Origin: a bacterium
GTDB taxonomy: Bacteria; Patescibacteriota; Minisyncoccia; Phycocordibacterales; UBA6899
DNA: 24,000 bases
NCBI GenBank assembly: GCA_043742365.1
Contig: JAYTYM010000065.1
Span: forward strand, 11,909 to 35,908
Reading direction: 5' to 3'
How positions within the stretch are numbered: position 1 is the stretch's first letter; the number at the start of each line of letters is the position of its first letter. The position numbers were made by a program, and so were the translations under genes. The notes under the pieces were generated by a model. That model was given only the letters and a program-made list of their open reading frames with translations. It did not search any database and was not told the origin of the DNA. Positions 1 to 24,000 of the stretch are shown here, piece after piece.

Positions 1-292
1 CGAGCTTGAGGTGTTGATCGAACAGTTTCTGTTGCGACTATAAAATTGGCTGTCTTTTATAAAAAAGACAATATAAAAGGCCGTCGGATTTGAGAGCCCG
101 CGGCCTTGATTTGGAGGAAAACTTTTTTTAATTGTGTAAAGAACTACTGCTTCTGCAGTAGTCCATTGCTTGAAAAATGAGGACTACTGAATTGCGTCTG
201 GGACAATCATACCTTTGTCCTTTAAGACTATCAAGGACATACTGTGGATAACTATTGAATAACCTGTTTATAATACACTTTAACATTATGTC

Positions 293-325
293 AAAAAAAC
301 ACTACCCATGATAGGTAGTGTTTTT
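293..325 (-). terminator. Intrinsic terminator downstream of adk
   Basis: A 7-bp stem CACTACC/GGTAGTG (299-305/314-320) is flanked by an A-run and a T-run. On the minus strand the hairpin is followed by a U-run. Confidence 0.6.
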
Positions 326-345
326 ATGCTAGTTGAGAATATGAC

Positions 346-1035
346 TTAAGCTAAATTTTTTCGAATCTCGCGGTCGACATGTTCAAATACGACAAATGGA
401 GCAGGTCTACCATTAACTTTCTTAACTTTGTGGCCACTTTGTTTTAAGAACTTCAAAATTGGCGCAGTACGTGTTTGATACTCCTCGATACGCTTGGGGA
501 TTATCTTGGCATTATCTAATGTACGTCTATAGAGGGCCCCACCGCAGGCTGGGCAATACTTCGCAGCTACCTTAGGGTAATATTTGACCAAAAGTGGAGT
601 ACGGCAGACGGTACAAAGTAGGCGTTTTCCATTGCGTTCGAGAGTATCTTTAGGATCAATATCAAGCAAAAAGAAGTTTACGCCTTTTTTGCTGTACAGC
701 TTCTCAAGTAGGGGTATAAGTGTTTCAGCTTCAGGCATCGTGCGAGGTGAACCTGAAAATACTACACCATGGCCTTTTTTTGCCAGTTTTGTCACTGCTT
801 TTGCTACTTCATTAAGCACAAAGCTTGGGGTATTGAGCTCGCCCTCTTCAAAAAGTTTCCGTTCGCGTTTTACGGTAGGGTCTTTTTGTCGTTTTGGGTC
901 ATACCATAGTGTTTCGAGGTATCTTCCTGTATCAAAATTCACTAAACCATATTTGTTCGCTATTAAATTTGCCTGAGTGCCTTTTCCGCTTCCTGGTAGA
1001 CCATACAGGGCTACTGCTATTTTTTCTTGTTGCAT
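346..1035 (-). CDS. adk: Adenylate kinase with zinc-knuckle LID
   Basis: 229-aa ORF. It has the N-terminal P-loop GLPGSGKGTQA, a LID region with CTVC...CPACGG, and overall Adk-like layout. Confidence 0.92.
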   Translation of the reverse strand: MQQEKIAVALYGLPGSGKGTQANLIANKYGLVNFDTGRYLETLWYDPKRQKDPTVKRERKLFEEGELNTPSFVLNEVAKAVTKLAKKGHGVVFSGSPRTMPEAETLIPLLEKLYSKKGVNFFLLDIDPKDTLERNGKRLLCTVCRTPLLVKYYPKVAAKYCPACGGALYRRTLDNAKIIPKRIEEYQTRTAPILKFLKQSGHKVKKVNGRPAPFVVFEHVDREIRKNLA

Positions 1036-1162
1036 GCTCAGATTGTACTAAATAATCAACTGCGGGGCCATTTTTATGCTCACAGCTCTAATTGATTCCT
1101 AATTTGACAAGATATTCGTTAAGAATAGAGTGATATCGGAATGTTTTTTAAAAGGCTTGTTT

Positions 1163-2323
1163 ATGAACTACCTTACTGTTGGCGTACCAAGGGAACGAAA
1201 ATTCAAAGAAGGCAGAGTCGGAATGATCCCTTCTGGCATCAAAGAGGTGATCTCGGTCGGTGAGCACGTGCGCGTGCTCGTCGAAAAAGGTGCAGGCATG
1301 CTCGCAGGATTTTCTGATGAAGACTATTTGGTCGCCGGAGCTACTGTCGTCGAAGACCAGAATGATCTCTATCGGTCCGCTGATCTTATTGTTAAGGTCA
1401 AAGAACCAACACCTGAAGAATATGGATTTCTCGCTCATTTGCGCCATAAAACGCTCTTTACCTATCTGCATTTGGCGGGGGTAGACATTGAGCTCACACG
1501 CACACTGCTGCGCAATGAAGTAACAGCGATCGCTTACGAAAACGTCGAGACAGAGTGCGAGGGAAGACGTACTTACCCCCTCCTCATTCCGATGTCCAAG
1601 ATTGCCGGAACCCAATCGATGCGTACAGCACTTCTGCGCTACACAAGCAAAAAGAAGGTGCGCGCGGTCATCATTGGTGGTGGAGTGGTTGGCGAAGCAG
1701 CGCTAATCGAGGCGCTCAAGAGCAAAGTTGCATCAATCACTGTTTTTGAACTTAACGACATTCGGATTCTCGAGCTCAATAAGCGCTATGCGAATGTAAA
1801 AGCACAAAAAACGAAAGTCTGCGTTTTGCCGATGCAGTCGATGCGGGAGGGTGAGGGCTTTTGTATGCTTACGCACGCGGATGTTGTGATAAGCGGAGTC
1901 ATGAATCCAGGTGGATCGGAAGCCCCCAAGGTTCTGACAGAGCGTGATTTTGCGGTGATGAAGAAGGGTTGTCTTATTGTTGATGTGGCAATTGATCAGG
2001 GCGGTTCAACAGAGTGGTCAAAACCCACACATCAAGGTGAGACGTACGAAAAAGATGGGCTCGTATTCTCATGCACAGCAAACATCCCCGGATCAGTGCC
2101 TCACGAGGCGACACTCGCTCTCACAAGCGCCACACTGCCCTATGTGAAGCTTTTTGCAGAGTACGCAAAGCAGCATCCCCACTCACGTGAATGGTGGCTA
2201 CTTAAGGACCACCTAGACTTACGCCACGGCTTGCAGACATGGAGAGGCTCACTAACTAATAAGCCGGTATCCTCGAAACACGGAATATTTCGTGAATACT
2301 GTCCTTTGGAAACATTTTTTTAA
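1163..2323 (+). CDS. ald: Alanine dehydrogenase / PNT-alpha family NAD-dependent dehydrogenase
   Basis: The N-terminus VGVPRERKFKEGRVGMIPSGIKEV..VLVEKGAGMLAGFSDEDY and LIVKVKEP..LFTYLHLA match AlaDH family motifs. The Rossmann motif is IIGGGVVGEAA. I start at ATG 1163 (MNYLTVGV) rather than the GTG at 1130. Confidence 0.75.
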   Translation: MNYLTVGVPRERKFKEGRVGMIPSGIKEVISVGEHVRVLVEKGAGMLAGFSDEDYLVAGATVVEDQNDLYRSADLIVKVKEPTPEEYGFLAHLRHKTLFTYLHLAGVDIELTRTLLRNEVTAIAYENVETECEGRRTYPLLIPMSKIAGTQSMRTALLRYTSKKKVRAVIIGGGVVGEAALIEALKSKVASITVFELNDIRILELNKRYANVKAQKTKVCVLPMQSMREGEGFCMLTHADVVISGVMNPGGSEAPKVLTERDFAVMKKGCLIVDVAIDQGGSTEWSKPTHQGETYEKDGLVFSCTANIPGSVPHEATLALTSATLPYVKLFAEYAKQHPHSREWWLLKDHLDLRHGLQTWRGSLTNKPVSSKHGIFREYCPLETFF

Positions 2324-2335
2324 GTACACACAAAC

Positions 2336-2365
2336 AACTCCGCAAGAATCTTGCGGAGTTTTATT
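2336..2365 (+). terminator. Intrinsic terminator after ald
   Basis: Hairpin AACTCCGCAAG-aatc-CTTGCGGAGTT is followed by TTATTAT. Confidence 0.65.
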
Positions 2366-2378
2366 ATATAATTCGACA

Positions 2379-2798
2379 ATGAAAGTCAGAAAGCTTAATT
2401 TTGGGTATATTTTTCGATTTGAAAAAGGGGATGAACTCATGTCTACCTTAGTGAAATTCATCTCTGACAATCAGAAACCTTTTGCTTCGTTCACACTCAT
2501 TGGTGCGACCACTGATGTGGAGTTGGGATTTTTCTCACTAAAAGACAAGGCATATCACTGGAGAAACTTCACTGGTGAATTTGAGATCGTGGGAGGTGTG
2601 GGTAATATTTCTCTTTATGAAGAAAAACCGATGATACATCTGCATATTACAATTGCCGACGATGAATACCGGGCATACGGTGGGCACGTTAGGAAACTCA
2701 TCGTAGGAGCAACGTGCGAGCTTACCCTTTTTACATCGAAGGTGGAGATTGAGCGCAAATTTGATGAGGGGACAGGACTGAATTTATTGGAGGTGTAA
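2379..2798 (+). CDS. PPC (DUF296) domain protein
   Basis: About 139 aa starting at MKVRKLNFGYIFRFEKGDEL. The pattern LIGA..vELgf......f.G.fEI..l.GNIs....p..HLH....d......GGHv is typical of the PPC/DUF296 fold. The upstream part of ORF 2292 runs through the ald terminator and is discarded. Confidence 0.65.
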   Translation: MKVRKLNFGYIFRFEKGDELMSTLVKFISDNQKPFASFTLIGATTDVELGFFSLKDKAYHWRNFTGEFEIVGGVGNISLYEEKPMIHLHITIADDEYRAYGGHVRKLIVGATCELTLFTSKVEIERKFDEGTGLNLLEV

Positions 2799-2805
2799 AA
2801 TATCA

Positions 2806-2914
2806 TTTTAGCAGGGACTCTCGCCTTACAGGCGCTGTACATCCTTCGTATTTCGCAGGCGAAATATACTTAGGGTCTTCGAGCCCTGCCGCAAGCTTTG
2901 CTTGCTTGGGGGCA
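2806..2914. repeat. Family-A tRNA-3'-end-linked structured module, tRNA-Lys copy
   Basis: Read on the minus strand: TGCCCCCAA (revcomp of the acceptor 3' strand), hairpin GCAAGC/GCTTGC, GCAGGGCTCGAAGAC (revcomp of the T arm), long hairpin CCTAAGTATATTTCG..CGAAATACGAAGG, ATGTAC, hairpin CGCC-TGTAA-GGCG, then GAGTCCCTGCT (a degenerate copy of the tRNA's GAGCCCTGCT). Confidence 0.6.
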
Positions 2915-2918
2915 CAGC

Positions 2919-2942
2919 AAAAAACCGCTTACGCGGTTTTTT
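2919..2942. terminator. Bidirectional hairpin terminator between the module and tRNA-Lys
   Basis: AAAAAACCGC-ttac-GCGGTTTTTT, with an A-run on one side and a T-run on the other. Confidence 0.6.
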
Positions 2943-2947
2943 CCTGA

Positions 2948-3020
2948 TGCCCCCAGCAGGGCTCGAACCTGCGACCGTTAGCTTAAAAGGCTACTGCTCT
3001 ACCAGCTGAGCTATAGGGGC
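2948..3020 (-). tRNA. tRNA-Lys (anticodon UUU)
   Basis: The reverse complement folds as a cloverleaf. Acceptor is GCCCCTA/TGGGGGC, anticodon loop CTTTTAA, T arm GCAGGTTCGAGCCCTGC. CCA is not encoded. Confidence 0.93.
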
Positions 3021-3057
3021 ATTTATTTCTTAATTACAATTCTTTAGACCTCTCCAG

Positions 3058-3171
3058 TTTACCCTGATACCTACCAAAACAGCATATAGCGGCATTACTT
3101 GCTCACACTAACAAATTACTGACTACTTCACTTTACCCTGATACCTACCAAAACAGCACATAGGGGTATTT
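3058..3171 (-). repeat. Two tandem 74-bp units upstream of tRNA-Lys, each a degenerate copy of the tRNA 5' part
   Basis: 3058-3097 and 3132-3171 share tttaccctgatacctaccaaaacagca(t/c)atag(c/g)gg(c/t)att. Their reverse complements (GCCGCTATATGCTGTTTTGGTAGGTATCAGGG and ACCCCTATGTGCTGTTTTGGTAGGTATCAGGG) align to the tRNA-Lys 5' end GCCCCTATAGCTCAGCTGGTAGAGCAGTAGCC. Confidence 0.55.
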
Positions 3172-3218
3172 ATTATCCAAAAGGGAATATGTGGAGATTA
3201 GCACAACCTCTGGGTTTT

Positions 3219-3596
3219 TTAAAGAGGAAGATCGAATGCGTGAGGACCGGCACCAAGGAAAAGCAGAGAAAGCGATACTACCCCAAGCAAAAGATAATAT
3301 TTTACTGTTTCAGGCGTAAACGACGCATTCTTGTTTTTGAAATAGATAGCCAACAGCGAAAGGGTGAATCCAATGACCCCAACTACTTGAACGTATAGGC
3401 CAAGGAAAAATCCCAAGCTAAGTAAAATGATGAGCGTTCCGAGTATCAACCACGCAAGACTTTCCTGACCACTCTTCGCGTGGCTAGAGCGCATGAAGCT
3501 GTATCCAATGAAGAAAAAGTAAAAACCCAAGAATATACGGAATATAAAAGGCACATACCAGCCCCAGTCGAGTAATTGTGGAAATAGTGACAACAT
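3219..3596 (-). CDS. Small four-TM membrane protein, DoxX-like
   Basis: 125 aa with four hydrophobic segments. The C-terminal GAGPHAFD resembles the DoxX GAGxxSxD ending. Assignment is by pattern only. Confidence 0.5.
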   Translation of the reverse strand: MLSLFPQLLDWGWYVPFIFRIFLGFYFFFIGYSFMRSSHAKSGQESLAWLILGTLIILLSLGFFLGLYVQVVGVIGFTLSLLAIYFKNKNASFTPETVKYYLLLGVVSLSLLFLGAGPHAFDLPL

Positions 3597-3650
3597 GCTT
3601 TGTATTATATCATGAGAAAATTCATCTATTAATGACCGTCAAATTACTCT

Positions 3651-4136
3651 ATGAAAGATACTGATGTAAAAAATATTCATGTGTTACTTCATGACATCCG
3701 CAGCGCACATAATGTCGGGTCTATGTTTCGTACTGCAGATGCAATAGGGGTAAGCAGTGTCTTCCTTTCAGGTCACACCCCATGCCCACTTGATAGATTC
3801 GGTCGTCCTGTAGCCGAGATTGCGAAGACCGCACTCGGGGCTGAGCAAAGCATAAGCTGGTCTTATGAAAAAGACCCAATTAAAGTCATAACCCAACACA
3901 AGGAATTAGGATATGCCATCGTAGGACTTGAACAAGATGAGCGAGCGGTTGACTATAAACAATTCTCCGCAACAAATAAAGTACTCTTTCTTGTAGGAAG
4001 CGAAGTGTTGGGGATTTCGAGCGAGATTAAAGAGCATTGCGACGTGCTTATCGAGATACCCATGCACGGTAAAAAAGAGTCTCTCAATGTCGCTGTTGCA
4101 TTCGGTATTGCCATGTTTCGACTTTTCGATAAATAA
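3651..4136 (+). CDS. SpoU/TrmH-family RNA 2'-O-methyltransferase
   Basis: SPOUT motifs are present: RSAHNVGSMFRTADAIG, LVGSEVLGIS and IPMHGKKESLNVAVAFGI. Confidence 0.85.
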   Translation: MKDTDVKNIHVLLHDIRSAHNVGSMFRTADAIGVSSVFLSGHTPCPLDRFGRPVAEIAKTALGAEQSISWSYEKDPIKVITQHKELGYAIVGLEQDERAVDYKQFSATNKVLFLVGSEVLGISSEIKEHCDVLIEIPMHGKKESLNVAVAFGIAMFRLFDK

Positions 4137-4149
4137 ATGACTGGGTAAA

Positions 4150-4292
4150 AAAAGAACCCCAATGCATGAGCATCGGGGCGGGAGTGGTTCCTATTTGTTG
4201 TTGCTTTACGCCGCCGTTTCGGGCGGGAGATGGATCACCCCCTTTCTATCGCGGGGAGGGCCCCGCTACCTGACTTTTTTAAGTATATTAAG
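4150..4292 (+). ncRNA. GC-rich structured intergenic segment (candidate small RNA or compound terminator)
   Basis: It lies between convergent genes in an AT-leaning genome. Hairpins are CCCCAATGC/GCATCGGGG, CCGCC-gtttcg-GGCGG and GCGGGG-aggg-CCCCGC, followed 7 nt later by CTTTTTT. GGGCGGGAG occurs twice. No family was recognised. Confidence 0.25.
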
Positions 4293-4305
4293 TCAACGGT
4301 ATCCG

Positions 4306-5589
4306 TCAAGCCCTTTGAGATGAAAGCAACTCCTTAAGTACTTTTCGTGCCACATCGCGGTCATCCCACGGAGTTTTCTTGCCATTCTCCTCCATAATAA
4401 AGGGATCAGTTCCTTTTCCTGTTATGAGTACAGCGGTATTTTGAGAGGCGTTCGCAAGTAGGATTGCATGAGCTATTGCATCTTTGCGGTCAACGATGAG
4501 TTGGGGTTTCTTGCTTTTCATTCCGAGCGCCATTGCTTCCATTATCTGCTTTGGGTCCTCATCGTATGGGTCCTCATTTGTAAGAATAATCTCTTTGCAG
4601 TACTCATCAGCGATACTTCCCATTACCGGCCTTTTCCACGTATCGCGGCCTCCGCCAGTGTTTCCAAGTACGCAGATCTTGTCATGATCTTTGAAAGTCT
4701 CATATACAGCGCGCAAAGAGTCTGGAGTATGCGCGTAATCGACAATTACCGGAAAATCCTGACCCTCTTCGATGCGCTCCATTCGTCCTTCTATCTGAAC
4801 AGTTTTCTCTATGCCACGCACGATCACTTCATCAGAGATATTTAAGGCTCGGGCTGCTGTGGCTGCACCGAGGATATTGTAGGCATTAAAGAGACCCGGT
4901 AGGGGCGAGCGTGCGACATGGCCTCGCCACTCTAGTGTCGTGCCATTTTCAGTTGATTCGACGGCTCCGCCATCATTTATCGCAAATGGAATCGGCGTGA
5001 TGTTGGGTAATTCAAGGAAATAGTGCGCTTTCTTGTCATCGCTATTTGCGACCATGAATCGCTTTGATTTGATTGAGCGACTGAGTGTGCGACCAATAGA
5101 AAGCTTCGCATCACGATAAGCTTCATATGAACCATGTGATTCGATATGCTCTGGTGCGAGGTTGGTGAAGATGAGCATGTCCATGTCTATGAATCGTTGC
5201 CTGAACTGTTTCGCGCCTTCTGAGGTCATCTCAAGTATTGCGTGCGTGCACTCTGCATCGACTGCGTCTCGGATAAATTTTTGTACAAAAAACCGCCCTG
5301 GAATGGTCATCTTGCGCATATTGCGAACACTCTTGTCTCCTATTTTAAAGCGTAGCGTACCTAAGACAGCAGTCTTTGCACCGCTTTCTTCTAGGATGTT
5401 GTTTAATATCTCAGTTGTGCTCGTTTTTCCTTTTGTTCCTGTGACGAGAATGACGCTAATATGTCGTGATGGAAAGCGATAACGCACTGCACCCGCAAGC
5501 GAAAGCAAAAAATGATACGTAGGTTGCAGTGATCGATATACTCGCTTTGGTATCAATGTTTCGATTTTGCGTAGGCTCCTTTCAAGCAT
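4306..5589 (-). CDS. murE: Mur ligase, MurE-like (UDP-MurNAc-tripeptide synthetase)
   Basis: ATP-binding motif VTGTKGKTST is present, along with TNLAPEHIESHG, DYAHTPDSL and TNEDPYDEDP, which are typical of MurE. I prefer the start at ATG 5589 (MLERSL); the alternative at 5634 would overlap the upstream gene. Confidence 0.75.
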   Translation of the reverse strand: MLERSLRKIETLIPKRVYRSLQPTYHFLLSLAGAVRYRFPSRHISVILVTGTKGKTSTTEILNNILEESGAKTAVLGTLRFKIGDKSVRNMRKMTIPGRFFVQKFIRDAVDAECTHAILEMTSEGAKQFRQRFIDMDMLIFTNLAPEHIESHGSYEAYRDAKLSIGRTLSRSIKSKRFMVANSDDKKAHYFLELPNITPIPFAINDGGAVESTENGTTLEWRGHVARSPLPGLFNAYNILGAATAARALNISDEVIVRGIEKTVQIEGRMERIEEGQDFPVIVDYAHTPDSLRAVYETFKDHDKICVLGNTGGGRDTWKRPVMGSIADEYCKEIILTNEDPYDEDPKQIMEAMALGMKSKKPQLIVDRKDAIAHAILLANASQNTAVLITGKGTDPFIMEENGKKTPWDDRDVARKVLKELLSSQRA

Positions 5590-5621
5590 TTCCGCATCAT
5601 AACACAGGAGTGCAAAGCAAT

Positions 5622-7463
5622 TTAAGGAAGCCAATCCCAGAAGAGGGTGTAGGTGGAACTAATAGGAGCAGCAAATTGGATGGTCGAAACATTAAGATAA
5701 TACGTACGGTTCAGTTGCAGGACACAGATTCCGGGACCCCCTGCGCTGGTTGTTATCTTGATGTTTACCTGCGTCGTTCCGAGTGATCCACCGTTACCAC
5801 AGAAACCAGAGACGTTCTTTCCGGGCGAAGGAACTGTCGCTGCCCCTGAAGAAAGATCGCCAGGCATTTCACTTATTGAAGCAAGGACATCTGCGGGTAA
5901 GACAATTAAGGGACAAACAGGACCAAAGCCAAAGTCAGGACAGACAGGAGGTGGACCAGGGCAAAGCGCAAGATCAAGTGAAGCGGGAACGGGGAATTCG
6001 GGCTCGTCTCCGCCTACGATGTGGATCGCGCCGCCTCCAGTAGGGGAAGTGATCTTAAATGCGTATGAGTCGACGGTTACCGCGGTGGTTACCGCTTTGC
6101 CATTTGCGGGTCGACAAAGTGGTGGATTAGGAGGTGCTCCCAATAGTGCAGGTAATGCGTAGCAGGTCGTCGTCGCACTCGAAGTACACGCTGCCTGAAC
6201 TTCAATCGCCACCTTCTTCGTCGTGCAATTATTTGCGGGGTCGCAAACTTTCACTGACAATTGATGGAAACCGACCTTTGTAGTGTCGAGATTCATTAGC
6301 ACAGTCCTCGTCATTGCTGGAGTTGGACATGTCCCACTCGAACAGATACTTGTGGAAAAGAATATGCCGCCACCTGGGTTAAGTGTCTCTGCGCTTGCGC
6401 GATCGATGGCGAAATTATCTGTAGCGGTAAATGTAAGCGACACAACTCCCGATGTTGTTGCGAGGCCCACTACAGGCTGGGTGATGATGACAACGGGGGG
6501 AGTGATATCTGAGTCATTATCAAGAATGGTCACCACAACTGAGGGTATGCTTCCGAGTATCAAAGCGCCCGTTGGATTGAATAGGTTTACTGTAAATTGT
6601 TCATTGGGCTCAGTGATTATATCGTTAAGGATAGGCACCGTTATGGTGAGTGTTGAGACTGCAGCAGGAAACACGAGCGTTCCCGAAACCGCACCAAAGT
6701 CACTTCCTGCAATTGCAGTCCCCGACACCGTTGTGTAGTCAATGGTTCCCGCACCCAGACCCACGCGCTTGACCACAAGTACAATGCTTCCTCCACCCTC
6801 GTTCACGGAAGCAGTTGAAACGAGGAACGATACGGAAGGAATTATCACGGGGGGTACAATTGGAGGGGCAGGTGGCGGTAAAAGCGGAGTAGGAACTGGA
6901 GGGGGAAGCCCGACGGGAGGTGGGGGAGGAATGGGGATATCGACGTAGCGGCAGCAAATATCTCCGATCATGGGGGGAGGACCGGCACAAAATGCAGGCG
7001 CTACACTAGAAACGATCTTTCCAACGATAGAAGGACAAGTAGGGCCGGGTTTCCAGCTGTAGGTACCGGATGGTGGAGGAGGTGGGGTAGGAGCCCCGAC
7101 GACCGCAGGGGCCACAGAAAGTGTTGCATCATTTTTGAGCAACAAGGGGTTGATCGTGTTAAGCAAAAGCCATGAACCCACTGCAAGCAAGATGCCCAAT
7201 ATGGCATTCGTGATACATTTTTTTGCCTCACTCTTTCCTCCTGCCGAACCTGAGCCCATCAGTCGTATGCCGCAGATAACGATCATGATGACCGCAAGCA
7301 CCCCAGTAATTCCAATGAGCGTTTGAAATATTCCCTGAACATATTGCGTAAGTGTCACTGTTCCAGGAAGTGTTCCGACAGGGGCGAGGAGGTCATAGGT
7401 AGCAGGCGCTGCAAGTGCGACTGCGGGAAGAAATGATAAAAGTAAAATTGTGATCTTTCTCAT
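5622..7463 (-). CDS. Exported fusion protein: VirB2/TrbC-like pilin N-terminus, Pro-rich linkers, Calx-beta domain, Cys-rich C-terminal region
   Basis: Signal peptide MRKITILLLSFLPAVALA is followed by a two-helix hydrophobic hairpin (GIFQTLIGITGVLAVIMIVICG...NAILGILLAVGSWLLL) like T4SS pilins. PPPPP tracts follow. The Calx-beta signature is VNEGGGSIVLVVKRVG..IDYTTVSGTAIAGSDF..GTLVFPA..TLTITVPILND...EPNEQFTVNL. Confidence 0.7.
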   Translation of the reverse strand: MRKITILLLSFLPAVALAAPATYDLLAPVGTLPGTVTLTQYVQGIFQTLIGITGVLAVIMIVICGIRLMGSGSAGGKSEAKKCITNAILGILLAVGSWLLLNTINPLLLKNDATLSVAPAVVGAPTPPPPPSGTYSWKPGPTCPSIVGKIVSSVAPAFCAGPPPMIGDICCRYVDIPIPPPPPVGLPPPVPTPLLPPPAPPIVPPVIIPSVSFLVSTASVNEGGGSIVLVVKRVGLGAGTIDYTTVSGTAIAGSDFGAVSGTLVFPAAVSTLTITVPILNDIITEPNEQFTVNLFNPTGALILGSIPSVVVTILDNDSDITPPVVIITQPVVGLATTSGVVSLTFTATDNFAIDRASAETLNPGGGIFFSTSICSSGTCPTPAMTRTVLMNLDTTKVGFHQLSVKVCDPANNCTTKKVAIEVQAACTSSATTTCYALPALLGAPPNPPLCRPANGKAVTTAVTVDSYAFKITSPTGGGAIHIVGGDEPEFPVPASLDLALCPGPPPVCPDFGFGPVCPLIVLPADVLASISEMPGDLSSGAATVPSPGKNVSGFCGNGGSLGTTQVNIKITTSAGGPGICVLQLNRTYYLNVSTIQFAAPISSTYTLFWDWLP

Positions 7464-7468
7464 AAAAT

Positions 7469-8044
7469 TTATTTGCGCCCTCCAAGAGTTTGAAGTGCTT
7501 TACGGATAATATCTTGAGTGGTCATGGATTCTTTGGCGAGCATTCGGACTAATTCTCGTGTGTCTTTGGGTGAGTACCCGAGCGCCTCGAGAGCATCGAG
7601 CGCTTCTGTTTCAGGTAAGGCTACACCACCTTCACGCTGGGTAATGTTTCCCATCTTATCTCGGAGTTCAAGGATGATCTTCTCTGCGAGCTTTTTTCCA
7701 ATACCTGAAACCTTGGTCATATACTCACTTTCACCGCTTGCAATGGCTGTAGCGAGGGTCGTGACATCAGCAAGTGCGAGGACACTCAACGCGCTTTTCG
7801 GTCCGATACCTGATATTCCGATAAGCAGACGAAAAAGTGCTATTTCGTCTCGCTTGCTAAAGCCATACAGATCAAGCGCATCTTCTTTGACCACCAAGTG
7901 TGTCCACAGACTGACTTTCTCGCCTTCTTTTGTGCTCTGCGCTGTTGCAGGTGTCACAGAGAGGGTATAGCCAAGGCCTCCCACATCCACGATAACAACG
8001 CGCTCTTCCTTAAACAGTACAGTGCCTGTGATGTGACCAATCAT
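7469..8044 (-). CDS. ruvA: Holliday junction DNA helicase subunit RuvA
   Basis: N-terminus MIGHITGTVLFKEERVVIVDVGGLGYTLSV. HhH motifs are GISGIGPKSA and VSGIGKKLAEKI. Length is 191 aa. Confidence 0.92.
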   Translation of the reverse strand: MIGHITGTVLFKEERVVIVDVGGLGYTLSVTPATAQSTKEGEKVSLWTHLVVKEDALDLYGFSKRDEIALFRLLIGISGIGPKSALSVLALADVTTLATAIASGESEYMTKVSGIGKKLAEKIILELRDKMGNITQREGGVALPETEALDALEALGYSPKDTRELVRMLAKESMTTQDIIRKALQTLGGRK

Positions 8045-8188
8045 ATATACCCTAATTATACTCTATTCTCGATGATTGATACTAACAATTTTGCCATAAA
8101 ACACGCTCGGTTACGGCTATATGCATGAGTCCTTGTTTTTAATAAAGAGACTTGCGTTTTTACAGCCCATCCTGTAGGATTCTCGATT

Positions 8189-8464
8189 ATGGCTATAACC
8201 TCATCAGCGAAACGAGCGATCCGCACAGCGTCACGACGCCACCTCTTTAACTTGCGCCGACTCGATACAATGCGAGACGATATTAAATCCATTAAAAAAA
8301 TGGTCGCAGAAAAGAAATTTACCGAAGCTGAGAAAGCACTTTCTCAAGTTTACAAGTCTATAGATAAGGCTGCAAAGCGCGGAGTGATCAAAAAGAACAC
8401 TGCTGCTCGAAAAAAGTCTCGCGTCGTACTTCTCATAAGAAAACAGTCAACGAAAGCAAAGTAA
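8189..8464 (+). CDS. rpsT: 30S ribosomal protein S20
   Basis: 91 aa, basic, with the pattern SAKRAIRTASRR....R......K and AAKRGVIKKNTAARKKSR. Confidence 0.9.
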   Translation: MAITSSAKRAIRTASRRHLFNLRRLDTMRDDIKSIKKMVAEKKFTEAEKALSQVYKSIDKAAKRGVIKKNTAARKKSRVVLLIRKQSTKAK

Positions 8465-8474
8465 AGATTTTTGA

Positions 8475-8506
8475 AAACAACCCCATCGCAAGATGGGGTT
8501 GTTTTG
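8475..8506. terminator. Bidirectional terminator between rpsT and the response regulator
   Basis: AAAACAACCCCATC-gcaa-GATGGGGTTGTTTT. Confidence 0.7.
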
Positions 8507-8516
8507 TTGTGCACCA

Positions 8517-8918
8517 CTAAGCGCCCGCCGCCGCTGTCTTCTCATCGTGAGCAATTTGGCTCTCAACCATCTCTGCAACTTCGTGCGGCAGAATATTGGA
8601 CTTAATAAGGTATGAAGTTGCGCCGAGCTTTACTCCTCTTTCGATCTCATCTCTACCACCAAGATTTGAAAGGATGATCACCGGGATCTTTGTTGTTTCT
8701 GGGTCAGACTTAAGTCTCTCAAGAATCTCAAACCCGCCCATGTCGGGAAGCATGATATCAAGAAGGATCAGATCGGGCTGTTCAAGTTTTGCTTTGGCCA
8801 AGCCATCAGCGCCTGTTCCAGCGGTAATAACTGAAAATCCCGTCTCGATCAATTTGCCGGAAACAAGACTTGAAAGAAAGGCATCGTCTTCAATTGAGAG
8901 AACTTTTTTCGTATCCAT
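8517..8918 (-). CDS. Single-domain response regulator (CheY-like receiver)
   Basis: Receiver motifs are KVLSIEDD, DLILLDIMLPDMGGFE, IPVIILSN and KSN. There is no output domain. Start chosen at ATG 8918 (MDTKKVL). Confidence 0.85.
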   Translation of the reverse strand: MDTKKVLSIEDDAFLSSLVSGKLIETGFSVITAGTGADGLAKAKLEQPDLILLDIMLPDMGGFEILERLKSDPETTKIPVIILSNLGGRDEIERGVKLGATSYLIKSNILPHEVAEMVESQIAHDEKTAAAGA

Positions 8919-9080
8919 ATTATTCATACAGTATAACGGGGAAGAGGGTGAATGCAAAGATGAGAAATGTTGAGATGTGCGTAGTCGTGGAATGGGTGCG
9001 TCATAAAACGCTTTTGACCTAAGTATCCTGAACTCTTCAGTGTGGTCGATTTATAAAATCTTTAATGTCCTAATTTTGCC

Positions 9081-9300
9081 GGGGAAGCTCCATTACATGG
9101 ACGGTACACCTTTCGTATTTCGCACCACGGAGAGTACTTAAAAATTACAGTACTCGAGAGCCGTAGGCACTCGCATTCTTCAAAGTGGATTACCGCTAAG
9201 AAGAATTGGGTCGCTCGATGTCATGTTTAGTCGAAGACGAAATATATTCAAGGTTTTCGATAGGATATCTCTGCTTAAAGCAGAAGTACCTCTTTCCCAT
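9081..9300. repeat. Family-A module, distal copy at the tRNA-Arg(GCG) locus, interrupted
   Basis: 9090-9122 matches 9367-9399 with 1 mismatch in 33 nt. 9232-9261 matches 9398-9427 with 1 mismatch in 30 nt. The two halves are separated by 109 extra nt. Confidence 0.55.
9123..9231. mobile_element. 109-nt insertion in the apex of hairpin 2 of the distal module (family-B-like sequence)
   Basis: The intact paralog reads cgtatttcgaagacgaaata (9391-9410). The interrupted copy reads cgtatttcg-[109 nt]-cgaagacgaaata, with CG on both sides. The insert carries agagtactt-N8-cagtactcgag, which also occurs at 21052-21079. Confidence 0.5.
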
Positions 9301-9330
9301 TTACTAAGGATAAGAATCCTTCATAAATAT

Positions 9331-9466
9331 GGGTGAAGGGCTTCGATTCCTCGATAGGAGTATCTTCCATTACGTGGACGGTACACCTTTCGTATTTCGA
9401 AGACGAAATATACTCAAGGTTTTCGATTCCTATTCAGAAGCCGAGCAGTTGGCTTCTTCTCGGGCA
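9331..9466. repeat. Family-A module, proximal copy at the tRNA-Arg(GCG) locus
   Basis: Minus strand reads TGCCCGA, GAAGAAGCCAACTGCTCGGCTTC hairpin, ATAGGAATCGAAAACCTT, GAGTATATTTCG-tctt-CGAAATACGAAAGG, TGTAC, CCA-CGTAA-TGG, then TCCTATCGAGG (a copy of the tRNA T-stem/acceptor). Confidence 0.6.
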
Positions 9467-9513
9467 TGTTATACAAAAAGACAGCACAATGTGCTGTCTT
9501 TTTGTATAACATG
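9465..9513. repeat. Perfect 23-bp inverted repeat with a 3-nt loop, probably a bidirectional terminator
   Basis: 9465-9487 (catgttatacaaaaagacagcac) is the exact reverse complement of 9491-9513, with loop aat. The right arm overlaps the last 2 nt of tRNA-Arg. Confidence 0.8.
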
Positions 9514-9583
9514 CCCTCGATAGGAATCGAACCTATATTTAAAGTTCCGCAAACTTTTGTCCTATCCATTGAACGACGAGGAC
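9512..9583 (-). tRNA. tRNA-Arg (anticodon GCG)
   Basis: Reverse complement is GTCCTCG-TC-GTTC-AATGGATA-GGAC-A-AAAGT-TTGCGGA-ACTTT-AAAT-ATAGG-TTCGATT-CCTAT-CGAGGGC-A. All four stems pair. Confidence 0.88.
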
Positions 9584-9698
9584 TAATATCAACCGACACA
9601 ACATGTAGGCTGACACGAACACACTAACATATGAACATCTTCACGTCAAAATTGCGTTTAGCCAAATGCCGAGTGGTGGTGTTTGAGTTTTACCCCTA

Positions 9699-10148
9699 CT
9701 AGAAACCTAAACGTTCCATGATGATCTGGGGGAGGGATTCGTGGAGTGCTTTTTCAGGAATATGATTGATGAGTTCCGAATGTAGATCTTCGACATCTAA
9801 CTCATGTGGGAGATGGATGACAATAAGTGGCATGAATATTTTTGTGGACTCAAGTAAGAGGCGGCGCTCAGGCGTGTAGTCGATTACCGCAAAGCCATCA
9901 AGGCTTTGATAGGGATAAAGTGTGCCTCCCATGCGAATGCCATTTTTTCTGATCTCAACATGTATCATTTCCGGCTTTCGCGCAGCCATCAATAAAAAAG
10001 TAATGGTTGCGATAAAGGTAAGCGTGACGAGCAAAAAATTGTTCATCAAAAATTCCACAGCGACCAATGAGCCCGCTATCAAAATTGCTGATGCGTACCA
10101 ATCGTTTGTTTTCTCTGTATATGAGTGTTCAGGTGCGTCCCATTCCAT
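9699..10148 (-). CDS. Hypothetical membrane protein (two TM helices plus a C-terminal soluble domain)
   Basis: 149-aa ORF with hydrophobic segments ASAILIAGSLVAVEFLM and LLVTLTFIATITFLLMA. No motif was recognised. Confidence 0.6.
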   Translation of the reverse strand: MEWDAPEHSYTEKTNDWYASAILIAGSLVAVEFLMNNFLLVTLTFIATITFLLMAARKPEMIHVEIRKNGIRMGGTLYPYQSLDGFAVIDYTPERRLLLESTKIFMPLIVIHLPHELDVEDLHSELINHIPEKALHESLPQIIMERLGF

Positions 10149-10228
10149 CCACTAATAATATCATGAGTAATAGAGAGACTCAATCTATATGAAGTGCAAA
10201 TGAGGGGAAAAGAAATGAAACTAAGATA

Positions 10229-10262
10229 AAGAAAAAGAAAAAAGGCTCCCGAGGGAGCCTTG
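10229..10262 (-). terminator. Intrinsic terminator of the GC-rich orphan gene
   Basis: AAGGCTCCC-gag-GGGAGCCTT (10241-10260). On the minus strand it is followed by TTTTTTCTTTTTC. Confidence 0.7.
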
Positions 10263-10277
10263 TTGAACTTGCAGGTG

Positions 10278-11105
10278 TTATTTCGCACCTTTCTTCTTTT
10301 TGCCACTGCCGGGCTGGTCCTTTTGGCCGCCGTTGCCTTTGGAGGGTTGGGCGGCGAGGCGCTGCGCGCGGTTGTTTTCACGCTTGGCTTCACGCTTGGC
10401 ACGGTCGACGGAAGAAGTCGGACTTTTCGCTTCGCCTGCTCGCGAGGAGTCGTCGATGGCACCGCCACGCACGAGGATCTCGGCGCCAGACTTCTGGTGG
10501 AAGTAGACGGCATCACGGCCGTTCTTCGCATTGCAGAAGTACTCACAACCCATCTCTTCGAGGAGGATCACCTTCGCTTCGAGGTTGATGTCCTCGCGGC
10601 GCAGATGACCCAGGGCAGTCGACACGACGTCTTGAATGTAGCCGACGCGCAGGCGTTCCTTGTGGGCAACCTCCTCTTCCGTCTGAGCGCGCTCTTCGTT
10701 GCGGCGCTCTTCTTCGCGCAGGCGGTCTTCCTCGAGGCCGCGAGTGAGCACGTCCGCGGGGATCGCGATTGCGATCGGACGCGGGGTGCTGCCCTTGCGG
10801 ACCTTGAAGGAGTTCACCAGCTTCAGGCCTTGCTCATCTGGGAGTTGCGTGATGCAACCGACGAGCGAGACGTTCTGGGTCAGCCTCTCATCCGCTTGAA
10901 GCTTTAGCGTGGCTGCCTTTTCGGCTGCACGCTTGGCTTTGTTGGCGGCCTTGCGCTCCGCATGTGCTGCCAGGTTCGCAGCGGCCTGTTCCTCGGAAAC
11001 GGTCACGAGGCTGAGGTTCGCCTGGGCGAAGGGGGCGTGGCGGAAATTCGCCAGTTCTTGTTGGTTCGAAGAAGAGTTCTGACCAAATTGCGGGGCGGTG
11101 ACCAT
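10278..11105 (-). CDS. GC-rich orphan protein with a Lys/Arg/Glu-rich coiled-coil centre and a basic tail; no recognisable family
   Basis: Long ORF with abrupt GC elevation: I counted 39 G+C in the 60 nt at 10321-10380, against 27/60 at 9721-9780. I prefer the ATG at 11105, which is preceded by GGAG about 8 nt upstream; GTG 11162 is the alternative. Shadow ORFs lie on the opposite strand, as expected for high GC. Confidence 0.6.
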   Translation of the reverse strand: MVTAPQFGQNSSSNQQELANFRHAPFAQANLSLVTVSEEQAAANLAAHAERKAANKAKRAAEKAATLKLQADERLTQNVSLVGCITQLPDEQGLKLVNSFKVRKGSTPRPIAIAIPADVLTRGLEEDRLREEERRNEERAQTEEEVAHKERLRVGYIQDVVSTALGHLRREDINLEAKVILLEEMGCEYFCNAKNGRDAVYFHQKSGAEILVRGGAIDDSSRAGEAKSPTSSVDRAKREAKRENNRAQRLAAQPSKGNGGQKDQPGSGKKKKGAK

Positions 11106-11162
11106 GATTAGTGCTCCAAAAAGTCCAAAACCGTGGACGAATCGGGGTAGGTCGTATTTCAC

Positions 11163-11206
11163 GACCGCCCAAGAGTACTTAAGCGATTAAGGGCTCTTGG
11201 TCGGTC
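11163..11206. repeat. Inverted repeat hairpin at the 5' border of the GC-rich gene, carrying a family-B motif
   Basis: Arms are gaccgcccaagag (11163-11175) and ctcttggtcggtc (11194-11206), 13 nt with 1 mismatch. The loop region contains aagagtactt, identical to 21051-21060. Confidence 0.5.
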
Positions 11207-11387
11207 GCAAATAAATACATTACAAACAGCATAATTCTGTTAATATCTTATCACAAATTGTCTATATTGTCAAGTTTTTCAATAGAGAAGATTGGCGACC
11301 TTTTTACTTCGTTTTTTGCCATATTTCTATTTTTGGGTATAGTAATGTGCACGCAGAAAGTTCTTTTTTAAAATTTTGTAGCAATGC

Positions 11388-11474
11388 GGAGGAGTGGCTG
11401 AGTGGTTGAAGGCAACAGTCTTGAAAACTGTCGTACATTTACGTGTACCGTGAGTTCGAATCTCACCTCCTCCG
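11388..11474 (+). tRNA. tRNA-Ser (anticodon UGA), long variable arm
   Basis: Acceptor GGAGGAG/CTCCTCC, anticodon arm ACAGT-CTTGAAA-ACTGT, variable arm CGTACATTTACGTGTACCG, T arm GTGAGTTCGAATCTCAC, discriminator G. Confidence 0.93.
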
Positions 11475-11494
11475 CATTGGGACAAATTATTTAT

Positions 11495-11603
11495 TTGTCA
11501 CAGTAGAGAGGAGAGAAAGTGCCTCGCGGAACTTTCAGGTGAGATTCGAAAGACTTTTCGATGCCGATTCAGAGAGGCCGAAAAGTACCTGCCGATGTAA
11601 TCG
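11495..11603. repeat. Family-A module, tRNA-Ser copy
   Basis: Plus strand reads GAGAGGAGA, GAAAGTGCCTCGCGGAACTTTC hairpin, AGGTGAGATTCGAAAGAC (revcomp of the T arm), CTTTTCG..CGAAAAG hairpin, TAC, GCCGA-TGTAA-TCGGC, and then direct repeat 2 of the tRNA end. Confidence 0.55.
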
Positions 11604-11604
11604 G

Positions 11605-11683
11605 CGAATCTCACCTCCTCCACATTGGGATAAATTGTTTATATTCGAATGTCACCTCCCCCGCACCGGGACAAAATTTACAG
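11605..11683 (+). repeat. Second and third direct copies of the tRNA-Ser 3' end plus trailer
   Basis: cgaatctcacctcctccGcattgggaCaaattAtttat (11457-) compared with cgaatctcacctcctccAcattgggaTaaattGtttat (11605-). A third, more diverged copy is ttcgaatgtcacctcccccgcaccgggacaaaattt (11644-). Confidence 0.7.
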
Positions 11684-11724
11684 CTACATAACCCCAATTT
11701 TTCAGTTCATCGCTCTATATAAAT

Positions 11725-12138
11725 ATGAAGTATCTTTCCATAGACTACGGTACAAAGCGTGTGGGTCTCGCGACGTCTGACGACAGCGGGGTCATGGCAT
11801 TTCCTTTGCGTGTTTTACTTAATTCGCGTTCGCTTACCGCTCATATCGCAAAGATCTGTCGCGATGAGCACATCGATGTCATTGTCATGGGCGAGTCATT
11901 GAATTTTCAAAACAAACACAACTCGATCATGAGCGAGATCATTCCCTTTGCAGAAAAATTAAAAAATGAAAGCGGGCTGCCTGTGGTGTATATGAACGAA
12001 GTGCTTTCTTCGCAAGAGGCGATGCATCTGCAGGGGGATAATAAGGAAAATGATTCTTCCGCAGCGGCAATAGTATTGCAAAGTTATCTTGATAAGATCA
12101 ATCCAAAGAGAGCTGACACAGTGGATGAAGAGGAGTAA
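11725..12138 (+). CDS. ruvX: Putative pre-16S rRNA nuclease / Holliday junction resolvase-like YqgF
   Basis: N-terminus MKYLSIDYGTKRVGLATSD matches the YqgF signature. Length is 137 aa. Confidence 0.85.
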   Translation: MKYLSIDYGTKRVGLATSDDSGVMAFPLRVLLNSRSLTAHIAKICRDEHIDVIVMGESLNFQNKHNSIMSEIIPFAEKLKNESGLPVVYMNEVLSSQEAMHLQGDNKENDSSAAAIVLQSYLDKINPKRADTVDEEE

Positions 12139-12148
12139 AATAATACAT

Positions 12149-12568
12149 ATGGAAAACATTAATATAGATCAATTTCATAATATTGAAATGAAGATTGGTA
12201 CCATTTTGAAAGCGGAATACATCGAAGGTGCGGACAAGCTTTTGCGTTTGGAGGTAGATTTTGGCCCTGCTGCGGTTCCTGAGATTGAATTTACAGGTAA
12301 AACAAAATCTGAAGAAGATGCACCGGAGTCACAGCAAGAATATGAACCTGAAGATAGGGATATTCGTCAGATATTGTCTGGTATACGCCAATATTACGCA
12401 CCAGAAGAACTTATCGGTAAACAATGTCCTTTTGTAACAAATCTTGCACCGCGGACGATGCGCGGGCTCGAAAGTCATGGAATGATCCTTGCGGTAGGGG
12501 GGCCTGATGGAAGCGCAATACTTATTCATCCCGACAGAGAAGTTGCTGCAGGAAGTAAATTGCGATGA
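12149..12568 (+). CDS. tRNA-binding domain protein (CsaA / EMAP-like OB fold)
   Basis: KIGTILKAEYIEGADKLLRLEVDFG ... ILSGIRQYY.PEELIGKQCPFVTNLAPRTMRGLESHGMIL is typical of PF01588-type domains. An acidic insert of about 35 aa follows DFGP. Start at ATG 12149, with AGGAG upstream. Confidence 0.7.
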   Translation: MENINIDQFHNIEMKIGTILKAEYIEGADKLLRLEVDFGPAAVPEIEFTGKTKSEEDAPESQQEYEPEDRDIRQILSGIRQYYAPEELIGKQCPFVTNLAPRTMRGLESHGMILAVGGPDGSAILIHPDREVAAGSKLR

Positions 12569-12641
12569 AATTTGTGAAATAATGCACACGCTGTGCGCAT
12601 AACTCCTACTCACATACACTGACTCACTGTATAATAGAGTT

Positions 12642-13712
12642 GTGTCATTATTTTCTGCGCCGAAATTTTTAGCGATGCCCGCAGTGGGTATGGATATCTC
12701 TGTGGATGCGGTTCGCTTCATTGAGATAGACAGGAAAGGCGATCAATTGGTCGTCTCACGTTTTGCGACACGAAATTTCCCACTCGGTATTGTTTCAGAG
12801 GGTCACGTGCGCGATAAAAAAAAGTTACAGGAAATGATCGCCTCACTTGCGCACGAACACAAGCTAACGTTTGCAAATGTGTCACTTCCTGAAGAACAGG
12901 CGTATCTCGCCAATCTCCGCATCCCTCGTGTGGCAGAGTCAGAAATACGTGACACAATTGAGCTGCGACTTGAAGACAATGTCCCAATCTCCGGAGCGGA
13001 TGCTGCCTTCGATTATACCGTCGTGGGTGAGTCGGGGGGCCACAACAAAGACATGATGGATGTTGTTGTTTCGGTGCTCCCCAAATCTGCAGTCGAAGAA
13101 TACCTTGAAGTCTTTCGCGGAACAGGTATCACGCCAAAAGCATTTGAATTCGAATCGCAAGCCATGGCGCGCGCAATTATTCCCAAAGGGGATAATGGGA
13201 CTTTTCTTGTGGTCGATATAGGTAAGATGATCACTGATATTTTTGTTACGGCAAACGAAGTCGTGCAGTTCTCTGTGTCACTTGATATCGGAGGACACAA
13301 TCTCACTCAGGCAGTAGAGCGTGCACTTAAAATAGGCACCGACGAGGCAGAAGCACTTAAAGTGAAACATGGTTTGGTCGGTGGCGTTAAGGAGCTCGAG
13401 CTTTATAACGCAATGTTCCCTGTTGTGAATGACCTGCGTACGCGACTTTTGCGTCATTACTCATATTGGCAGACACATCATGGAGAAAAAATAGGCGGCA
13501 ATATCGAATGTGTCTATCTTACCGGTGGAGGTGCAAACCTAAAGGGCATGTGCGAATATCTCGCGATGGGTCTTGATGTGAAGGTGAGAGTGGCAAATCC
13601 ATGGGTAAACGTCACATCATTTGAAAAATACATCCCCCCGCTTTCCATGCACGAGTCACACGGCTATACCGCTGCAATAGGTCTTGCACTGCGTAATATT
13701 TTCCCCGAATAA
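12642..13712 (+). CDS. pilM: Type IV pilus assembly ATPase-fold protein PilM
   Basis: Actin-like fold motifs are VGMDISVDAVRFIE, LVVDIGKMITDI, LDIGGHNLT and VYLTGGGANLKG. It is followed by pilN/pilO-like genes. GTG start. Confidence 0.8.
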   Translation: MSLFSAPKFLAMPAVGMDISVDAVRFIEIDRKGDQLVVSRFATRNFPLGIVSEGHVRDKKKLQEMIASLAHEHKLTFANVSLPEEQAYLANLRIPRVAESEIRDTIELRLEDNVPISGADAAFDYTVVGESGGHNKDMMDVVVSVLPKSAVEEYLEVFRGTGITPKAFEFESQAMARAIIPKGDNGTFLVVDIGKMITDIFVTANEVVQFSVSLDIGGHNLTQAVERALKIGTDEAEALKVKHGLVGGVKELELYNAMFPVVNDLRTRLLRHYSYWQTHHGEKIGGNIECVYLTGGGANLKGMCEYLAMGLDVKVRVANPWVNVTSFEKYIPPLSMHESHGYTAAIGLALRNIFPE

Positions 13713-13713
13713 T

Positions 13714-14250
13714 ATGATCAATCTTCTTCCACCTACAGAAAAAAGAAAACTACAGAAAGAGCTTAGATTACGTTATGCCGTCACGGCGCTTTGGACATTT
13801 TTTATGCTTGAGGTGATATTATTCGCACTCCTTGCACCATCTTATTTGAAAATAAACCTGACGATGATGGGCATTGAAGATGATCTCGCCGCCAAGAAGG
13901 CTATTGCCATTCCTGGAGGCGACGATGTGCAAAATGGTATCAATAAGATCAAAAGCGAAATTGCGCTACTAAAGCCTACGAATACTTCAGCCGATACTCT
14001 AGTTTCACAGTTGATCACAGAAATATTTGCTCAAAAACCCGAAGGTGTAAGTATCTCATCCTTTGCCTATGGACGCTCAGGTAATGCGGTTACGTTGCAG
14101 CTTTCTGGAAATGCGACCACGAGAGAAGACCTCCTTCTTTTTCAGCGACTACTCAAGGAAAATGCGCGTATTGCAGATGCAAAGTACTCACAGAGTTTCA
14201 TAACGAAAAAAACAGATATTGATTTTATGATTACCATCAGCCTGAAATAA
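13714..14250 (+). CDS. pilN: PilN-like pilus assembly protein
   Basis: N-terminus MINLLPPTEKRK is followed by a single TM helix. The gene sits directly after pilM; the ATG lies 1 nt after the pilM stop. Confidence 0.65.
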   Translation: MINLLPPTEKRKLQKELRLRYAVTALWTFFMLEVILFALLAPSYLKINLTMMGIEDDLAAKKAIAIPGGDDVQNGINKIKSEIALLKPTNTSADTLVSQLITEIFAQKPEGVSISSFAYGRSGNAVTLQLSGNATTREDLLLFQRLLKENARIADAKYSQSFITKKTDIDFMITISLK

Positions 14251-14254
14251 ATAT

Positions 14255-14782
14255 ATGTCACGCATCCTTCAATTTGTAATTATTCTTGTTGTGCTCAACA
14301 TCGCGGGCGCGGGAATCTTGTGGTACGGATACACAAACATGCAAGACAACAAAGCCAAAGAAGCAGACCTGCGCTCACAATTAGCAGAGGAGAGTAAGAA
14401 GGGTGAAAAAATGAACTCTTTGAAAGAAACGCTTCGACTCGCAGAGAAAGACAAAGAAGCACTTGAAAAGTACCTTCTCGACTCAAGTGAGGAAAGTCAG
14501 ATCAAGCTTATTTCGCAAATGGAGCAGATCGGAAGTTCAACAACAGGAGCATTGGTAAACACGACATCCCTCGAACTCTCTGGAGCAAAACTTCATGGGG
14601 AATTCGCGATCAGTGGTACGTGGGATCAGTTGTATTATTTATTGCGCTTAGTCGAATTACTCCCCACACGTATTGTGATAAACCGCTTCGAAATAAGAAG
14701 TGCGAGTGATAGTAAAAACATTATTGATCACTTTTCCGGCACTCTTTCGTTGGATTTTGTAAGTTTACGCTCGCCCTCATAA
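14255..14782 (+). CDS. pilO: PilO-like pilus assembly protein
   Basis: It has an N-terminal TM helix, a coiled-coil segment, then an alpha/beta C-terminal part. The call rests on position after pilM and pilN. Confidence 0.55.
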   Translation: MSRILQFVIILVVLNIAGAGILWYGYTNMQDNKAKEADLRSQLAEESKKGEKMNSLKETLRLAEKDKEALEKYLLDSSEESQIKLISQMEQIGSSTTGALVNTTSLELSGAKLHGEFAISGTWDQLYYLLRLVELLPTRIVINRFEIRSASDSKNIIDHFSGTLSLDFVSLRSPS

Positions 14783-14786
14783 AAAC

Positions 14787-15185
14787 ATGGAAACTCCTAA
14801 ACTACAGCTTTCACTCAAGCAAATACTTCACCGCTTCAAGTTTGGTGGTGGGAATATGAGCCCTGACCTTTTGTGGCAGCTTATATTGGGCAGTGGTGTA
14901 GTAGGTATTGCCATCATCATGACATTTGCTTATCTTACCTACGATTGGGCAACGACTATCGATGTCGCACACGCACCTGCACAGAAAGTACGTGACACTT
15001 TGTCGGTTACTGAACTTGAGGGTGTGATCACGGAATATAAAAATAAAGAAGCTGACTACGAACGATTGCTCAGAACTCCTCCACATGCACCAAGCTTCCG
15101 CAAAGGTCACGCAATGACAGGTGCACCAAGCACGATGAGTAGCAGTACTCCCGCACAGGCAAGTACATCGAGCTCACCGAGGTGA
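14787..15185 (+). CDS. Hypothetical single-pass membrane protein, last gene of the pil cluster
   Basis: ORF with TM helix LILGSGVVGIAIIMTFAYL and a Ser/Thr/Pro-rich tail. No family was recognised. Confidence 0.45.
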   Translation: METPKLQLSLKQILHRFKFGGGNMSPDLLWQLILGSGVVGIAIIMTFAYLTYDWATTIDVAHAPAQKVRDTLSVTELEGVITEYKNKEADYERLLRTPPHAPSFRKGHAMTGAPSTMSSSTPAQASTSSSPR

Positions 15186-15207
15186 CCTACAGACTTGTAT
15201 CGCACGA

Positions 15208-15232
15208 AAGACACTCTTGATGGAGTGTTTTT
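15208..15232 (+). terminator. Intrinsic terminator after the pil cluster
   Basis: ACACTC-ttgatg-GAGTGT is followed by TTTTTGTTTT. Confidence 0.55.
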
Positions 15233-15240
15233 GTTTTCGG

Positions 15241-15378
15241 GTGGGCGATAGAGGATATTCGACCCCTACTGGGTCAGTACACCTTTGCCATTTTTTCAGA
15301 TTAGGAAATCTTCAAAAATAAGGCAGAAGGTTTTCGAATCCTCTAGCGAAAGCCACGCAGGTGGCTTTCTTCGCCCAC
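15241..15378. repeat. Family-A module, tRNA-Val copy (best preserved)
   Basis: 15241-15256 gtgggcgatagaggat is identical to 15408-15423. Minus strand reads GTGGGCG, GAAAGCCAC-ctgc-GTGGCTTTC, TAGAGGATTCGAAAA, CCTTCTGCC...GGCAAAGG, TGTAC, GACCC-agta-GGGGTC, GAATATCCTCTATCGCCCAC. Confidence 0.7.
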
Positions 15379-15408
15379 GACAAAGGCCACCTGACGGTGG
15401 CCTTCTTG
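15379..15408. terminator. Hairpin terminator between the module and tRNA-Val
   Basis: AAGGCCACC-tgac-GGTGGCCTT (15383-15404). Confidence 0.6.
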
Positions 15409-15481
15409 TGGGCGATAGAGGATTCGAACCTCTGACCTTCGCTGTGTAAAAGCGCTGCTCTACCAACTGAGCTAATCGCCC
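15409..15481 (-). tRNA. tRNA-Val (anticodon UAC)
   Basis: Reverse complement is GGGCGAT-TA-GCTC-AGTTGGTA-GAGC-A-GCGCT-TTTACAC-AGCGA-AGGTC-AGAGG-TTCGAAT-CCTCT-ATCGCCC-A. Confidence 0.93.
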
Positions 15482-15653
15482 TAAGACGGCTCATTACCCG
15501 AACTTCCTTGGTAATCTCAGTACAATAGAACATTTTATCGACATACGCAATAATTTGCGCTAATGTGGCATAAACTCCTCGTCAGGTAAATGGCATATGA
15601 AAAGCTACAAGCCAGACGGAAATAAAGCGAGTGTTGATCAATTTGAGTACTAC

Positions 15654-15725
15654 CTCCCCGTAGTTCAATGGATAGAACGAAAGCCTTCTAAGCTTTAGAT
15701 CTAAGTTCGATTCTTAGCGGGGGGA
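15654..15725 (+). tRNA. tRNA-Arg (anticodon UCU)
   Basis: CTCCCCG-TA-GTTC-AATGGATA-GAAC-G-AAAGC-CTTCTAA-GCTTT-AGAT-CTAAG-TTCGATT-CTTAG-CGGGGGG-A. The first base pair is C1:G72, which is unusual. Confidence 0.85.
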
Positions 15726-15733
15726 TCAAGAGT

Positions 15734-15762
15734 AAAAAAAATCTGCCCTGCGGCAGATTTTT
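15734..15762 (+). terminator. Intrinsic terminator after tRNA-Arg(UCU)
   Basis: An A-run, then ATCTGCC-ctgc-GGCAGAT, then TTTTT. Confidence 0.7.
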
Positions 15763-15780
15763 AGCTTGATCCGGCCGGAG

Positions 15781-15905
15781 TGATGTTGCGAGTCCTCGAG
15801 AAACCACGAGGCGAGGTCACGAGCACTTAACAGAATTCAAGCGCAGCGAAGAATTATGTTTAGTGACTTGGGGCACTATGCGAAGTTCAATGCCAAGGTA
15901 TCATG
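15781..15905. repeat. Family-B repeat copy downstream of tRNA-Arg(UCU)
   Basis: ggtcacgagcactta / gcgcagcgaa / ttagtgacttg / ggcactatgcgaa / ccaaggt parallel ggtcgcaagtactta / gcgaagcgaa / ttagtaacttg / ggcactttcgcga / ccttggt at 20595-20682, in the same order. Confidence 0.45.
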
Positions 15906-15948
15906 CATCGGTCCTGAGCTGTGGTAGTAGGATATTATTATGATGATT

Positions 15949-16329
15949 CTAGCTATATTTTTTTGGTAGAATAACGCCAGCTTTCCTGCATATCTCTACG
16001 TTCTCCTTTGTTGTCCACCAATTTTTAGGATCATTTTTTGAGTTTTCCAAGTCTACTAAGCACGTATCCTTGCAATACGGAGTGTCATGGTTTATTTTTT
16101 TTACTAAAGCATCATCAATATCAGTACCTCCCAATTTTTTTACTAATTCAGGTGTTATCTCTTCCATTTTACACCGAGACGATTCGGAGGTATTTGTTGT
16201 GGTCACATTGGGTTGCGACGAGGTACGATTATCAGCTTGTTTTGAGCTGAGCAGTATCAAAACACCAATAATAAATATCAGTCCTACCCCCACGACAACT
16301 ACTGGGCGCCCCATCCAACTAGACCCCAT
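15949..16329 (-). CDS. Small membrane-anchored, Cys-containing exported protein (hypothetical)
   Basis: 126-aa ORF with N-terminal TM helix VVVVGVGLIFIIGVLILL, a Ser/Thr-rich linker and a C-terminal region with 4 Cys. Confidence 0.5.
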   Translation of the reverse strand: MGSSWMGRPVVVVGVGLIFIIGVLILLSSKQADNRTSSQPNVTTTNTSESSRCKMEEITPELVKKLGGTDIDDALVKKINHDTPYCKDTCLVDLENSKNDPKNWWTTKENVEICRKAGVILPKKYS

Positions 16330-16462
16330 CGTTTCACTAAAGAATCCAACTAAGAATAACCCAAAAAAATCAGCCCAATAATAATCATATTCATTTATTG
16401 TATCATTCCGCCAATATTTTTAGTGATTTCTCAGGCCATTTCCAAGGCAACGTATAAAAAAC

Positions 16463-16620
16463 TGCCACCCGAAATTTTGGGTGACATGTATTGGTTGCGG
16501 CGTGACCCCGGTTTACAGGTCGTACGCTCGAAAGCGTTAATCAAGGTTTCCCTTGAGCCCCGGCAACATTAGCCGGTCCGTGTTCTCAGTCTGCTTCACC
16601 GCAATCAGAAGATGCAATTT
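16463..16620 (-). ncRNA. Candidate structured small RNA with its own terminator (family unknown)
   Basis: A GC-rich block lies in a 400-bp intergenic gap. On the minus strand, closing stem GATTGCGG/CCGCAACC encloses three hairpins (CCGGC..GCCGG, CAAGG-gaaa-CCTTG, ACGCT-ttcg-AGCGT). It is followed by CACCC-aaaatttc-GGGTG and GCAGTTTTTT. Confidence 0.35.
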
Positions 16621-16727
16621 GCTTGTATACTCAGATTGCGAAAATGCGAACCTCACTAAGGATAGTATACACCTTTTTCAATAAATGTCAAGACACCAGA
16701 GGAGCTTACTCCCATTAAAATATAACC

Positions 16728-17006
16728 ATGAACAAGCGCATTGAATGTCAGATAACAGGTCGTGTGCAAATGGTCATGTATAGAGATTTTGCCTGCCGCA
16801 AAGCAAGAAAGTTGGGCTTACAAGGAGTAGTAAAAAATAATGCCGACGGATCGGTCACGGTAATCGCCGAGGGCGAAGAAGTAACACTTGCGAAATATGT
16901 AGAATTCTTGAATCGAGGTCCTGTACTTGCGCATGTGGAGCATGTGGGAACGATATGGGGTGATGAAAAAAGAGAATTTTCCGAGTTTATCATCGCATAC
17001 AAATAG
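16728..17006 (+). CDS. acyP: Acylphosphatase
   Basis: 92 aa. ITGRVQMVMYRDFACRKARKLGLQGVVKNNADGSVTVIAEGEE matches the acylphosphatase signature (GxVQGVxFR, G.V.N..DGSV). Confidence 0.88.
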   Translation: MNKRIECQITGRVQMVMYRDFACRKARKLGLQGVVKNNADGSVTVIAEGEEVTLAKYVEFLNRGPVLAHVEHVGTIWGDEKREFSEFIIAYK

Positions 17007-17009
17007 GAC

Positions 17010-18329
17010 ATGAAATCACCAAAGACAAACTCCACAGATACATATGACTGCGACGTGCTCATCTTGGGTGCAGGAATTTCTGGACTTTCGGCTGCACACG
17101 AATTAAAGAAAAAAAAGTTTTCTGTAAAAATACTTGAAGCGCGGGGCAGAATAGGAGGGAGAGTCTGGAGCGCCCCGCTTGGCGAGGGTCTTGTTGGGGA
17201 ATATGGCGCTGAGTGGATAGGCAGTACTCATACGCAAATGCGCAAATTCGCAAAAGAATTTGGACTCACACTTTTGGCTCACACATTTACTGAATATGAA
17301 CTCATGTTTGAGGGAGAAAACACCCCTGATCCTGCACTTAAAAGTGCGCTAATAAAGCTCGAGCAGGTTTTGTCGAAATGGAAAGATGTGGACAAAAAGA
17401 ATTTTGCAAAACTCGACAGTATGAGTTTGTGGAAATTTCTCTCAGCAAGTGTTACGGCCAAGGAGATGAAGGTGTTAAATGAGATATATAGCGAAGAATT
17501 CGGACAGGATATTCGTTATGTCTCGGCAGTGCGTGCAGTTTCCGATCATCTCACTGGGGGAAAAAATACACACATGGATTTTCGTGTAAAAGGAGGAAAC
17601 ACCCGCCTAGTCGAAGCGCTGGCAAAACATATTGGCAAAAAAAATATCCTATTGAATAGCGAAGTTTTACGCATTACCCAAGATCGTGGTAACGTCTTTG
17701 TTGAGTGTAGTAATGGAGCACGATATAGTGCAAAAAAAATAATCTGTACCCTTCCAACACAAGTCATAGCGCGCACTCACTTTTCTCCAACCATGAGTGT
17801 GGGCATGCGCAGTGTTGCGCGCAATCTCAAGTACGGACATATTTTAAAAACCATCCTTCTGTTCCCTGAACGCTTCTGGGGCAGAGAAGATTTTTCGCAG
17901 CTCTCAACGGGGTTAACCCAATACACTTTTCATGCCACTCAAGGTCAACGCGGAAAGAATGGTGCTCTGTGTATTTATGCGGTAGGCAAGAGAGCAGATA
18001 AGCTGGGTAAGATGAGCATGCATGGCGTATGGGCCGAGCTTAAAAAAACATTTCCCAAGCACATCAACATAAAGGGGATAAAGCCAATTAAAATGTGGAG
18101 ACACTCATGGCGCAATGACCGCTTTGTTCTGGGCGCGTATGCAGTGTATCAACCGAAAGAGTGGGCGCGCGTACAACGTTATTTTACGAAACCTTATGGA
18201 CATATTCATTTTGCGGGAGAATACTTAGCGGAAATGCAGGGCTTTATGGAAGGTGCGGCACGCTCAGGAATCGATGAAGCAAAGAAAGTCACAAAAGAGA
18301 TAAAAACGAATAAGAAAGTTAAAACATGA
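17010..18329 (+). CDS. FAD-dependent amine oxidase family oxidoreductase
   Basis: Dinucleotide-binding motif DVLILGAGISGLSAAHEL..ILEARGRIGGR is present, and the C-terminal HFAGEY..GFMEGAARSG is typical of flavin amine oxidases. Confidence 0.8.
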   Translation: MKSPKTNSTDTYDCDVLILGAGISGLSAAHELKKKKFSVKILEARGRIGGRVWSAPLGEGLVGEYGAEWIGSTHTQMRKFAKEFGLTLLAHTFTEYELMFEGENTPDPALKSALIKLEQVLSKWKDVDKKNFAKLDSMSLWKFLSASVTAKEMKVLNEIYSEEFGQDIRYVSAVRAVSDHLTGGKNTHMDFRVKGGNTRLVEALAKHIGKKNILLNSEVLRITQDRGNVFVECSNGARYSAKKIICTLPTQVIARTHFSPTMSVGMRSVARNLKYGHILKTILLFPERFWGREDFSQLSTGLTQYTFHATQGQRGKNGALCIYAVGKRADKLGKMSMHGVWAELKKTFPKHINIKGIKPIKMWRHSWRNDRFVLGAYAVYQPKEWARVQRYFTKPYGHIHFAGEYLAEMQGFMEGAARSGIDEAKKVTKEIKTNKKVKT

Positions 18330-19036
18330 ACGCGAAACCACATATTAAAGATCAAAAACAAGTAATTCCGCTTTCAGTCGGCATCATTATGGACGGTAAT
18401 CGTCGCTGGGCCATGAGCAAGGGGCTGCCAACGCTTGAGGGTCACCGCGTCGGATACGAAAAACTTCGCGATGTACTTTTGTGGTGTAAGGAGTTTGGTG
18501 TAGCAAATGTGATGGTCTACGCATTTTCTACTGAGAATTGGAACCGCACAAAAGAGGAGGTGAGTTATCTCATGGATCTTTTTCGGAACATCATCACAGA
18601 TATGATAGTGGAGTCGCTTGAAAGAGATACACGACTAATTTTTCTTAGGCAACGCAATCGTTTGGATGACGACATTATTGCAATGATGAACGATGCAGAA
18701 GCAAAAACCCGCCACTGCTCCTCTCTTACACTCGGCATTGCTCTTTCATACGGGGGACGCAGTGAGATAATCGACGCCATTCACCGAATACCCAAAGACC
18801 GTATCGACACGATCACCGAAGAAGAATTTGCAAAATTGCTTTGGACGCATGAGATCCCTGACCCTGATCTTATTATTCGTACGAGTGGTGAAGCGCGACT
18901 CTCAAACTTTCTTCCATGGCAAAGTGCATATAGTGAATTATTTTTTACTAAAACACTTTGGCCTGACTTTACGCGCGAAGAGTTCAAACGTATCCTAGAT
19001 GAATATGGACAACGACAGCGTCGCTTCGGCACTTAA
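18326..19036 (+). CDS. uppS: Undecaprenyl diphosphate synthase
   Basis: Motifs are GIIMDGNRRWA, YAFSTENWNR, RTSGEARLSNFLPWQSAYSELFF. Confidence 0.92.
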   Translation: MNAKPHIKDQKQVIPLSVGIIMDGNRRWAMSKGLPTLEGHRVGYEKLRDVLLWCKEFGVANVMVYAFSTENWNRTKEEVSYLMDLFRNIITDMIVESLERDTRLIFLRQRNRLDDDIIAMMNDAEAKTRHCSSLTLGIALSYGGRSEIIDAIHRIPKDRIDTITEEEFAKLLWTHEIPDPDLIIRTSGEARLSNFLPWQSAYSELFFTKTLWPDFTREEFKRILDEYGQRQRRFGT

Positions 19037-19748
19037 TAAGCAAATCGCGATAATTTATGAAGATGATGATGTGTTTGCAGTCAATAAACCTGCAGGACTT
19101 GTTGTTCATGCCGATGGTAGAACTATCGAGTCTACGCTTTCGGATTGGGTGCTAGAAAAATATCCGAAACTTAAAGATGTCGGCGGTATGCATACACTCG
19201 ACTCAGGGCGTTATGCCCCACGTGCGGGCATTTTGCATAGGCTCGATCGCGAAACATCCGGAGTGATACTTATCGCAAGGAACGACGAGGCATTTTATTA
19301 TATTCAACGACAATTTCTGGATCACTCGATAAAGAAAATCTACAACGCCTTTGTGAGCGGAACACCTGAGCCTGAAGCAGGAGTGATCGATCTTGCAATC
19401 GGTAGAAGTAGGACTGATTACAGACAGTGGACGACGGGGGTGCTCGCGCGCGGAACCTTACGCAAGGCGCTCACGCACTACAAGGTCGAACATGCTGCTA
19501 AGGGATATGCATATCTTACCCTTTCTCCCGAAACTGGCCGCACGCACCAGTTGCGGGTGCACATGAAAGCGCTCGGTTACCCAATACTCTGTGACAGTCG
19601 TTACGAAAGTCCATCTGGCCTTGGTTTTACGCGTCTCGCCCTGCATGCAAGCGAGCTCACTTTTGAAAATACGAGGCACCATAAGCTCACTATTGAAGCT
19701 CCCTTACCGACTGATTTCCTGCTTGCCTTAGGTGAAATATCAAAATAA
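18999..19748 (+). CDS. RluA-family pseudouridine synthase (no S4 domain)
   Basis: Catalytic motif HRLDRETSGVILIARN is present, along with GRTHQLRVH. It overlaps the uppS 3' end by 38 nt. Confidence 0.85.
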   Translation: MNMDNDSVASALNKQIAIIYEDDDVFAVNKPAGLVVHADGRTIESTLSDWVLEKYPKLKDVGGMHTLDSGRYAPRAGILHRLDRETSGVILIARNDEAFYYIQRQFLDHSIKKIYNAFVSGTPEPEAGVIDLAIGRSRTDYRQWTTGVLARGTLRKALTHYKVEHAAKGYAYLTLSPETGRTHQLRVHMKALGYPILCDSRYESPSGLGFTRLALHASELTFENTRHHKLTIEAPLPTDFLLALGEISK

Positions 19749-19848
19749 TCCTTAATTTTGAGGGATAAAAGGAAATATTCGCATTTTCTTGCAAAATGAA
19801 AGGGGGTATGTTAGATTTCGGTCTACATTCAATACAAGTGAAAACCCT

Positions 19849-20301
19849 ATGAATACGACACTACACAGCATGATCAAACTTTCTCCAGTCAATATGGAGG
19901 CACGCCAGAAACTTGAGTTTCGTGCGGGTGACACGGTGCGCGTATGGGTGAAGGTCCTCGAAGATGCAGAAAAGAAGAAGTATCGCCTTCAGGCATTCGA
20001 AGGGCTCGTACTTGCTCGCAAGCATGGCTCAGAACCAGGCGCTACTATCACTGTACGCAAGGTTGCAAGTGGTGTCGGGGTTGAGCGTGTATTTCCTTTG
20101 TATTCCCCAATGATCGACAAGATAGAGCTGGTAAAGCGTTCGATGGTTCGCCGCGCCAAACTCTACTATGTCCGCGAGAAAGCAGTCCGCGATGTCCGCC
20201 GCAAGATGAAACAGACGCGCATGGGTGGAGGTTCCACAAAAGATTTCGAAGAAACTCACGTTCCAGTCGTTTCCGAAGATGAGACAAAAACCGAAGCATA
20301 A
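19849..20301 (+). CDS. rplS: 50S ribosomal protein L19 with an acidic C-terminal extension
   Basis: [81 protein letters not shown]. The start is uncertain (19849, 19870 or 19789). Confidence 0.88.
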
Positions 20302-20394
20302 ACCAAACGATCCGCTACCAAGGCGGGTCTTTTGTTTAACACGCATTACCACTTGATACTTATACAAATATTGTCTATAGTAGGTGACACACAA

Positions 20395-20478
20395 GCCCAG
20401 GTGGCGAAATTGGTAGACGCACTACCTTGAGGTGGTAGCGCCCGCAAGGGCATGGAGGTTCAAGTCCTCTCTTGGGCA
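20395..20478 (+). tRNA. tRNA-Leu (anticodon GAG), long variable arm
   Basis: Acceptor GCCCAGG/CTTGGGC, anticodon arm CTACC-TTGAGGT-GGTAG, variable arm CGCCCGCAAGGGCAT, T arm GGAGGTTCAAGTCCTCT. Confidence 0.92.
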
Positions 20479-20525
20479 CAATATGACCGCACAAATGCAA
20501 AGCATTTGTGCGGTTTCATATTGTA
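20479..20525. terminator. Long palindromic hairpin after tRNA-Leu(GAG)
   Basis: caatatgaccgcacaaatgc-aaa-gcatttgtgcggtttcatattg, with a small bulge. The palindrome continues outward into the tRNA 3' end and its inverted copy at 20526-20548. Confidence 0.65.
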
Positions 20526-21121
20526 GCCCAAGAGAGGACTTGAAAGACGGAGGCGGTCTACGATTTCGCTTTGCGAAATTGTCGCCGAGTCGGGGTCGCA
20601 AGTACTTATGAGCGAAGCGAATTAGTAACTTGTGACCAAGTCCTCTACAGGCACTTTCGCGAGAGGACTTGAAAACCTTGGTGCGACCAAATTTTTCTTT
20701 GATGTCCTCATCTTAGAAAAATTGAAGTACTCTTGTGGTGATGTTTTGGCTTTGCAAAACCACCAAGGTGTACCGTCCCCGTAGGGGAAAAGTCCTAACT
20801 TGAAAGACGGAGCCTATGTTTCGCCAGCGACCAAAAACTCTTGAGCGTAGCGATTAGAGATTTGAAGTACTCCTGTGGTGCATGCGAAACCGCGAGCGAC
20901 ATTATTTGCTTATGAGCTAGCGAATTTAGCAAATAAGACGTGCCTGTGGCGCGGGGTCGCAGAAATTTCTGAGCGACCAAAAGTATGCGACCAGAGTGAG
21001 ATAAAATTGGAAGCACTCTTTGTGGTGTGGCGACAAAAAAATATCACTACAAGAGTACTTCCAAATTTCAGTACTCGAGGACACGATGAAGTTTTAGGTC
21101 GCTGTGACAAAGTCCTCCACA
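20526..21121. repeat. Series of three tRNA-Leu(GAG)-linked modules (families A and B), each ending in a copy of the T-arm 3' half
   Basis: AAGTCCT(C/A) occurs at 20462 (the tRNA), 20638, 20790 and 21110. The inverted tRNA end tagcccaagagaggacttgaa is at 20526. The 15-mer acttgaaagacggag is at 20538 and 20798. gcgaccaaa..ttgaagtactcYtgtggtg recurs with a period of about 145 bp. Confidence 0.6.
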
Positions 21122-21145
21122 AAAAAAGACCCGCATCGCGGGTCT
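21120..21145 (-). terminator. Intrinsic terminator of the gam-like gene
   Basis: AGACCCGC-atc-GCGGGTCT. On the minus strand it is followed by TTTTTTT. Confidence 0.7.
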
Positions 21146-21149
21146 ATAA

Positions 21150-21671
21150 CTATTCACTGACTACAGTTACAAATTCAACTGCCGTCTTTGGTTCCACAAA
21201 GAACTTTTCTGTTTGTGTATAGCGAACTCCTTGAATCTGCGGCTTTTCTTTTAATAGCGCTTCTTTGTCGATGGATTCTATGTTGCGGATATATTTCGTC
21301 AGCTCAAGACTCTTGAGAATGTCTAGGATCTTTTCATCGCCGCCACGTCCGGCAGTCACCTTAGGCGGAGTCAGTCTCCACCCGAATATCCCCGAAGAAA
21401 GAGTGACTGTTTTCTTGTCGGCAGCAAGTAATTCTTGCCGATGCTTCACTGCGAATAGTTTGATATTCACTACATGATTTGCAGTTTGTGCCTGAAGTGG
21501 TTTTATCGCCGCATCTGCTTCTTGGCGCAATGTCGCAACTTTTTCTGCAAGTTCGCGTTCGATAGTTTCGGTTGAGCGTACCAGAATACCCACAATGTGT
21601 AGGACGCCATTTGCCTCATCGATGTTTTGTATAGGATGAATAGGGGTCGATTTTTTTGCTCGGCTCATCAT
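21150..21671 (-). CDS. gam: Phage Mu Gam-like host-nuclease inhibitor (DNA-end-binding) protein
   Basis: 173 aa. The segment GIFGWRLTPPKVTAGRGGDEKILDILKSLELTKYIRNIESIDKEALLKEKP parallels Mu Gam GDVSWRVRPPSVSIRGMDAVMETLERLGLQRFIRTKQEINKEAILLEP (recalled from memory). The N-terminal half is coiled-coil. Confidence 0.8.
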   Translation of the reverse strand: MMSRAKKSTPIHPIQNIDEANGVLHIVGILVRSTETIERELAEKVATLRQEADAAIKPLQAQTANHVVNIKLFAVKHRQELLAADKKTVTLSSGIFGWRLTPPKVTAGRGGDEKILDILKSLELTKYIRNIESIDKEALLKEKPQIQGVRYTQTEKFFVEPKTAVEFVTVVSE

Positions 21672-21811
21672 ATGCTCCTCGTCGGAAATTCAAAAGAATA
21701 CTCCATAATGTATATTTGCATACACTAATGATTCTGCCGTGAATTCTCCTTGCACTTTTCACGTTGAAGAGTAGTTTATGTGCAGGCTCTTTTTTATATT
21801 AAGGATGAACA

Positions 21812-22834
21812 ATGGAAACGAACATCGTCTCTCTGCCGCACATCACGCAATACCACGCTTCGATCCAGAATCCACACTTTGACGTTGATCTCGTTACAAC
21901 GAACATTTTTGAAAAGCACGGGCAAGTGATAATGATCGATCCAAGGCGGGTGCAGCCGCTGTCTGATCAGCCTCGCCAAAGCTCGAACCCCGGATTCAGT
22001 CTCGAGTCGATTGCCGCACTTTCGATGTGTATTAGTGCTGAAGGCCAGATCGAACCGGCACTCATTGCTCCGCCGACCAAGTCGGGGTGGGACGCAGCTC
22101 TCGTTGATGGCGAACGCAGGCATCGCGCGTGCCTGCATGGCAACATGATGCTTATGGCGCGCGTTGACTTGAGCATCACGAACCCAGAAGAGCACTTCGT
22201 GAAATCAGTGATGGCCAATTTCCACAGGGAAGGCCATACGTGCATCGAGATCATGTATGCGGTTAAGCGTATGCAGACAACTCGCACGAGAGAGCAGATC
22301 GCTACCGTCTTTGGTCGCTCTGTGCAATGGGTGGATCTACATATCTCGCTCATGCGACTCGACGAAGCGCTACACCCATTTCTTGTCGATCAAGAAGTAG
22401 AGCAAGAGGGTGATGGCACAGGCGAGCAAGTCGAAATCAAAAAGCGAGGTCGCAAGCAAACGGGTAAGCTGACATTTCAGCTCGCTCTTGTTATTTCTGG
22501 TTTGCCCAAAAGCGATCAGATGAATGTCGCCAAGGAGGTGCTTGGTAAACGAATGCCCTACGATGTAGCCCGCAGATACGTATTGCGCTATATCGACGAC
22601 AACGGCATTGTTACGAAATATTCGAAGCGTTCGCCGAGCGAGTCATTTCAGTCGCTTGAAAAAGCGGCTGGTACCGCTGAAAATAAATTTGGTGTTTTCA
22701 TCGACAAGAATCCGCGCACACTTCGTGAACTTTTTGATACTCAGTCCCCGATGGACCGTAGATTGCTTGCAGAAAAGCTCCGACTTCTAAGTGTAGATAT
22801 TTCGTCACTTGCGGATATCCTGTCACCTCAGTGA
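21812..22834 (+). CDS. ParB/Sulfiredoxin N-terminal domain protein with HTH (ParB/KorB-like); no ParA partner
   Basis: A ParB box is present (ALVDGERRHRAC). An HTH-like segment follows (TREQIATVFGRSVQWVDLHISLMRL). Length is 340 aa. It is transcribed divergently from gam. Confidence 0.75.
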   Translation: METNIVSLPHITQYHASIQNPHFDVDLVTTNIFEKHGQVIMIDPRRVQPLSDQPRQSSNPGFSLESIAALSMCISAEGQIEPALIAPPTKSGWDAALVDGERRHRACLHGNMMLMARVDLSITNPEEHFVKSVMANFHREGHTCIEIMYAVKRMQTTRTREQIATVFGRSVQWVDLHISLMRLDEALHPFLVDQEVEQEGDGTGEQVEIKKRGRKQTGKLTFQLALVISGLPKSDQMNVAKEVLGKRMPYDVARRYVLRYIDDNGIVTKYSKRSPSESFQSLEKAAGTAENKFGVFIDKNPRTLRELFDTQSPMDRRLLAEKLRLLSVDISSLADILSPQ

Positions 22835-22844
22835 AAAAATAAAA

Positions 22845-22873
22845 AACACCACCCACTTTGTTGGGTGTTTTTT
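22845..22873 (+). terminator. Terminator after the ParB-like gene
   Basis: An A-run, then AACACC..GGTGTT / ACCCA..TGGGT hairpin, then TTTTTT. Confidence 0.55.
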
Positions 22874-22909
22874 GTAAGTCGTAAAAACAATCTCTGCTTG
22901 CGAAGTGAG

Positions 22910-22991
22910 TGGGCGTGGGGAGACTCGAACTCCCAACCCTTACGGGATACGCTTCTGAGACGTACGCGTATACCAATTCCGCCACACGCCC
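22910..22991 (-). tRNA. tRNA-Leu (anticodon CAG), long variable arm
   Basis: Reverse complement: acceptor GGGCGTG/CACGCCC, anticodon arm TACGT-CTCAGAA-GCGTA, variable arm TCCCGTAAGGGTT, T arm GGGAGTTCGAGTCTCCC. Confidence 0.92.
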
Positions 22992-22993
22992 AC

Positions 22994-23297
22994 TCACCAC
23001 ACAAACTTTCTATACTCCGCTCCTGAGACGTACGCGACTATATTCTTTTGCAATTCCCCCACACGCCCACTCACCACACAAACTTTCTATACTCCGCTCC
23101 TGAGACGTACGCGACCATATTTATTTGCAGTTCCTCCTCACACTCACTGCACAAGTTCTCTATGATTACGTTTATTAGACGTAAGCGACTATATTCTTTT
23201 GCAATTTCACCACAAACCCAGATGTTCCAATAACATTTATGCTTCGATTCTAAGGCGTACGAGACCTCATTCTTTGGCAGTTCCCCCTTCTAGTCAC
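22994..23297 (-). repeat. Tandem array (4 units, 74-77 bp) of degenerating copies of the tRNA-Leu(CAG) upstream spacer plus 5' two-thirds
   Basis: Units start at 23023, 23100, 23174 and 23250, and each resembles 22955-22993 of the real gene. The 29-nt spacer tcaccacacaaactttctatactccgctc is identical at 22994 and 23071. Similarity decays with distance from the gene. Confidence 0.75.
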
Positions 23298-23712
23298 TTA
23301 CAGTACAAGCTCATCGCGACCCACTTTTTTTGAAATACATGAATTCATTTTATTTATTATTCGTATAAAACGACTTAACACAAGCATATTTAAGTAATTC
23401 ATAAGAAAATTAAATTTATCTAAGCAACATAATTTGCCCAACTGTCCTTTACCTTTTTTCCTACACTCTGTCCTTTATGAAACATCTGGCTGTAATAAAG
23501 AGTGTAGCAAAATGAGTAATGTTTATCTAGCTTTTATCCAAAACAACAAAATTGATTTGATGCAATACCTTTGACAAGACGTCAATCTTTACGATGAGCC
23601 TGCTGGTGCTAGGGTGGATATAGTCAAATTGTTGTTTGACAATCGAACCGAAGAGGGGAATCGCACAGGCGAAACCTTTGTCGGCCTTTTTCACTTTGAA
23701 AAGGACTGTATC

Positions 23713-24000
23713 ATGGACGTTCTCGAAAAACATGCCACGCGGCATACACGCACGCAAGACCTACAGATGACCCTCCTCGAATATCTCGAGGAATGCAAGC
23801 GTAACTCGCTTGCCTATGCATCCGCTTCCGAGCGCATGCTCAAGGCCATCGGTGAACCGAAAACGGTTGATACACGTGATGATCCTCGCCTTTCGCGTTT
23901 GTTCGCGAATAAGGTGATTAAGGTCTATCCCGCTTTTGCCGAGTTCTACGGCATGGAAGACGCCATCGAACAGGTGGTGAGCTACTTCCGTCACTCCGCT
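23713..24000 (+). CDS. prkA: PrkA/YeaG-family serine protein kinase, N-terminal 96 codons (runs off the window)
   Basis: Manual translation gives MDVLEKHATRHTRTQDLQMTLLEYLEECKRNSLAYASASERMLKAIGEPKTVDTRDDPRLSRLFANKVIKVYPAFAEFYGMEDAIEQVVSYFRHSA. This closely parallels E. coli YeaG (..AYANAAERLLMAIGEP..VDT..PRLSRLFSNRVIARYPAFEEFYGMEDAIEQIVSY.., recalled from memory). It is absent from the ORF track because no stop codon lies in the window. Confidence 0.85.
   Translation, partial: MDVLEKHATRHTRTQDLQMTLLEYLEECKRNSLAYASASERMLKAIGEPKTVDTRDDPRLSRLFANKVIKVYPAFAEFYGMEDAIEQVVSYFRHSA

Follow-up and report, generated by a model that had tools for sequence, protein, structure and literature searches.

What is the non-coding, hairpin-forming DNA that lies beyond the terminator of a tRNA-Lys gene in a member of the Paceibacteria, and how does it come to carry copies of that tRNA's own 3′ end? 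Paceibacteria have tiny genomes in which tRNA genes are single-copy. We analysed the stretch of 24,000 nucleotides that holds this gene (the 24-kb window, to which all coordinates refer) together with loci from Patescibacteria metagenome-assembled genomes (MAGs) and metagenomes, which are cited by locus numbers with the prefix L.

Architecture of the module beside tRNA-Lys

The tRNA-Lys(UUU) gene occupies 2948–3020 on the minus strand (Rfam tRNA, 68.9 bits; ARAGORN, 2946–3021) and does not encode CCA. It is followed at 2915–2947 by a bidirectional terminator-like palindrome composed of an A-tract, a CCGC/GCGG stem and a T-tract (AAAAAACCGC-TTAC-GCGGTTTTTT), which is absent from the output of a simple terminator consensus scan because its T-run falls within the counted stem. 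Beyond it lies the module, approximately 105 nt of non-coding DNA at 2810–2914. A preliminary description of this DNA had given its extent as 2806–2914; the terminator-side limit holds, but 2806–2809 (TTTT) are flank. The segmentation of the minus strand proposed there agrees with ours except for three dropped bases.

From the terminator outwards, with all parts given on the plus strand, the module begins at 2907–2914 with window 2, a copy of the tRNA-Lys acceptor 3′ strand and discriminator (TGGGGGCA) that is inverted relative to the gene and kept in L029, L030 and L032. Hairpin 3 follows at 2890–2906 (CGCAAGC TTT GCTTGCT), placed exactly at the T-stem/acceptor junction of the copy; it shows covariation and is 17 nt long here, compared with 23–26 nt at most loci. 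Positions 2876–2889 hold a T-loop-like box and window 1, a copy of the T-stem 3′ strand (TCTTCGAG CCCTGC). Next come hairpin 2 at 2843–2875 (base CCTT...AGGG, arms GTATTTCG/CGAAATAT), near-identical to hairpin 2 of the tRNA-Arg(GCG) copies; a conserved single-stranded GTACA box at 2837–2841 with near-invariant columns; and hairpin 1 at 2821–2835 (CGCC TTACA GGCG), whose stem covaries among copies and whose loop (TTACA/TAC) is conserved. Window 0 ends the module at 2810–2820. It is the reverse complement of the T-loop end and T-stem 3′ strand of tRNA-Lys, pairs with 2880–2889 and, in tRNA sense, repeats the tRNA 3′ end directly but in truncated form (GAGTCCCTGCT). This direct-orientation repeat at the far end had been overlooked before. 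The tRNA end, the terminator and the inverted copy join in one large palindrome near 2930, as had been claimed, with 26-nt arms at 2903–2928 and 2933–2958 that are 81% complementary.

Related modules in the 24-kb window

The same architecture is found at five of the seven tRNAs of the window. At tRNA-Arg(GCG) it forms an array of three tandem cores on the plus strand (9085–9511). Core 1 (9087–9262) carries a 108-nt insertion at 9123–9230 in the hairpin-2 loop; cores 2 and 3 (9269–9347 and 9364–9428) are followed by hairpin 3 at 9434–9459, the acceptor copy at 9460–9466 and a terminator palindrome with 27-nt perfect arms at 9462–9516. The tRNA-Val(UAC) module, also on the plus strand (15240–15407; folding z = −7.2), starts with the reverse complement of the tRNA 3′ end plus CC (15240–15262) and continues with hairpin 1, GTACA, hairpin 2 (15282–15330), the T-loop/T-stem copy, hairpin 3 (15346–15370), the acceptor copy (15371–15377) and the terminator. 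Two modules lie on the minus strand. That of tRNA-Ser(UGA) (11476–11683; core 11545–11606; folding z = −5.0) has two more direct repeats of the tRNA 3′ end and its downstream flank, at 11605–11642 and 11646–11683. That of tRNA-Leu(GAG) (20526–20810; core 20721–20790, with extra small palindromic insertions) includes, at 20526–20544, a perfect copy of the tRNA 3′ end that is 19 nt long and inverted, and a second, partial copy at 20660–20676. The tRNA-Arg(UCU) gene has just a short extension (GGATCAAG/CTTGATCC). Other small palindromic elements gather at the same spots as the modules, and partial 5′ tRNA copies occur in tandem upstream of tRNAs.

The sharing of hairpin-2 arms between the Lys and Arg(GCG) modules, noted earlier by eye, is borne out by local alignment (69 nt, 75% identity, score 35; dinucleotide shuffles score 9.0 ± 1.4, hence z = 18). 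The Arg and Val modules also align (z = 12.5). For Lys and Val the primary sequence similarity is not significant (z = 1.4), and the covariance model alone links them (61.6 and 67.1 bits).

Distribution and linkage to tRNA genes

With the covariance model of the core we recovered about 120 copies from Patescibacteria MAGs and metagenomes. Approximately 75–80% of these are convergent with a tRNA or tmRNA gene, typically 54–88 nt away, with arms that match that tRNA: about 36 of the 47 matches in the 24-kb window plus 28 MAG loci have a convergent tRNA, as do 50 of the 64 evaluable matches in an independent metagenome set, 37 of them at 54–88 nt. The orientation of the module relative to the tRNA is invariant. 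The preliminary description had overlooked that the feature spans the whole lineage.

We also searched 79 non-redundant tRNA and tmRNA genes for the reverse complement of the acceptor 3′ strand plus discriminator, allowing at most one mismatch in 8. An inverted copy starts 28–57 nt downstream in 32 of them, compared with 5 upstream and 0 when the query was shuffled; inverted acceptor copies downstream of tRNAs are not due to chance. Hairpin 3 measures 23–26 nt in 24 of these 32 loci. In the sampled loci the scaffold is present on about 40% of tRNA/tmRNA genes, including the tmRNA of L019, and the same core classes adjoin Arg, Leu, Ile, Gln, Val, Tyr, His, Cys, Lys and Ser tRNAs, with arms that always fit the neighbour.

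Core turnover and conservation between relatives

Core similarity is independent of tRNA identity and of phylogeny. Identical tRNA genes can adjoin cores that are merely 58–73% alike, and different tRNAs in different MAGs can adjoin cores that are 90–99% alike; in the tRNA-Tyr loci L018 and L027 the genes are 87% identical and the cores 95%. At the orthologous tRNA-Lys locus, four relatives have four different cores: the core is swapped, and the flanks, hairpin 3 and terminator are retained. The inverted acceptor copy is present at all of the relatives' tRNA-Lys loci examined (L029, L030, L032/L033), so the relatives do not show the general absence that the preliminary description had named as evidence against its proposal. 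That proposal was a mosaic of a portable core and locally templated ends. The portable core with tRNA-specific ends stands, on the evidence of the many tRNAs served and of the swapped Lys cores. Local templating of the ends would be one way to obtain it; alternatively, the element could insert into the tRNA gene and bring its own tRNA 3′ end, or an ancient tRNA-specific scaffold could exchange its core by gene conversion.

A close relative, L034 (PilM 97% identical), has one core at tRNA-Arg(GCG) compared with three in the window, and in this single core hairpin 2 alone is replaced. Between the same two genomes, the Val module together with its terminator and tRNA shows ~98% identity, whereas third-codon positions of neighbouring genes differ by 41–47%. 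The Ser module is 98% identical, against 87% for its decaying distal repeats. Identity of ~98% in unreplaced modules points to purifying selection, that is, function, or to very recent gene flow. Some tRNA cassettes have opposite orientations in different relatives.

Direct repeats, arrays and a copy inside an ORF

The units are flanked by direct repeats of the tRNA 3′ end, which measure between 10 and more than 80 nt. At about 14 of 33 loci the distal copy is complete, and at the others it is truncated. At the window's Val locus and at L013, L027 and L010 it ends in CC(A/C/G), though the gene does not encode it; at L020 and L009 the gene encodes CCA or CC and the distal copy carries the same; at other loci the copy includes the gene's own downstream flank. 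The window's Ser locus has three such repeats, including 18 nt of flank. A repeat that extends into the downstream flank implies duplication at the DNA level, and we therefore rejected retro-copying of the mature tRNA as the general source (window Ser, L001, L022); for the CC(A)-ended distal copies it is possible.

Arrays of palindromic units with alternating orientation and linker motifs, variable in number, occur at Arg(GCG) (9085–9511), L024, L022, L037 and L014. In tandem arrays the tRNA-proximal unit outscores the distal one in 5–6 of 7 cases, and L029 retains a decayed older unit distally. Modules also exist apart from tRNAs (L007, L017, L019, L046–L086), in a defence-like island, as a 5′-type variant and as a copy inside an ORF. 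The latter, a single case, lies in frame in an ABC-F ATPase gene (L073, 2499–2744; 246 nt, 82 codons, no stop) and falls between positions that are adjacent in PoxtA 7p7q; solved homologues are continuous there. None of these tRNA-less modules is an autonomous copy with a protein gene.

A candidate mobile cassette at tRNA 3′ ends

We propose, with a probability of roughly 0.5, that the module is a Paceibacteria-specific, non-coding, non-autonomous, hairpin-forming mobile or recombining DNA cassette anchored at tRNA/tmRNA 3′ ends. What we observed directly comprises the architecture, arms specific to each tRNA, cores decoupled from both tRNA and phylogeny, core turnover at orthologous loci, tandem arrays and the ORF insertion. 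In tRNA sense, a locus runs from the tRNA ending in segment A (T-loop to discriminator) through the terminator palindrome, the reverse complement of A split by the ~25-nt hairpin 3, then hairpin 2, GTAC and hairpin 1, to a direct copy of A. As to how units enter, which enzyme acts and how the windows are templated, we infer the following. Units would enter at the tRNA 3′ end, regenerating that end, bringing a terminator and displacing the old end outward. Recombination or gene conversion, acting through the conserved ends of the scaffold and the universal T-loop box, would then carry the core from locus to locus and from genome to genome, and the short tRNA-matching windows may be kept matched via the palindrome formed with the tRNA gene.

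In the loci covered, which span 2–15 kb for the MAGs, no transposase, integrase or HUH gene was found beside any copy, and the copies show neither conserved terminal inverted repeats nor a regular short target duplication. A 5-bp TTCGA duplication around the core was discarded, given that loci with a TTCAAG T-loop (L016, L022, L010) have an inverted CTTGAA left flank. A simple cut-and-paste element is an inadequate description because the tRNA-specific windows (5 nt, 8 nt and complement) sit inside the portable scaffold. Origin from a phage or plasmid was likewise rejected: the core pattern is absent from IMG/VR, and blastn with a full module gave no match in 50,697 phage records and, among 72,556 plasmid records, only a short match to the tRNA end of the query. 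Since the layout combines a conserved scaffold with target-matching windows, we considered, and rejected, membership among IS110 bridge RNAs, TnpB omega RNAs, H/ACA-type guides, T-boxes, split or permuted tRNAs and group IIC introns; no cognate protein lies nearby, the windows are same-sense and contiguous on the target, the sizes misfit and catalytic-domain sequences are absent. Full-text literature searching found no published description of a tRNA-end hairpin cassette.

A possible but distinctly less probable alternative is an RNA: the module would be expressed, structured, kept by selection and linked to tRNA expression. Such a role is kept in play by the ~98% conservation of unreplaced copies against ~43% third-codon divergence. 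It might take two forms: a read-through switch of three elements, similar to an attenuator, in which element 2 (the inverted copy) would pair either with element 1 (the tRNA 3′ strand) or with element 3 (the distal copy); or a tRNA-like minihelix of acceptor and T stems, with hairpin 3 replacing nucleotides 8–48 and a 3′ end of discriminator-CC(A). In tRNA sense the topology is indeed tRNA-like, and ACCA or ACCC ends several distal copies. Conservation extends to the loops TTACA and GTACA and to the T-loop box, and folding z-scores range from −2 to −7. Double-sided changes affect 18 of 21 consensus pairs, and compensatory changes occur in all three hairpins; they fit an RNA too, but self-templating of DNA hairpins can mimic them.

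The preliminary description had also suggested that read-through RNA could sequester the acceptor 3′ strand, and here the agreement is confined to folding in silico. The tRNA, terminator and module are predicted to fold at −100.9 kcal/mol in tRNA sense, with the T-arm and acceptor 3′ strand paired to the inverted copy and the cloverleaf lost; without the module, the acceptor stem is predicted to form. Sequestration presupposes read-through of the A-tract/GC-stem/T-tract hairpin, and the inverted copy has an alternative pairing partner in the distal direct copy of the tRNA end.

Several observations speak against an RNA. The module is without a promoter, and at tRNA-Val, where it lies between two terminator-like hairpins, there is no space for one. 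The full closing stem is found at the window's Val and Ser loci, L027, L010, L013 and others; its acceptor part is absent or truncated in about half of the copies, including that at tRNA-Lys and many class-b copies with near-identical cores. Core classes are freely swapped at one locus, which is unexpected for a locus-specific regulator. Rfam gathering scans return tRNA and tmRNA only, with nothing over the module at E ≤ 1, and a known RNA family was rejected. We also abandoned the choice of a functional strand from thermodynamics, as the tests conflict: G-U versus A-C counts (33 vs 13) favour the module sense, minimum free energy favours the tRNA sense (the more stable fold in 34 of 45 copies) and consensus-structure energy has no clear bias.

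More doubtful is the idea of a self-programming device, in which a conserved scaffold (hairpin 1, GTACA, hairpin 2, T-loop box, hairpin 3 and terminator) holds three short windows rewritten to fit the adjoining tRNA. As DNA, it could be a folded single-strand attachment site by which a host recombinase loads cassette DNA into tRNA/tmRNA 3′ ends; anchored at tRNAs, served by an integrase in trans and supplied with DNA by natural transformation, it would be a counterpart of integron cassettes. As RNA, its middle arm could toggle between the tRNA 3′ strand and the decoy copy.

It is unlikely, in our view, that the units arose by site-specific integration via an attachment site folded from single-stranded DNA, comparable to integron attC or CTXphi attP(+), a reading which overlaps with the mobile cassette and differs solely in the chemistry of entry. 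The reverse complement of A, the core and A would form a forked hairpin with a stem that imitates the tRNA 3′ end in duplex form, hairpins 1–3 would be strand-marking protrusions, and a host tyrosine recombinase in trans would insert the unit, perhaps from DNA taken up by a competence pilus, into the tRNA gene. This predicts exactly the order tRNA-A(new), cargo (terminator), reverse complement of A, core and A(old), with the newest unit beside the tRNA. The boundaries of A, from the T-loop to the 3′ end, are reportedly those typical of tRNA-integrating elements; consensus-structure energy without strand asymmetry fits DNA, and PilMNO genes lie in the window. However, no recombinase was found and no unit with gene cargo was seen, the attC R′/R″ consensus is absent, many distal A copies are truncated so that their stems cannot fold, and the acquisition of tRNA-specific stems is left unexplained.

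Least likely of all, and improbable, is a passive by-product of palindrome-driven template switching or fold-back repair at heavily transcribed tRNA genes, with the shared core an old repeat homogenised by gene conversion and lacking mobility or function: the long perfect palindromes that take in tRNA ends (27-nt arm at Arg(GCG), 19-nt arm at Leu(GAG)), the short extension at Arg(UCU), the tandem 5′ copies and the inverted tRNA cassettes would suit it, but the hairpin 3 insertion stays at 25 nt and within a related sequence family from one tRNA or genus to another, cores 90–99% identical sit at different tRNAs of MAGs that differ at species level, one copy is inside an ORF and conservation is far above neutral expectation. 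Horizontal spread and insertion polymorphism, which would contradict such an origin, are partly seen already.

Comparison with known systems

The proposed mobile cassette shares features with several known elements. Like the REP/BIME sequences of enterobacteria and pseudomonads, it is extragenic, located after genes or between convergent genes, and is a mosaic of palindromic units with alternating orientation, two alternating kinds of linker and a copy number that varies between strains; both have a short conserved motif beside a hairpin (GTAG in REP, GTAC here) and no protein in cis. In contrast to the generic units of REP, its alternating units copy the adjacent tRNA's own 3′ end, and it is strictly linked to tRNA/tmRNA genes. 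Rickettsia palindromic elements are likewise hairpin-forming selfish repeats of ~100–250 nt in a reduced genome that occur between genes, within or beside RNA genes and, in frame, inside protein-coding genes (here in one case, L073), but they lack tRNA-specific arms and do not keep a set position with respect to tRNA terminators. As for miniature inverted-repeat transposable elements (MITEs), the module is small, non-coding, multi-copy and polymorphic in content between relatives; it differs in its inverted arms, which are locus-specific tRNA copies, and in its flanking repeats, which are not of fixed length.

Integrative elements of tRNA genes are also flanked by direct repeats of the tRNA 3′ end and restore the tRNA, and integrase-less, CIME-type tandem accretion likewise yields arrays with older, partial tRNA ends placed distally. 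The module differs in its units of ~150–190 bp without integrase or cargo, in the added inverted copy of the att segment, split by a hairpin, and in that one scaffold serves at least 20 different tRNAs. No tyrosine or serine integrase was found in the units, their neighbours in the window, L007 or the annotated loci; ORFs neighbouring the window modules encode PCC, Mu Gam-like or weak ParB_N matches or are without family.

With attC and CTXphi attP(+) it has in common inverted half-sites ~60–100 nt apart that fold into a forked or branched hairpin, conserved in structure and free in sequence, with one-strand protrusions that could mark the strand; as in integron cassette arrays, the newest member is beside the entry site. 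Unlike these sites, it has no link to IntI or Xer and no R′/R″ boxes; its stems copy the tRNA end rather than a recombinase consensus, and its 'cassettes' hold the terminator only. Membership among integron attC sites was rejected: the nearest GTT box, GTTCGAA, misfits GTTRRRY, the protrusion is a 25-nt hairpin and no integrase was seen.

Finally, plant mitochondrial t-elements, mascRNA and the tRNA-like domain of tmRNA resemble the module in combining an acceptor-like stem with a T-stem and a T-loop box and in having a discriminator, in some cases with CCA, at one end. In contrast to these processing elements, the acceptor stem of the module is often incomplete, an insertion of ~80 nt opens the T-loop and each module mimics its own neighbouring tRNA.

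Implications for Paceibacteria

Each scaffold-bearing tRNA/tmRNA gene of these organisms bears a welded-on, hypervariable and horizontally exchanged cassette. If the module is mobile DNA, it would represent a new safe-harbour route for a selfish element, by copying the end of an essential RNA gene, and would readily serve to track gene flow and recombination in uncultured CPR lineages. A functional module would bear on the termination and maturation of CCA-less tRNAs in Paceibacteria. Should the self-programming device prove true, in its DNA or its RNA form, it would constitute a new, CPR-specific class of tRNA-linked genetic element. Whether the module is mobile DNA or functional, annotation, binning and the calling of prophages and att sites should not take the tRNA flanks of CPR MAGs for ordinary intergenic DNA.

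Results

Anatomy of the tRNA-Lys module

The gene for tRNA-Lys(UUU) (2948-3020, minus strand) is followed by an A-tract/GC-stem/T-tract palindrome (2915-2947), and its module lies beyond this palindrome, on the side away from the tRNA. In module sense, here the plus strand, its parts are, in order, AGCAGGGACTC (2810-2820), which reverse-complements the T-loop end and T-stem 3′ strand of tRNA-Lys; hairpin 1 (CGCC-TTACA-GGCG); GTACA; hairpin 2; TCTTCGAG-CCCTGC, a T-loop box and then a T-stem 3′-strand copy; hairpin 3 (CGCAAGC-TTT-GCTTGCT); and last TGGGGGCA, which copies the acceptor 3′ strand and discriminator. Hairpin 1, GTACA and hairpin 2 form the core. The segmentation in the preliminary description was correct save for a few dropped bases and 4 flank bases, and the tRNA 3′ end, terminator and inverted acceptor copy do form the single palindrome proposed there, with 26-nt arms centred near 2930.

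The module architecture occurs at five of the seven tRNA genes in the window: Lys, Arg(GCG), Val, Ser and Leu(GAG). Pairwise alignment upheld the claimed kinship of the Lys and Arg(GCG) modules (69 nt, 75% identity, z = 18 against dinucleotide shuffles), and the Arg and Val modules align with z = 12.5; Lys and Val are alike in structure, which is their only link, but not by pairwise alignment. At the Arg(GCG) locus three cores stand in tandem, and hairpin 2 of one of them holds a 108-nt insertion. The Val and Ser modules are predicted to fold with three branches on a long closing stem (folding z = −7.2 and −5.0). A perfect palindrome (9462-9516; 27-nt arms, 1-nt spacer), whose length and perfection are unusual for a bacterial chromosome, takes in the final five bases of tRNA-Arg(GCG) (9512-9583). 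The usual bacterial tRNA-Arg anticodon is ACG; the GCG found here is kept in the related loci L009, L034, L037 and L039.

An Rfam scan of the window returned no family besides the tRNA genes. Its gene content (adenylate kinase, alanine dehydrogenase, RuvA, Mur ligase, PilMNO, UppS, RluD, L19) points to a Patescibacteria (CPR) genome near Lloydbacteria/Paceibacteria.

A conserved layout that copies the adjacent tRNA

In tRNA sense, a tRNA ending in segment A (its 3′ part, T-loop to discriminator) is followed by the terminator, a reverse-complemented A that hairpin 3 interrupts, the core, and A once more as a direct copy. This distal copy takes three forms. It is full length and followed by CC(A/C/G) at six loci (the window Val locus, L013, L027, L010, L020 and L009), the first four of which have a present gene without CCA; full length and joined to a duplicate of the flank downstream of the gene itself (the window Ser locus, L001, L022, L023, L006); or cut off at the T-stem/acceptor junction (the window Lys and Arg loci and many others). 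From this layout, the portable sequence holds three short tRNA-specific windows, of which 1 and 2 flank hairpin 3 and 0 is the complement of both.

A degenerate core pattern matched 28 stretches among 185,579 species genomes, all Patescibacteria and mostly Paceibacteria, and 55 metagenome contigs, with no match in IMG/VR; because retrieval rested on this one pattern, other core classes are under-sampled. A core covariance model, short-calibrated and with rough E-values, gave 47 good copies in the window together with the 28 genome stretches, and 67 in the metagenome set. Of the 47, about 36 face a convergent tRNA, and between the core and the 3′ end of that tRNA there are 54-370 nt (54-84 nt in 25 of them); in the metagenome set, 50 of 64 evaluable copies are convergent (37 at 54-88 nt). 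Partner tRNAs are Arg (five anticodons), Leu (five), Ile (two), Val (two), Gln, Tyr, His, Cys, Lys and Ser, and in every case the arms copy their own partner.

Counted independently of the core, 32 of 79 tRNA/tmRNA genes are followed by their acceptor 3′ strand and discriminator in reverse complement, which starts 28-57 nt downstream (controls, 5 and 0). Since the T-stem 3′ strand reverse complement comes 23-26 nt (mode 25) after it in 24 of these 32, hairpin 3 is a defined insertion at the T-stem/acceptor junction. The tmRNA gene of L019 (4400-4645) also has this scaffold: a terminator, the acceptor 3′ strand in reverse complement, a 25-nt hairpin, and T-stem and T-loop in reverse complement, with a second-type unit next in place of the main core.

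Core turnover and conservation

Orthologous tRNA-Lys loci were located in relatives through the adjacent PCC-domain gene. L030 has the flanks, hairpin 3 and terminator of the window, but its core differs and is most like the middle one at the window's Arg locus; in L029 the core is different again, as are hairpin 3 and terminator, and a decayed window-type unit lies distally; L032 and L033 carry a Ser-type core. At Arg(GCG), L034 (PilM 97% identical to the window) has one core against three, only hairpin 2 being exchanged, L037 has two, and L039 another cassette type. Core and tRNA similarity are decoupled across MAGs: cores are merely 58-73% alike at 100% identical tRNA genes and 90-99% alike at different tRNAs, and between the tRNA-Tyr loci of L018 and L027 the genes are 87% and the cores 95% identical. 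In L073 (2499-2744), a 246-nt copy (core plus second-type unit) lies in frame, with no stop codon, within an ABC-F ATPase gene, just past the Walker A helix; the flanking residues are adjacent in solved homologues (PoxtA 7p7q, continuous there). As judged from these comparisons, locus turnover, decoupling and the copy inside an ORF show a core that is apparently mobile, both horizontally and ectopically.

Between the window and L034, the genes for PilM, PilN, PilO and the tRNA-binding protein diverge by 41-47% at third-codon positions, whereas identity is ~98% over the Val module, terminator and tRNA, with a sharp left edge exactly where the distal tRNA-end copy has the complement of its ACC; identity is 98% for the Ser module and 87% for its distal decaying repeats. 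Such strong conservation of unreplaced modules implies one of two things: selection is purifying, or tRNA and module have recently spread by gene flow as one whole block.

Repeats and rearrangements around the tRNA genes

Tandem repeats with units of 74-77 nt lie directly upstream of tRNA-Lys (3047-3170) and tRNA-Leu(CAG) (22949-23296); directly upstream of tRNA-Val, L034 has four 37-nt units (7800-7990) that the window lacks. In each of these units the tRNA 5′ end (acceptor 5′ strand and D arm, e.g., ...CTGATACCTACCAAAACAGC + AGCTATAGGGGC) recurs in degenerate form, so tRNA 5′ ends gather partial copies, like 3′ ends. In a 5′-type arrangement upstream of tRNA-Ala(CGC) (L014 6905-7440, L041, L008 1-260), the main core stands in tandem, each copy preceding a TTGGGTCCCAACCCAA hairpin, TCTTCAAC and a reverse-complement copy of the tRNA 5′ two-thirds, broken at the variable loop.

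A second small palindromic family (GGTCAC/GGTCGC ... AGTTACTAA ... AGTACT ... GCGACC) is often nested in or adjoins modules (window 9123-9230, 15790-15870 and 20560-21100; L006 3650-3700; L021; L039 7960-8060), and adjoins tRNA-Arg(UCU) without the main module. Between close relatives, tRNA-Arg(UCU) (window 15654-15770, L034 8008-8079, L039 8147-8219) and tRNA-Ser with its module (L039 3946-4036) stand in reversed orientation against the genes beside them; tRNA genes seem able to invert as blocks. Amid repeats between tRNA-Leu(GAG) and tRNA-Leu(CAG), a Mu Gam-like protein (PF07352, E = 3e-25; 21150-21671, minus strand) and a weak ParB_N-domain protein (21812-22834, plus strand) may be the remnant of an integrated element. 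L007 (5037-5300) has an Arg(UCU)-type module without its tRNA partner, broken four bases into the tRNA complement (GTCC|), which suggests that a different element uses the extreme tRNA 3′ end as its site; the ORFs past the break, in which inspection without family-library comparison revealed no obvious integrase, are taken to be a defence-type island.

Discussion

We hypothesize, with a probability of roughly one half, that the module is a non-autonomous hairpin-forming DNA cassette, which would enter at tRNA 3′ ends and whose interior would then be exchanged by recombination. This reading fits best because of the direct repeats of tRNA ends, arrays tending to better preservation beside the tRNA, free core exchange between loci and species, the copy inside an ORF, the clustering of other small palindromic elements at the module sites, and the lack of promoter space and of any protein in cis.

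An expressed RNA, which would be a three-element switch within read-through transcripts or else a tRNA-like minihelix, is a distinctly less probable explanation. The strong conservation of unreplaced modules speaks for it, and the earlier proposal that read-through RNA could sequester the acceptor 3′ strand, a special case of it, is predicted by folding to be thermodynamically feasible. The RNAalifold consensus comprises hairpin 1, the base and interior of hairpin 2 and hairpin 3, with double-sided changes in 18 of 21 pairs; the hairpin 2 base covaries (ACCTT/AAGGT, AGTCT/AGACT, AGGCT/AGCCT, CCCCA/TGGGG, AGGTT/AACCT). Compensatory change is not proof of selection on RNA, since palindromes in this genome seem self-templated. 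Strand comparison gives 33 G-U against 13 A-C in module sense, a minimum free energy lower on the opposite strand in 34 of 45 copies, and about equal scores of the consensus structure on both strands.

Integration of a folded single strand into segment A, in the style of attC or CTXphi, would be a mechanistic variant of the cassette; it predicts exactly the part order seen, and we consider it unlikely. The arrangement recalls folded att sites, though without attC boxes, and tRNA-att arrays, though without an integrase. A purely passive origin by template switching is the most improbable, leaving the constant hairpin 3, the cross-species core identity and the conservation of modules unexplained.

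In its working, the cassette comes closest to REP/BIME mosaics and Rickettsia palindromic elements. It has no conserved terminal repeats, no fixed target duplication and no Rfam model, it fails the defining tests of each compared family where these could be run, and our literature search found no description of a tRNA-end module. We therefore file it with the extragenic palindromic mobile repeats, as one with the unusual property that its arms copy the adjacent tRNA.

Follow-up and report, generated by a model that had tools for sequence, protein, structure and literature searches.

Tandem copies of the tRNA 5′ part with a shared rewritten D arm upstream of tRNA-Lys(UUU) in Patescibacteria

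Introduction

The tRNA-Lys(UUU) gene of a member of the Patescibacteria is directly preceded by two short tandem units that begin much like the gene itself, which raises the question of whether the units are copies of the tRNA 5′ end and, if so, how they arose and what they might do. The locus lies in a 24,000-nt stretch of contig JAYTYM010000065.1 (assembly GCA_043742365.1), hereafter the window. Patescibacteria have tiny genomes and single-copy tRNA genes, and tRNA expression in these organisms is little understood. A first-pass annotation, made from the sequence alone, had described the repeats as two pseudo-5′-part units that decayed independently from tRNA-Lys, and had pointed to a like array upstream of tRNA-Leu(CAG).

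Results

Organization of the tRNA-Lys(UUU) locus

The features of the locus are listed in Table 1. The tRNA-Lys(UUU) gene is present as a single copy in the assembly, and the two units adjoin its 5′ end head to tail and in phase with periods of 74 and 73 nt. A repeat search paired positions 3047-3096 with 3121-3170 (family D7; 50 nt, 86% identity, spacing 74). The two strings reported in the first-pass annotation were correct in sequence and placement, running on the minus strand from 3093 to 3058 and from 3167 to 3132. Unit 1 is composed of a pseudo-head, GCCGCTATA, followed in order by a rewritten D-arm box, the bases C25-A26-G27 and a purine-rich spacer of 43 nt of which the last bases are AATAAAT. 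Unit 2 is composed of the pseudo-head ACCCCTATG, a box identical to that of unit 1 and a spacer. The two pseudo-heads are versions of the acceptor strand, which reads GCCCCTATA in the real tRNA-Lys. Non-coding spacers of 43-47 nt separate the copies, with about 43 nt falling within each unit. The motif TGTTAGTGT in the spacer of unit 2 matches the pattern TGnTAnnnT and precedes the unit 1 head by 11 nt, the geometry of tRNA promoters in this lineage.

The upstream ORF, for which no Pfam match was found, was used as the anchor for comparing the locus with empty sites in relatives. Neighbours in the region 1130-4136 of the window encode an alanine dehydrogenase/PNT-type protein (1130-2323), a PCC-domain protein (2292-2798) and a SpoU-family RNA methylase (3651-4136). 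Elsewhere in the window, a perfect 27-nt inverted repeat with arms 100% complementary and 1 nt apart (9462-9516) overlaps the 3′ end of tRNA-Arg(GCG).

Table 1. Coordinates of the features at the tRNA-Lys(UUU) locus.
Feature	Position in window	Strand	Basis and remarks
Functional tRNA-Lys(UUU) gene	2946..3020	-	ARAGORN 2946-3021; Rfam RF00005 2948-3020, 68.9 bits
Unit 1, proximal, 73 nt	3021..3093	-	Sequence read; anchored alignment p = 2e-4; repeat family D7
Unit 2, distal, 74 nt	3094..3167	-	Sequence read; anchored alignment p = 3e-3; 56/72 identity to unit 1
Rewritten D-arm box of unit 1, GCTGTTTTGGTAGGTATCAG, corresponding to tRNA positions 10-27	3064..3083	-	Read and alignment
Rewritten D-arm box of unit 2, identical to that of unit 1	3138..3157	-	Read and alignment
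Extended -10-like box TGTTAGTGT in unit 2 spacer, candidate internal promoter	3105..3113	-	Regex scan of spacers
Candidate ancestral promoter TTGTGCTAATCT	3195..3206	-	Fits TGnTAnnnT; 27 nt upstream of unit 2 head
Upstream ORF, 125 aa	3219..3596	-	ORF list; syntenic upstream of tRNA-Lys(UUU) in relatives

Homology of the units to the tRNA 5′ end

Anchored alignment of tRNA positions 1-27 with the first 31 nt of each unit gave scores of 10 for unit 1 and 8 for unit 2. The mean for random genomic 31-mers was 2.2±1.4, corresponding to p values of 2e-4 and 3e-3. Plain local alignment of the whole tRNA with 450 nt of flanking sequence was not significant (score 16, z 0.3). Thus, the proposed derivation of the units from the 5′ part of tRNA-Lys was upheld by the anchored alignment and not by the plain local one. 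The comparative data agree with the anchored result. Several orthologous units in related genomes begin with a perfect 12-nt tRNA-Lys head, and a survey of upstream regions in this genome found the gene's own first 10 nt copied within 300 nt upstream for 12 of 34 tRNAs as opposed to a non-cognate rate of 1.35%. This comparative sequence evidence points decisively to a tRNA origin of the units.

The extent of the copy was determined from its right end. In 65 of 81 copies, positions 26-27 agree with the cognate tRNA (null 16.7±3.3), while positions 26-28 do so in just 7 of the 81. These counts place a sharp end of the copy at the base of the anticodon stem (27|28) and show that it takes in tRNA positions 1-27. 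The "pseudo-5′ part" is shorter and has a sharper edge than was envisaged. Candidate structures of other extent were tried and rejected. The 3′ parts of the units are unlike the tRNA 3′ part (summed matches 372 vs 349±25), contrary to full-length decayed tRNA copies. Unit middles align to the cognate anticodon arm no better than to non-cognate or shuffled arms, which is at odds with a copy reaching that arm. Long units are also not dimers of 37-nt units, as their second halves contain no match to the tRNA 5′ end (z about 1; p = 0.35 and 0.27 for the units of the window).

Relationship between the two units

Units 1 and 2 are 78% identical overall (56 of 72 positions), with 92% identity in the first 37 nt (33/36) and 66% in the spacers (23/35), the latter confirming the resemblance between spacers noted earlier. 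Both units have derived traits that are absent from the tRNA, namely a T added after A9 and an identical 20-nt rewritten D arm that is followed by GGTAAA. The shared traits and the 92% identity indicate that the units were copied from one another or from a common rewritten ancestor, contradicting the claim of independent decay from the tRNA. Decay of a random kind is further opposed by the presence of the same rewrite in copies of a dozen tRNAs from many genomes.

The rewritten D-arm box

The box has the 20-mer consensus TAGCTGTYTTGGTAGRTAWC. In the tRNAs with a box that were inspected, the native D arm is TAGCTCAGYTGGTAGAGC or a near variant, and the rewrite in the copies changes CAGY at positions 13-16 to GTYT and AG at positions 23-24 to RTAW. 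Bases specific to the tRNA stand on either side of the box, which places the rewrite inside a local copy of the tRNA and argues against the box being an end of some foreign element. Conservation was evaluated with 13 Lys(UUU) units from 11 genomes. Pairwise identity per column was 80-99% in the box, 30-55% in the head and 20-50% in the spacer. The real tRNA cannot serve as donor of this sequence, so the box is maintained independently of it, and its far better conservation relative to the rest of the unit suggests selection as a sequence-specific cis element.

The remainder of the unit is variable. No sequence common to the spacers of different tRNA species was found, and the 5′ units have no portable core besides the rewritten D arm. 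The composition of the spacers on the tRNA strand is 43% A, 9% C, 21% G and 26% T. In a first sample, 28 of 40 units were 71-76 nt long and a minor class measured 36-38 nt; a wider sample resolved classes of 36-41, 48-57, 62-67 and 69-82 nt.

Distribution among the Patescibacteria

The 14-mer AGCTGTYTTGGTAG had 52 exact matches distributed over 21 of 61 related genomes compared to 3 for the reversed control. At nearly all of 30 loci inspected the box was upstream of a tRNA with a matching head, and in 3 the locus contained no called tRNA. The 20-mer TAGCTGTYTTGGTAGRTAWC was found in at least 120 stretches of species-representative genomes, almost all labelled Patescibacteria, where about 17 chance matches are expected for the whole collection as estimated from the degeneracy of the pattern. 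Taxa among the matches listed were Paceibacteria/Parcubacteria, Nomura-, Kaiser-, Zambryski-, Lloyd- and Taylorbacteria. Paceibacteria made up the larger part, and the box is present in well over a hundred genomes at species level. A set of 80 loci contained 96 boxes, 84 of which had a tRNA on the same strand within 400 nt; those without were mostly at locus ends or before tRNAs missed by ARAGORN. The 7 nt before the box were identical to the acceptor strand of the downstream tRNA (7/7) in 56 of the 84. Twelve tRNA species were found with a box: Lys(UUU, CUU), Thr(UGU, CGU, GGU), Val(UAC, GAC), Phe, Asn, Ala(UGC), Met and Ile(UAU). Thus, the suggestion that tRNAs other than Lys have similar arrays applies beyond tRNA-Leu(CAG) to the genome and the lineage as a whole. 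No description of these units was found in the literature, and the family of 5′ units in Patescibacteria is apparently undescribed. What is new is that the units share a box, stop at a fixed 27|28 end, fall into length classes and are spread widely across taxa.

Some loci have peculiarities of their own. An orphan box-like sequence, CTGTTTTGGTTTAATACAG, follows a GC-rich 7-mer near position 2133 of contig C84 of this genome (G000), on which no tRNA was called. At two loci (L065, on G207:C3, and L072) tRNA-Thr(GGU) follows three identical 37-nt units. ARAGORN makes no call there, and the gene has an apparent long insertion past the anticodon region that may be a tRNA-gene intron. About 167 nt upstream of the tRNA-Lys(UUU) gene of another locus (L013, on G013:C2) is an older dead copy of tRNA-Lys with an insertion of ~73 nt between the D and anticodon arms and a D arm that is partly rewritten (GGTATCAG), positions 13-16 being intact.

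Synteny and displacement of the gene

Within the genus, the syntenic tRNA-Lys(UUU) locus contains 0, 1 or 2 units. Relatives without units have the same C-terminal end of the ORF and an AAAAA tract, followed by boxes of the TTGTGTTAGTAT type and, 27-50 nt farther on, the tRNA, the 5′ end of which is placed where the outermost pseudo-head (unit 2) stands in this genome. This synteny indicates that the outermost pseudo-head marks the old 5′ end of the gene and that the working gene has been displaced downstream. The units are therefore located between the conserved upstream promoter, for which TTGTGCTAATCT is the candidate here, and the gene. The leader upstream of the outermost copy has a modest similarity to the leader of the real gene, modestly above the null, and the left end is not sharp. 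Duplication of the leader is plain at few loci, G313 being an example, and most spacers are unrelated to the ancestral leader.

Discussion

Origin of the units

The explanation preferred here, with a probability of roughly 0.55, is serial partial tandem duplication of the leader together with tRNA positions 1-27, the box being kept by selection for a function in cis. A segment that began in the leader and had its other end exactly at tRNA position 27 would have been duplicated in tandem, and the resulting unit would later have been duplicated whole with unequal exchange to yield units 2 and 1. The old 5′ end would have been kept beside the old promoter and the working gene shifted about 148 nt downstream. 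The units would most likely be co-transcribed with the tRNA as a long, purine-rich and unstructured 5′ leader that is removed by RNase P, and unit 2 may supply a second promoter. The same process would have operated on many tRNA genes of the Patescibacteria, with the common TAGCTCAGYTGGTAGAGC D arm always becoming the TAGCTGTYTTGGTAGRTAWC box in the copies. The right end could be produced by a polymerase that stalls or slips at the base of the anticodon hairpin, with misaligned re-priming upstream. Under stalling, the right end should be sharp and the left end diffuse, consistent with the ends observed. Neither ectopic gene conversion from box to box nor site-specific recombination in the D arm would be expected to fit the configuration of the product or the very short homologies, and both were rejected on this reasoning.

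Serial duplication leaves some results poorly explained. Random duplication should give neither a constant right end nor one multi-base rewrite repeated in a dozen tRNA species, so that a site-specific mechanism or else strong convergent selection would be required. Most spacers also bear no relation to the ancestral leader from which they should derive, and the length classes are not accounted for. The identical rewrite requires a deterministic mutational step at birth or convergent selection, of which selection is leaned toward because the box outlasts both head and spacer. The best guess for the function of the box is a site linked to transcription or processing. A more far-reaching proposal, which is tentative and clearly less probable than serial duplication with a retained box, is that the box is an undescribed, selected cis element of Paceibacteria tRNA genes, made by site-specific or structure-directed duplication and controlling the transcription or maturation of single-copy tRNAs. 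Possibly, the box belongs to a cycle that converts copied D arms into new tRNA promoters.

Alternative explanations

Each unit could instead add a promoter before the single-copy tRNA, provided either by the rewritten box, in which TGG-TAGRTA from the D loop looks like an extended -10, or by an extended -10 in the spacer. The box is about one indel and one substitution away from the lineage tRNA-Lys promoter TTGTGTTAGTATC when aligned by MAFFT, and the short units of 36-41 nt place it 11-13 nt before the start of the next tRNA as in real promoters. Spacers are enriched in TG(n0-2)TAnnnT (11 vs 4.8±2.1 expected), and TGTTAGTGT is present in unit 2. The copied D arm of tRNA-Gly(GCC) in this genome has become TGGTAAAAT, a perfect extended -10. 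In addition, tRNA promoters are rich in TAGnnT hexamers, found in 24 of 56 TGnTAnnnT boxes within 80 nt upstream of unit-less tRNAs vs about 13% for protein genes, a contrast that is only suggestive given that orthologous loci are non-independent. The bias would fit tRNA promoters that often descend from copied D loops. The lineage, however, needs T at -7. In this genome's upstream regions TGnTAnnnT occurs 191 times in sense and 81 times in antisense orientation, and variants with A, C or G at -7 are not enriched. The box (TGG-TAGGTA) has A at this position. The A at -7 and the lack of use upstream of other genes led to rejection of the box as a generic promoter. Replacement of C25 by T, the simplest way to make a promoter of the D arm, is not what the copies show, and a proper -10 is present in the spacers of about a third of the long units with none in unit 1. 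Tandem promoters are considered unlikely as the explanation for the units. A scan of positions 2800-3400 for the promoter consensus found none. The possibility that the box is the operator of a regulon was rejected on finding no CTGTT-N9-AACAG dyads elsewhere in the genome. The rewritten Gly copy is outside the window, on contig C16 of this genome (G000), about 130 nt upstream of tRNA-Gly(GCC), where TGGTAGAAC has become TGGTAAAAT.

Somewhat less credible than tandem promoters is that the units are scars of a small non-autonomous insertion element that entered tRNA genes site-specifically at 27|28 (or 12|13), regenerated the 5′ part of the gene and stacked by repeated insertion. The whole block is present or absent between relatives, the 27|28 junction is fixed with stereotyped sequence beside it, and most spacers do not resemble the ancestral leader, all as expected of an insertion. 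Yet the bases specific to each tRNA on both sides of the box (head positions 1-7 and positions 26-27) identify it as a rewritten local copy. Neither terminal repeats nor a conserved right end were found, and the absence of spacer sequence conserved across tRNA species likewise differs from a MITE-like element, as do the random-looking box-like sequences found at other places in the genome. Units of 36 nt are too short to hold an element, and units 1 and 2 are whole-unit copies of each other. Just two matches, both attributable to chance, were found on viral contigs, a result that also led to rejection of a phage or plasmid attP origin. Nor do the units resemble an att duplication created by an integrase, as no element lies between the copies, which are separated by just 43-47 nt of non-coding sequence, and the box has no viral association. 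The locus also differs from a CRISPR array in having two units only, "spacers" that are 66% identical and repeats derived from a tRNA.

Improbable is a functional leader RNA, in which the mimic of the tRNA 5′ part acts in cis or trans by pairing with the 3′ acceptor strand, by guiding or delaying RNase P, or as a protein decoy, for example for a D-arm-binding or tRNA-cleaving protein. Such a role is consistent with the conservation of head and box on the sense strand of the tRNA, with the purine-rich asymmetry of the spacers, which is typical of transcripts, with the end of the copy at a domain boundary of the tRNA, and with the few units in which the head folds on its complement (-14 kcal/mol in two). 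On the other hand, the head is less conserved than the box, the box hairpin has no compensatory changes, and the head does not generally pair with a complement downstream (-5.4 vs -4.8 and -4.6 kcal/mol, not significant), for which reason sequestration of the pseudo-head in a mini acceptor stem was rejected. Folding z-scores of +1.75, -0.63 and +1.24 indicate that the units are not structured. A structured RNA was rejected on the lack of excess folding energy and of any Rfam match at E <= 1 in positions 3021-3167. Finally, a chance likeness between the tRNA and two unrelated 40-nt repeats would agree with the plain local alignment at the Lys locus alone. The anchored alignments, the perfect heads in relatives and the cognate bases at heads (56/84) and at positions 26-27 (65/81) oppose it, and with the comparative data refuting chance its probability is negligible.

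Comparison with known systems

Serial duplication with retention of the box can be compared with several known arrangements. The tyrT locus of E. coli contains 178-bp tandem repeats that include the tRNA-Tyr 3′ end (RtT RNA, Rfam RF00391) and are co-transcribed with the tRNA. The likeness consists of tandem repeats beside a tRNA gene in which each unit starts with a fragment of the same tRNA. The tyrT repeats differ in being on the 3′ side, in copying the 3′ end, in their 178-bp length, in being restricted to one locus in enterobacteria and in having no rewrite shared between tRNAs. The units had no match to RF00391. Integrase islands and prophages create att duplications in which a partial tRNA copy is beside the intact gene, and serial events stack such copies. 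These fragments are almost always 3′ parts located kilobases away that flank an integrase-bearing element, whereas the units described here come from the 5′ part, lie at a distance of 36-80 nt and have neither an intervening element nor a viral association. The P1 and P2 promoters of rRNA operons are tandem promoter duplications in which promoter-proximal segments are repeated upstream of a stable RNA gene. The presence of a consensus extended -10 in unit 2 is similar. In contrast to P1/P2, the repeat takes in the first 27 nt of the gene and the conserved box does not fit the promoter consensus.

The fixed breakpoint, the identical multi-base rewrite and the higher conservation of the box are unlike neutral duplication scars. 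They point to either a structure-directed DNA mechanism acting on tRNA genes or an undescribed regulatory or processing signal. At a practical level, the units can confuse tRNA annotation and genome assembly.

Within the window itself, the array at tRNA-Leu(CAG) is similar in that copies of the tRNA 5′ part, repeated head to tail about every 77 nt, directly precede the gene and have a promoter-like box upstream of them. Unlike the Lys units, the Leu(CAG) copies retain the anticodon arm (to about position 42) and have another D-loop rewrite with inserted CAAAAGAA..., whereas units of the Lys type stop at position 27 and contain the box common to a dozen tRNA species. The insertion of CAAAAGAA... 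after the D-loop GG is a second stereotyped rewrite, found in the tRNA-Leu(CAG) copies (window positions 22992-23300, and another genome) and in a tRNA-Thr(CGU) copy of a Lloydbacteria genome, the loci outside the window being L093 and L138.

Follow-up and report, generated by a model that had tools for sequence, protein, structure and literature searches.

The DNA downstream of tRNA-Arg(GCG) in the window (the whole 24,000-nt stretch that was analyzed) is best explained as a pile-up of small, non-coding, non-autonomous insertion elements at the tRNA gene's 3′ end, a reading to which we give about an even chance. The locus probably carries three serial modules, M1, M2 and M3, rather than two, and the most distal holds a nested insert of a second family, unit C. 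A preliminary description had recognized two tandem modules behind the tRNA, the distal one interrupted. Both were confirmed, but their number was revised, since a weak, degenerate third copy lies at ~9262-9350. What that description missed is the larger picture, in which each module would itself be an insertion linked to the 3′ end of its own tRNA.

Table 1. Features of the tRNA-Arg(GCG) locus and related elements elsewhere in the window.
Feature	Position	Strand	Basis
tRNA-Arg(GCG)	9512..9583	-	ARAGORN; Rfam tRNA 58.6 bits
Apical hairpin, perfect 27+27-nt palindrome	9462..9516	-	inverted repeat I3, 100% complementary
Module M1, intact type-1 element, proximal	9347..9467	-	CM R1 80.4 bits, E 3.5e-19; arm-to-tRNA match
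M1 antisense acceptor	9459-9465	-	approximate, read from sequence
M1 hairpin A	9436-9457	-	approximate, read from sequence
M1 exact antisense of T-loop and T-stem 3′ strand, ataggaatcgaa	9422-9433	-	approximate
M1 P3/hairpin 2	9385-9421	-	approximate
M1 GTAC	9381-9384	-	approximate
M1 hairpin 3, loop cGTAa	9366-9378	-	approximate
M1 sense copy of tRNA 3′ end	9349-9365	-	approximate
Module M2, degenerate middle copy (tentative)	~9262..9350	-	weak CM match 9271-9346, 11.6 bits, E 0.2; by-eye reading
Module M3, distal, type-1 core only	9089..9257	-	CM R1 25.3 bits, model positions 44-113 only
Expanded unit C, nested insert in M3 hairpin 2	9123..9230	-	shared termini and loop; unit C family alignment
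Type-1 module behind tRNA-Val(TAC), best-preserved copy	15243..15379	-	CM 95.5 bits
Type-1 module behind tRNA-Lys(TTT)	2803..2915	-	CM 49.7 bits
Type-1b module behind tRNA-Ser(TGA)	11505..11623	+	CM 41.3 bits
Type-2 module behind tRNA-Leu(GAG)	20526..20650	+	I14, 19/19
Unit C in hairpin 2 of Leu(GAG) type-1 module (20640-20807)	20684..20740	+	nhmmer E 3.7e-8
Unit C in apical loop of first hairpin of type-2 module	20824..20880	+	nhmmer E 1.4e-12
Unit C pair in opposite orientations, 20971-21027 (+) and 21045-21104 (-)	20971..21104	.	nhmmer E 1.5e-7, 1.2e-7; inverted repeat I2

The elements at this locus copy the last ~20 nt of tRNA-Arg(GCG), that is, the T-loop, the T-stem 3′ strand and the acceptor 3′ strand. 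The palindrome at 9462-9516 follows directly after the tRNA and takes in its final bases, with GGGC joined to the antisense acceptor GCCC; its inner part is an A-tract, a stem and a T-tract, resembling a bidirectional terminator. In the intact M1, cgtatttcgaagacgaaata was located at 9391-9410. M2 was read by eye against the type-4-like cores of two other loci (L058 and L113), and its covariance model score is not significant by itself. It starts with a leader remnant (ggaatcgaa followed by gccc) and a long hairpin; after GTAC come a small hairpin, whose loop is tttaa, and atcctatcga, a sense copy of the tRNA 3′ end that continues directly into the core of M3. That core reads GAAAACCTT ... AAGGTGTACCG with a hairpin 3 of tcca-tgtaa-tgga. 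Hairpin A and the antisense arm are absent from M3, which has lost its tRNA-matching arms, and its 3′ flank, cttccccggca, does not match tRNA-Arg. A covariance model built from 45 family members (CM R1) aligned only to the core of this copy (E 6e-5) and left 126 nt within hairpin 2 unaligned; the canonical P3/hairpin 2 was absent from the minimum-free-energy fold.

The distal copy does indeed repeat the proximal one on both sides of the extra DNA, with 1 mismatch in 34 nt between 9089-9122 and 9366-9399 and 1 in 31 nt between 9231-9261 and 9397-9427. The two matching segments of the proximal copy overlap by TCG, which gives a 3-nt junction ambiguity, and the insert amounts to 108 extra nt between TCG triplets (111 nt when one TCG is counted). 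An insertion into hairpin 2 had been proposed, and this held; the proposed size of 109 nt with CG on both sides did not. The break had been placed at the loop of hairpin 2 and falls at the edge of its 4-nt apical loop (tatttcg-tctt-cgaaata, in tRNA sense). The suggested 2-bp CG target duplication was not supported, the junction ambiguity being TCG. M3 is a filled site relative both to its paralog and to the family, in which hairpin 2 measures 18-44 nt in 129 of 131 modules; the two outliers, the only ones, lie in this window.

The insert reads GCGACC-CAA, a stem (ttcttc/gaagaa) whose loop is ttagcggtaatccacttt, an additional hairpin (gagtact...agtactc), and AAGTACTC-TCC-GTGGTG, and has a 19-nt 5′ extension in front of the unit C sequence. 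Its end motif recurs in three other copies in the window, and the resemblance noted earlier to 21052-21079 is real (25 of 28 nt). We assigned the insert to unit C by its shared termini and loop, because the unit C HMM did not reach E 1e-3 there. The insert is not unique: the window holds five copies of unit C, i.e. this one and four more, and at least 120 metagenome loci match the pattern of this ~55-nt non-coding unit. The family alignment has a covarying hairpin of 5-7 bp between invariant termini, GCGACC and GAAGTACTC-NN-GTGGTG. Unit C was found singly, in tandems and as one inverted pair, which takes the place of the second hairpin in the same type-2 module that carries the copy at 20824-20880. 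In the related, syntenic genome L059 the orthologous Leu(GAG) hairpin 2 has no unit C, GGTG being joined directly to ATG, and the hairpin homologous to that at 20824-20880 also has none. Together with the further copies, these hairpins indicate that the sequences have been copied or have moved, as had been proposed. The accompanying idea that hairpin 2 is the cargo site was not borne out: only two of the five window copies lie there, the rest being in hairpins of a different module type, and a type-1 hairpin 2 holds only 1 of 121 pattern-matched metagenome copies. Target duplications are inconsistent (GGTG at 20684, none evident at 20824). No recurrent integrase, transposase or reverse transcriptase was found near unit C, no RAYT gene within 1.5 kb of 161 copies, and no Rfam match beyond tRNAs and generic hairpin noise at six unit C loci at gathering and permissive E-values.

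M1 belongs to a family (type 1) of non-coding modules of ~130 nt (~110-190 nt), present in more than 120 species-level Patescibacteria genomes. Each follows a tRNA or tmRNA-like gene at a distance of 25-115 nt and shares its orientation. After the tRNA there is usually a bidirectional terminator hairpin; next come the antisense acceptor 3′ strand, hairpin A, a segment exactly antisense to the T-loop and T-stem, the conserved core and, last, a sense copy of the tRNA 3′ end. A called tRNA was present within 130 nt upstream of 81 of the 112 modules with enough upstream sequence; others lay behind further modules or tmRNA-like 3′ ends. A co-oriented downstream module was found at 94 of 189 tRNAs, about half, counted in loci selected for carrying modules, and one in the opposite orientation at a single tRNA. 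The conserved core occurs behind at least 15 different tRNA identities, at least four core types share identical arm logic, and 14 tandem runs of two or three modules were found. Covariation was seen in three helices (hairpin A, P3 and hairpin 3), with 96% of cells paired and 439 double-sided changes, and none of 500 shuffles equaled the real alignment.

The arms follow the adjacent tRNA. The median longest exact match of the sense copy was 11 nt to the adjacent tRNA and 5 nt to other tRNAs, and that of the antisense copy was 9 nt and 5 nt, respectively. The antisense arm exactly complements the acceptor strand as well as the T-loop plus T-stem 3′ strand, for which local alignment gave a mean of 11.5 of 14; it was closer to the tRNA than to the module's own 3′ copy in 66 of 81 modules, and the reverse was never seen. 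The direct repeat of 14-24 nt begins in the T-loop. Within one genome, the modules of Lys-TTT and Lys-CTT had nearly identical cores and arms that differed just where the T-loops differ. The 5′ arm is a reverse complement even where the T-loop is non-palindromic (Leu, agaggacttgaa; Arg, ataggaatcgaa), which rules out a degenerate sense tRNA or tRNA-like structure, and neither ARAGORN nor Rfam makes a call there. Reverse-transcribed tRNA copies were likewise rejected, as CCA/TGG is present in neither the sense nor the antisense copy.

Modules also lie behind other tRNAs of the window (Table 1). The type-2 module at 20526-20650 has a 19-nt perfect antisense of the tRNA 3′ end, GAAAGACGGAG...CGGGGTCGC...TGTGACC, and the sense copy aagtcctct. 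The tRNA-Val site, filled in the window and in L055, is empty in L059, where tRNA-Val runs directly into what, in the window, is the DNA beyond the displaced copy; the tRNA 3′ repeat bounds the difference in presence and absence between these related genomes. The Val modules of the window and of L055 share 98.5% identity, compared with 74-80% for flanking genes and 51-60% for flanking spacers. As a separate observation, tandem copies of tRNA 5′ halves lie upstream of tRNA-Leu(CAG) and tRNA-Lys; tRNA-flank duplication is therefore active in the window.

We also searched for genes and known families linked to the modules. Pfam searches of the window ORFs gave no integrase, and the modules carry no ORF. 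No integrase, transposase or reverse transcriptase recurred near modules, nor did any recombinase within 2.5 kb of 119 loci, and only housekeeping families recur in the gene neighborhoods of modules and unit C. The type-1 pattern had no match in 2.9 million viral contigs searched for phage carriage. Rfam 15, at gathering and permissive thresholds, returned only tRNAs for the Arg and Leu regions, the sub-threshold hits being generic miRNA-model matches to palindromes. Group I and group II introns were rejected by size and by the absence of Rfam matches, and a hammerhead was rejected by eye, the three-way junction having no CUGANGA and 8 nt instead of 1 before hairpin 3. A kink-turn for the G.A pairs of hairpin 2 was rejected, as the 3-nt bulge is absent. 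A full-text literature search found no description of the module family or of unit C.

Each tRNA-linked element sits between the intact tRNA gene, with its terminator-like hairpin, and the displaced 3′-end copy, and consists of a bipartite antisense segment split by hairpin A and then one of several hairpin-rich conserved cores. By the insertion reading, the likely history at tRNA-Arg(GCG) is that M1 stayed intact, the outer M2 and M3 decayed, and M3 afterwards gained unit C in the loop of hairpin 2. Insertion would occur at the DNA level by the logic of tRNA/tmRNA-targeting elements, with a crossover near the T-loop, and the element would supply a replacement tRNA 3′ end and a terminator. By means of the inverted arm, a single strand may fold back and rebuild the target as a duplex, as at CTX-phage attP or integron attC sites. 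A recombinase acting in trans would perform the insertion, and template-switch correction in the hairpins may maintain the perfect complementarity of the arms. Several points count against such insertion. No recurrent recombinase or reverse transcriptase lies near the modules or unit C, the viral contigs gave no type-1 match, and neither a free nor a circular form was seen. One sequence-specific recombinase would need to serve at least 15 tRNA identities, and covarying helices, conserved junction bases, tandem G.A and an excess of G.T are typical features of functional RNA. The near-identity of the Val module across genomes could equally reflect strong purifying selection, and a deletion between the direct repeats, instead of the ancestral state, could account for the empty L059 site.

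Those RNA-like features lead to a possible but rather doubtful alternative, in which read-through from the tRNA promoter yields structured non-coding module RNAs that act in tRNA biology. The antisense leader would pair with the last 20 nt of the tRNA and the downstream sense copy would compete, a three-segment switch with possible effects on how the tRNA folds, on 3′ processing or on quality control. The various cores would act as distinct effector or sensor domains, and the unit C insertion would be a tolerated loop expansion in a dead copy. This fits the strict co-orientation with the tRNA, the strong covariation of hairpin A, P3 and hairpin 3, and the conservation of unpaired junction bases and of the tandem G.A motif in hairpin 2. 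It also fits the preponderance of G.T over A.C on the tRNA-sense strand (28 versus 10), the antisense arm's following of the real tRNA and not the internal copy, and a Val module conserved like a tRNA. In predicted read-through transcripts, moreover, the tRNA body is closed by the distal copy while the leader sequesters the proximal 3′ end. However, a canonical bidirectional intrinsic terminator stands between tRNA and module at 37 of 54 loci and the stems are nearly all Watson-Crick, with wobble pairs (~1.5% of paired cells) very rare for an RNA family; both speak against a transcript shared with the tRNA. No module accompanies about half of the tRNAs, an orthologous tRNA-Val lacks one in a related genome, the acceptor part of the 3′ copy is frequently truncated, several unrelated cores occupy the same slot, and no promoter of the module's own was seen.

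Perfect Watson-Crick stems would also be expected if the modules had no dedicated mobility or function and arose by duplication of tRNA 3′ ends, unequal crossing-over and template-switch correction of palindromes, with cores homogenized by gene conversion and likeness inherited vertically. Tandem arrays, partial second copies (in L047, L014 and L015 the module is followed by another terminator and leader) and the tandem 5′ halves in the window speak for such an origin. We nevertheless regard it as improbable, since it leaves unexplained a conserved core at 15 or more tRNA identities in more than 120 species-level genomes, near-identical cores at different tRNAs of one genome, the 98.5% Val identity against flanks of 74-80%, and unit C at 120 or more unrelated loci. 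Far less probable still is a repeat-caused assembly artefact behind the tandem arrangement or the insert. The independent Logan contig SRR23617267_208356 does stop exactly at junction 9122/9123, and the assembly graph therefore branches there; an exact look-up of three neighboring proteins returned no record for two of them and, for the third, the same sequence ending at the insert junction. A branch is, however, expected anyway, as the 34-nt flank is repeated 277 nt away. The contig is 100% identical to the window over the 6,480 nt up to the junction, and tandem modules and unit C copies within module hairpins recur in unrelated assemblies (L156, L126).

Williams in 2002 reportedly described T-loop 'sublocation' sites of tRNA-targeting elements. 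Like tRNA/tmRNA integrative elements (Islander), the modules target the 3′ part of a tRNA or tmRNA, restore the gene and leave a displaced 3′ fragment downstream; their direct repeat starts in the T-loop, their orientation is fixed and they accrete in tandem at one tRNA. The same signature, 'regenerated target plus displaced fragment', marks tRNA/tmRNA islands (PMC4383910). Unlike those elements, which measure kilobases, the modules are ~110-190 nt long and have no gene, and no tyrosine or serine integrase of their own lies beside one end. In them a conserved hairpin interrupts an exact inverted copy of the target, their conserved hairpin cores covary, and near-identical cores serve 15 or more tRNA identities. 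CTX-phage attP(+), Xer-exploiting elements and integron attC are folded single-strand recombination sites. As in attP(+) and attC, the two imperfect inverted arms of a module mimic a duplex partner site and can fold into a duplex copy of the chromosomal target, with side branches or extrahelical features in the stem, a variable apex and arrays of successive insertions. Unlike there, the target is a tRNA 3′ end and not dif or attI; a resemblance of the core to dif/attC, judged by eye, is loose and weak (ATGTAA in the hairpin 3 loop, GGTG...).

REP/REPIN, BOX, RUP, Correia and Rickettsia palindromic elements are bacterial miniature repeats. Unit C resembles them as a dispersed, extragenic ~55-nt imperfect palindrome with conserved termini around a covarying hairpin, which occurs singly, as head-to-tail tandems or as an inverted doublet and can sit in RNA-like elements. 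It differs in sharing no sequence similarity, in having neither terminal inverted repeats nor a consistent target duplication, in its enrichment in apical hairpin loops, and in that no RAYT or transposase gene was found nearby. The acceptor/T-stem stack and discriminator are reproduced by the outer helix of the module as in tRNA-like structures (the tRNA-like domain of tmRNA, YrlA, plant mitochondrial t-elements); unlike in these, the 5′ strand is a true T-loop antisense, and the T-loop is paired, not looped.

Type V-K CRISPR-associated transposons with a homing spacer, IS110 with its bridge RNA and TnpB with its omega RNA are guide-bearing mobile elements. The modules share with them complementarity to the target and orientation-specific insertion, here downstream of a tRNA, and a new target would need a change of the matching segment only. 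They differ in that no effector gene was found at any module locus examined and no Rfam guide scaffold matched, and in that the antisense and sense segments span the same target positions and pair with each other. A bolder possibility, which we consider unlikely, is that the modules behind tRNAs represent a novel type of programmable homing micro-element, each a conserved scaffold (one of several core types) with a bipartite ~20-nt antisense address, rewritable for any tRNA or tmRNA and served by a trans-acting enzyme. The candidate enzyme would read the address as RNA or folded single-stranded DNA and place the element precisely behind the matching tRNA or tmRNA gene, and leave that gene intact; unit C would belong to the same hidden mobilome as another element, one that seeks hairpin loops. 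IS110 and TIGR systems are set in context in PMC12045711. TIGR arrays consist of 36-nt units with alternating 8-12-nt repeats and ~9-nt spacers beside a Nop-domain gene (PMC12045711), and we rejected a TIGR array here, as unit sizes (~130 and ~55 nt), layout and neighboring genes do not fit.

About half of the tRNA genes in module-selected loci carry such an element, and no Rfam family covers it. If the modules are mobile, as we favor, they would be the smallest known elements with a strategy of restoring the tRNA and displacing its 3′ end, and the first to carry within themselves an antisense copy that matches the target exactly; they would point to structure-guided or guide-based recombination, which would be of interest for programmable insertion. 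As RNAs, they would instead make up a large, new family of cis elements specific to tRNAs, in organisms whose genomes are minimal. Either way, the modules explain assembly breaks at tRNA loci, serve as markers for strain-level variation, and call for caution before repeats flanking tRNAs in these genomes are taken for the ends of genomic islands.

Two nested families of small non-coding repeats occupied the region 3′ of tRNA-Arg(GCG). The outer family, the modules, was matched nucleotide by nucleotide to the 3′ terminus of the neighbouring tRNA, with boundaries like those of a tRNA island; the inner family, unit C, was a dispersed hairpin-bearing repeat. All parts of the locus are 3′ of the tRNA and are read here in the tRNA sense, along the minus strand. 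The preliminary description had recognized two tandem modules. The proximal and distal ones were present, and a degenerate third probably lay between them (weak covariance-model match at 9271-9346, 11.6 bits, E 0.2). Because of this match, and because the sense arm of the middle copy (its copy of a tRNA 3′ end, atcctatcga) directly abuts the distal core, the locus is probably three serial modules, the middle one tentative. Repeat finding and direct comparison both aligned 9089-9122 with 9366-9399 (1 mismatch in 34 nt) and 9231-9261 with 9397-9427 (1 mismatch in 31 nt). Since the proximal matches overlap by TCG, the extra DNA in the distal copy is 108 nt (9123-9230) with TCG on each side, not 109 nt, and a proposed 2-bp CG target duplication is instead a 3-nt junction ambiguity. 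The break does fall at the apical loop of hairpin 2, at the edge of a 4-nt loop (tatttcg-tctt-cgaaata). The distal core with its insert lost the family fold in minimum-free-energy prediction.

The 3′ flank of the distal core (9070-9088, cttccccggca) resembles tRNA-Leu(TAG) 3′ ends of other Paceibacteria (for example ...ctccccggcac at L066, a locus from another assembly), not tRNA-Arg. It is possible that the distal copy first arose behind a different tRNA, but 8 matching nt could be chance. The anticodon GCG replaces the usual bacterial ACG here and at loci L001, L048, L056, L102 and L113. The window resembles chromosomal DNA of Patescibacteria (CPR), with small housekeeping genes (adenylate kinase, Mur ligase, RuvA, RuvX, PilM, UppS, L19), a T4SS-pilin/Calx-beta protein and 7 dispersed tRNA genes, all without encoded CCA; no transposase or integrase was found in it.

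Features of the tRNA-linked modules and of unit C in the window
Feature	Position	Strand	Score or remark
tRNA-Arg(GCG)	9512-9583	minus	
Type-1 module, Val	15243-15379		95.5 bits
Type-1 module, Arg proximal	9347-9467		80.4 bits
Type-1 module, Lys	2803-2915		49.7 bits
Type-1 module, Leu(GAG)	20640-20807		41.5 bits
Type-1 module, Ser	11505-11623		41.3 bits
Type-1 module, Arg distal	9089-9257		25.3 bits, core positions 44-113 only
Type 2	20526-20650		
Type 2	about 20795-21118		
Type 2-like	about 15773-15870		no arms (no antisense T arm); downstream of tRNA-Arg(TCT)
Unit C	20684-20740	plus	
Unit C	20824-20880	plus	
Unit C	20971-21027	plus	
Unit C	21045-21104	inverted	

The type-1 core also occurred 3′ of tRNA-Lys, tRNA-Val and tRNA-Leu(GAG), with a variant 3′ of tRNA-Ser. 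At least 120 stretches of the genome collection matched the pattern GAAAACCTT-N15-45-AAGGTGTACNG-N5-GTA, against about 2 expected by chance on our own estimate. Among the matches listed, nearly all came from MAGs of Patescibacteria: Paceibacteria, Kaiser-, Taylor-, Nomura- and Zambryskibacteria, together with MAGs auto-labelled 'uncultured Candidatus Saccharibacteria'. IMG/VR gave no match to this pattern. A covariance model built from 45 of these members identified six type-1 modules in the window, each in the orientation of its own tRNA. Neither the modules nor unit C matched an Rfam 15 family, and no relevant description was found in full-text, open-access papers; one may exist elsewhere.

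Across loci the tRNA is followed, in most cases after an apical hairpin, by the antisense of the acceptor 3′ strand and by hairpin A, closed by AG...CGUG. Next come the antisense of the T-stem 3′ strand and T-loop, GAAA, P3 with a variable hairpin 2 (tandem G.A pairs are frequent), GUGUACNG, and hairpin 3 with an nGUAn loop. The last part of the module is in sense orientation and copies some of the T-loop, the T-stem 3′ strand and an acceptor-strand segment of variable length. We rejected the idea that the 5′ arm is a decayed sense half of a tRNA: the arm is genuinely reverse-complementary and agrees with the antisense strand of T-loops that are not palindromes (Leu agaggacttgaa; Arg ataggaatcgaa). 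In a model-guided alignment of 125 sequences, 96.1% of cells paired with 439 double-sided changes, 0 of 500 shuffles reached the observed values, and pairing fell to 17-56% when partners were slid; these counts are biased towards the model structure because the alignment was fitted to it. Wobble pairs made up about 1.5% of paired cells, with G.T to A.C at 28 to 10 on the tRNA-sense strand, excluding one ambiguous pair. A small conserved hairpin, aaGCGTACTCGCgg, separated the T-loop remnant from the T-stem 3′ strand in the sense copy of type-1 modules (22 occurrences in 19 loci, e.g. L050, L071, L082, L085, L093).

Among 112 modules with enough upstream sequence, 81 lay within 130 nt 3′ of a called tRNA, 11 stood behind other modules or a more distant tRNA, and 20 were orphans, many behind tRNA-like 3′ ends uncalled by ARAGORN, including a tmRNA-like one (...CCATCTCCACCA). 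Such uncalled ends precede type-1 modules at L045 (about 3330-3544), L004, L017, L051 and L110; one is tmRNA-like with encoded CCA (...ccatctccacca), and the arms match these ends. The linked tRNAs covered 15 amino-acid identities. A co-oriented type-1 module accompanied 94 of 189 tRNAs, an upper bound because loci were chosen for carrying a module, and one had the opposite orientation. The arms copied the adjacent tRNA: the median longest exact match was 11 nt for the sense arm and 9 nt for the antisense arm, versus 5 nt for each against a random other tRNA. When the 14 nt ending at GAA were reverse-complemented, on average 11.5 positions agreed with the T-loop and T-stem of the tRNA itself, versus 8.4 for the module's own 3′ copy; this segment was closer to the tRNA in 66 of 81 cases and never worse. 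In one genome two tRNA-Lys isoacceptors differ by one T-loop base, which both arms of each module follow; their cores are almost identical, and a third near-identical core lies behind tRNA-Arg(GCG). The antisense acceptor segment (at least 8/9) is tied to module presence, occurring at 42 of 94 module-bearing tRNAs versus 6 of 86 without a detected module. At L007, L018, L019, L076 and L116 the expected tRNA-Glu T-arm position, upstream of the terminator, reads ...gattccaattt-gaac-ta-n-tagggtcac, and the module's antisense arm still fits the canonical T arm of tRNA-Glu; the tRNA-Glu at these loci may be atypical or disrupted.

An antisense copy (at least 11/12) of the tRNA's own T-loop and T-stem lay within 200 nt downstream of 93 of 197 tRNAs. 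Several core types followed it, each ending in a sense copy of the T-stem: type 1 (AACCTT..., with P3-flipped variants), type 2 (AGACGGAG-hairpin-CGAGGCGGGGTCGC-hairpin-TGTGACC), type 3 (CAGATTCACGG...CGTGAATCTG) and type 4-like (GCCCGATTGAG...). Of the type-2-like core downstream of tRNA-Arg(TCT), locus L059 (JAYTUL010000025.1) carries two copies in tandem at 4400-4658, with the same terminator hairpin ahead of each.

L059 and the window are syntenic, with nucleotide identity of 81-88%. The tRNA-Val(TAC) of L059 runs directly into ccagagacagaggcactccgtaggagtg with no module; the window homologue lies 160 nt further on, 3′ of a displaced copy (...cctctatcgcccac), a difference that may be gain, or loss between the repeats. 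Between the window and L055, a locus of another genome, identity was 98.5% (135/137) for the Val module, 100% for tRNA-Val, 93% for the apical hairpin, 74-80% for flanking genes and 51-60% for flanking spacers. The window's Leu(GAG) module and its L059 orthologue had diverged, with compensatory changes in hairpin 3; given that divergence, the near-identity at Val looks like recent transfer or very strong constraint. Tandem runs were common (13 doublets and 1 triplet), and at L005 another terminator hairpin, an antisense acceptor segment and a type-2 core come after the displaced copy.

Behind the Ser module, 11605-11683 contains two more copies of the tRNA-Ser 3′ end with the beginning of its downstream hairpin, at 92% and 76% identity, which look like stacked displaced fragments. 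At L047 (3182-3437 onward), L014 and L015, a displaced tRNA 3′ copy is followed again by terminator hairpin, antisense acceptor, hairpin A and antisense T arm, near-exact until diverging at the expected core start; this leader without a core is unaccounted for by a simple insertion model. Upstream of tRNA-Leu(CAG) (22909-22991), 22974-23296 holds, in minus-strand sense, 4-5 tandem units of about 77 nt, each a promoter-like tatagaaag and then a copy of the tRNA 5′ part, from the acceptor 5′ strand as far as the anticodon loop, in which the D region is altered; L059 has one more unit at the orthologous position. Upstream of tRNA-Lys (2946-3021), 3047-3170 holds two 74-nt tandem units resembling the tRNA-Lys 5′ half, 86% identical to each other. 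Between the two tRNA-Leu genes, 21150-22834 is a variable island adjoining the module array, with one gene resembling Mu Gam and another whose weak resemblance to ParB_N falls below the Pfam cut-off; the region is about 2,420 nt in the window versus about 760 in L059, where a small gene on the other strand is putatively helix-turn-helix-like.

The 108-nt insert comprises GCGACC-CAA, a ttcttc/gaagaa stem with loop ttagcggtaatccacttt, an extra gagtact...agtactc hairpin and AAGTACTC-TCC-GTGGTG. Its termini define unit C (about 55 nt), of which it is an expanded copy assigned by shared termini and loop motif, the unit C HMM missing E 1e-3 on it. A search for further copies found four in the window, and the 28-nt motif previously noted at 21052-21079 agreed at 25 of 28 nt. 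At least 120 metagenome stretches matched GCGACCNAA-N15-45-GAAGTACTC-N2-3-GTRGTG. In an alignment of 48 sequences the termini were invariant and the hairpin between them carried compensatory changes. Copies were single, in head-to-tail tandems (7) or in inverted pairs; 14% were enclosed by a mismatch-free stem of 6 bp or more, versus 1.8% of controls, and 22% lay within 500 nt of a tRNA, roughly twice the 10% or so that we estimated from tRNA density in unit C loci. Hairpin 2 was not supported as the general insertion site: L156 has a copy in a type-1 hairpin 2, and others sit in type-2 hairpins (L126, L154, L164, L170). L059 lacks unit C at two sites filled in the window, the Leu(GAG) hairpin 2 and a type-2 hairpin. 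Hairpin 2 measured 18-44 nt in 129 of 131 modules, both exceptions coming from the window. Unit C copies showed no transposase nearby and no consistent target duplication.

We give about an even chance to the reading that the outer family consists of insertion elements that are non-autonomous, are mobilised in trans and cross over near the T-loop. In CTX attP(+) and integron attC a single strand folds into a duplex replica of the target; similarly, the inverted arm would let one strand fold back to rebuild the target duplex. Quasi-palindromes undergo template-switch correction, and this, not RNA-level selection, could be why wobble pairs are nearly absent. The apical hairpin had bidirectional intrinsic terminator form in 37 of 54 cases, which fits an element supplying a replacement 3′ end with its own terminator and fits obligatory co-transcription poorly. 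No recombinase gene recurred near modules.

The main rival, that modules are cis-acting RNAs, is possible but rather unlikely: predicted read-through transcripts close the tRNA body with the distal copy while the leader holds the proximal 3′ end, a fold that would make a plausible switch, but an essential role is made less likely by the terminator between tRNA and module, by the uneven occurrence of modules and by the existence of several cores. A homing system that is guide-based and programmable is possible but unlikely, and pure local duplication improbable. An assembly artefact is highly improbable, as the independent contig L121 (Logan SRR23617267_208356, from a public run) is 100% identical to window 2643-9122; its end coincides with the insert junction, 9122/9123, a point at which the assembly graph would be expected to branch in any case.

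Under the favoured insertion reading, we class the modules as a tRNA-targeting insertion with a regenerated target, though without an integrase. What the types have in common is a tRNA-matched 'address', and the cores behind it are interchangeable.

Follow-up and report, generated by a model that had tools for sequence, protein, structure and literature searches.

Direct repeats of a tRNA-Ser 3' end in a Parcubacteria-type CPR genome, read as arms and relics of a tRNA-anchored module of nested hairpins

Tandem accretion by integrases, as in elements of the ICE/CIME type, duplicates att sites at tRNA genes. The locus described here lies downstream of a tRNA-Ser gene in a 24-kb stretch of DNA from an ultra-small CPR bacterium (the window, by which we mean the whole of the 24,000 nucleotides analysed), and it shares with such accretion repeats that start in the T-loop, a decayed outer copy and relatives with a single-copy site. 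Unlike ICE/CIME-type accretion, the unit at this locus, here called the module, comes with no recombinase, cargo or attP donor, and it carries inside it an inverted copy of its cognate tRNA end together with conserved hairpins. The same unit, moreover, recurs at tRNAs of twelve or more specificities.

Modular intergenic or MITE-like hairpin repeats include the REP/BIME/REPIN family, pneumococcal BOX, the Correia elements of Neisseria, the RPE of Rickettsia and the PATEs derived from IS200/IS605. Like the REP, BOX and PATE types, the modules are short non-coding mosaics of exchangeable hairpins with nested insertions and a variable copy number, and the GTAC that stands before one of their hairpins (P4) resembles the GTAG before REP. 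The modules differ from all of these types in that their arms are copied from the adjacent tRNA and that their position and orientation downstream of tRNA genes are fixed. We know of no RAYT or TnpA partner for such modules at tRNA ends.

Tandem inversion duplications, described in Salmonella, arise by snap-back template switching at quasi-palindromes. If S denotes a direct copy of the tRNA 3' end and S' an inverted one, the module has the same S, S', S order, with a hairpin turnaround at the first junction and the palindrome TTCGAA at the second. It departs from these duplications in its tiny segment (20-50 nt), in the many loci at which it occurs, in a cassette at the second junction and in an inverted copy that is split by a hairpin.

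Two kinds of RNA also invite comparison. Like the tRNA-like structures (the tmRNA domain, viral 3' ends, YrlA, mascRNA), the module is predicted to form an acceptor plus T-stem helix whose 5' strand branches at position 7/49; unlike them, it has two hairpins in place of the T-loop, no elbow and no CCA, and its helix is the perfect complement of the 3' strand of the neighbouring tRNA, whereas tRNA-like structures are diverged paralogues. T-box riboswitches likewise reuse one conserved scaffold in which short segments fit a given tRNA. T-boxes recognise the anticodon and NCCA end of that tRNA and lie upstream of aminoacyl-tRNA synthetase or amino-acid genes, whereas the modules match the T-loop, the T-stem and the acceptor 3' strand and lie downstream of the tRNA gene itself. 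Each of the known systems shares one or two features with the module and none has the combination; full-text literature searches found no published description of it.

The tRNA-Ser locus

Neighbouring genes in the window encode adenylate kinase, a Mur ligase, RuvA, RuvX, a protein with a tRNA-binding domain and PilM, and further genes encode UPP synthase, an RluA-type pseudouridine synthase, ribosomal protein L19 and a Mu Gam-like protein. The tRNA-Ser(UGA) gene ends with the acceptor 3' strand at 11467-11473 and the discriminator G at 11474, and encodes no CCA. The features of the locus are as follows.

11316-11343, + strand: promoter-like site 5' of tRNA-Ser (TTGCCA, 16-nt spacer, TATAGT), 10 of 12 in a consensus scan, a consensus match only
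11388-11475 (or to 11474), + strand: tRNA-Ser(UGA), from ARAGORN and Rfam RF00005 (59 bits)
11457-11494, + strand: copy 1 (S1), the repeat reference, with T-loop positions 56-60, T-stem 3' strand, acceptor 3' strand and 19 nt of trailer
11476-11504, + strand: turnaround hairpin T1, stem 11481-11487/11493-11499, loop TATTT (about 11489-11493), from the RNA fold
11506-11513, + strand: S'a, a degenerate inverted acceptor 3' strand (GAGAGGAG), found as an inverted pair, of which 11510-11513 pair with 11618-11621 in the minimum-energy fold
11514-11536, + strand: H1, a family-conserved hairpin (AGAAAG..CTCGCG..CTTTC), from the fold and insertion-point statistics
11537-11550, + strand: S'b, a perfect inverted copy of T-loop, T-stem 3' strand and first acceptor base (AGGTGAGATTCGAA), 100% complementary as inverted pairs
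11551-11588, + strand: hairpin P3, stem 11553-11560/11579-11586, ending in the family-conserved GTAC (11585-11588), from the fold and the alignment to covariance model R1
11589-11605 (or from 11591), + strand: hairpin P4 (GCCGAT GTA ATCGGC) with conserved GTA loop, from the fold and covariation over 35 modules
11516-11613, + strand: extent of the Ser module by R1 (47.6 bits, E=6.4e-11)
11605-11642, + strand: copy 2 (S2), right arm of the module, which pairs with S'b and S'a; 92% (35/38) identical to copy 1
11644-11683, + strand: copy 3 (S3), decaying; 76% (29/38) identical to copy 1

A first-pass annotation, made from the letters alone, had reported three direct copies of the tRNA-Ser 3' end plus trailer. 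A repeat search recovered a 38-nt unit three times, at 11457-11494 (the reference), 11605-11642 and 11646-11683, with spacings of 148 and 41 nt, and the copies are real: 35 of 38 positions match at 11605 and 29 of 38 at 11646, and none is expected by chance. With three mismatches or fewer allowed, 30-mer matches occur twice and 20-mer matches three times, against an expectation of 0.00 from 100 shuffles. The third copy exists as reported, but its start needed correction from 11644 to 11646, which is in register with the others, the TT at 11644-11645 being a remnant of the T-loop. Identity to tRNA-Ser falls with distance, from 92% in copy 2 to 76% in copy 3. The same three-copy arrangement occurs in a related species (locus L013, JAYVMS010000006.1) that was assembled separately, so the arrangement in the window is not an assembly artefact; in L013, copy 2 is still identical to tRNA-Ser at 20 of 20 positions.

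The trailers link the copies to a relative whose RuvX is 96% identical (L001). There, tRNA-Ser is followed directly by attgggacaaaatttcag, the trailer that in the window follows copy 3. Copy 3 has the ancestral trailer GGGACAAAATTT, the same that stands directly after tRNA-Ser in L001, and the tRNA-Ser trailer GGGACAAA is common to copies 2 and 3 and L001.

Ser-specific inverted segments had been noted between copies 1 and 2, and both are borne out. The segment at 11537-11550 is the reverse complement, at 14 of 14 positions, of 11455-11468, which comprises the T-loop, the T-stem 3' strand and the first acceptor base, and the segment at 11506-11513 is a partial complement (6 of 8-9) of the acceptor 3' strand. 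The DNA between the copies had also been described as encoding nothing, and we agree: the copies bracket inserted non-coding DNA.

Read from the tRNA, the parts of the module come in the order turnaround hairpin, inverted acceptor strand, H1, inverted T-stem and loop, P3, GTAC, P4 and direct copy, which at tRNA-Ser gives S from 11457, S' at 11493-11550 and S from 11605. The left arm of T1 is the native trailer and its right arm the inverted trailer copy; the hairpin is AT-rich and not terminator-like. H1 interrupts the inverted copy where acceptor and T-stem meet, and its ortholog in L013 is a perfect palindrome. The second S'/S junction is bordered by TTCGAA and CGAAT.

The minimum-energy fold of the Ser module has a free energy of -57 kcal/mol (z = -5.6 relative to shuffles). 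An 11-bp helix in this fold is formed by S'b plus ATTC with GAAT plus the T-stem strand of copy 2, and the GGAG of S'a pairs with the CTCC of copy 2. No + strand terminator was found in the window between tRNA-Ser, the module and ruvX, so tRNA-Ser and its module are probably transcribed together.

Several candidate identities for these sequences were tried and rejected. Leader-trailer complementarity as a general extended acceptor stem is notable at tRNA-Ser but does not hold across tRNAs, where the mean is 6.6 of 14 positions versus 6.1 in controls. A retroviral-type primer-binding site does not fit, the inverted copy having no TGG complement of CCA and the trailer complement instead. Nothing relevant among known RNA families or small ribozymes was found in Rfam at E<=1: with Rfam 15 only tRNAs pass over the window, the only match in the module region being a sub-threshold sX4 (30.8 vs 70 bits), and three further loci (L006, L008 and L019) gave no matches. 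The CGAA that flanks the cassette was not taken as a target-site duplication; it is inseparable from the palindromy of TTCGAA, and the non-palindromic loops of tRNA-Leu show no direct duplication.

Modules at other tRNAs and in other genomes

The same part order is found after tRNA-Lys, tRNA-Arg(GCG), tRNA-Val and tRNA-Leu(GAG) in the window, and also in syntenic relatives. By its RuvX homologues, the window itself belongs to Parcubacteria-type CPR and falls among groundwater and glacier-stream MAGs. A 21-nt pattern from the P3 interior recovered nine true modules among 185,579 species-representative genomes, all of them in CPR MAGs, another 9-10 modules in metagenome contigs and none in viral contigs. 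The modules found in this way follow tRNA-Arg, Val (three anticodons), Ser (two), Cys, Pro (two), Lys (two), Leu (several), Trp and Tyr. The family as a whole is found after at least 12 kinds of tRNA.

A module detector built from a regular expression and hairpins proved too noisy, and we used instead the covariance model R1, which was made from 17 pattern-found modules with no window sequence in the seed. R1 detects the Ser module (47.6 bits, E=6e-11) and four more modules in the window.

2813-2908, - strand: sister module after tRNA-Lys(UUU), 59.1 bits with R1
9357-9456, - strand: sister module, first in the three-unit array after tRNA-Arg(GCG), 68.2 bits with R1
15251-15368, - strand: sister module after tRNA-Val(UAC), 45.6 bits with R1
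20689-20797, + strand: sister module, second unit of the array after tRNA-Leu(GAG), 58.3 bits with R1

Searched over 199 kb, R1 gave 35 strong matches; 26 start 16-56 nt 3' of a tRNA on the same strand and three more form the second unit of an array. Every module has the orientation of its tRNA. When inverted copies of the cognate T-loop and T-stem were counted (at most one mismatch in 12, up to 400 nt downstream), they were found downstream of 32 of the 54 distinct tRNAs in the fetched CPR loci, a sample enriched by the way in which the loci were found (synteny-only loci give about 11 of 22), and upstream of none of the 54. Non-cognate controls matched in 3.4% of cases. In this clade of Parcubacteria-type CPR, a module stands after about one tRNA gene in two.

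Modules of different tRNAs have H1, P3, GTAC and P4 in common, and subtypes of these parts combine as a mosaic. In an alignment of 35 modules, 94.3% of the cells pair and 25 of the 26 pairs have changed on both sides; the covariation score is 0.66, as against 0.215 for shuffles and about 0.1 for slid controls. Constant across modules are the GTA loop of P4, the GCTTTG loop of P3, the CTGC of H1 and the GTAC junction. The stems are nearly all Watson-Crick, with G-U making up about 3% of pairs. Minimum-energy folds of 25 modules have a common architecture of outer helix, H1, P3 and P4. In most modules, at many tRNAs, H1 lies within 1 nt of the acceptor/T-stem boundary, as an insert of 22-25 nt. 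The in-silico folds predict acceptor-like and T-like coaxial helices with a branch at the 7/49 position; the position of the T-loop is taken by P3 and P4, and the module encodes no CCA.

The arms (S'a, S'b and the direct copy) correspond in every case to the tRNA beside them and track its differences between genomes. The tRNA-Leu(GAG) arms read caaGtcc/ggaCttg in the window and caaAtcc/ggaTttg in locus L004, and the arms of the tRNA-Val(UAC) module likewise follow the tRNA variants between genomes. Asymmetric T-loops are reverse-complemented in S' (TTCGAGC to GCTCGAA for Lys, TTCAAGT to ACTTGAA for Leu), which demonstrates that S' is a true inverted copy and rules out a direct pseudo-tRNA, in which S' would be a copy of the tRNA 5' strands.

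Comparison of related loci revealed exchange of the parts between the arms. On one contig (L024), the modules after tRNA-Lys(CUU) and tRNA-Leu(UAA) have cores about 95% identical and arms that differ completely. At tRNA-Arg(GCG), which is orthologous in the window and L013, the flanks are about 95% identical and P3 is replaced whole by another subtype; the array there has three units in the window and one in L013. Insertions are nested within P3 loops in the tRNA-Arg and tRNA-Leu arrays of the window, and in two relatives (L002 at tRNA-Lys, L011 at tRNA-Gly) the cassette interrupts the T-loop of a decaying tRNA copy that lies in direct orientation 5' of the intact gene. These data demonstrate that different loci share and swap the hairpins of the cassette, with arms that always match the neighbouring tRNA.

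Inheritance and loss were also seen. At tRNA-Val, the first terminator and the module are common to the window, L002 and L004, and a second terminator follows the direct copy in the window. L001 keeps only this second terminator, so its module was lost by recombination between the direct repeats. The modules at tRNA-Val and tRNA-Arg are vertically inherited. At tRNA-Ser, L002 has a 45-nt S-S tandem without a module, equivalent to the unit of copies 2 and 3 in the window. A comparison of the window with L013 shows 2 differences over the 129 positions of the Ser module and 14 over the 120 of copies 2 and 3 with their spacer. Decaying partial tRNA copies are common at these loci, such as repeats of the 5' part upstream of tRNA-Leu(CAG) and tRNA-Lys.

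Readings of the repeated tRNA end

The best reading of the three direct copies is that they are the arms and relics of a tRNA-anchored module of nested hairpins and not the footprints of an integrase. As to how the module formed, we favour, tentatively and at somewhat less than an even chance, fold-back at the DNA level, with the tRNA 3' end copied again in direct orientation around a hairpin cassette that can be exchanged, after which the direct repeats would drive growth and loss of arrays. The data show the S, S', S order, the exchange of cassettes, the nested and disruptive insertions and the losses, and from these we infer the copying pathway. Synthesis or repair at the tRNA 3' end would fold back at the trailer or terminator hairpin and copy S in reverse as far as the T-loop; there, at the palindromic TTCGAA, it would switch back to the direct strand and yield S, S', S. 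The hairpin cassette would occupy the T-arm-like S'/S junction and may have spread between tRNA loci by gene conversion or insertion, with the near-universal T-loop providing the homology. The direct repeats could then produce array growth, truncation (the 41-nt unit of copies 2 and 3) and clean loss (L001). The hairpins would be kept intact by a need for them in propagation or maintenance of the element, and any putative role in the host, such as a structured trailer or a terminator, would be secondary. An S-S'-S junction without a cassette, for example GGTGAGATTCGAATCTCACC, is the intermediate that this pathway predicts.

As fold-back predicts, there are three copies, the middle one is inverted and the junctions lie at palindromes or quasi-palindromes. 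The junctions do not consist of local sequence only, since the non-local H1, P3 and P4 are common to modules at other tRNAs. The position of H1 at the acceptor/T-stem boundary is better explained by selection on a folded single strand than by a DNA mechanism that is blind to sequence.

In the main rival reading, which we consider possible but on balance unlikely, the module would be a functional RNA in the sense of the tRNA, made by read-through or from its own start and predicted to mimic the top half of the tRNA. S'a and S'b would pair with the direct copy or with the 3' half of the tRNA itself to give a cognate acceptor plus T-stem helix, from which H1 would branch where the D and anticodon arms leave, with P3 and P4 replacing the T-loop. 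Such an RNA might act as a processing signal, decoy or sensor for RNase P, RNase Z or the CCA-adding enzyme. The placement of H1 at the 7/49-equivalent boundary in most modules, the architecture shared by 25 folds together with the z-score of -5.6 for the Ser module, and the covariation of 25 of 26 pairs while loops and junctions stay conserved all fit a mimic. So do the constant co-orientation with the tRNA, the probable co-transcription at tRNA-Ser, where no + strand terminator precedes ruvX, and the better conservation of the module than of its flanks (2/129 vs 14/120, window vs L013). G-U versus A-C mismatches on the tRNA-sense strand number 28 to 16 in the model alignment (p=0.05), a weak excess that is inconsistent between counts, with 4 to 0 in H1 plus P4 and 12 to 17 in per-hairpin folds. 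Taken together, the placement of H1, the constant loops, the conservation of the module and the G-U excess lean towards a function of the sense strand. At most loci other than tRNA-Ser, however, a strong intrinsic terminator separates the tRNA from the module, and about half of the modules have no acceptor part in the direct copy. Modules are also lost in close relatives without replacement (L001), and cassettes interrupt and inactivate tRNA copies (L002 and L011). The low share of G-U pairs (about 3%) and the absence of an Rfam family match likewise count against a mimic.

Tandem accretion, the reading proposed in the first-pass annotation, would have a tyrosine or serine recombinase integrate repeatedly at the T-loop of tRNA-Ser and leave units that are deletion remnants or cis-mobilisable mini-elements; we judge it very unlikely. 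Under this reading every integrant supplies a replacement tRNA 3' end. Direct repeats of that end do border each unit (100%, 92% and 76% identity), and they start in the T-loop as true prophage att sites in tRNA-Ser do (TTCGAAT): viral contigs hold partial tRNA-Ser copies that begin exactly at TTCGAATCTC. The outermost copy is the most decayed yet keeps the ancestral trailer, L001 has a single-copy site, and recombinase-borne insertions at tRNA 3' ends do occur in this clade, one being present at tRNA-Arg(GCG) in L004 and absent from L005. These parts of the proposal are supported; its recombinase and its attP are not. No recombinase lies in or near the unit, and no integrase, transposase or reverse-transcriptase domain was found in the scanned ORFs of the 24-kb window. 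The integrase with a matching attP that the annotation had called for was looked for and gave neither a recombinase in the window nor a donor among viral contigs. Module patterns and the window trailer had no match in 2.9 million viral contigs, and the viral matches to the 21-mer of the tRNA-Ser 3' end are prophage att sites of non-CPR hosts with other trailers, so a phage or plasmid attP donor was rejected. The single-copy site of L001 at tRNA-Ser stands beside an empty tRNA-Val site in L001 that is a secondary loss, and beside the S-S tandem without a module in L002. Vertical inheritance of the modules at tRNA-Val and tRNA-Arg also speaks against accretion, as does the presence of a cargo-less unit with tRNA-matched inverted arms at 12 or more specificities. 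Because the 110-nt unit belongs to a family that keeps a fixed spacing after tRNAs of at least 12 specificities, accretion would need a dozen or more matched attP sites and no cargo, and we know of no attP organised with tRNA-matched inverted arms. Accretion accounts for the start of the repeats and the decay of the outer copy, but not for the inverted arms and the conserved hairpins interleaved with them.

The least probable reading, in which tRNA-Ser or its 3' part was simply duplicated in tandem and then decayed, leaving the module as a degraded second copy, draws on the frequent decaying partial copies, the interrupted pseudo-tRNAs in L002 and L011 and the S-S tandem of 41-45 nt without a module in L002, which resembles plain duplication, but the T-loop and acceptor segments of the module are reverse-complemented and not direct, the cassettes are unlike tRNA bodies in either orientation, and the same cassettes stand at unrelated tRNAs. 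Alignment of the cassette to a direct or inverted tRNA body was no better than that of shuffled sequence, and the inverted orientation together with this lack of similarity excludes plain duplication and decay. The annotation had named a full second tRNA-Ser in relatives, decaying into these fragments, as the finding that would point to duplication, and none was present among the relatives compared.

Implications for CPR tRNA genes

The direct repeats of tRNA 3' ends that are routinely taken as integrase scars have another source in CPR genomes. It is possible, though we would not count it probable, that the modules are an undescribed 'self-programming' element of Parcubacteria-type CPR, a scaffold of three hairpins that re-templates both of its arms on the adjacent tRNA. 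Were this so, every tRNA would gain a cognate mimic of its top half, and the element would be either an integrase-free mobile element that targets T-loops or a set of tRNA-specific cis RNAs; the latter would follow a T-box-like logic that reads the acceptor/T domain.

If the modules are mobile, they would represent a new targeting logic that uses the T-loop as a universal anchor and a local template for the arms, and this would help to explain the build-up of non-coding DNA at the tRNA genes of streamlined genomes, including interrupted tRNA pseudogenes. If they are transcribed mimics, they would form a new class of tRNA-specific RNA in a phylum about whose RNA processing little is known. The modules will mislead callers of genomic islands, att sites and tRNA pseudogenes on CPR MAGs, and R1 could be used to annotate them.

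Complementary flanks of tRNA-Ser and the adjacent gene

We found that the leader of tRNA-Ser(UGA) (11370-11394) and its trailer (11467-11491) are 84% complementary over 25 nt. Judged from the sequence, pairing between the two would lengthen the acceptor stem. The same complementarity was present at two comparison loci from Parcubacteria-type CPR genomes, L001 and L002, and it was not general among the tRNAs of these genomes.

10278-11162, minus strand: 294-aa ORF directly upstream of tRNA-Ser

This ORF had no Pfam match. The G+C content around it was 52-56%, compared with about 44% for the whole window, and its syntenic counterparts in L002 and L004 are a gene of 375-400 aa.

A second module family and partial tRNA copies

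Hairpin modules of a second family were observed in the window, together with tandem partial tRNA copies and two protein-coding neighbours.

20520-21120 and 15770-15880, plus strand: second module family, after tRNA-Leu(GAG) and tRNA-Arg(UCU), respectively
21150-21671, minus strand: Mu Gam-like gene (DNA-end-binding protein), directly adjoining the tRNA-Leu(GAG) module array
21812-22834, plus strand: weak ParB-N-like ORF, next after the Mu Gam-like gene
22909-22991, minus strand: tRNA-Leu(CAG), with tandem partial-copy units upstream
22974-23296, minus strand: those units of partial tRNA-Leu(CAG), four to five of 74-77 nt each
3047-3170, minus strand: two degenerate 74-nt copies of the 5' part of tRNA-Lys, upstream of tRNA-Lys

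In the second family, an inverted T-loop copy is followed by AGACGG or CCGGAG, then by GGGGTCGCAAGYACTTA and TTAGTGAYTTGTGACC, and finally by a direct tRNA copy. After tRNA-Leu(GAG) these modules form mixed arrays with those of the first family, and a second-family module was also found 3' of tRNA-Arg(UCU). In L011, the inner P3 hairpin sequence was common to both families. The position of the Mu Gam-like gene beside the tRNA-Leu(GAG) array is kept in L004 and L005.

The partial copies at tRNA-Leu(CAG) represent the 5' side of the tRNA, not the 3' side. Each unit contains the 5' two-thirds of the tRNA plus the leader, comprising the acceptor 5' strand, the D-arm with a 14-nt insertion and the whole anticodon arm.

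Palindromes, pseudo-tRNAs and orphan modules

9462-9516: very long near-perfect palindrome at tRNA-Arg, with 27-nt perfect arms
20459-20544: very long near-perfect palindrome at tRNA-Leu(GAG), with arms of about 40 nt
L002 806-1050, minus strand: pseudo-tRNA-Lys, at the place orthologous to window 3047-3170
L011 6450-6660, minus strand: pseudo-tRNA-Gly of the same design
L006 470-571, L008 5442-5543, L019 10447-10548 and L016 6836-6893: orphans, that is, modules or cassettes without a callable tRNA before them

Both palindromes start within the tRNA 3' end, cross the terminator and end in the inverted copy; that at tRNA-Leu(GAG) gave weak microRNA-precursor-like matches in Rfam. The pseudo-tRNA-Lys has an 86-nt insertion in its D-loop and an enlarged anticodon loop, and its T-loop holds a P3-GTATAC-P4 cassette and one further hairpin. 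The arms of the L006 and L008 orphans match tRNA-Ser(GCU)-like and tRNA-Leu-like 3' ends, and decayed tRNA remnants adjoin them; the L019 and L016 orphans lie in other non-coding contexts.

Insertions at the tRNA-Arg(GCG) 3' end

9080-9460, minus strand: three-module array after tRNA-Arg(GCG)

The third module of this array carries an insertion of about 108 nt (9123-9230) in the P3 loop, and the L013 counterpart consists of one unit only, with a P3 of another subtype. Contigs L004 (about 200-7600) and L005 are near-identical, differing by an insertion at the tRNA-Arg(GCG) 3' end, where L005 has a hairpin module in its place. Within the L004 insertion lie HTH genes and a gene for a large serine recombinase, whose domains are Resolvase, Recombinase and zinc-ribbon. 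Recombinase-borne integration at tRNA 3' ends therefore genuinely occurs in this clade too.

Follow-up and report, generated by a model that had tools for sequence, protein, structure and literature searches.

Patescibacteria (CPR) represent a large share of bacterial diversity, possess tiny genomes in which few mobile elements have been recognised, and are almost uncultured. Among known small elements, those of the IS200/IS605 type produce no target duplication, and the derivation of a guide from flanking sequence is well established for IS605/TnpB. The attC sites of integrons are imperfect palindromes which are conserved in structure rather than in sequence and which are detectable by means of covariance models (IntegronFinder, PMC4889954), while TIGR-Tas dual-spacer guides occur in Parcubacteria (PMC12045711). 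The module described here, which is located behind a tRNA-Val gene in a 24,000-nucleotide stretch of DNA (the whole of which is referred to as the window), matches no described element that was found, and the literature searched yielded no description of such an element.

The window contains an exact 16-nt repeat, gtgggcgatagaggat, the two copies of which occupy positions 15241-15256 and 15408-15423, the latter being the plus-strand image of the T-stem 3′ strand, the acceptor 3′ strand and the discriminator of tRNA-Val plus one further base (+1). The original prediction had identified this repeat of the tRNA-Val 3′ end, and the same letters were retrieved at both positions; the parts located between the copies, when read in the sense of the tRNA and checked on the sequence, follow one another exactly in the order that had been listed. 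The size of 168 bp given to the structured module holds for the inserted block including a 29-nt hairpin, the folded module itself being 138 nt long. This hairpin (hairpin 0) is located between tRNA-Val and the antisense arm, belongs to the inserted block and is missing from the empty site of L121, a syntenic relative whose proteins are ~87% identical. The tRNA-Val gene does not encode CCA, and its last ~16-22 nt constitute the sequence that is copied in both arms: the antisense arm (X′, composed of X′acc and X′T), which is interrupted by hairpin 1 exactly at the acceptor/T-stem boundary, and the direct tail copy (X), which in the Val module carries a 2-nt AT bulge and of which the final 16 nt represent the exact repeat (Table 1). 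A 16-mer repeat alone in 24 kb is not very improbable (roughly 0.1 expected according to our own estimate). The architecture of the Val module is far beyond chance: a gapped core pattern gave two matches in the window and none in 100 shuffles, the folding z-score of the module is -7.3 as RNA and -8.7 as DNA, and the Val copy scores 69 bits (E = 9e-17) with the covariance model. Module scores are far above those of shuffled controls, a comparison which the original prediction had proposed.

Table 1. Features of the Val module and of the further modules in the window, with their positions, strand and the basis of each assignment.
Feature	Position	Strand	Basis
tRNA-Val(UAC)	15408..15481	-	ARAGORN; Rfam tRNA model, 71 bits
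Hairpin 0, AAGAAGGCCACC-GTCA-GGTGGCCTT	15379..15407	-	Sequence; L121 comparison
X′acc, GTGGGCGA	15371..15378	-	Reverse complement of acceptor 3′ strand, discriminator and next base
Hairpin 1, 9-bp stem	15346..15370	-	Minimum-energy fold; family folds
X′T, TAGAGGATTCGAA	15333..15345	-	Reverse complement of T-stem 3′ strand and T loop
Hairpin 2	15282..15330	-	Conserved covarying base, variable interior
Junction strand TGTACTG	15275..15281	-	Family consensus GGUGUACUG; invariant alignment columns, partly fixed by the search patterns used to collect members
Hairpin 3, GACCC-AGTA-GGGGTC	15261..15275	-	Covariation
X, direct tail copy	15241..15260	-	T-loop end, T-stem 3′ strand and acceptor 3′ strand of tRNA
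Ancestral flank and terminator-like hairpin, CACTCC...GAGTG	15204..15228	-	Orthologous to L121 sequence directly after tRNA-Val
tRNA-Lys(UUU) module	2810..2916	-	Covariance model 42.7 bits (match 2805-2891); sequence
tRNA-Arg(GCG) module 1	9349..9466	-	Covariance model 62.7 bits (match 9349-9436)
tRNA-Arg(GCG) module 2, divergent core	9257..9348	-	Covariance model 21.7 bits (match 9254-9348); sequence
tRNA-Arg(GCG) module 3	9087..9265	-	Repeat families D2, D5, D6; partial covariance-model match 9073-9167
tRNA-Ser(UGA) module	11503..11623	+	Covariance model 29.5 bits (match 11536-11621); repeat family D4
Type-2-core unit behind tRNA-Leu(GAG)	20523..20646	+	Sequence; relatives
Type-1 module behind tRNA-Leu(GAG)	20650..20802	+	Covariance-model match 20660-20805; L121 comparison

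The covariance model retrieves seven copies in the window, each lying on the tRNA-sense strand; they directly follow five of the seven tRNAs present. All of the loci at which the architecture had been claimed to recur (tRNA-Lys, tRNA-Arg(GCG) twice, tRNA-Ser and tRNA-Leu(GAG)) were recovered in this manner, the Arg copies amounting to three instead of two. The Lys module exhibits variant junctions and a distal tail copy which is truncated after the T-stem, and hairpin 2 of the third Arg(GCG) module is split by a 108-nt nested insertion (9123-9230). The Ser(UGA) module corresponds to a ‘GAAAGACUUUUC...GAAAAGUACC’ sub-variant; behind it, at 11624-11683, the tRNA end occurs twice more in a more decayed state, the final copy being orthologous to the tRNA end in L121. 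Behind tRNA-Leu(GAG), the type-2 unit has a different core bounded by the same kind of arms, and the type-1 module contains a 57-nt nested insertion in hairpin 2 (20684-20740), its uninterrupted orthologue being present in L121 at 8123-8209. The strings TCGAAAACCTT and CCTT/AAGG, previously regarded as shared between loci, turned out not to be family invariants, the 5′ junction of the unbiased set being TCGAA-(A/G)A-(C/G)C-TT. In a search of the window for decaying tRNA genes, neither ARAGORN nor the Rfam tRNA model calls anything beyond the seven real tRNAs; a true or decaying tRNA gene was rejected as the identity of the module, the left arm being the reverse complement of the T loop and not a T arm.

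Outside the window, ~170 further copies with the architecture of the Val module were found, all of them in genomes or metagenome contigs of Patescibacteria (CPR), and the family is located behind at least 27 tRNA anticodon types. A same-strand tRNA ends 66-191 nt upstream in 71 of 123 metagenome modules and an opposite-strand tRNA in none (chance expectation 2.5%), and in the genome set a tRNA on the same strand ends 37-88 nt upstream of ~27 of 37 modules; modules are always downstream of, and co-oriented with, the tRNA (71 versus 0 opposite). Unselected ‘bystander’ tRNAs in the metagenome loci have a module behind them in 11% of cases. Enrichment at tRNA flanks, for which a check had been suggested, is strong, and arm-tRNA matching is far above that observed for other tRNAs; the claim of a genuine family present at several loci, with ends that agree with the tRNA at each locus, was correct. 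Hairpin 1 (missing in L041 and L097) and the post-tRNA hairpin are optional in the family, and the tail copy often contains a bulge of 1-2 nt or an extra covarying mini-hairpin. Considering that core identity is alike within a contig (0.518, copies at different tRNAs) and between contigs (0.526), and that the divergent interior of hairpin 2 is only ~27% identical between members, there is no sign of recent MITE-type bursts. Concerted evolution of the cores within a genome, which had been suggested by one MAG, obtains no support from the same two values in this larger set.

Both arms copy the tRNA gene together with its trailer, and not the CCA-ended tRNA. X matches its own tRNA at 14 of 14 positions in 30 of 71 family copies, and in 39 of 71 modules X′acc agrees with its own tRNA at no fewer than seven of its eight bases, versus 4.7% for non-cognate tRNAs. 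Immediately 5′ of the antisense arm, the base triplet is TGG (complementary to CCA) in a single module out of 51; in 34 of these 51, the triplet corresponds to the genomic trailer in reverse complement. Each arm tracks its tRNA independently: of the differences from the tRNA present in 66 modules, 79 positions concern X′ only, 50 concern X only, and one is compensated. On the basis of this one compensated position X′:X was rejected as a selected helix, and the arms look like copies of the tRNA-gene end. The arrangement [tRNA end-spacer-X′] forms a continuous palindrome, the median identity of the spacer arms being 0.84 in the wider family, and the length of the direct repeat is variable, from 16 to 46 nt, the upper value being reached in L053. 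The Lys copy contains GCTCGAA where its tRNA contains TTCGAGC, i.e. X′T is the true reverse complement of the loop; a T arm in direct orientation with a loop insertion was also discarded, given that non-palindromic T loops such as that of Lys occur as reverse complements. The arms are locus-specific, and a cloverleaf with D, anticodon and T arms is absent. Neither a fixed-sequence MITE, nor a true tRNA gene, nor a plain att duplication is sufficient alone, in agreement with the original prediction.

The core is maintained by compensatory change, i.e. it is under structural selection. Paired cells account for 91.7% of the core versus 72.0% in shuffles, with none of 500 shuffles reaching the observed value and with slid controls giving 30-54%, while double-change cells amount to 246 versus 69 in shuffles. 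Double changes occur at all seven pairs of the hairpin 2 base (helix 1) and at five of the six pairs of hairpin 3, for which 97.9% of cells are paired and of which the family loop is U-GUA-A. The minimum free energy is lower on the sense strand in 93 of 114 modules (p = 7e-15), and in the genome set the tRNA-sense strand folds better by the same measure in 28 of 36 and in 32 of 36 modules; G·U pairs represent 6.1% on the tRNA-sense strand versus 4.0% on the other, and one strand carries the bulge or extra mini-hairpin, the other strand hairpin 1. A reading of the two junction strands as a box C/D or K-turn motif (TIGR-like) was eliminated as both G and A of CUGA form Watson-Crick pairs, with covariation of the A in hairpin 3, and a hammerhead on either strand was eliminated by inspection, the order of the junction strands (GAAA-like, long strand, none) being a misfit. 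Folding of the core is undiminished as the arms decay, which, with an ascertainment caveat, hints at an in-place function and to that extent weighs against the insertion cassette proposed below.

Between relatives, the module is present or absent as one block, which is made up of a hairpin, the inverted arm X′ (in most cases interrupted by hairpin 1), a conserved core with a three-way junction (hairpins 2 and 3) and the direct copy X, with the ancestral flank following the distal X. In L121, tRNA-Val is directly followed by CC-AGAGACAGAGG-CACTCC...GGAGTG with no module, and in the window a like flank, CC-GAAAACAAAAA-CACTCC...GAGTG, is located after the distal X, at a distance greater by 168 bp; the two tRNA-Val genes are intact and have identical sequences, and the same site is also empty in L124. 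The tRNA-Ser site is likewise empty in L121, the third and most decayed tail copy of the window bearing the orthologous flank. The comparison of orthologous loci that had been advised provides clean empty sites with the same distal flank at both tRNA-Val and tRNA-Ser in L121, and the intermediates seen in relatives are not decaying duplicates of whole tRNA genes. The polymorphism observed with L121 could equally result from loss by recombination between the two direct copies, a point to be set against an insertion. At tRNA-Leu(GAG) the module is present in the window and in L121, its nested insertions being restricted to the window. In relatives, the corresponding point at tRNA-Arg(GCG) holds another core or an element with a serine recombinase; in L321 this tRNA-Arg end is occupied by one large serine recombinase element which is structurally unrelated to the modules. 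The hairpin at the Ser locus consists of the ancestral trailer and its inverted copy, whereas that at the Val locus is unrelated to the ancestral trailer, indicating that the block arrived as a whole.

In serial arrays, the most distal copies (furthest from the tRNA) are the most decayed. In L075, tRNA-Glu is followed in series by three type-2 units, one unit with two ORFs and one type-1 unit, L235 contains a unit with a 1791-aa ORF, and L067 contains a 2.9-kb island, the junctions that bound the units being the same as those that bound ORF cargo. Units that are identical and in tandem are present in L252, L257 and L295; the family commonly shows such tandem copies, and also copies that are truncated or that bear nested insertions.

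Among the neighbouring ORFs of 35 genome and 120 metagenome loci, no enrichment of recombinases, transposases or reverse transcriptases and no TnpA, TnpB or IscB were found, the ORF clusters corresponding only to housekeeping genes, surface/pilin-like cargo and LAGLIDADG-like ORFs. No tyrosine recombinase or intI is present in the neighbourhoods, in which the arrays start at the tRNA gene; no integrase was found in the islands of L067, L075 and L235, no ORF was found inside the structured units, and no excised or circular form was seen. When the window and 17 loci were scanned with Rfam 15, only tRNA and one group I intron reached the gathering score, and in E-value mode the best match within 15200-15420 had an E-value of 0.32, all matches being far below gathering scores; a known RNA family or a small self-cleaving ribozyme was consequently rejected, as the module matches no Rfam model at threshold. 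A scan of a viral collection returned 72 loci, all of which are chance matches in coding DNA, and a phage or plasmid attP origin was set aside for want of a genuine copy in that collection. No promoter-like site was found for the module, and a hairpin or terminator is located between the tRNA and the module. The absence of the family from the viral collection, the failure to find an enzyme or an excised or circular form, and the missing signs of recent bursts are observations which count against a cassette.

The explanation that we favour, to which we accord slightly less than an even chance, is that the module is a non-autonomous insertion cassette which targets its cognate tRNA gene at the 3′ end and which possesses a structurally selected core. 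Installation would take place by recombination within the terminal ~14-25 bp of the tRNA gene; a replacement tail brought by the unit would rebuild the tRNA, with displacement of the old tail downstream. X′ would pair with a neighbouring X within one strand, be it DNA or a read-through transcript, and this pairing would generate a double-strand-like image of the tRNA gene end. The fold and the conserved junction and loop motifs may then be read by a trans-encoded enzyme or by the host recombination machinery, possibly in a manner analogous to folded integron attC sites or to folded CTX-phage attP. Of the three readings that the original prediction had kept, tiny non-autonomous integrative elements is the one best supported, by the empty sites, the serial arrays and the lack of an ORF inside; the corresponding enzyme or excised form was not seen. 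A cut-and-paste or integrase model implies that the arms are carried along, and therefore leaves unexplained the presence of cores that are common to more than 27 tRNA types. A broader proposal, which we advance tentatively and consider rather doubtful, is that Patescibacteria may possess a previously unrecognised tRNA-anchored cassette system in which tRNA 3′ ends capture small structured units, and now and then genes, and accumulate them in stacks, in which the machinery would read a single-strand fold where inverted and direct target copies restore a double-strand image of the end of the tRNA gene (a tRNA-templated, sequence-programmable analogue of attC or of RNA-guided recombination), and in which the three-way-junction core acts as the handle for the enzyme.

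As the main rival explanation, it is possible, although on balance unlikely, that the module is instead a structured RNA which is used by the host and linked to each tRNA, being transcribed in the tRNA sense (e.g. by read-through from the tRNA promoter), with ends trimmed by tRNA-processing enzymes and with X′:X imitating the cognate acceptor/T-stem minihelix; the three-way junction would do the work, by binding a protein or ligand or by acting on the tRNA, and the arms would merely be built from local sequence. Such an RNA is consistent with the strong covariation of the core alongside deep sequence divergence, with the unpaired motifs that are kept across very distant lineages (J1, J2 and the hairpin 3 loop UGUAA), with the conservation of the hairpin 1 loops, of the loop of the extra mini-hairpin and of the tandem G·A motifs in hairpin 2, with the tRNA-sense bias in folding and G·U pairs, with the strict orientation relative to the tRNA, and with a core that remains folded where the arms have drifted. 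The topology X′acc-hairpin 1-X′T...X is moreover that of a tRNA (acceptor stem, a hairpin replacing positions 8-48, T stem). This RNA would however have to be reconciled with a unit that is dispensable between relatives and that only some tRNAs possess, with the common occurrence of tandem identical, nested-insertion and truncated copies, with unrelated cores that use the same arms, with an X′:X helix that is not kept by compensation, and with a hairpin or terminator, and no promoter-like site, ahead of the module. The earlier idea of a trailer or antisense RNA pairing with its own tRNA is weakened: the folding bias and the covarying core remain in its favour, but the antisense arm drifts uncompensated and the unit is dispensable. 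As for an antisense arm that anneals to the mature tRNA 3′ end in order to prime the reverse transcription of a retroelement, its ~20 nt are indeed complementary to the tRNA 3′ end, but they are split by hairpin 1, lack the CCA complement and run into the trailer complement, and no reverse transcriptase is located nearby; this primer-binding reading, also part of the original prediction, was rejected as extremely improbable.

A relic of an IS200/IS605 (HUH)-type single-strand-DNA transposon, or its guide RNA, inserted 3′ of the T-loop motif TTCGA, is an improbable source of the module. Hairpins 0 and 3 would in that case be subterminal end hairpins, and the distal tail copy would be flank read as a guide in the manner of the TnpB right-end RNA, which is in line with strand-specific folding and hairpins near both ends, with core boundaries located at T-loop sequence (after TCGAA on the left and before TCGA on the right), and with a local flank that automatically ‘matches the site’, as in flank-derived guides. 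Against this, 16-46 bp are duplicated at module sites, no TnpA, TnpB or IscB is present among the neighbours, no Rfam family matches the module, the inverted arm X′ is without counterpart in those elements, and a guide identical to the end of the intact tRNA gene would be directed against the rebuilt tRNA. It is quite improbable that the modules are functionless by-products of repair or replication at tRNA terminators, with fold-back (quasi-palindrome) copying generating the inverted arm and unequal crossing-over of the tail copies generating the arrays. The tRNA end and trailer, a loop, and the reverse-complement trailer with X′ do form one continuous near-perfect palindrome, the Ser hairpin is made from the ancestral trailer and its inverted copy, and tandem identical units occur; this process cannot, however, explain a structurally conserved core with hundreds of compensatory changes in distant Patescibacteria and at 27 or more tRNA types, nor a Val hairpin whose lack of relation to the ancestral trailer indicates that the block came whole.

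A conserved structured unit behind a large fraction of CPR tRNA genes represents a sizeable amount of unexplained biology. A cassette system, if true, would show how reduced genomes safely take up accessory genes via tRNA ends, including surface proteins such as the 1791-aa ORF mentioned above, and could reveal a mode of recombination whose programming lies in copies of the target, while an RNA, if true, would constitute a new and widespread class with a tRNA-specific address. The covariance model derived from this analysis is a practical annotation tool, and the palindromes of the module explain likely assembly breaks beside tRNA genes in MAGs.

With respect to known systems, guide RNAs (IS110 bridge RNA, IS605 right-end RNA and TIGR-Tas) share with the modules a conserved scaffold with variable segments that match both strands of the target, but the module segments are fully mutually complementary instead of offset and are at least 20 nt long, and no Nop/Tas, IS110 or TnpB gene adjoins them. 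MITEs, REPINs and Correia repeats are also small, non-coding, hairpin-forming, multi-copy and non-autonomous; such families, however, have their own fixed terminal inverted repeats, short fixed target duplications and near-identical copies derived from recent bursts, whereas the ‘inverted repeats’ of the module are the target’s own sequence, its duplication is variable (16-46 bp) and its copies are only ~50% identical. Resemblance to tRNA-like structures (viral 3′ TLS, the tRNA-like domain of tmRNA and mascRNA-type processing signals) resides in X′:X, which mimics a particular tRNA in its acceptor stem, T stem and discriminator, a hairpin taking the place from which positions 8-48 would project; in the module, an extended helix together with a three-way junction stands in for the T loop, X′:X is without compensatory maintenance, and CCA is not encoded.

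As in the attP of CTX-type phages (IMEX, Xer), two nearby inverted target-like sequences in the module could fold, within one strand, into a double-strand-like copy of the chromosomal target, the phage differing in its single dif target site, its use of XerCD and its genome of several kilobases. Integrative elements at tRNA 3′ ends and their derivatives that lack an integrase (CIMEs, cis-mobilisable elements) differ from the modules in that the latter are only ~140-170 bp in length, have a structured core common to many tRNA targets, add an inverted copy of the target and are found at loci where no cognate integrase was detected; in both cases direct repeats derived from the 3′ end of the tRNA border the insert, the tRNA is restored, tandem arrays form by accretion, and presence or absence varies between relatives. 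Integrons differ in that the modules have no nearby intI or attI, have as primary site a tRNA gene end, of which there are many per genome, and are hosted by Patescibacteria. The R-box/R″-R′ core sites of attC (RYYYAAC/GTTRRRY) are absent from the modules, whose outer arms are local tRNA acceptor sequence, so that the palindrome arms, being copies of the tRNA end, are locus-specific. Modules and attC sites nevertheless have in common the folding of one strand, extrahelical bases or branches, and structure over sequence, and modules, like integron cassettes, are promoter-less units, some with one ORF and others with none, which are stacked in a single orientation behind a fixed primary site.

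Behind tRNA-Val, on the minus strand and in tRNA sense, a 29-nt hairpin is followed by X′acc (GTGGGCGA), the 9-bp hairpin h1, X′T (TAGAGGATTCGAA), AA, hairpin 2, TGTACTG, hairpin 3 and finally X (GAATATCCTCTATCGCCCAC). X′acc reverse-complements the acceptor 3′ strand together with the discriminator and one further base, X′T does the same for the T-stem 3′ strand and T loop, and X repeats the tRNA tail in direct orientation, with a bulge of 2 nt. X′ denotes the inverted copy of the local tRNA gene tail, and the core comprises hairpins 2 and 3 with their junction. This order of parts, as well as the 16-mer repeat bounding them, was re-read exactly as described in the original prediction. The 138-nt module folds into a closing helix X′acc:X, h1, a helix X′T:X and a three-way junction from which hairpins 2 and 3 emerge (z = -7.3 as RNA, -8.7 as DNA). 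The hairpin adjoining tRNA-Val resembles hairpin 1, as if duplicated. The window (G+C content of 45.7%) holds seven tRNA genes, none encoding CCA, among genes typical for a Patescibacterium (adenylate kinase, RuvA, RuvX, PilM-like, UppS, RluD, L19 and S20), with the nearest named relatives of one protein being Candidatus Lloydbacteria.

A covariance model (R1; 36 members), covering hairpin 3 and the basal part of hairpin 2, retrieved seven copies in the window, all on the tRNA-sense strand and directly behind tRNAs: Val (69 bits), Arg-GCG copy 1 (63 bits), Lys (43 bits), Ser (30 bits), Leu-GAG (27 bits), Arg-GCG copy 2 (22 bits) and Arg-GCG copy 3 (13 bits), the latter with hairpin 2 split by a nested insertion. 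The multi-locus family proposed for these five tRNAs was thus recovered in full, with three rather than the predicted two copies behind tRNA-Arg(GCG). A pattern scan of one genome per species yielded 120 loci, which a sequence profile divides cleanly: 42 match with E < 1e-8, two of these being the window's own Val and Arg copies and the others all belonging to Patescibacteria (Saccharibacteria-labelled, Paceibacteria, Kaiser-, Zambryski-, Nomura-, Woese- and Taylorbacteria) or unnamed 'bacterium' MAGs, while the remaining loci are chance matches within coding DNA of other phyla. Scanning of metagenome contigs, anchored solely on the 3′ part of the core, added at least 123 modules in at least 120 loci; none was found in a viral collection. 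The finding is real and widespread, and the family is apparently undescribed so far, with no match among Rfam families and no description found in literature searches.

The predicted enrichment beside tRNA 3′ ends was evident among the matches listed: for 71 of 123 metagenome modules, a tRNA on the same strand ends 66-191 nt ahead of the 3′ core (chance expectation 2.5%), and for none does an opposite-strand tRNA lie in that interval. Fifteen of the 123 lie too near contig ends for this link to be judged, approximately nine without a direct upstream tRNA are second units of tandem arrays, and several others follow islands or group I intron tRNAs overlooked by ARAGORN. Such intron-bearing tRNA genes adjoin modules on three contigs, and a LAGLIDADG-like ORF family occurs in eight of the metagenome loci listed. 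The tRNAs preceding metagenome modules represent at least 27 anticodons. As claimed, module ends match the local tRNA: in 30 of the 71 modules X reproduces the final 14 nt of the cognate tRNA exactly (median score 11, versus a mean of 4.6 with other tRNAs), and in 39 of 71 X′acc matches the reverse-complemented cognate end at seven or more of eight positions (4.7% for non-cognate ends). Among bystander tRNAs of the same contigs, 9 of 81 are likewise followed, within 140 nt, by a reverse-complemented copy of their own end (control 0.4%), and these nine sites have variant cores.

On the 5′ side of X′acc, 1 of 51 modules reads TGG and 34 of 51 carry a trinucleotide that reverse-complements the first three bases of the trailer, which discards the primer-binding-site-like complement put forward in the original prediction. 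The spacer between tRNA and X′acc (median length 36 nt) is palindromic, with a median arm identity of 0.84 versus 0.56 when shuffled; consequently, tRNA end and trailer, loop, trailer complement and X′ form one continuous inverted repeat, and since the arm continues into the trailer complement it was copied from gene DNA, not from the mature tRNA. This palindrome hints, speculatively, at fold-back copying of the local gene end as the origin of arms for new tRNAs. When tRNA, X′ and X were compared at nine acceptor positions in 66 modules, X′ alone departed from the tRNA at 79 positions, X alone at 50, and both agreed against the tRNA at just one. The arms therefore behave as independently drifting copies of the tRNA gene end and not as an X′:X helix kept by compensation.

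The core, unlike the arms, is kept by compensation. RNAalifold detected four hairpin 3 positions with many double changes in the seed alignment. For 121 distinct metagenome sequences aligned to R1, standard pairs occupied 91.7% of cells versus 72.0% in shuffled alignments, both sides had changed in 246 versus 69 cells, and the covariation score was 0.438 versus 0.102, with none of 500 shuffles attaining any observed value and with pairing falling to 30-54% when partners were slid by 1-3 columns; these values pertain to an alignment fitted to R1 and to a search pattern that had fixed part of the 3′ side. The minimum free energy was lower on the tRNA-sense strand in 93 of 114 modules (mean difference 5.2 kcal/mol, p = 7e-15), where G·U accounts for 6.1% of pairs versus 4.0% on the other strand; the genome set shows the same folding bias, and the purine-rich tandem G·A motifs and conserved loops make sense solely on the tRNA-sense strand. 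The interior of hairpin 2 is approximately 27% identical between random members, and copies behind different tRNAs of one contig resemble each other no more closely than those on separate contigs do, which indicates an old family that diverges while its structure is kept.

Comparison with orthologous loci, as suggested originally, was possible using L121, a syntenic relative contig (proteins ~87% identical), which has empty sites at tRNA-Val and tRNA-Ser. In L121, CCAGAGACAGAGGCACTCCGTAGGAGTG lies directly 3′ of tRNA-Val; in the window, the equivalent flank CCGAAAACAAAAACACTCCATCAAGAGTG is found after X, 168 bp farther from the tRNA, and the hairpin adjoining tRNA-Val is unrelated to that ancestral-type flank. 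Behind tRNA-Ser, the window carries the module and two more tail copies, the last and most decayed of which bears the flank orthologous to L121. Both contigs have a module at tRNA-Leu(GAG), but in the window alone it is preceded by an extra type 2 unit and its hairpin 2 bears a 57-nt insertion. This polymorphism could stem from loss, not gain. At tRNA-Arg(GCG), more distant relatives (~73-78% identity) have a third, unrelated core enclosed by the same arms and h1. An element encoding a large serine recombinase begins exactly at the tRNA-Arg(GCG) 3′ end in L321, and L320 and L322, with an identical neighbouring protein, have a module at that end instead.

Units also occur in arrays. In L075, tRNA-Glu is followed by three type 2 units, one unit harbouring two small membrane ORFs, a type 1 unit (the module described here) and the start of another; L235 has a type 2-like unit, a 1791-aa surface-protein ORF and a type 1 module with arms that differ from the end of the local tRNA-Gln; and L067 holds an island of 2.9 kb. 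Every unit closes with an acceptor 3′ strand copy, and none of these three islands encodes a recombinase. The type 2 core (...GAA, AGACGGAGGCGG, hairpin, CCGAGUCGGGGUCGC, hairpin with GAGCGAAGCGAA apex, GUGACC...) is flanked by the same inverted and direct tRNA-tail arms, and composite units join a type 2 5′ domain to type 1 hairpins 2 and 3. ORF-bearing units have a variant tail, in which a small hairpin contains a T-loop-like GTTCYRA and 6-12 unrelated bases separate it from the acceptor 3′ strand; the usual hairpin and a type 1 module come next. On the 5′ side of tRNA genes, as a mirror image conserved between window and L121, tandem units each consist of a leader and a pseudo 5′ half of the adjacent tRNA (acceptor 5′ strand to anticodon loop, D arm altered). 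Between tRNA-Leu(GAG) and tRNA-Leu(CAG), where L121 has a small HTH gene only, the window carries what is probably a small island or prophage remnant.

Positions of features in the window and in other loci or contigs (L-numbers) of the genome and metagenome sets
Feature	Locus	Position	Remarks
16-mer, two copies	window	15241-15256; 15408-15423	
Hairpin behind tRNA-Val	window	15379-15407	GAAGGCCACC...GGTGGCCTT
Hairpin 1	window	15346-15370	GAAAGCCAC...GTGGCTTTC
Third core	L319; L320; L322	880-1016; 3726-3900; 3269-3440	AGGGTTTYCATTRTCG...GAGAYTGAARACCACCYGCGGCGG, after hairpin-X′acc-h1-X′T
Large serine recombinase gene	L321 (GCA_964469335.1, CAYXYK010000001.1)	3651-5245	517 aa; Resolvase, Recombinase, Zn_ribbon_recom domains
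Type 2 core	window	20523-20646; 20799-20880	
Type 2 core	L075; L235	5540-6040; 560-700	
Type 2 core	L028, L037, L041, L077, L085, L286		
Nested insertions, hairpin 2 apex	window	9123-9230; 20684-20740	108 nt; 57 nt; both end ...GAAGTACTC(T/C)(T/C)GTGGTG
Strings related to nested insertions	window	9131-9158; 20716-21079	with AGTACT
Variant tail	L075; L235	4830-4870; 6900-6925	
Variant tail	L035, L067, L077, L220, L253, L268, L270, L273, L294, L314		
Tandem 5′-side units	window	22974-23296	~77 nt; upstream of tRNA-Leu-CAG (minus strand)
Tandem 5′-side units	window	3047-3170	74 nt; upstream of tRNA-Lys
Tandem 5′-side units	L121	8908-9263	
Mu Gam-like gene and gene with ParB N-terminal-like domain	window	21150-22834	Mu Gam-like: PF07352, E = 3e-25
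Group I intron tRNA gene	L205	9839-10101	RF00028, 65.5 bits
Group I intron tRNA genes	L216, L058		

The module is a discrete, polymorphic and stackable block aimed at tRNA gene ends and devoid of coding capacity; its arms are copied from the tRNA gene, and structural selection acts on its core on the tRNA-sense strand. Most of this evidence would be accounted for by a non-autonomous insertion cassette for the cognate tRNA gene end, the reading to which we lean tentatively. Block polymorphism, stacking and the lack of an ORF agree with the tiny integrative element originally envisaged. Recombinases, transposases and reverse transcriptases are not enriched among the ORFs around 35 genome and 120 metagenome loci; weak points of the cassette reading are that no enzyme was found for it and that no excised form was seen. 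By likeness to attC and CTX attP, recombination of such a cassette would take place in the terminal ~14-25 bp of the cognate tRNA gene, its insertion would rebuild the tRNA, and the recognised site would be the folded X′:X image of the target together with the conserved junction.

Cores keep their fold even next to drifted arms, a hint of an in-place function that makes a host-used, tRNA-sense structured RNA that merely arrived by insertion the main rival, one we consider rather unlikely; the strand-biased folding fits either RNA or a single DNA strand, and the cassette and host-RNA readings are not mutually exclusive. Whether as a tRNA-anchored cassette system with a target-mimicking fold or as a new class of tRNA-addressed RNA, a categorically new system appears doubtful. 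The family fails the defining tests for a MITE, an IS200/605 element and a true tRNA gene, the first and last of which had already been deemed insufficient in the original prediction.

With respect to known systems, Parcubacteria do have unusual dual-guide RNA systems, TIGR-Tas (PMC12045711), whose features differ from those of the module family. With tRNA-targeting integrative elements and CIMEs the family shares the direct repeat, rebuilt tRNA, empty sites and accretion, but it has no integrase, and its conserved core and inverted copy of the target are additional. Oriented arrays, ORF-less units and sites defined by structure instead of sequence, folding on one strand, are common to integron cassettes, whereas the family has neither intI nor R boxes and its arms are locus-specific. 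In diverging while retaining structure, it is unlike MITE bursts and resembles attC sites or ncRNAs.

Follow-up and report, generated by a model that had tools for sequence, protein, structure and literature searches.

Serial tRNA-end-bounded modules behind tRNA-Leu(GAG) of a Patescibacteriota bacterium: a probable accretion array

The region 20480-21121 of the analysed window, a 24,000-nucleotide (24-kb) stretch of DNA from a bacterium of the CPR/Patescibacteria, is best read as three small non-coding, hairpin-rich modules that were serially inserted at the end of tRNA-Leu(GAG), with four smaller elements nested within them. We interpret it as an accretion array of miniature non-autonomous integrative modules and give this reading a probability of roughly 0.6. 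The two module families involved, the Y-shaped type A and type C, are conserved and widespread in CPR/Patescibacteria, and the comparison with relatives showed that the modules are insertions, not local repeats. A search of the full-text literature, whose coverage left out subscription journals, found no description of such modules, and both families are apparently undescribed.

Anatomy of the array

The features of the array are listed below by their positions in the window.

20353-20381, + strand: promoter-like site of tRNA-Leu(GAG), TTGATA-17-TATAGT, the sole promoter-like site in 20250-21250
20395-20479, + strand: tRNA-Leu(GAG); the "core" copied in the array is its T-loop-to-discriminator segment (~20459-20478)
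20479-20525, + strand: terminator-like palindrome of ~47-48 nt with 13-bp stems (20486-20498 / 20502-20514)
20526-20653, + strand: unit 1, type-C module, with invariant blocks common to L085, L095, L047 and L131
20654-20802, + strand: unit 2, type-A module, with covariance-model matches and an uninterrupted homologue in L004
20684-20740, + strand: family-B insertion 1, 57 nt, CGACCAAA...GAAGTACTCTTGTGGTG, in P2 of unit 2; missing from the homologous P2 in L004
20798-21121, + strand: unit 3, expanded type-C module, which aligns with type C after removal of three B copies
20828-20880, + strand: family-B insertion 2, 53 nt, from the repeat comparison
20974-21027, + strand: family-B insertion 3, 54 nt, more diverged, from the repeat comparison
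21045-21101, - strand: family-B insertion 4, 57 nt, in inverted orientation; forms the long-range inverted repeats by pairing with copies 1 and 3
21127-21145, no strand assigned: G+C-rich terminator hairpin that separates the final tRNA-end copy from the convergent Gam-like gene

Each of the three units starts with an inverted copy and ends with a direct copy of the tRNA-Leu(GAG) 3' end, and these direct repeats (20637-20653, 20790-20802, 21109-21121), besides the tRNA itself, flank the inserts. An earlier reading of the letters alone (the sequence-only reading) had seen here serial tRNA-Leu-derived units from successive insertion, each closing with AAGTCCT (20638, 20790, 21110). Both points were supported, as tRNA-end copies bound each unit and relatives vary in the number, order and type of units. 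The motif AAGTCCT lies on the + strand at 20462, 20638, 20790 and 21110 and its complement at 20535 and 20664. Six of its eight matches in the window fall inside 660 nt; 3.2 are expected per whole 24 kb, and eight were reached in none of 100 shuffles. The folding of the region was far better than that of shuffled sequences (z=-13.0 for the + strand and -10.6 for the - strand).

The inverted copy announced after the palindrome at 20526 was indeed uninterrupted: 20526-20544 matches 20459-20477 perfectly over 19 nt across the palindrome. The palindrome forms a near-perfect hairpin of ~88 nt together with the tRNA end and the inverted copy. In unit 1, this copy is followed by GAAAGACGGAG, a hairpin, GAGTCGGGGTCGC (with GGGGTCGC at 20592-20599) and a second hairpin, whose apex is GCGAAGC; then come GTGAC (20632-20636) and, as the last part of the unit, the direct copy CAAGTCCTCTACAGGCA (20637-20653).

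The 5' part of unit 2 consists of a P0 hairpin remnant, the inverted T-arm GAGAGGACTTGAAAA (20661-20675) and P2, which runs from CCTTGGTG to CACCAAGG (20676-20768). Its 3' part holds TGTAC (20769-20773), the P3 hairpin TCCCC-GTA-GGGGA (20776-20788) and the direct copy AAGTCCTAACTTG (20790-20802). This order had been proposed for the middle unit before, and the covariance model R1 confirmed it, with matches to the 3' half (20744-20800) at E=2.7e-6 and to the 5' half (20661-20700) at E=0.2. The supposed "93-nt hairpin 2", however, is really a hairpin of ~36 nt, intact in L004, plus a 57-nt insertion.

Unit 3 contains ACTTGAAAGACGGAG, inner hairpins homologous to L004 8216-8310, and GGGGTCGC (20953-20960); it ends with GTGAC (21104-21108) and the direct copy AAAGTCCTCCACA (21109-21121). 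The 15-mer ACTTGAAAGACGGAG was found at 20538 and 20798, as stated earlier, but it is not a part of family B, to which it had been assigned; it marks the start of a type-C module.

The repeat comparison confirmed three copies of GCGACCAAA ... GAAGTACTCYTGTGGTG, beginning at ~20683, ~20827 and ~20973; the fourth, inverted copy (21045-21101) had been overlooked. The sequence-only reading had also claimed an internal period of ~145 bp with family B superimposed on it. Tandem Repeats Finder reported nothing in 20479-21121 (score of at least 30), and only segments of ~55 nt recur: the three copies are spaced by 140-146 nt, but the sequences between them are unrelated. The family-B copies are thus copies of a ~55-nt insertion element and independent nested insertions; they are absent from L004 and lie at a different place in L131.

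Family B resembles MITEs, REP/REPIN sequences with their RAYT transposases and IS200/IS605-derived palindromes in being tiny (~55 nt) and non-coding with conserved ends, in its presence or absence among close relatives, and in occurring in direct and inverted orientation with hairpins formed in pairs. By the criteria for MITEs, the insertion polymorphism was present (none in L004, another site in L131). Unlike in MITEs, neither terminal inverted repeats nor a target-site duplication were evident by inspection. Y1/HUH transposases are encoded in a 96% relative. The link to RAYT/REP was rejected: the RAYT-like gene of L133 is flanked by a different palindrome, which is absent from the window and from all other loci. 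The IS200-type copy in L133 proved to be an ordinary insertion in a LAGLIDADG ORF.

Module families and their filled and empty sites

Four further tRNA loci of the window carry modules of type A or similar to it.

9080-9434, - strand: three type-A modules behind tRNA-Arg(GCG), a sister array (9434-9353, 9352-9258, 9258-9080)
15236-15407, - strand: one type-A module behind tRNA-Val(TAC), inserted as 167 bp where L004 has an empty site (71 bits)
11476-11683, + strand: type-A-like module behind tRNA-Ser(TGA) with two further tRNA-end copies (E=2e-6)
2800-2945, - strand: single type-A module behind tRNA-Lys(TTT) (59 bits)

The third tRNA-Arg(GCG) module (9258-9080) also has a family-B-like insertion in P2. 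The covariance-model scan, suggested earlier as a check, found both unit 2 and the tRNA-Val locus.

The comparison with relatives showed how the modules arrive. The tRNA-Val site is filled in the window and empty in L004: on the distal side of the 167-bp insert come the flank and terminator orthologous to those of L004, and next to the tRNA stand a new flank and a new terminator, which differs from the original one. The same pattern was found for tRNA-Ser with three copies, where the most distal tRNA-end copy carries the flank orthologous to the empty site of L004. The insert therefore supplies a new tRNA 3' end and terminator and pushes the original ones distally. Behind tRNA-Leu(GAG), L007 has no unit, L002 has one, L004 has two, L131 has type A and then C, and the window has C-A-C'. 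The L19 protein of L131 is 98% identical to that of the window. Units thus turn over fast between close relatives. The contig of an identical strain (L001) ends ~120 bp past rplS, upstream of the position of the tRNA-Leu array in the window. An exact look-up of the window's L19 and Gam proteins gave no match.

The array ends, as had been claimed, at the terminator of the Gam-like gene (21150-21671, - strand, convergent); the hairpin at 21127-21145 is common to the array end and to this gene. The adjoining Gam/ParB cassette had been proposed to sit where the next cargo of the series would be. No copy of the tRNA-Leu end lies beyond the cassette, and its genes are not bounded by tRNA-end copies. 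The tRNA-Val and tRNA-Ser loci, in which the displaced end is distal, also give the polarity: new units appear to enter on the tRNA-proximal side, so that a distal position would mean older rather than "next". Among the ORFs adjacent to modules, no general co-occurrence with ParB-like proteins was seen, although it had been raised as a check. ParB and Gam were also rejected as the machinery, as they are absent from the module-bearing L004 and L007 and do not recur near modules.

Type A is present in over 170 loci of CPR/Patescibacteria; in most cases the module lies downstream of a tRNA at a distance of 20-130 nt, and these tRNAs have at least 13 identities. The model R1 gave 47 matches (E of at most 1e-3) across 41 CPR genome loci. 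A regular-expression census counted 130 modules, spread over 120 metagenome loci; 89 of the modules follow a tRNA on the same strand at a distance of no more than 130 nt, and these tRNAs again comprise at least 13 identities. It should be noted that the initial pattern scan of genomes, with 120 loci and ~500 chance matches expected, was too loose, so that most of its loci are noise; true modules were kept by demanding the P3 hairpin. In the first locus set, 36 of the 100 tRNAs had repeats of their end downstream; in the second, 67 of 167 did. In the favoured reading, the modules share a common grammar: a core copy (T-stem 3' strand, acceptor 3' strand and discriminator), a short flank, a terminator-like hairpin, an inverted copy of the tRNA 3' end, a Y-shaped body of type A or C, and the next core copy.

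The type-A body (GAAAA-P2-UGUAC-P3, ~70 nt) is common to lineages from Paceibacteria through Saccharibacteria. Double compensatory changes were found in 16 of the 17 modelled pairs, and the covariation score was 0.47 against 0.11 in shuffles (0.47 was reached in none of 500) and at most 0.08 in slid controls. Such covariation is equally expected for a folded DNA site and for a structured RNA. The pairs of the module helices are nearly all Watson-Crick, a behaviour that suggests palindromes of DNA and not RNA: 12 pairs (1.7%) are G·U and 10 are A·C, whereas G·U reaches 6.1% in the stems of tRNAs from the same loci (Fisher p=1e-6). Of the hairpin loops, 57% have 3 nt. In 20 of 24 cases, the inverted copy fitted the T-loop and T-stem of the tRNA itself better than the direct copy of the module, which suggests that it pairs with the target, something that a plain duplex integrase model does not predict. 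A primer-binding site of a retroelement for mature tRNA was rejected, because the inverted copies run into the complement of the genomic flank (e.g., CAATA / TATTG) and not into TGG, the complement of CCA.

In Rfam, only tRNAs reached the threshold; nothing relevant appeared at E of at most 10 in 20300-21300 or at E of at most 1 on the clean modules of L063, L130 and L077. A permissive search gave tRNAs and hairpin-type noise (miRNA models), and known RNA families were rejected. A phage origin was likewise set aside, as blastn against phage records matched tRNAs alone; a pattern scan of the IMG/VR viral contigs returned 10 chance or unrelated matches and no module.

Candidate enzyme and competing explanations

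No recombinase gene was found in the 24-kb window or in the units themselves, so the units are at most non-autonomous members. In the genome loci, 114 ORFs lie no more than 2.5 kb from a module, and no recombinase recurs among them; no tyrosine integrase in cis recurs among these 114 ORFs or in a set of 83 neighbouring ORFs. The large serine recombinase is the most recurrent family among the 83 ORFs beside tRNA ends or last core copies, with four members, two of which were added by homology and not by the position criterion; such recombinases occur in just 4 distinct loci of ~160. The most complete case is L217/L218 (the same element in two samples), where tRNA-Ser(GCT) is followed by a large serine recombinase of 560 aa, encoded in reverse, then by ~3 kb of cargo, and after this by a type-A module (75.6 bits) and a tRNA-end copy. 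Only this element has the complete set of recombinase, type-A module and perfect direct repeat. A homologous recombinase adjoins tRNA-Asn in L223, and another adjoins the last core copy in L234; the L223 module is 7.5 kb away, and its distal copy mismatches the acceptor part of tRNA-Asn. Cargo between cores includes genes for ClpP-like and HD-domain proteins in L124, Fic in L208 and a phosphoribosyltransferase-like protein in L150.

On this basis, the accretion would proceed by recombination within the core, catalysed by a site-specific recombinase supplied in trans. The large serine recombinase is the best candidate for this enzyme, because in the full-length element the recombinase stands beside the tRNA and the type-A module at the far end. 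The modules of the window would then be deletion derivatives of, or hitch-hikers on, elements of the L217 type, and the inverted copy with the Y junction may be what the recombinase or an accessory factor recognises. Large serine recombinases act on duplex sites of ~40-50 bp; they neither need nor account for an inverted target copy of ~20 nt and a covarying Y-shaped body. How one body acquires matching inverted and direct copies for at least 13 tRNAs is left unexplained by the accretion model.

A bolder proposal, which we regard as tentative and on the whole doubtful, is that CPR/Patescibacteria have a cassette system anchored on tRNA genes, in which a folded DNA site finds its target by complementarity, in a guide-like manner, and not by a fixed sequence to which a protein binds. 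Its units would be non-coding or carry one to few genes, each ending in a Y-shaped site whose stem exactly complements the tRNA 3' end. The enzyme would be the serine recombinase of the few loci mentioned above or a single-strand-specific enzyme. Such recognition would explain how one body serves at least 13 different tRNAs.

The modules might also be folded single-strand DNA recombination sites, similar to the attC of integrons or the attP hairpin of CTX phage, which we find unlikely. The inverted copy would pair with the core and present the tRNA end as an intramolecular duplex on a Y scaffold; a tyrosine recombinase or an HUH/Y1 nuclease would exchange one strand with the tRNA gene, replication would complete the insertion, and the arrays would be integron-like structures on tRNA genes. 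Several properties agree with this. The stems covary while their sequence is free, and the inverted copy complements the target tRNA faithfully. Single-gene cargoes lie between successive modules, no enzyme is encoded in cis, as in integron cassettes, and there are the Y1/HUH transposases of the 96% relative. The Watson-Crick helices and the abundance of 3-nt loops agree with it too. Of 47 P3 hairpins, 41 have T-GTA-A, and GCGAAGC is among the P2 apices; GNA triloops and GCGAAGC are classic stable mini-hairpins of DNA. Against such sites, an integron-type integrase was found neither in the window nor among the ORFs near modules, and the core motifs RYYYAAC / GTTRRRY were not seen on inspection of the alignments. 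The sole recombinase repeatedly found beside tRNA ends is of the serine type, which works on duplex DNA, and both strands fold almost equally, with the sense strand ahead by just 2.5 kcal/mol on average.

The same sense strand does fold better in 32 of 41 cases (p=1e-5), which would suit structured RNAs that arise by co-transcription with the tRNA or by read-through from it. The helix that closes them would mimic the acceptor and T-arm of the neighbouring tRNA and serve, e.g., in RNase P/Z processing, in sequestering the displaced partial tRNA copy or in binding the tRNA 3' half. We judge this explanation unlikely, in spite of the constant orientation of modules with the tRNA, the conserved three-way junction, in which GAAAA and UGUAC are invariant and single-stranded and the stems covary, the tandem G·A-type motifs at P2 apices, and one G·U of L007 that is valid in the tRNA sense only. 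The rarity of G·U and its balance by A·C differ from the tRNA stems of the same loci, and a strand-specific RNA signature (G·U tolerated and A·C not, with an own or read-through promoter) was not found. The module is separated from the tRNA by a good terminator, and the scan of 20250-21250 gave no promoter-like site within the array. Moreover, the presence, number and order of modules differ among near-identical relatives, unlike those of a needed RNA gene; the modules tolerate 55-nt insertions and truncation (unit 2 lacks half of P0), and they have no Rfam match.

Highly improbable is an origin with no mobile element at all, in which template-switching at the terminator palindrome and slippage would copy the tRNA end locally. 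The tRNA end, flank, terminator and inverted copy do form near-perfect palindromes that include the genomic flank, and the direct repeat of L063 is 45 nt long and includes the terminator. Such copying does not account for a ~70-nt body found from Paceibacteria to Saccharibacteria behind at least 13 tRNAs, for the imported terminator at tRNA-Val, which is unlike the original, or for cargo genes and a recombinase between cores. That the stretch encodes a small protein can practically be dismissed: ORFs exist mechanically (20795-21016, -; 20875-21222, +; 20910-21122, -), but they have no Pfam match, the 98% relative L131 lacks most of the stretch, and one ORF continues past the terminator, antisense to the Gam gene.

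Known systems and meaning

The modules share features with several known systems. The SCC and pseudo-SCC islands of staphylococci use the Ccr large serine recombinases and the 3' end of rlmH (orfX). They likewise combine large serine recombinases, integration at a gene 3' end, direct repeats of ~15 nt and tandem recombinase-less units. In contrast to SCC, the target here is any of many tRNA genes, each with its own matching element lineages; the modules are miniature, non-coding units with a structured body and an inverted target copy, and the link to the recombinase comes from few loci only. In integron cassettes with attC, and with the folded attP of CTX phage, recombinase-less units also gather at a fixed site. 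The attC units also end in an imperfect hairpin in which pairing rather than sequence is conserved, and they have single-gene cargoes. Unlike in integrons, no IntI-type integrase lies beside the array; the stems here are the target tRNA's own sequence, and it is the branched tip that is conserved, where attC sites vary.

The tandem arrays of ICE, IME and CIME elements show the same serial accretion at tRNA genes. In tycheposons, later integrations displace earlier ones from the tRNA and partial tRNAs are left (bioRxiv 10.1101/2020.12.28.424599). Like the tycheposons of Prochlorococcus, the modules enter the 3' part of the tRNA with partial tRNA copies between them, include recombinase-less units that need movement in trans, and have cargo between copies of the att site. 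They differ from tycheposons and CIMEs in that the commonest unit is ~130-170 bp long and has no gene, in the inverted tRNA-end copy and covarying Y body, described for neither, and in the associated enzyme, which is a large serine and not a tyrosine recombinase.

Mobile elements have been little characterised in CPR/Patescibacteria, whose genomes are tiny. In the sampled loci, ~36-40% of tRNA genes carry copies of their own 3' end downstream, which mark insertions of two module families. For annotators, this means that such stretches are neither genes nor simple repeats; the arrays also explain assembly breaks at tRNA loci. They give a handle on gene gain and loss, with Fic, ClpP-like, HD-domain, phosphoribosyltransferase-like and recombinase genes as cargo. 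If it is true that the inverted tRNA copy serves target recognition, the modules would be a natural case of re-targetable site-specific insertion.

Organization of the tRNA-Leu(GAG) array

The final 19 nt of tRNA-Leu(GAG) are repeated 48 nt downstream in perfect inverted form, on the far side of a palindrome with a 13-bp stem. Six matches to AAGTCCT or its complement lie inside 660 nt; the whole 24 kb has eight, against about 3.2 expected, and no shuffle reached eight. The array also contains the 15-mer, the CCTTGGTG/CACCAAGG pair, the TCCCC-GTA-GGGGA hairpin, and TGTAC. All sequence features listed in the sequence-only reading (the inverted copy, the AAGTCCT copies, the 15-mer, and the hairpins) were found. 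The array folds far better than its shuffles on both strands (z=-13 for the plus and -10.6 for the minus strand). The tRNA 3'-end segment copied between its units, from the T-loop to the discriminator, is referred to as the core.

Features of the array and its surroundings (window coordinates)
19789-20301, rplS
20480-21121, array: core, unit 1, core, unit 2, core, unit 3, core, terminator
unit 1, type C module
unit 2, type A module with half of hairpin P0 gone and one family B insert
unit 3, expanded type C module with three family B inserts
20684-20740, 20828-20880, and 20974-21027, direct family B copies
21045-21101, fourth family B copy, inverted
21150-21671, Gam gene, beyond the last core
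21812-22834, ParB-like gene, beyond the last core

The array most likely consists of miniature integrative modules, non-autonomous and sited at a tRNA 3' end, in which smaller elements are nested. A 145-bp period, proposed earlier, was not borne out: Tandem Repeats Finder returned nothing, and the recurring piece is only ~55 nt long, with unrelated intervening sequences.

The surrounding DNA is a bacterial chromosome segment with housekeeping genes (besides rplS, uppS, rluA, pilM, ruvA, ruvX, adk, and a Mur ligase gene) and seven tRNA genes; no recombinase gene is encoded in the 24-kb window. The nearest L19 proteins belong to Parcubacteria/Paceibacteria close to Candidatus Lloydbacteria. Loci fetched from relatives, other CPR genomes, and metagenomes carry L numbers; the syntenic relatives, by L19 identity, are L131 and L132 (98%), L133 (96%), L002 (94%), L004 (93%), and L007, L008, and L010 (87%).

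Between the convergent tRNA-Leu(GAG) and tRNA-Leu(CAG) genes lies a hotspot whose content differs among these relatives. It holds a single module and nothing else in L007 (10765-10967, 203 bp), an HTH gene in L004 (8445-8648), ParB and a 189-aa gene in L002 (3716-5456), and Gam with the ParB-like gene in the window (21150-22834). Gam also adjoins the array in L131. The suggestion that Gam/ParB is the next cargo of the series was not supported, as these genes are not bounded by any further copy of the tRNA-Leu(GAG) or the tRNA-Leu(CAG) end.

Other differences were seen close to rplS. L002 has a free-standing LAGLIDADG-like ORF (2691-3362) between rplS and tRNA-Leu(GAG), which is missing from the window. 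In L133 (3180-4000 and 4860-5400), a RAYT-like Y1 transposase has a copy of the palindrome ATTTGTCAAGGTTnAACCTTGACAAAT on either side; neither the window nor any other locus contains this palindrome. A second transposase of L133, of the IS200 type, is inserted in a LAGLIDADG-type ORF that separates rplS from the expected tRNA-Leu. The contig of L001, from a strain with an L19 identical across the aligned part, stops at 4971, ~120 bp past rplS and upstream of the place of the array in the window, which is consistent with the breakage of short-read assemblies by array repeats.

Module families and their insertion at tRNA genes

A shared type A grammar was found behind five of the seven window tRNAs.

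Order of type A elements (tRNA sense)
1, terminator-like hairpin
2, complement of the acceptor 3' strand
3, small hairpin P0
4, complement of the T-stem 3' strand and T-loop, with GAAAA at the end
5, hairpin P2, mostly CCUU...AAGG
6, UGUAC and two more bases
7, P3, a 5-bp hairpin with a GTA loop
8, direct copy of the own tRNA 3' end

When one genome per species was scanned for this pattern, about 40 type A modules emerged, all from CPR/Patescibacteria (Saccharibacteria, Paceibacterota, Kaiserbacteria, and Zambryskibacteria) and most of them 23-90 nt behind a same-strand tRNA. A covariance model (A2, R1) was built from 28 of these. Its window matches outside the training set were two more Arg modules, the 3' half of Leu unit 2 (E=2.7e-6), and the Ser module (E=2e-6), and it gave 47 matches in 41 CPR loci. 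Compensatory double changes were present in 16 of the 17 modelled pairs, and the covariation score was 0.47 versus 0.11 in shuffles (0/500 reached 0.47) and at most 0.08 with the partners slid. A tighter metagenome pattern scan yielded 120 further loci, in which a regex census counted 130 modules, 89 of them no more than 130 nt from a tRNA (at least 13 tRNA identities). Type C, the family of Leu units 1 and 3, has the invariant blocks GAAAG-CGGAG, GGGGTCGC, and TGTGAC, common to modules behind tRNA-Glu (L085), tRNA-Met (L095), and others.

The comparison of filled and empty sites shows that the modules were inserted. At tRNA-Val, the window carries an insert of 167 bp that is missing from L004; the post-discriminator base and terminator orthologous to those of L004 sit distally, past the distal copy, and directly behind the tRNA-Val gene come a new flank and a terminator that differs. 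Of the three copies of the tRNA-Ser end, the most distal has the flank of the empty L004 site. The content at tRNA-Leu(GAG) ranges from none (L007) through one type A module (L002), A plus another unit (L004), and A then C (L131) to C, A, C' in the window. The insert therefore supplies the tRNA 3' end and terminator anew and displaces the old end from the gene. The earlier idea of accretion was right in outline. Such displacement of the old tRNA end has already been described for tycheposons (bioRxiv 10.1101/2020.12.28.424599), which share this principle of a re-supplied end with the older one pushed away.

Further repeats adjoin other tRNA genes. Behind the tRNA-Arg(GCG) gene lies a perfect 27+27-nt palindrome, and the array of this gene (9080-9434) comprises three type A modules, the third with a family-B-like insertion of ~100-130 nt within P2. 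A conserved non-coding stretch behind tRNA-Arg(TCT) (15726-15948), also found in L001 and, duplicated, in L004 (4606-4850), opens with a palindrome that takes in the tRNA flank; being neither type A nor type C, it may represent a third module family. The tRNA-Glu-linked cargo islands of three genomes (L077, 4465-4580 and 5400-5520; L085, 4840-4870; L045) have a common segment, GTTTCTAATCCCTAAAGGCAGTATT ... GATTCCAATTnnnACTAnnTAGGGTCA, directly upstream of a terminator and a type A module; it is an interrupted, odd copy of the tRNA-Glu end. The minus-strand tRNA-Leu(CAG) gene is preceded by about four 77-nt units in tandem (22974-23296; also L004, 8890-9010). Each contains the first ~18 nt of this tRNA and upstream sequence, so its 5' end and promoter region were serially duplicated, mirroring the 3'-end arrays. 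A pair of 50-nt repeats with 86% identity, spaced by 74 nt, directly precedes tRNA-Lys(TTT) (3047-3170) and may represent duplicated promoter regions.

Nested family B elements and the nature of the palindromes

The family B consensus is a segment of ~55 nt, CGACCWAAA...GGAAGTACTCYTGTRGTG, and the sequences separating its copies are unrelated to one another. Comparison with relatives shows that these are nested insertions. The L004 homologue of unit 2 P2 reads CCTTGGTG-ATGTTTTGTCAGCAAAAC-CACCAAGG, without the 57-nt segment, and in L131 a B copy (3679-3733) occupies a different place, where it interrupts the GAGCGAAGCGAA apex, which is unbroken in window unit 1. A module of the Saccharibacteria genome L068 is interrupted (about 6079-6133) by a B copy with nearly identical ends. 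In L068 and L131, the targets are module hairpins or the distal tRNA copy. Such ends in Saccharibacteria and Lloydbacteria-like genomes, together with these targets, suggest that family B is a mobile element in its own right, very small and widely distributed in CPR.

The covarying helices could belong to a selected RNA or to palindromes acting at the DNA level. The sense strand folded better than the antisense in 32 of 41 cases, by a mean of only 2.5 kcal/mol. G·U pairs make up 1.7% of module helices, with equally many A·C, versus 6.1% in tRNA stems of the same loci (p=1e-6). More than half of all module hairpin loops are of 3 nt; in 41 of 47 modules, P3 has the form T-GTA-A, and a GCGAAGC apex occurs in some P2 hairpins. 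No promoter-like sites were found within the array. The few G·U pairs, short loops, near-equal folding of the strands, and promoterless array favour DNA-level palindromes, transcription being possible.

The inverted copy was closer to the T-loop and T-stem 3' strand of the tRNA itself than to the direct copy of the module in 20 of 24 cases, the opposite in none (summed edit distances, 16 versus 62); the direct copy shows, always at the same spot, a systematic bulge of 1-2 nt or an inserted mini-hairpin. An origin by pairing with mature tRNA was ruled out, since the inverted copy complements the genomic flank and not CCA. The element thus bears a faithful complement of its target, which is no requirement of a plain duplex integrase model.

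Candidate mobiliser, cargo, and significance

No recombinase recurred in the set of 114 ORFs lying up to 2.5 kb from the modules. Among 83 ORFs beside tRNA ends or last core copies, no tyrosine integrase recurred, and the most recurrent family was a large serine recombinase with four members, two of which entered by homology, not position. In L217 and L218, one element from two samples, this 560-aa protein is encoded in reverse orientation directly after tRNA-Ser(GCT), followed by ~3 kb of cargo, a type A module (75.6 bits), and a perfect tRNA-end copy; a type C module and a third tRNA-end copy lie 2.6 kb further. Homologues adjoin tRNA-Asn in L223 and the last core copy, past two tandem mini-modules, in L234. 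The modules are probably moved in trans by a large serine recombinase. Cargo between cores may be a single gene, namely Fic in L208 and a phosphoribosyltransferase-like gene in L150, or ClpP-like and HD-domain genes in L124.

Both module families appear undescribed, and no Rfam family matched the modules. The point of interest is the purpose of the inverted tRNA copy and the Y-shaped body.

Follow-up and report, generated by a model that had tools for sequence, protein, structure and literature searches.

The window (the whole stretch of 24,000 nucleotides that was analysed, from a patescibacterial genome) carries two divergent genes between two convergent tRNA-Leu genes; one encodes a protein of the Mu Gam family and the other an orphan ParB/KorB-like protein, and each gene has its own terminator (Table 1). 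Open reading frames, tRNA positions, gene divergence, and terminators were all recovered as in the original prediction, as were the control region of exactly 140 bp and the inverted repeat TGTAT-ATTTGC-ATACA within it. A search of positions 19700–24000 against Rfam returned nothing above threshold besides the two tRNAs, and the predicted lack of an integrase, a transposase, and ParA holds for the window ORFs tested.

Table 1. Features of the inter-tRNA locus (positions are those of the window)
Feature	Position	Strand	Evidence and remarks
tRNA-Leu(GAG)	20395–20479	plus	ARAGORN; Rfam tRNA, 50.5 bits; left anchor of the variable slot, position conserved in the genus
tRNA-tail modules, non-coding	20480–21121	.	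Terminator hairpin followed by tRNA 3'-end copies in inverted and direct orientation; repeat search, alignment with relatives
Gam intrinsic terminator	21127–21145	minus	Stem of 8 bp with 6 GC pairs, T-run; conserved in L010 and L067
Mu-Gam-family gene	21150–21671	minus	172–173 aa; PF07352, phrog_491, 2p2u
Palindrome TGTATATTTGCATACA	21709–21724	.	Upstream of Gam; belongs to the Gam block
ParB-like upstream/leader region (CCTTGCACTTTTCACGTTGAAGAGTAG...AAGGATGAACA)	21736–21811	plus	Kept in all close loci, with or without Gam
Orphan ParB/KorB-like gene	21812–22834	plus	340 aa; N-terminal ParB CTPase-type domain, HTH, family-specific C-terminal domain
Terminator hairpin common to the ParB-like gene and the convergent tRNA-Leu(CAG)	22850–22867	scores on both strands	Conserved in L003 and L065
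tRNA-Leu(CAG)	22909–22991	minus	ARAGORN, Rfam; right anchor of the slot, followed by the prkA operon

The Gam protein matches PF07352 along its full length (profile positions 2–149 of 149; E = 3.4e-25; 89.2 bits against a cut-off of 28.3), and further matches to phrog_491 (E = 3e-28) and to the sequence of a solved putative Gam (2p2u; residues 7–161, E = 1e-7) confirm the predicted identity. The second ATG, at 21668 and 6 nt after GAGGAG, is the likelier start. An AlphaFold model, built from an alignment of only four sequences, was unusable (pLDDT 39). Among 301 genomes of the order, 15 (~5%) have a PF07352 match above the cut-off; elsewhere in the order Gam is solitary, with housekeeping neighbors (RpoD, DsbA, RmuC, a pseudouridine synthase, and a P-type ATPase). 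The Gam genes of the genus form one clade (support 85/90), and dN/dS values of 0.08–0.11 indicate strong purifying selection.

Mu Gam, the product of a classic early gene of Mu-like phages, is a Ku-like DNA-end binder and an inhibitor of RecBCD. The protein encoded here has the same size (~170 aa) and may have a similar role, capping double-strand DNA ends as a Ku-like dimer; on behalf of the host it might block a helicase-nuclease of the AddAB/RecB type. The genome encodes an AddB/RecB-like PDDEXK protein (1078 aa), and neither Ku nor an ATP-dependent ligase was found in it as assembled (82% complete). Whereas Mu Gam sits in a transposable phage, the Gam described here is a solitary chromosomal gene beside a tRNA, under selection and within a genus-specific clade. 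The PADLOC defence models gave just a partial match of 14.7 bits, and a literature search returned no paper on Gam in Patescibacteria.

Taken singly, the ParB-like sequence scores just under curated cut-offs (PF02195, 23.7 against 26.3 bits; TIGR00180, 52.7 against 58.45). A profile of six homologs matches KorB (8qa8, E = 1.5e-12), ParB (4umk and 6t1f, ~1e-9), and also Noc in the PDB, and a Foldseek search with the predicted structure returned Noc, ParB, and KorB at probability 1.0; the model is mediocre (pLDDT 59) but adequate for a match of the N-terminal fold. The predicted ParB-like identity is thus borne out. The protein contains the motifs QPR, GERRHRA (residues 100–106), and ANFHRE, the last aligned to the ENLQR box, and P54, R55, E101, R102, R103, and N136 (Box I/II/III) are invariant in 18 members of the family. 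Its HTH (approximately residues 145–199) aligns to those of KorB and ParB; the HTH_ParB profile is weak in this protein and reaches 42.6 bits in another family member (P0015).

The family comprises 93 representative clusters at E ≤ 1e-30, mostly full-length and some with an N-terminal extension of ~220 aa, and turned up in five of 400 further genomes sampled from the phylum. Its members lie in chromosomal contexts (MurJ-LepA-X-DivIC-like; methyltransferase / X / RRM), and no Gam, ParA, or phage genes were found beside the distant ones. A scan of genome contigs for relatives of the ParB-like protein returned only G010. Viral contigs contained no relative, and phage and plasmid records align to the N-terminal and HTH part only. 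The two genes had been called hallmarks of transposable phages and plasmids, a description that is weak for the ParB-like gene, whose full-length relatives are chromosomal in Patescibacteria.

A canonical ParB is also encoded in the genome, on contig C52. No ParA adjoins the ParB-like gene in any locus examined, and no ParA-type AAA_31 protein was found in the genome, a provisional absence at 82% completeness. Residues 1–40 contain no motif of the LG-R/K-GL type (associated with ParA interaction), and sequence searches found no binding site for the protein; the sole palindrome recurrent in ParB-bearing loci (TTGACA-N3-TGTCAA, upstream of prkA) was rejected as a shared parS-like site, since it also occurs in ParB-less genomes. 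With no adjacent ParA, interaction motif, or parS candidate, the protein does not appear to be a member of a ParABS system. It may instead be a second, partner-less ParB paralog that works like KorB or Noc, that is, a putative nucleotide-gated (probably CTP), HTH-directed DNA clamp or regulator rather than a partition protein.

KorB of plasmid RK2 (8qa8/8qa9) is a CTP-dependent sliding clamp of the ParB family and a long-range repressor (PMC11790492). It is the best solved-structure match of the ParB-like protein, with which it has in common the motifs QPR..NPGFS.ESIA, G(E/A)RRxR, and (E/A)N..R and the HTH. The ParB-like protein differs from it in lacking a KorA/TrbA-like clamp-locking partner, IncC/ParA, and an identified OB-like site; its C-terminal 140 aa are unrelated and family-specific, and its gene is chromosomal. 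As with orphan ParB proteins such as Noc, the gene lies outside a parAB operon, is additional to a canonical ParB, and has kept the ParB-CTPase motifs. A survey of orphan ParB proteins ties many of them to mobile elements (PMC12704722); this family, in contrast, is rare, has a C-terminal domain of its own, and occurs in housekeeping contexts. No PADLOC defence model matched it. Both genes are ordinary new members of known families, with biochemical roles suggested by homology, and no new kind of system is called for. They are candidates for biochemistry, one as a Ku-like end binder in a genome with no detected Ku or LigD-type ligase and the other as a member of a new orphan ParB-CTPase family.

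The arrangement tRNA-Leu(GAG), gap, tRNA-Leu(CAG), prkA was found in 10 of the 12 genomes in which the region upstream of prkA was compared, with the tRNA genes convergent in nine of these 10, and the same order of tRNA genes and prkA recurs in five metagenomic loci. Among relatives in the genus the slot ranges from 244 bp (almost empty) to 2429 bp. It contains no gene in G018, G006, G009, and G014; CreD in G013; unknown ORFs in G019 and G020; Gam with a TrmB-like regulator in G001 and G005 (in G005 also zf-UBP); the ParB-like gene alone in G010, L065/66, and L006, and with a hydrolase-like ORF in L004; and Gam with the ParB-like gene in the genome described here (G000), L010/11, and L067/68. 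The inter-tRNA slot is a fixed position whose content varies between species. Each Gam seen in it is divergent from a gene for a DNA-binding protein (ParB-like or TrmB-like), and the two could be coupled in their regulation.

The pair had been described as a two-gene cassette, and its recurrence beside tRNA-Leu had been proposed as a check. Gam and the ParB-like gene do recur together in the loci just listed, but the ParB-like gene occurs without Gam in at least four lineages (G010, L065/66, L004, and L006), and in G001 and G005 a related Gam occupies this position opposite another divergent gene, that of the TrmB-like regulator. Since each gene is found without the other, they do not form a fixed or obligate cassette. 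Alignment shows the Gam block (~21122–21735) as a clean indel, with the last tRNA-tail module on one side and the ParB-like promoter, unchanged, on the other.

A functional module is conceivable in which the divergent DNA-binding protein (ParB-like here; TrmB-like in G001, G005, and G178) represses or times Gam through the shared 140-bp region, for example through the TGTATATTTGCATACA palindrome, and the pair handles linear or broken DNA. The consistent divergent pairing of Gam with an HTH protein at this locus points that way, as does recurrence of the Gam and TrmB-like pair in another family (TrmB-like proteins 37% identical over 254 aa, E = 2e-50); the 16-bp palindrome, of the size of a parS or operator site, is kept in three Gam alleles (those of L010 and L067 included) despite a dS of ~1, and Gam and the ParB-like gene co-diverged in the allele swap described below. 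We nevertheless consider such a module quite unlikely, because the ParB-like gene is under purifying selection with an unchanged promoter in the lineages that lack Gam, and because an intact Gam persists in L010/L011 beside a ParB-like gene disrupted by a frameshift and an internal deletion. The palindrome, moreover, belongs to the Gam block and not to the ParB-like promoter, and the loci that have ParB alone (L003 and L065) do not contain it; most Gam genes of the order have no HTH neighbor, and Gam never adjoins distant members of the ParB-like family. As a regulon motif the palindrome (TGTAT-N6-ATACA) was rejected; it is not enriched in the genome (three copies against 1.4 expected) and is not present in Gam-TrmB intergenic regions.

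The original prediction also offered the pair as the remnant of a mobile element. A decayed Mu-like transposable phage, or a plasmid partition or regulation region, integrated at tRNA-Leu would be compatible with the site beside tRNA genes, with the 29%–32% identity of the Gam protein to its counterparts in phages Mu and RcapMu, and with the plasmid-borne nature of KorB. Both genes are intact, however, with dN/dS ~0.1 (0.05–0.10 for the ParB-like gene, again indicating purifying selection), and no prophage, further phage or plasmid gene, integrase, Mu transposase, or ParA was found at the slot in any relative examined; nor do the window or related loci contain a Mu A/B transposase, repressor/Ner, or other phage genes. 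The ParB-like protein is 86%–94% identical between relatives where RluA is 82% identical, and 51%–57% where RluA is 63%–65%, a divergence that matches the flanking housekeeping genes and indicates long residence. The claimed rise in GC is correct as counted (32/60 at 22021–22080), but neither gene is a compositional outlier: the ParB-like gene (50.8%) lies at the 90th percentile of 1-kb genome windows and Gam (44.6%) at the 23rd. Viral contigs, as noted, hold no relative of the ParB-like protein, and phage and plasmid matches stop at its N-terminal half. Mu itself transposes randomly and does not target tRNAs. A genome-wide search for the Mu DDE_2 domain was silent, as was its control, and is uninformative. 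The remnant reading is therefore very improbable and already largely refuted.

On balance, we think it probable that Gam and the ParB-like gene are two separately inherited accessory chromosomal genes in a genus-wide variable slot between convergent tRNA-Leu(GAG) and tRNA-Leu(CAG), upstream of prkA, and neither an obligate cassette nor the stump of a prophage or plasmid. The suggestion of a minimal domesticated module survives in part, in that both have the look of functional accessory genes long established in the host; they are not coupled to each other. Mu gam, known from textbooks as a phage gene, and a KorB/ParB-like regulator of the plasmid type can thus persist under selection over long times in the chromosomes of ultra-small bacteria without a mobile-element backbone, which bears on how accessory functions are gained and lost in reduced genomes.

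Content of the slot has been exchanged between near-identical strains. L010 and L067 differ at six of 3489 bases across rluA, rplS, the tRNA, and its hairpin (a left flank 99.8% identical) and diverge abruptly just 3' of the tRNA, from 47 bp past it; Gam and the ParB-like gene are then 80.7% identical, with a dS of ~1. Such different alleles behind near-identical flanks indicate that the slot content was swapped by recombination. With an empty site, alternative fillings, and a strain-level allele swap, the inter-tRNA gap is a hotspot of gene turnover in Patescibacteria; a literature search returned no paper on tRNA hotspots in this phylum.

The breakpoint of the swap coincides with an inverted copy of the tRNA tail, and the Gam block begins directly after the last direct copy (..GTGACAAAGTCCT; ..AAAGTCCT|), an arrangement that would also fit site-specific cassette exchange. 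The two genes might then be cargo of an integrase-less, integron- or tycheposon-like array, in which copies of the tRNA-Leu(GAG) 3' end serve as sites of insertion or exchange and the recombinase is supplied by a gene elsewhere or by a different cell; the great diversity of slot content across species and the clean Gam indel are consistent with this. Tail copies are significant in 20525–21122 only (three with a score ≥20 against 0.125 in shuffles), however. A search for att-like repeats bounding 21122–22909 had been proposed as a check; there is no significant tail copy to the right of Gam or on either side of the ParB-like gene, where candidates picked by eye (~21735 and ~22885) were at noise level in the shuffle-controlled scan. 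No target duplication is visible in the alignment at the Gam indel, and the divergence of the ParB-like gene fits vertical descent. The single tyrosine recombinase of the genome, encoded on another contig, is likely of the Xer type by count, and no serine recombinase was found; like the absences of ParA and Ku, this is provisional in a genome 82% complete. Cassette exchange of this kind is accordingly improbable in our view.

Tail modules are also present in the examined relatives that lack both genes (e.g., G018, G006, G009, and G014), and the suggested link between the pair and the adjacent repeats finds no support. Small variable cargo beside tRNA genes, nearby copies of tRNA 3' ends, and presence/absence polymorphism are shared with tRNA-linked islands, tandem island arrays, tycheposons, and integron cassette arrays. 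The slot differs from all of these in having no integrase and in lying between two convergent tRNA genes, with gene blocks that are not bounded by tail copies, a ParB-like gene that co-diverges with its flanks, and an exchange that resembles allelic replacement. Of the marks of a tRNA-integrated island, presence/absence polymorphism at a conserved site was found, whereas an integrase and direct repeats at both borders were not.

A broader version can be entertained, in which the slot is an exchangeable, integrase-less cassette site of Patescibacteria organized by tRNA-tail hairpin modules, Gam and the orphan ParB-like clamp are circulating DNA-handling cargo, and Gam with a divergent HTH regulator (TrmB-like or ParB-like) is a recurrent mini-module that shields DNA ends, whether broken or newly taken up, in ultra-small bacteria that are naturally competent and have no Ku. 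The positions of the swap breakpoint and of the Gam block start at tail copies point in this direction; the reading is tentative and on the unlikely side.

The slots of relatives without the ParB-like gene were searched by BLASTN and TBLASTN with the Gam/ParB-like region and yielded no significant gene remnant, and a spacer in G018 that by eye resembles the ribosome-binding site and start of the ParB-like gene was likewise not significant. Presence and absence were mapped on a poorly resolved marker tree, and loss is not rigorously separable from gain. If the two are separately inherited accessory genes, turnover would proceed mainly through homologous recombination, with the conserved tRNA and housekeeping flanks as anchors, together with local deletion. 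ComEC is encoded in the genome, and Saccharibacteria, a different lineage of Patescibacteria, have been shown to be naturally competent.

The window forms the terminal part of a 35.9-kb contig in an assembly of 118 contigs (1.04 Mb, completeness 82%, GC 46.8%). The gap between its tRNA-Leu(GAG) and tRNA-Leu(CAG) genes is a plastic slot, and the two genes within it, encoding Mu-Gam-like (Gam) and ParB/KorB-like proteins, are functional accessory genes, inherited separately and belonging, as ordinary members, to known families. The ORFs, tRNAs, terminators, 140-bp intergenic region, and palindrome of the original prediction were all re-found, with correct coordinates; its interpretation of a two-gene cassette holds for the gene families and fails for joint inheritance, each gene being found without a working partner. 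The ParB-like gene lies in the 90th GC percentile and Gam in the 23rd, and the composition of both is unremarkable.

Features of the inter-tRNA slot and other elements of the window
Feature	Position	Strand	Remarks
GC-rich region	10278-11162		61% GC at 10501-11000; long ORFs overlapping on both strands; no Pfam match
tRNA-Leu(GAG)	20395-20479	plus	left side of gap
tRNA-tail modules	20480-21121		non-coding, ~640 bp; copies of the tRNA-Leu(GAG) 3' end
Inverted tRNA-tail copy	20526-20544		exact over 19 nt
Terminator of Gam	21145-21127	minus	
Gam ORF	21150-21671	minus	173 aa
Palindrome TGTATATTTGCATACA	21709-21724		inside the 140-bp Gam/ParB-like intergenic region
ParB-like ORF	21812-22834	plus	340 aa
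Hairpin 3' of ParB-like	22850-22867		terminator score on both strands
tRNA-Leu(CAG)	22909-22991	minus	right side of gap
Tandem array (TRF)	22974-23214		period ~77 bp, 3.2 copies
Conserved palindromes 5' of prkA	23571-23585 and 23623-23640		TTGACA-N3-TGTCAA (one mismatch in the window) and GTCAAATTGTTGTTTGAC
prkA-DUF444(yeaH)-spoVR operon	23713-24000		also on contig C13 of this genome

The Gam protein scores 89 bits against PF07352 (cut-off 28), also matches phrog_491 and the solved putative Gam structure 2p2u, and is 29%-32% identical to Gam of Mu and RcapMu; these matches place it, at full length, in the Mu Gam family. Of 301 genomes of the order, 15 have a PF07352 hit above cut-off. At the loci examined elsewhere in the order, Gam is solitary and adjoins housekeeping genes (RpoD, DsbA, RmuC, pseudouridine synthase, methyltransferase, or P-type ATPase), and in one other family (genome G178) it is again divergent from a TrmB-like regulator, which is homologous to the TrmB-like regulator of the genus relative G005 (37% identity, E = 2e-50). 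The divergent arrangement of Gam with a TrmB-like winged-helix regulator (~250-260 aa) recurs in two families (L039 from G005, L054 from the genus relative G001, and L049 from G178; L numbers denote loci fetched from relatives or metagenomes). Among Gam genes of the order, those from this genus group in a single clade (support 85/90), although they diverge faster (identities of 31%-38% where RluA is 64%-65% identical). The most likely role of Gam is the one known from Mu: it would form a Ku-like dimer, capping the ends of double-stranded DNA and keeping helicase-nucleases from acting on them. Because the genome encodes an AddB/RecB-like PDDEXK protein (1078 aa), and neither Ku nor an ATP-dependent ligase was found in its 82%-complete sequence, end protection rather than end joining is the plausible role.

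The ParB-like protein as a single sequence falls slightly under the Pfam and TIGRFAM cut-offs; a profile built from six sequences matched KorB (8qa8, E = 1.5e-12), ParB, and Noc, and the N-terminal two-thirds of the predicted model resemble structures of the same three proteins. Its motifs QPR, GERRHRA, and ANFHRE, the last aligning to the ENLQR box, have key residues that are invariant in 18 members of the family, including relatives as little as 27% identical. The 340-residue product is thus clearly a ParB-CTPase-fold protein with a helix-turn-helix (HTH); the ~140 C-terminal residues matched nothing known, yet are conserved within the family. A canonical ParB is encoded on contig C52, and the ParB-like gene is therefore a second, orphan paralogue. 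The close subfamily comprises only six 90%-identity clusters in 5.8 billion proteins and occurs in 2 of 61 related genomes; the wider full-length family comprises 93 representative clusters (E <= 1e-30) and turned up in 5 of the 400 other genomes sampled from the phylum. Four members on long contigs lie in conserved chromosomal contexts (MurJ-LepA-X-DivIC-like and methyltransferase/X/RRM protein), with no Gam, ParA, or phage genes nearby. Distant members (28%-34% identity; L072:6001-7734, L074:6001-7749, and L075:3345-4997) are extended at the N terminus by ~220 aa that match no Pfam model, and lie in these same two kinds of neighbourhood. No relative was found on viral contigs, and phage and plasmid records align to the N-terminal and HTH part only. 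No ParA partner was found in the 82%-complete genome, and searches for palindromes found no binding site. The ParB-like protein most probably behaves as KorB or Noc does, serving as a DNA clamp or regulator that would be gated by nucleotide and steered by its own HTH (PMC11790492; PMC12704722).

The gene prkA occurs in 14 of the 21 other species of the genus, and its upstream region was fetched from twelve genomes. Ten have the order tRNA-Leu(GAG)-gap-tRNA-Leu(CAG)-prkA, with convergent tRNAs in nine; the other two end at contig ends. The order is identical in five homologue-bearing metagenomic loci. Gap lengths lie between 244 and 2429 bp, and the contents vary by species: tRNA-tail modules and spacer only (G018, G006, G009, and G014); CreD (G013); ORFs without known identity (G019 and G020); a Gam homologue placed and oriented as in the window, with the TrmB-like regulator as its divergent neighbour (G005 and G001) and, in G005, a zf-UBP protein as well; the ParB-like gene alone (G010, 94% identical; L065/66, 89%; and L006, 51%) or with a hydrolase-like ORF (L004, 57%); and both genes (the present genome, L010/L011, and L067/L068). 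No integrase, transposase, ParA, or further phage or plasmid gene was found in any slot locus examined. For the present genome, the control of the Mu-transposase search was silent, and absences are provisional because the assembly is incomplete.

Alignment of five close loci shows the Gam block as a clean indel (~21122-21735) containing Gam, its terminator, and ~65 bp of upstream sequence that includes the palindrome. It is flanked on one side by the final direct copy of the tRNA tail (..GTGACAAAGTCCT) and on the other by the otherwise unchanged ParB-like upstream region (CCTTGCACTTTTCAC...AAGGATGAACAATG), and the palindrome therefore belongs to Gam and not to the ParB-like gene. In two independent records (L010:4916-5873 and L011) the ParB-like gene has a ~29-codon internal deletion and a frameshift, reading as a decaying copy, with an intact Gam beside it; together with the ParB-only loci, this shows that each gene occurs without a working partner. 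Intact copies of both are under strong purifying selection (dN/dS of 0.05-0.10 for ParB-like and 0.08-0.11 for Gam). Regulation of Gam by the ParB-like protein through the palindrome is possible; it is not favoured, because loci lacking both Gam and the palindrome retain the ParB-like gene.

Sequence identity of the ParB-like protein follows that of flanking housekeeping proteins (86%-94% where RluA is 82% identical; 51%-57% where it is 63%-65%). The lineages bearing the gene are not monophyletic in a poorly resolved three-marker tree, and long residence with repeated loss is the simplest reading.

Slot content is also exchanged between strains. L010, from a metagenome-assembled genome (GCA_043783745.1), and L067 differ at 6 of 3489 bases over an amine-oxidase-like gene, uppS, rluA, rplS, tRNA-Leu(GAG), and the terminator hairpin; similarity drops abruptly at the inverted tail copy, 47 bp past the tRNA, and beyond this point Gam and the 5' part of ParB-like are 80.7% identical (dS ~1). 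In one of these two otherwise near-identical strains the slot content has therefore been replaced by a diverged allele; the comparison covers the left-hand breakpoint only, as the L067 and L068 contigs stop inside ParB-like. Replacement by homologous recombination is plausible, since the genome encodes ComEC and natural competence has been demonstrated in Saccharibacteria, another Patescibacteria lineage (PMC10633639). A site-specific mechanism may instead have acted, since the breakpoint lies at a tail copy. The surroundings of this tRNA are a hotspot of gene turnover; tail copies were not found on both sides of either gene block.

Several further features were observed around the slot. The module zone (also L010:3912-4230 and L034 from G018) consists of a terminator hairpin and inverted and direct tail copies, and its unit number varies among relatives. 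Upstream of tRNA-Leu(CAG), the ~77-bp array comprises four decaying units of tRNA 5' part plus leader, reaching 23298; the G010 version is shorter. Two ParB-only loci (L003:544-1212 from G010 and L004:2691-3362) have an ORF of 222-223 aa with a LAGLIDADG_3 domain immediately 5' of tRNA-Leu(GAG), and in G010 this tRNA is a sequence variant of the gene in the window; this suggests a homing-endonuclease-plus-tRNA cassette at the same locus. The lineage of the 51% ParB-like protein has an IS200/IS605-type Y1 transposase gene between rluA and rplS (L006:2225-2941 and L007:37-753). The prkA-DUF444(yeaH)-spoVR operon, here in a Patescibacteria genome of ~1 Mb and also seen in L004, L006, and L010, shows the same 14-of-21 distribution among other species of the genus; elsewhere in the order it is rare. 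The palindromes 5' of prkA recur in L010, L065, L069, L006, L033, and L036-L038; TTGACA-N3-TGTCAA, being present with or without the ParB-like gene, probably serves prkA as an operator or promoter element.

Follow-up and report, generated by a model that had tools for sequence, protein, structure and literature searches.

The question raised by this locus is why the 5' part of a tRNA gene should be repeated, several times over, immediately upstream of the intact gene. An earlier note on the same DNA had described four tandem pseudo-copies, each composed of a spacer and the tRNA 5' part through the anticodon arm, and had offered serial integration, slippage, or expressed 5' tRNA-half decoys as possible causes. 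The window, by which is meant the whole 24-kb stretch that was analyzed, is ordinary chromosomal DNA from a small-genome bacterium. According to Pfam scans it encodes adenylate kinase, RuvA, RuvX, the ribosomal proteins S20 and L19, UppS, a pseudouridine synthase, PilM/N, a T4SS pilin protein, and a Mur ligase, and it contains seven scattered tRNA genes. Its closest relatives are MAGs, and a syntenic contig, L065, is labelled Candidatus Lloydbacteria (Patescibacteria / Parcubacteria group).

The gene of interest, tRNA-Leu(CAG), is located on the minus strand, and thus units at higher plus-strand coordinates lie upstream of its 5' end. Past its 3' end come a terminator and then the last part of a ParB_N-like gene, which in turn is adjoined by a Mu Gam-like gene. 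On its 5' side there is an intergenic region of 721 nt followed by a divergent prkA/yeaH/spoVR operon. The sole other contig with exactly the same neighboring gene stops inside the tRNA. A scheme in which a ParB/prkA block was acquired jointly, with the tRNA inserted later, was considered and dropped, the ParB_N-like protein of the window being unlike the Burkholderiales ParB that is encoded beside prkA. The features of the locus are as follows.

22850..22867, no strand assigned: bidirectional terminator-like hairpin (terminator scan, both strands), common to the tRNA and the convergent ParB_N-like gene
22896..22908, minus strand: 3' trailer ACTCACTTCGCAA, which pairs with the leader strand TTTGTGTGGTGAGT and makes the acceptor helix ~13-15 bp longer
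22909..22991, minus strand: functional tRNA-Leu(CAG), no encoded CCA (ARAGORN; Rfam tRNA, 56.5 bits, start 22909/22910)
22992..23022, minus strand: spacer S0, with the leader strand TTTGTGTGGTGAGT and a -10-like TATAGA at 23009-23014; no TTG -35 at 16-18 nt
23023..23068, minus strand: unit U1, pseudo-copy of tRNA positions 1 to ~43 (nhmmer 55.0 bits)
23069..23099, minus strand: spacer S1, identical to S0, TATAGA at 23086-23091; member of a repeat family with 95% identity over 77 nt
23100..23146, minus strand: unit U2, with a diverged acceptor strand GTGAGTGTGAGG, the D variant GGAACTGCAAATAAATATGGTCGCG, and an exact anticodon block (nhmmer 50.8 bits)
23147..23173, minus strand: spacer S2, with an ATAGAG box; leader with a 4-nt deletion, complementarity to the trailer kept
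23174..23219, minus strand: unit U3, with the D variant of U1 and a decayed anticodon loop, CTAAT (nhmmer 43.2 bits)
23220..23249, minus strand: spacer S3, decayed
23250..23296, minus strand: unit U4, the most decayed recognizable unit, 68% identical to the reference copy (nhmmer 38.4 bits)
~23310..23324, minus strand: possible remnant of a fifth unit, partly deleted (GTGGGTCGCGATGAG, cf. GGTCGCG...CAGGAG), recognized by eye without statistics

As can be seen, the array is formed by four head-to-tail units of 74-77 nt and a fifth remnant, all upstream of tRNA-Leu(CAG). Each unit begins with a spacer/leader of ~30 nt that carries a -10-like box and continues with tRNA positions 1 to ~43. The program TRF delineates an array from 22974 to 23214 with a period of 77, 3.2 copies, 81% matches, and a score of 298. 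A repeat search returns a family of six 44-nt members with spacings of 77, 77, 74, and 76 nt, together with a 77-nt pair (22974-23050 / 23051-23127) of 95% identity. These searches and the alignment bear out the four pseudo-copies, their period of 74-77 bp, and their starts, which, taken at the CTGAG positions, fall at 23023, 23100, 23174, and 23250; the span given in the earlier note opens at 22955, in the anticodon loop of the real gene. The copied sequence does not stop at the anticodon loop but takes in sequence from the 3' strand of the stem, ending near tRNA position 43 (CTCAG-GAGCGGA versus CTCAG-AAGCGTA). The variable arm, the T arm, and the 3' acceptor strand are absent from every unit of the array, just as had been claimed.

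When aligned locally to the initial 45 nt of the real tRNA, the units score 58 (U1), 38 (U2), 34 (U3), and 24 (U4), where the shuffle mean is ~13-14 (p<0.0005 for U1-U3 and p=0.0025 for U4). The decay of similarity with distance from the gene that had been noticed previously is thus evident in the scores, but the underlying pattern is a mosaic rather than a clean gradient: the D region of U1 is that of U3, whereas its spacer is that of U2. Indeed, the spacers at 22992-23022 and 23069-23099 are identical over 31 nt, 29 nt having been claimed. Both GACGTACGC and CTGAG are exact in U1 and U2, in agreement with the previous description. The acceptor strand of U1 and its CGCGTACGTCTCAG block match the gene exactly, and its D loop holds an A-rich insert, GAATTGCAAAAGAATATAGTCGCG. 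A variant D region had been ascribed to all of the extra units, and it is common to all in the sense that the region is 9-10 nt longer in each (GAATTG-CAAAAGAATATAGT-CGCG versus GAATTG-GTATA-CGCG in the gene), the unit pattern being GGAAYTGCAAA...ATAGYCGCGTACGTCTCAG. The exact sequence gactatattcttttgcaatt, however, occurs only in U1 and U3 and has diverged in U2 and U4. The retained complementarity between S2 and the trailer is seen as an inverted repeat of 22897-22911 with 23141-23155 (87%).

The array contains no convincing open reading frames, only short and mostly non-ATG ones. A coding role was rejected on these grounds, the frames being produced by the repeats themselves. No Rfam family other than tRNA matches within the array, and there is no match to rtT.

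To locate relatives of the locus, genomes were scanned with the PrkA N-terminus and metagenomes with the real tRNA, and homologues of PrkA were looked up. The full-length PrkA search returned mostly Burkholderiales sequences (~84-85% identity), the useful loci among its matches being L210, L211, and L215 only. A protein search with a 96-aa PrkA fragment yielded short fragments only, and the three contigs examined were GC-rich, proteobacterial, and devoid of a tRNA. Nine genotypes share the order L19 / tRNA-Leu(GAG) / ... / tRNA-Leu(CAG) / prkA, and in these the pseudo-unit is present in 0, 1, 1+1, 3, or 4-5 copies, some of them decayed or broken by other small repeats. The genotypes are listed here.

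Window: four units and a remnant
L002, L210: one unit
L211: one decayed variant unit, then a short copy (positions 1-19), then the complete tRNA
L065: one unit
L215: one unit without the A-rich insert (GGCGTAACTGGTAGCCGCG), split by a palindromic element of ~150 nt
L114: one unit
L191: three units
L174: unit barely recognizable, decayed
L113: no unit

The sequence of tRNA-Leu(CAG) is the same in the window, L002, and L210, and identity between the window and L002 at fourfold sites is ~76-84%. More distant from the window are L065, L113, and L174, with amino-acid identities of 81-86% for L19 and 54-66% for RluA and UppS. Given that the D-variant unit is present in at least seven lineages of this deep clade, including ones with RluA and UppS at 54-66% identity, it is old. 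Across the deep lineages the CGCGTACGTCTCAG block has been preserved, as has part of the insert (TGCAAA...ATAG). At the same time the variant unit is unstable and dispensable in the relatives. In proximal pseudo-units the acceptor strand follows that of the host tRNA, reading GGGCGTG in the window and L002 and GGGCACG in L191. In L002, the spacer before the real gene is recognizably homologous to that of the pseudo-unit (TAGAAAagttcttgtgggtgagt versus TATAGAaataacttgttgggtgagt).

The reading that we favor, with a probability of about 0.62, is that the array is non-coding and came about as a by-product when the 5' edge of tRNA-Leu(CAG) was duplicated, unequal recombination or gene conversion having later expanded and homogenized it. 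One ancient tandem duplication would have copied ~75 nt, beginning a little ahead of the -10 box, taking in the leader, and ending near position 43, to produce the order promoter / pseudo-5' part / (-10 plus leader) / intact gene. An A-rich insert would next have entered the D loop of the pseudo-copy. Thereafter, homologous blocks of ~45-77 nt may have undergone unequal crossing-over, slippage, and gene conversion, altering the copy number and holding the proximal units close to the gene, with the distal units left to decay. Crossovers within the spacer/acceptor block would alter the copy number and homogenize the acceptor strand, while all units except the last would retain the D variant; the identical proximal repeats agree with this. 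In this genome the array would have grown to four units and a remnant, the two proximal repeats of which are still 95-100% identical. The units would be part of the precursor's 5' leader, from which RNase P would remove them, or would sit just upstream of a weak proximal promoter. The anatomy of the array, the differences in copy number, the age of the unit, and the absence of mobile-element signatures are shown directly, whereas we infer the recombination steps from that anatomy, together with the neutrality of the units and any transcription of them.

Several features of the locus fit with such a history. A tandem duplication predicts that the spacer before the gene should be a copy of the spacer before the pseudo-unit, and it is. 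Mosaic units such as U1 fit recombination among repeats, and an acceptor strand that tracks the host tRNA fits concerted evolution. The decay, the large insertion, and the loss that are tolerated in relatives argue against a tight sequence constraint. Each of the marks looked for in a tandem repeat is present, namely a near-constant period, a copy number that varies at the orthologous site, and mosaic or homogenized units. The slippage that had been proposed earlier as one cause likewise fits, together with unequal recombination, the copy numbers of 4-5, 1, and 1+1 in close relatives and of 3 at greater depth.

Set against this duplication history is the retention of the D-variant unit at a depth where neutral DNA should be randomized. 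Retention of this kind requires repeated gene conversion from the real gene, transfer of the locus from one lineage to another, or a degree of selection. With the invariant real gene as donor, conversion accounts for the blocks that are identical to the tRNA but not for the insert.

A selected role in cis is the first alternative to be weighed. The pseudo-unit would be an element governing expression of tRNA-Leu(CAG), acting either at the level of DNA, with the A/T-rich insert at ~-37 to -53 of the proximal TATAGA serving as a UP-like half and the array as a series of tandem weak promoters, or at the level of RNA, with the leader copy competing for the single 3' acceptor/trailer strand and thereby modulating folding or RNase P processing. 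Besides the persistence of the unit in the at least seven lineages, the DNA version draws on a nearly fixed spacing between the TTGCAA/CTGCAA motif and the -10-like box (33 nt for the window, L002, L114, and L191b; 35 nt for L065). The box itself reads TATAGA in the spacers of U1 and U2, is degraded in those of U3 and U4, and sits a few nucleotides ahead of the start of the leader helix. The arms of this leader/trailer inverted repeat, 22898-22920 and 22982-23004, are 23 nt long and 83% complementary, and a script scan gives an extension of 15. Note that GTATAGAAA is kept in L002 inside an otherwise diverged spacer. Because this sequence is conserved between the window and L002, a few nucleotides before the leader helix, it hints that the proximal -10 box may be in use.

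The promoter signals as a whole fit less well with the DNA version. The earlier note had termed the units "promoter-plus," and of this designation the -10-like box and the leader strand stand. There is, however, no TTG at 16-18 nt from TATAGA, and a promoter scan places no site on the tRNA strand; therefore, the unit is a -10-like box plus leader and not a full promoter. Judged as a set of tandem sigma-70 promoters, each with a -35 and a -10 element separated by 16-18 bp, the array offers just the -10-like TATAGA. Other tRNAs here do possess canonical promoters, an example being TTGATA-17-TATAGT ahead of tRNA-Leu(GAG). The variant D region was also considered as the site of a sigma-54 or sigma-70 promoter, and this was rejected both by eye, on account of wrong spacing, and by the promoter scan. 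In the relatives, a canonical promoter lies beyond the outermost unit (TTGGAT-18-TAGACT, or TTGGCT-16-TAGAAA in L002), and it persists where the unit has decayed or is gone, as in L174 and L113. Since this outer promoter is kept even with a decayed unit, the units are suggested to be located within a long 5' leader.

For the RNA version, the relevant observation is that in the minimum free energy structure predicted by RNAfold for U1 plus the gene, the pseudo 5' strand pairs with the 3' strand, both in the window and in L002. The precursor folds reveal competition between the duplicated strands and nothing else, an outcome that is expected of any duplicated strand, and the independent sequences are few. 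The folds of single units are weak and dissimilar, and here too there are few independent units. An insertion of ~150 nt is tolerated in L215, decay in L174 and L211, and loss in L113. A selected cis element is on balance unlikely, although the position of the insert, its spacing to the -10-like box, and the predicted pairing of the pseudo 5' strand keep such a role under consideration.

A bolder and somewhat less probable proposition joins two claims, that the pseudo-unit is a long-lived, selected leader/promoter module of a Parcubacteria-type clade, in effect a built-in mimic of the 5' strand, and that the partial tRNA copies on both flanks of patescibacterial tRNA genes reflect a specific mechanism of tRNA-gene turnover rather than junk. 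The insert would then act as an upstream promoter half, or maturation would be tuned by competition of the RNA for the 3' acceptor/trailer strand, and tandem amplification would serve as a dosage knob.

The tRNA copies on both flanks were tallied across the related contigs. Among their 199 tRNAs, 5'-half copies occur upstream of 19 and downstream of three, and 3'-half copies occur downstream of 24 and upstream of three. The baseline for this tally is the reverse-side control within the related contigs, the Burkholderiales control loci having held just two tRNAs. When neighboring real tRNAs are left out, 16 upstream 5' pieces and 18 downstream 3' pieces remain, and four genes possess both. The array at tRNA-Leu(CAG) is thus one case of a common habit of these genomes. 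Under the duplication history favored here, the polarity of 5' pieces upstream and 3' pieces downstream would arise because duplications that span an edge of the gene are filtered by selection for an intact copy. The likeness of the repeats upstream of tRNA-Lys to tRNA-Lys gives p=0.08 alone, which is not significant. There is also a separate covarying element 3' of many of these tRNAs.

Some of these pieces bear on an alternative origin for the first unit, in which it derives from incoming DNA. A cassette-like replacement of the tRNA, in which conserved tRNA segments served as sites of homologous or homology-facilitated illegitimate recombination, would have left the resident 5' part behind, and the array would then have grown by unequal recombination. 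In L211, which is close to the window, the resident leader and positions 1-19 are kept, and the complete tRNA that comes next differs in its TATAAT box, in its leader/trailer pair, and in its terminator. The arrangement in L092 is nested, and the acceptor strands of the pseudo-units in L145, L175, and L115 are the same as those of the real tRNAs in other lineages. Moreover, genes that have both a 5' and a 3' piece exceed the expected number (Fisher p=0.04). The spacers in L115, L145, L092, and L211 are unlike the sequence upstream of the pseudo-unit; this, together with the replacement of tRNA, leader, and trailer in L211, means that not every 5' piece in these genomes came about by simple tandem duplication. 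L211, L092, L115, and L145 show that some 5' pieces in this group arose by replacement or nesting of tRNA cassettes. For the window and L002, on the other hand, the spacers are homologous and the acceptor strands identical, as duplication in place predicts directly. The associations of 5' pieces with 3' pieces, or with long leader/trailer helices, are weak (p=0.04-0.13), and no donor was found. An origin of the first unit from incoming DNA is regarded as improbable.

Serial site-specific integration near the boundary of the anticodon and variable arms, which the earlier note had raised, would involve elements that bring a promoter and a tRNA 5' part, and would require that each event displaced the previous 5' part and that the cargo was later deleted. 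Precedents do exist, in that 159 of the 3919 islands recorded by Islander displace a 5' tDNA fragment, a rare class, and 125 cases of tandem islands are known (PMC4383910). Crossover sites centered on the anticodon are common in tDNA integration (PMC4383910), and integration is named, along with CRISPR, as a source of tRNA fragments (PMC9897764). The locus itself has the right polarity, with cognate 5' fragments on the matching side and the same strand as the intact gene; phage-like genes (Mu Gam-like and ParB_N-like) lie on the other side of the tRNA, and small att-like direct repeats are found on the 3' sides of other tRNAs here. What it does not have is island DNA. Islander rejects candidates of less than 2 kb (PMC4383910), and instead of at least 2 kb between fragment and tDNA, the units are 74-77 bp apart with nothing between them. 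Given this spacing and the two identical spacers, four independent deletions would have had to end at the same base.

The searches for a mobile element point in the same direction. Pfam scans of 30 window open reading frames reveal no integrase, recombinase, or transposase in the 24 kb, and within the scope searched neither a tyrosine integrase nearby nor an attP-type fragment elsewhere was found. Two scans of IMG/VR for the unit gave no matches in one case and five chance matches lacking tRNA context in the other; a viral source was rejected on this basis. The phage and plasmid collections likewise contain no match to the unit. In 340 kb of sequence upstream of the gene in relatives, the core TGGCGGAAYTG, on the same strand, is confined to -45 to -144 except in L092, in which a degenerate full-length copy lies 1 kb upstream with a PaaX-like gene, and no integrase, in between. 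Neither L002 nor L065 has a displaced 5' fragment on the far side of the prkA operon. A profile of the ten variant units, run against 690 kb of related contigs, recovers only those units and the real tRNAs and thus no second locus. Variable copy number among relatives and the lack of a second locus are among the outcomes that the earlier note had named as refuting its reading, and as far as the searches reach both are observed. Integration is disfavored and very improbable. The structural observation in that note is confirmed, and its interpretation is supported in part.

The least credible reading, that the units are independently expressed small RNAs resembling 5' tRNA halves, for example decoys for anticodon nucleases or tRNA-binding factors, can appeal to the exact acceptor strand, 5' strand of the anticodon stem, and CTCAG loop in U1, U2, and several relatives and to the -10-like box ahead of each unit, but a terminator scan finds no terminator or processing signal after the units, the older units lose the anticodon loop first (CTAAT in U3 and CTTAG in U4), and the relatives tolerate loss.

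Partial copies of tRNA genes are usually read as the footprints of integrated elements and lie almost always on the 3' side. If the duplication history proposed here is correct, tandem copies on the 5' side can give this same signature without an element, and can combine long persistence with turnover in reduced genomes. The finding of islands and the annotation of tRNAs may be misled by such arrays, fragments may be miscalled, and tandem repeats of 77 bp break short-read assemblies. The locus also bears on how tRNA genes and their leaders evolve in the Patescibacteria, which usually have one gene per tRNA. Should the units prove to be promoter halves or competing 5' strands, they would represent a simple and previously undescribed means of tuning a single-copy tRNA gene.

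Among known systems, stable-RNA operons with tandem promoters, such as rrn P1/P2, would resemble the array in having several starts that feed one stable-RNA gene, provided that the -10-like boxes are used. They differ in that the units here are without a -35, include a stretch of pseudo-tRNA that transcription would turn into leader, and are not constant in number even among close relatives. A likeness in form is provided by the distal repeats of E. coli tyrT, in which a 178-bp unit is present ~3.1 times, each copy ending with the last 19 nt of tRNA-Tyr. These repeats are the source of rtT RNA, are co-transcribed with the tRNA, and are probably the product of unequal recombination. Both arrays are tandem, lie beside a tRNA gene, and carry a partial copy of that tRNA in every unit. 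The tyrT repeats, however, are on the 3' side and contain the 3' end, so that they are nearer to the 3'-side elements of this window, and Rfam rtT is unmatched here. Animal mitochondrial genomes with pseudo-tRNA remnants, for instance those of snakes (PMC5946542), share local tandem duplication across tRNA genes, decay of the redundant copies, and a copy number that varies between relatives; theirs is a different genetic system, in which whole genes or control regions are duplicated rather than a promoter-proximal 5' part ahead of a single retained gene. Finally, tDNA islands and prophages, tandem islands included (PMC4383910; PMC9897764), resemble the array in having partial tRNA copies in direct orientation on the matching side of an intact gene. 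Unlike such insertions, the array contains no intervening element, is not accompanied by an integrase, and is built of units spaced at 74-77 bp, with identical spacers and with the gene's own leader as part of each unit.

Downstream of five of the seven tRNA genes in the window lies a conserved, structured element, and in related genomes such an element likewise follows many different tRNAs. The individual copies are as follows.

Structured elements 3' of tRNA genes (window coordinates unless a related locus is named)
2819-2887: element after tRNA-Lys
9363-9431: element after tRNA-Arg(GCG)
9231-9261 / 9089-9122: second element after tRNA-Arg(GCG), a split copy
11476-11642: element after tRNA-Ser
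15262-15345: element after tRNA-Val
about 20700-20800: element after tRNA-Leu(GAG)
Related loci L108, L113, L114, L124, L135, L065, L142 and L175: elements in relatives

The overall architecture begins with the tRNA itself, which is followed by a terminator hairpin and an inverted copy of the tRNA 3' acceptor strand and T arm. The central portion is formed by (A)TTCGAA(A/G)ACCTT, a variable hairpin and AAGGTGTAC(C/T)G. Next comes a hairpin of 5-6 bp whose loop is GTA, and after it a direct copy of the final 17-25 nt of the tRNA; the element ends 122-190 nt past the tRNA gene. Covariation in the GTA-loop hairpin is strong, with two-sided changes in 27 cells versus 7.1 in shuffled data (0/500), with the caveat that the input sequences had themselves been picked by a hairpin scan. 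A search of Rfam gave no match for the element. It is what the earlier note, working from the sequence alone, had described as "3'-end accretion" at the other tRNAs, and its features suggest a defined element, of RNA or of single-stranded DNA, rather than a set of random remnants.

Within other tRNA-flanking repeats sits a family of small palindromic insertions of the form ...GGGTCGAGAGTACTTA...TAAGTACTCTCG / ...TTAGTAACTCGTGACC. One of these splits the second element after tRNA-Arg in the window, and another copy interrupts the 5' pseudo-unit (a partial copy of the tRNA-Leu(CAG) gene) in the related locus L215.

Palindromic insertions
9131-9158 and 21052-21079: copies in the window
L215, about 2060-2200: copy in a relative
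L118, L131 and L161: copies in further relatives

Upstream of tRNA-Lys(UUU) are two 74-nt tandem units (window 3047-3096 and 3121-3170) that share 86% identity over 50 nt. Each begins weakly like tRNA-Lys positions 1-27 (GCCGCTATATGCTGTTTTGGTAGGTATCAG), a likeness that alone is not significant (p=0.08). This pair may represent a second 5'-side array of the window.

The acceptor helix of tRNA-Leu(CAG) is lengthened by 13-15 bp through pairing of its leader and trailer (window 22896-22920 with 22982-23004). Among the tRNA-Leu(CAG) loci analysed, 19 of 114 display an extension of at least 5 bp. The related locus L211 carries a replaced tRNA cassette with a perfectly complementary leader/trailer pair, tatgaactctgt / acagagttcata, that differs from the one in the window. 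In another relative, L092, the layout around tRNA-Leu(CAG) is nested (1000-2400). The pseudo-tRNA found 1 kb upstream is full-length but degenerate, positions 1-19 are copied 45 nt upstream, and 17 nt downstream the tRNA recurs from position 27 to its end. Both 3' parts are followed by a repeat of approximately 105 nt of the downstream sequence, and a PaaX-like ORF is positioned in between.

The stretch that separates tRNA-Leu(GAG) from the ParB_N-like gene (window 20480-21800) is variable among close relatives (L002, L210 and L211). A Mu Gam-like gene (window 21150-21671) is present in the window and L211 and absent from L002; in L210 this stretch contains an ORF of 222 aa that gives a faint LAGLIDADG match. 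Short repeats occur downstream of tRNA-Leu(GAG) at 20532/20661 and 20722/20862.

On the 5' side of tRNA-Leu(CAG), the near-palindromic CGTAAAGATTGACnnnTTGTCAAA upstream of prkA is kept in all syntenic relatives.

The prkA region
23713-24000: start of prkA
23570-23593: motif upstream of prkA
L002, 3570-8500: counterpart in a relative

The genes prkA, yeaH (DUF444) and spoVR form an operon in this Patescibacteria-like lineage. Its PrkA is 84-85% identical to Burkholderiales PrkA over 640 aa, and on the basis of this sequence identity either horizontal acquisition or extreme conservation is suggested.
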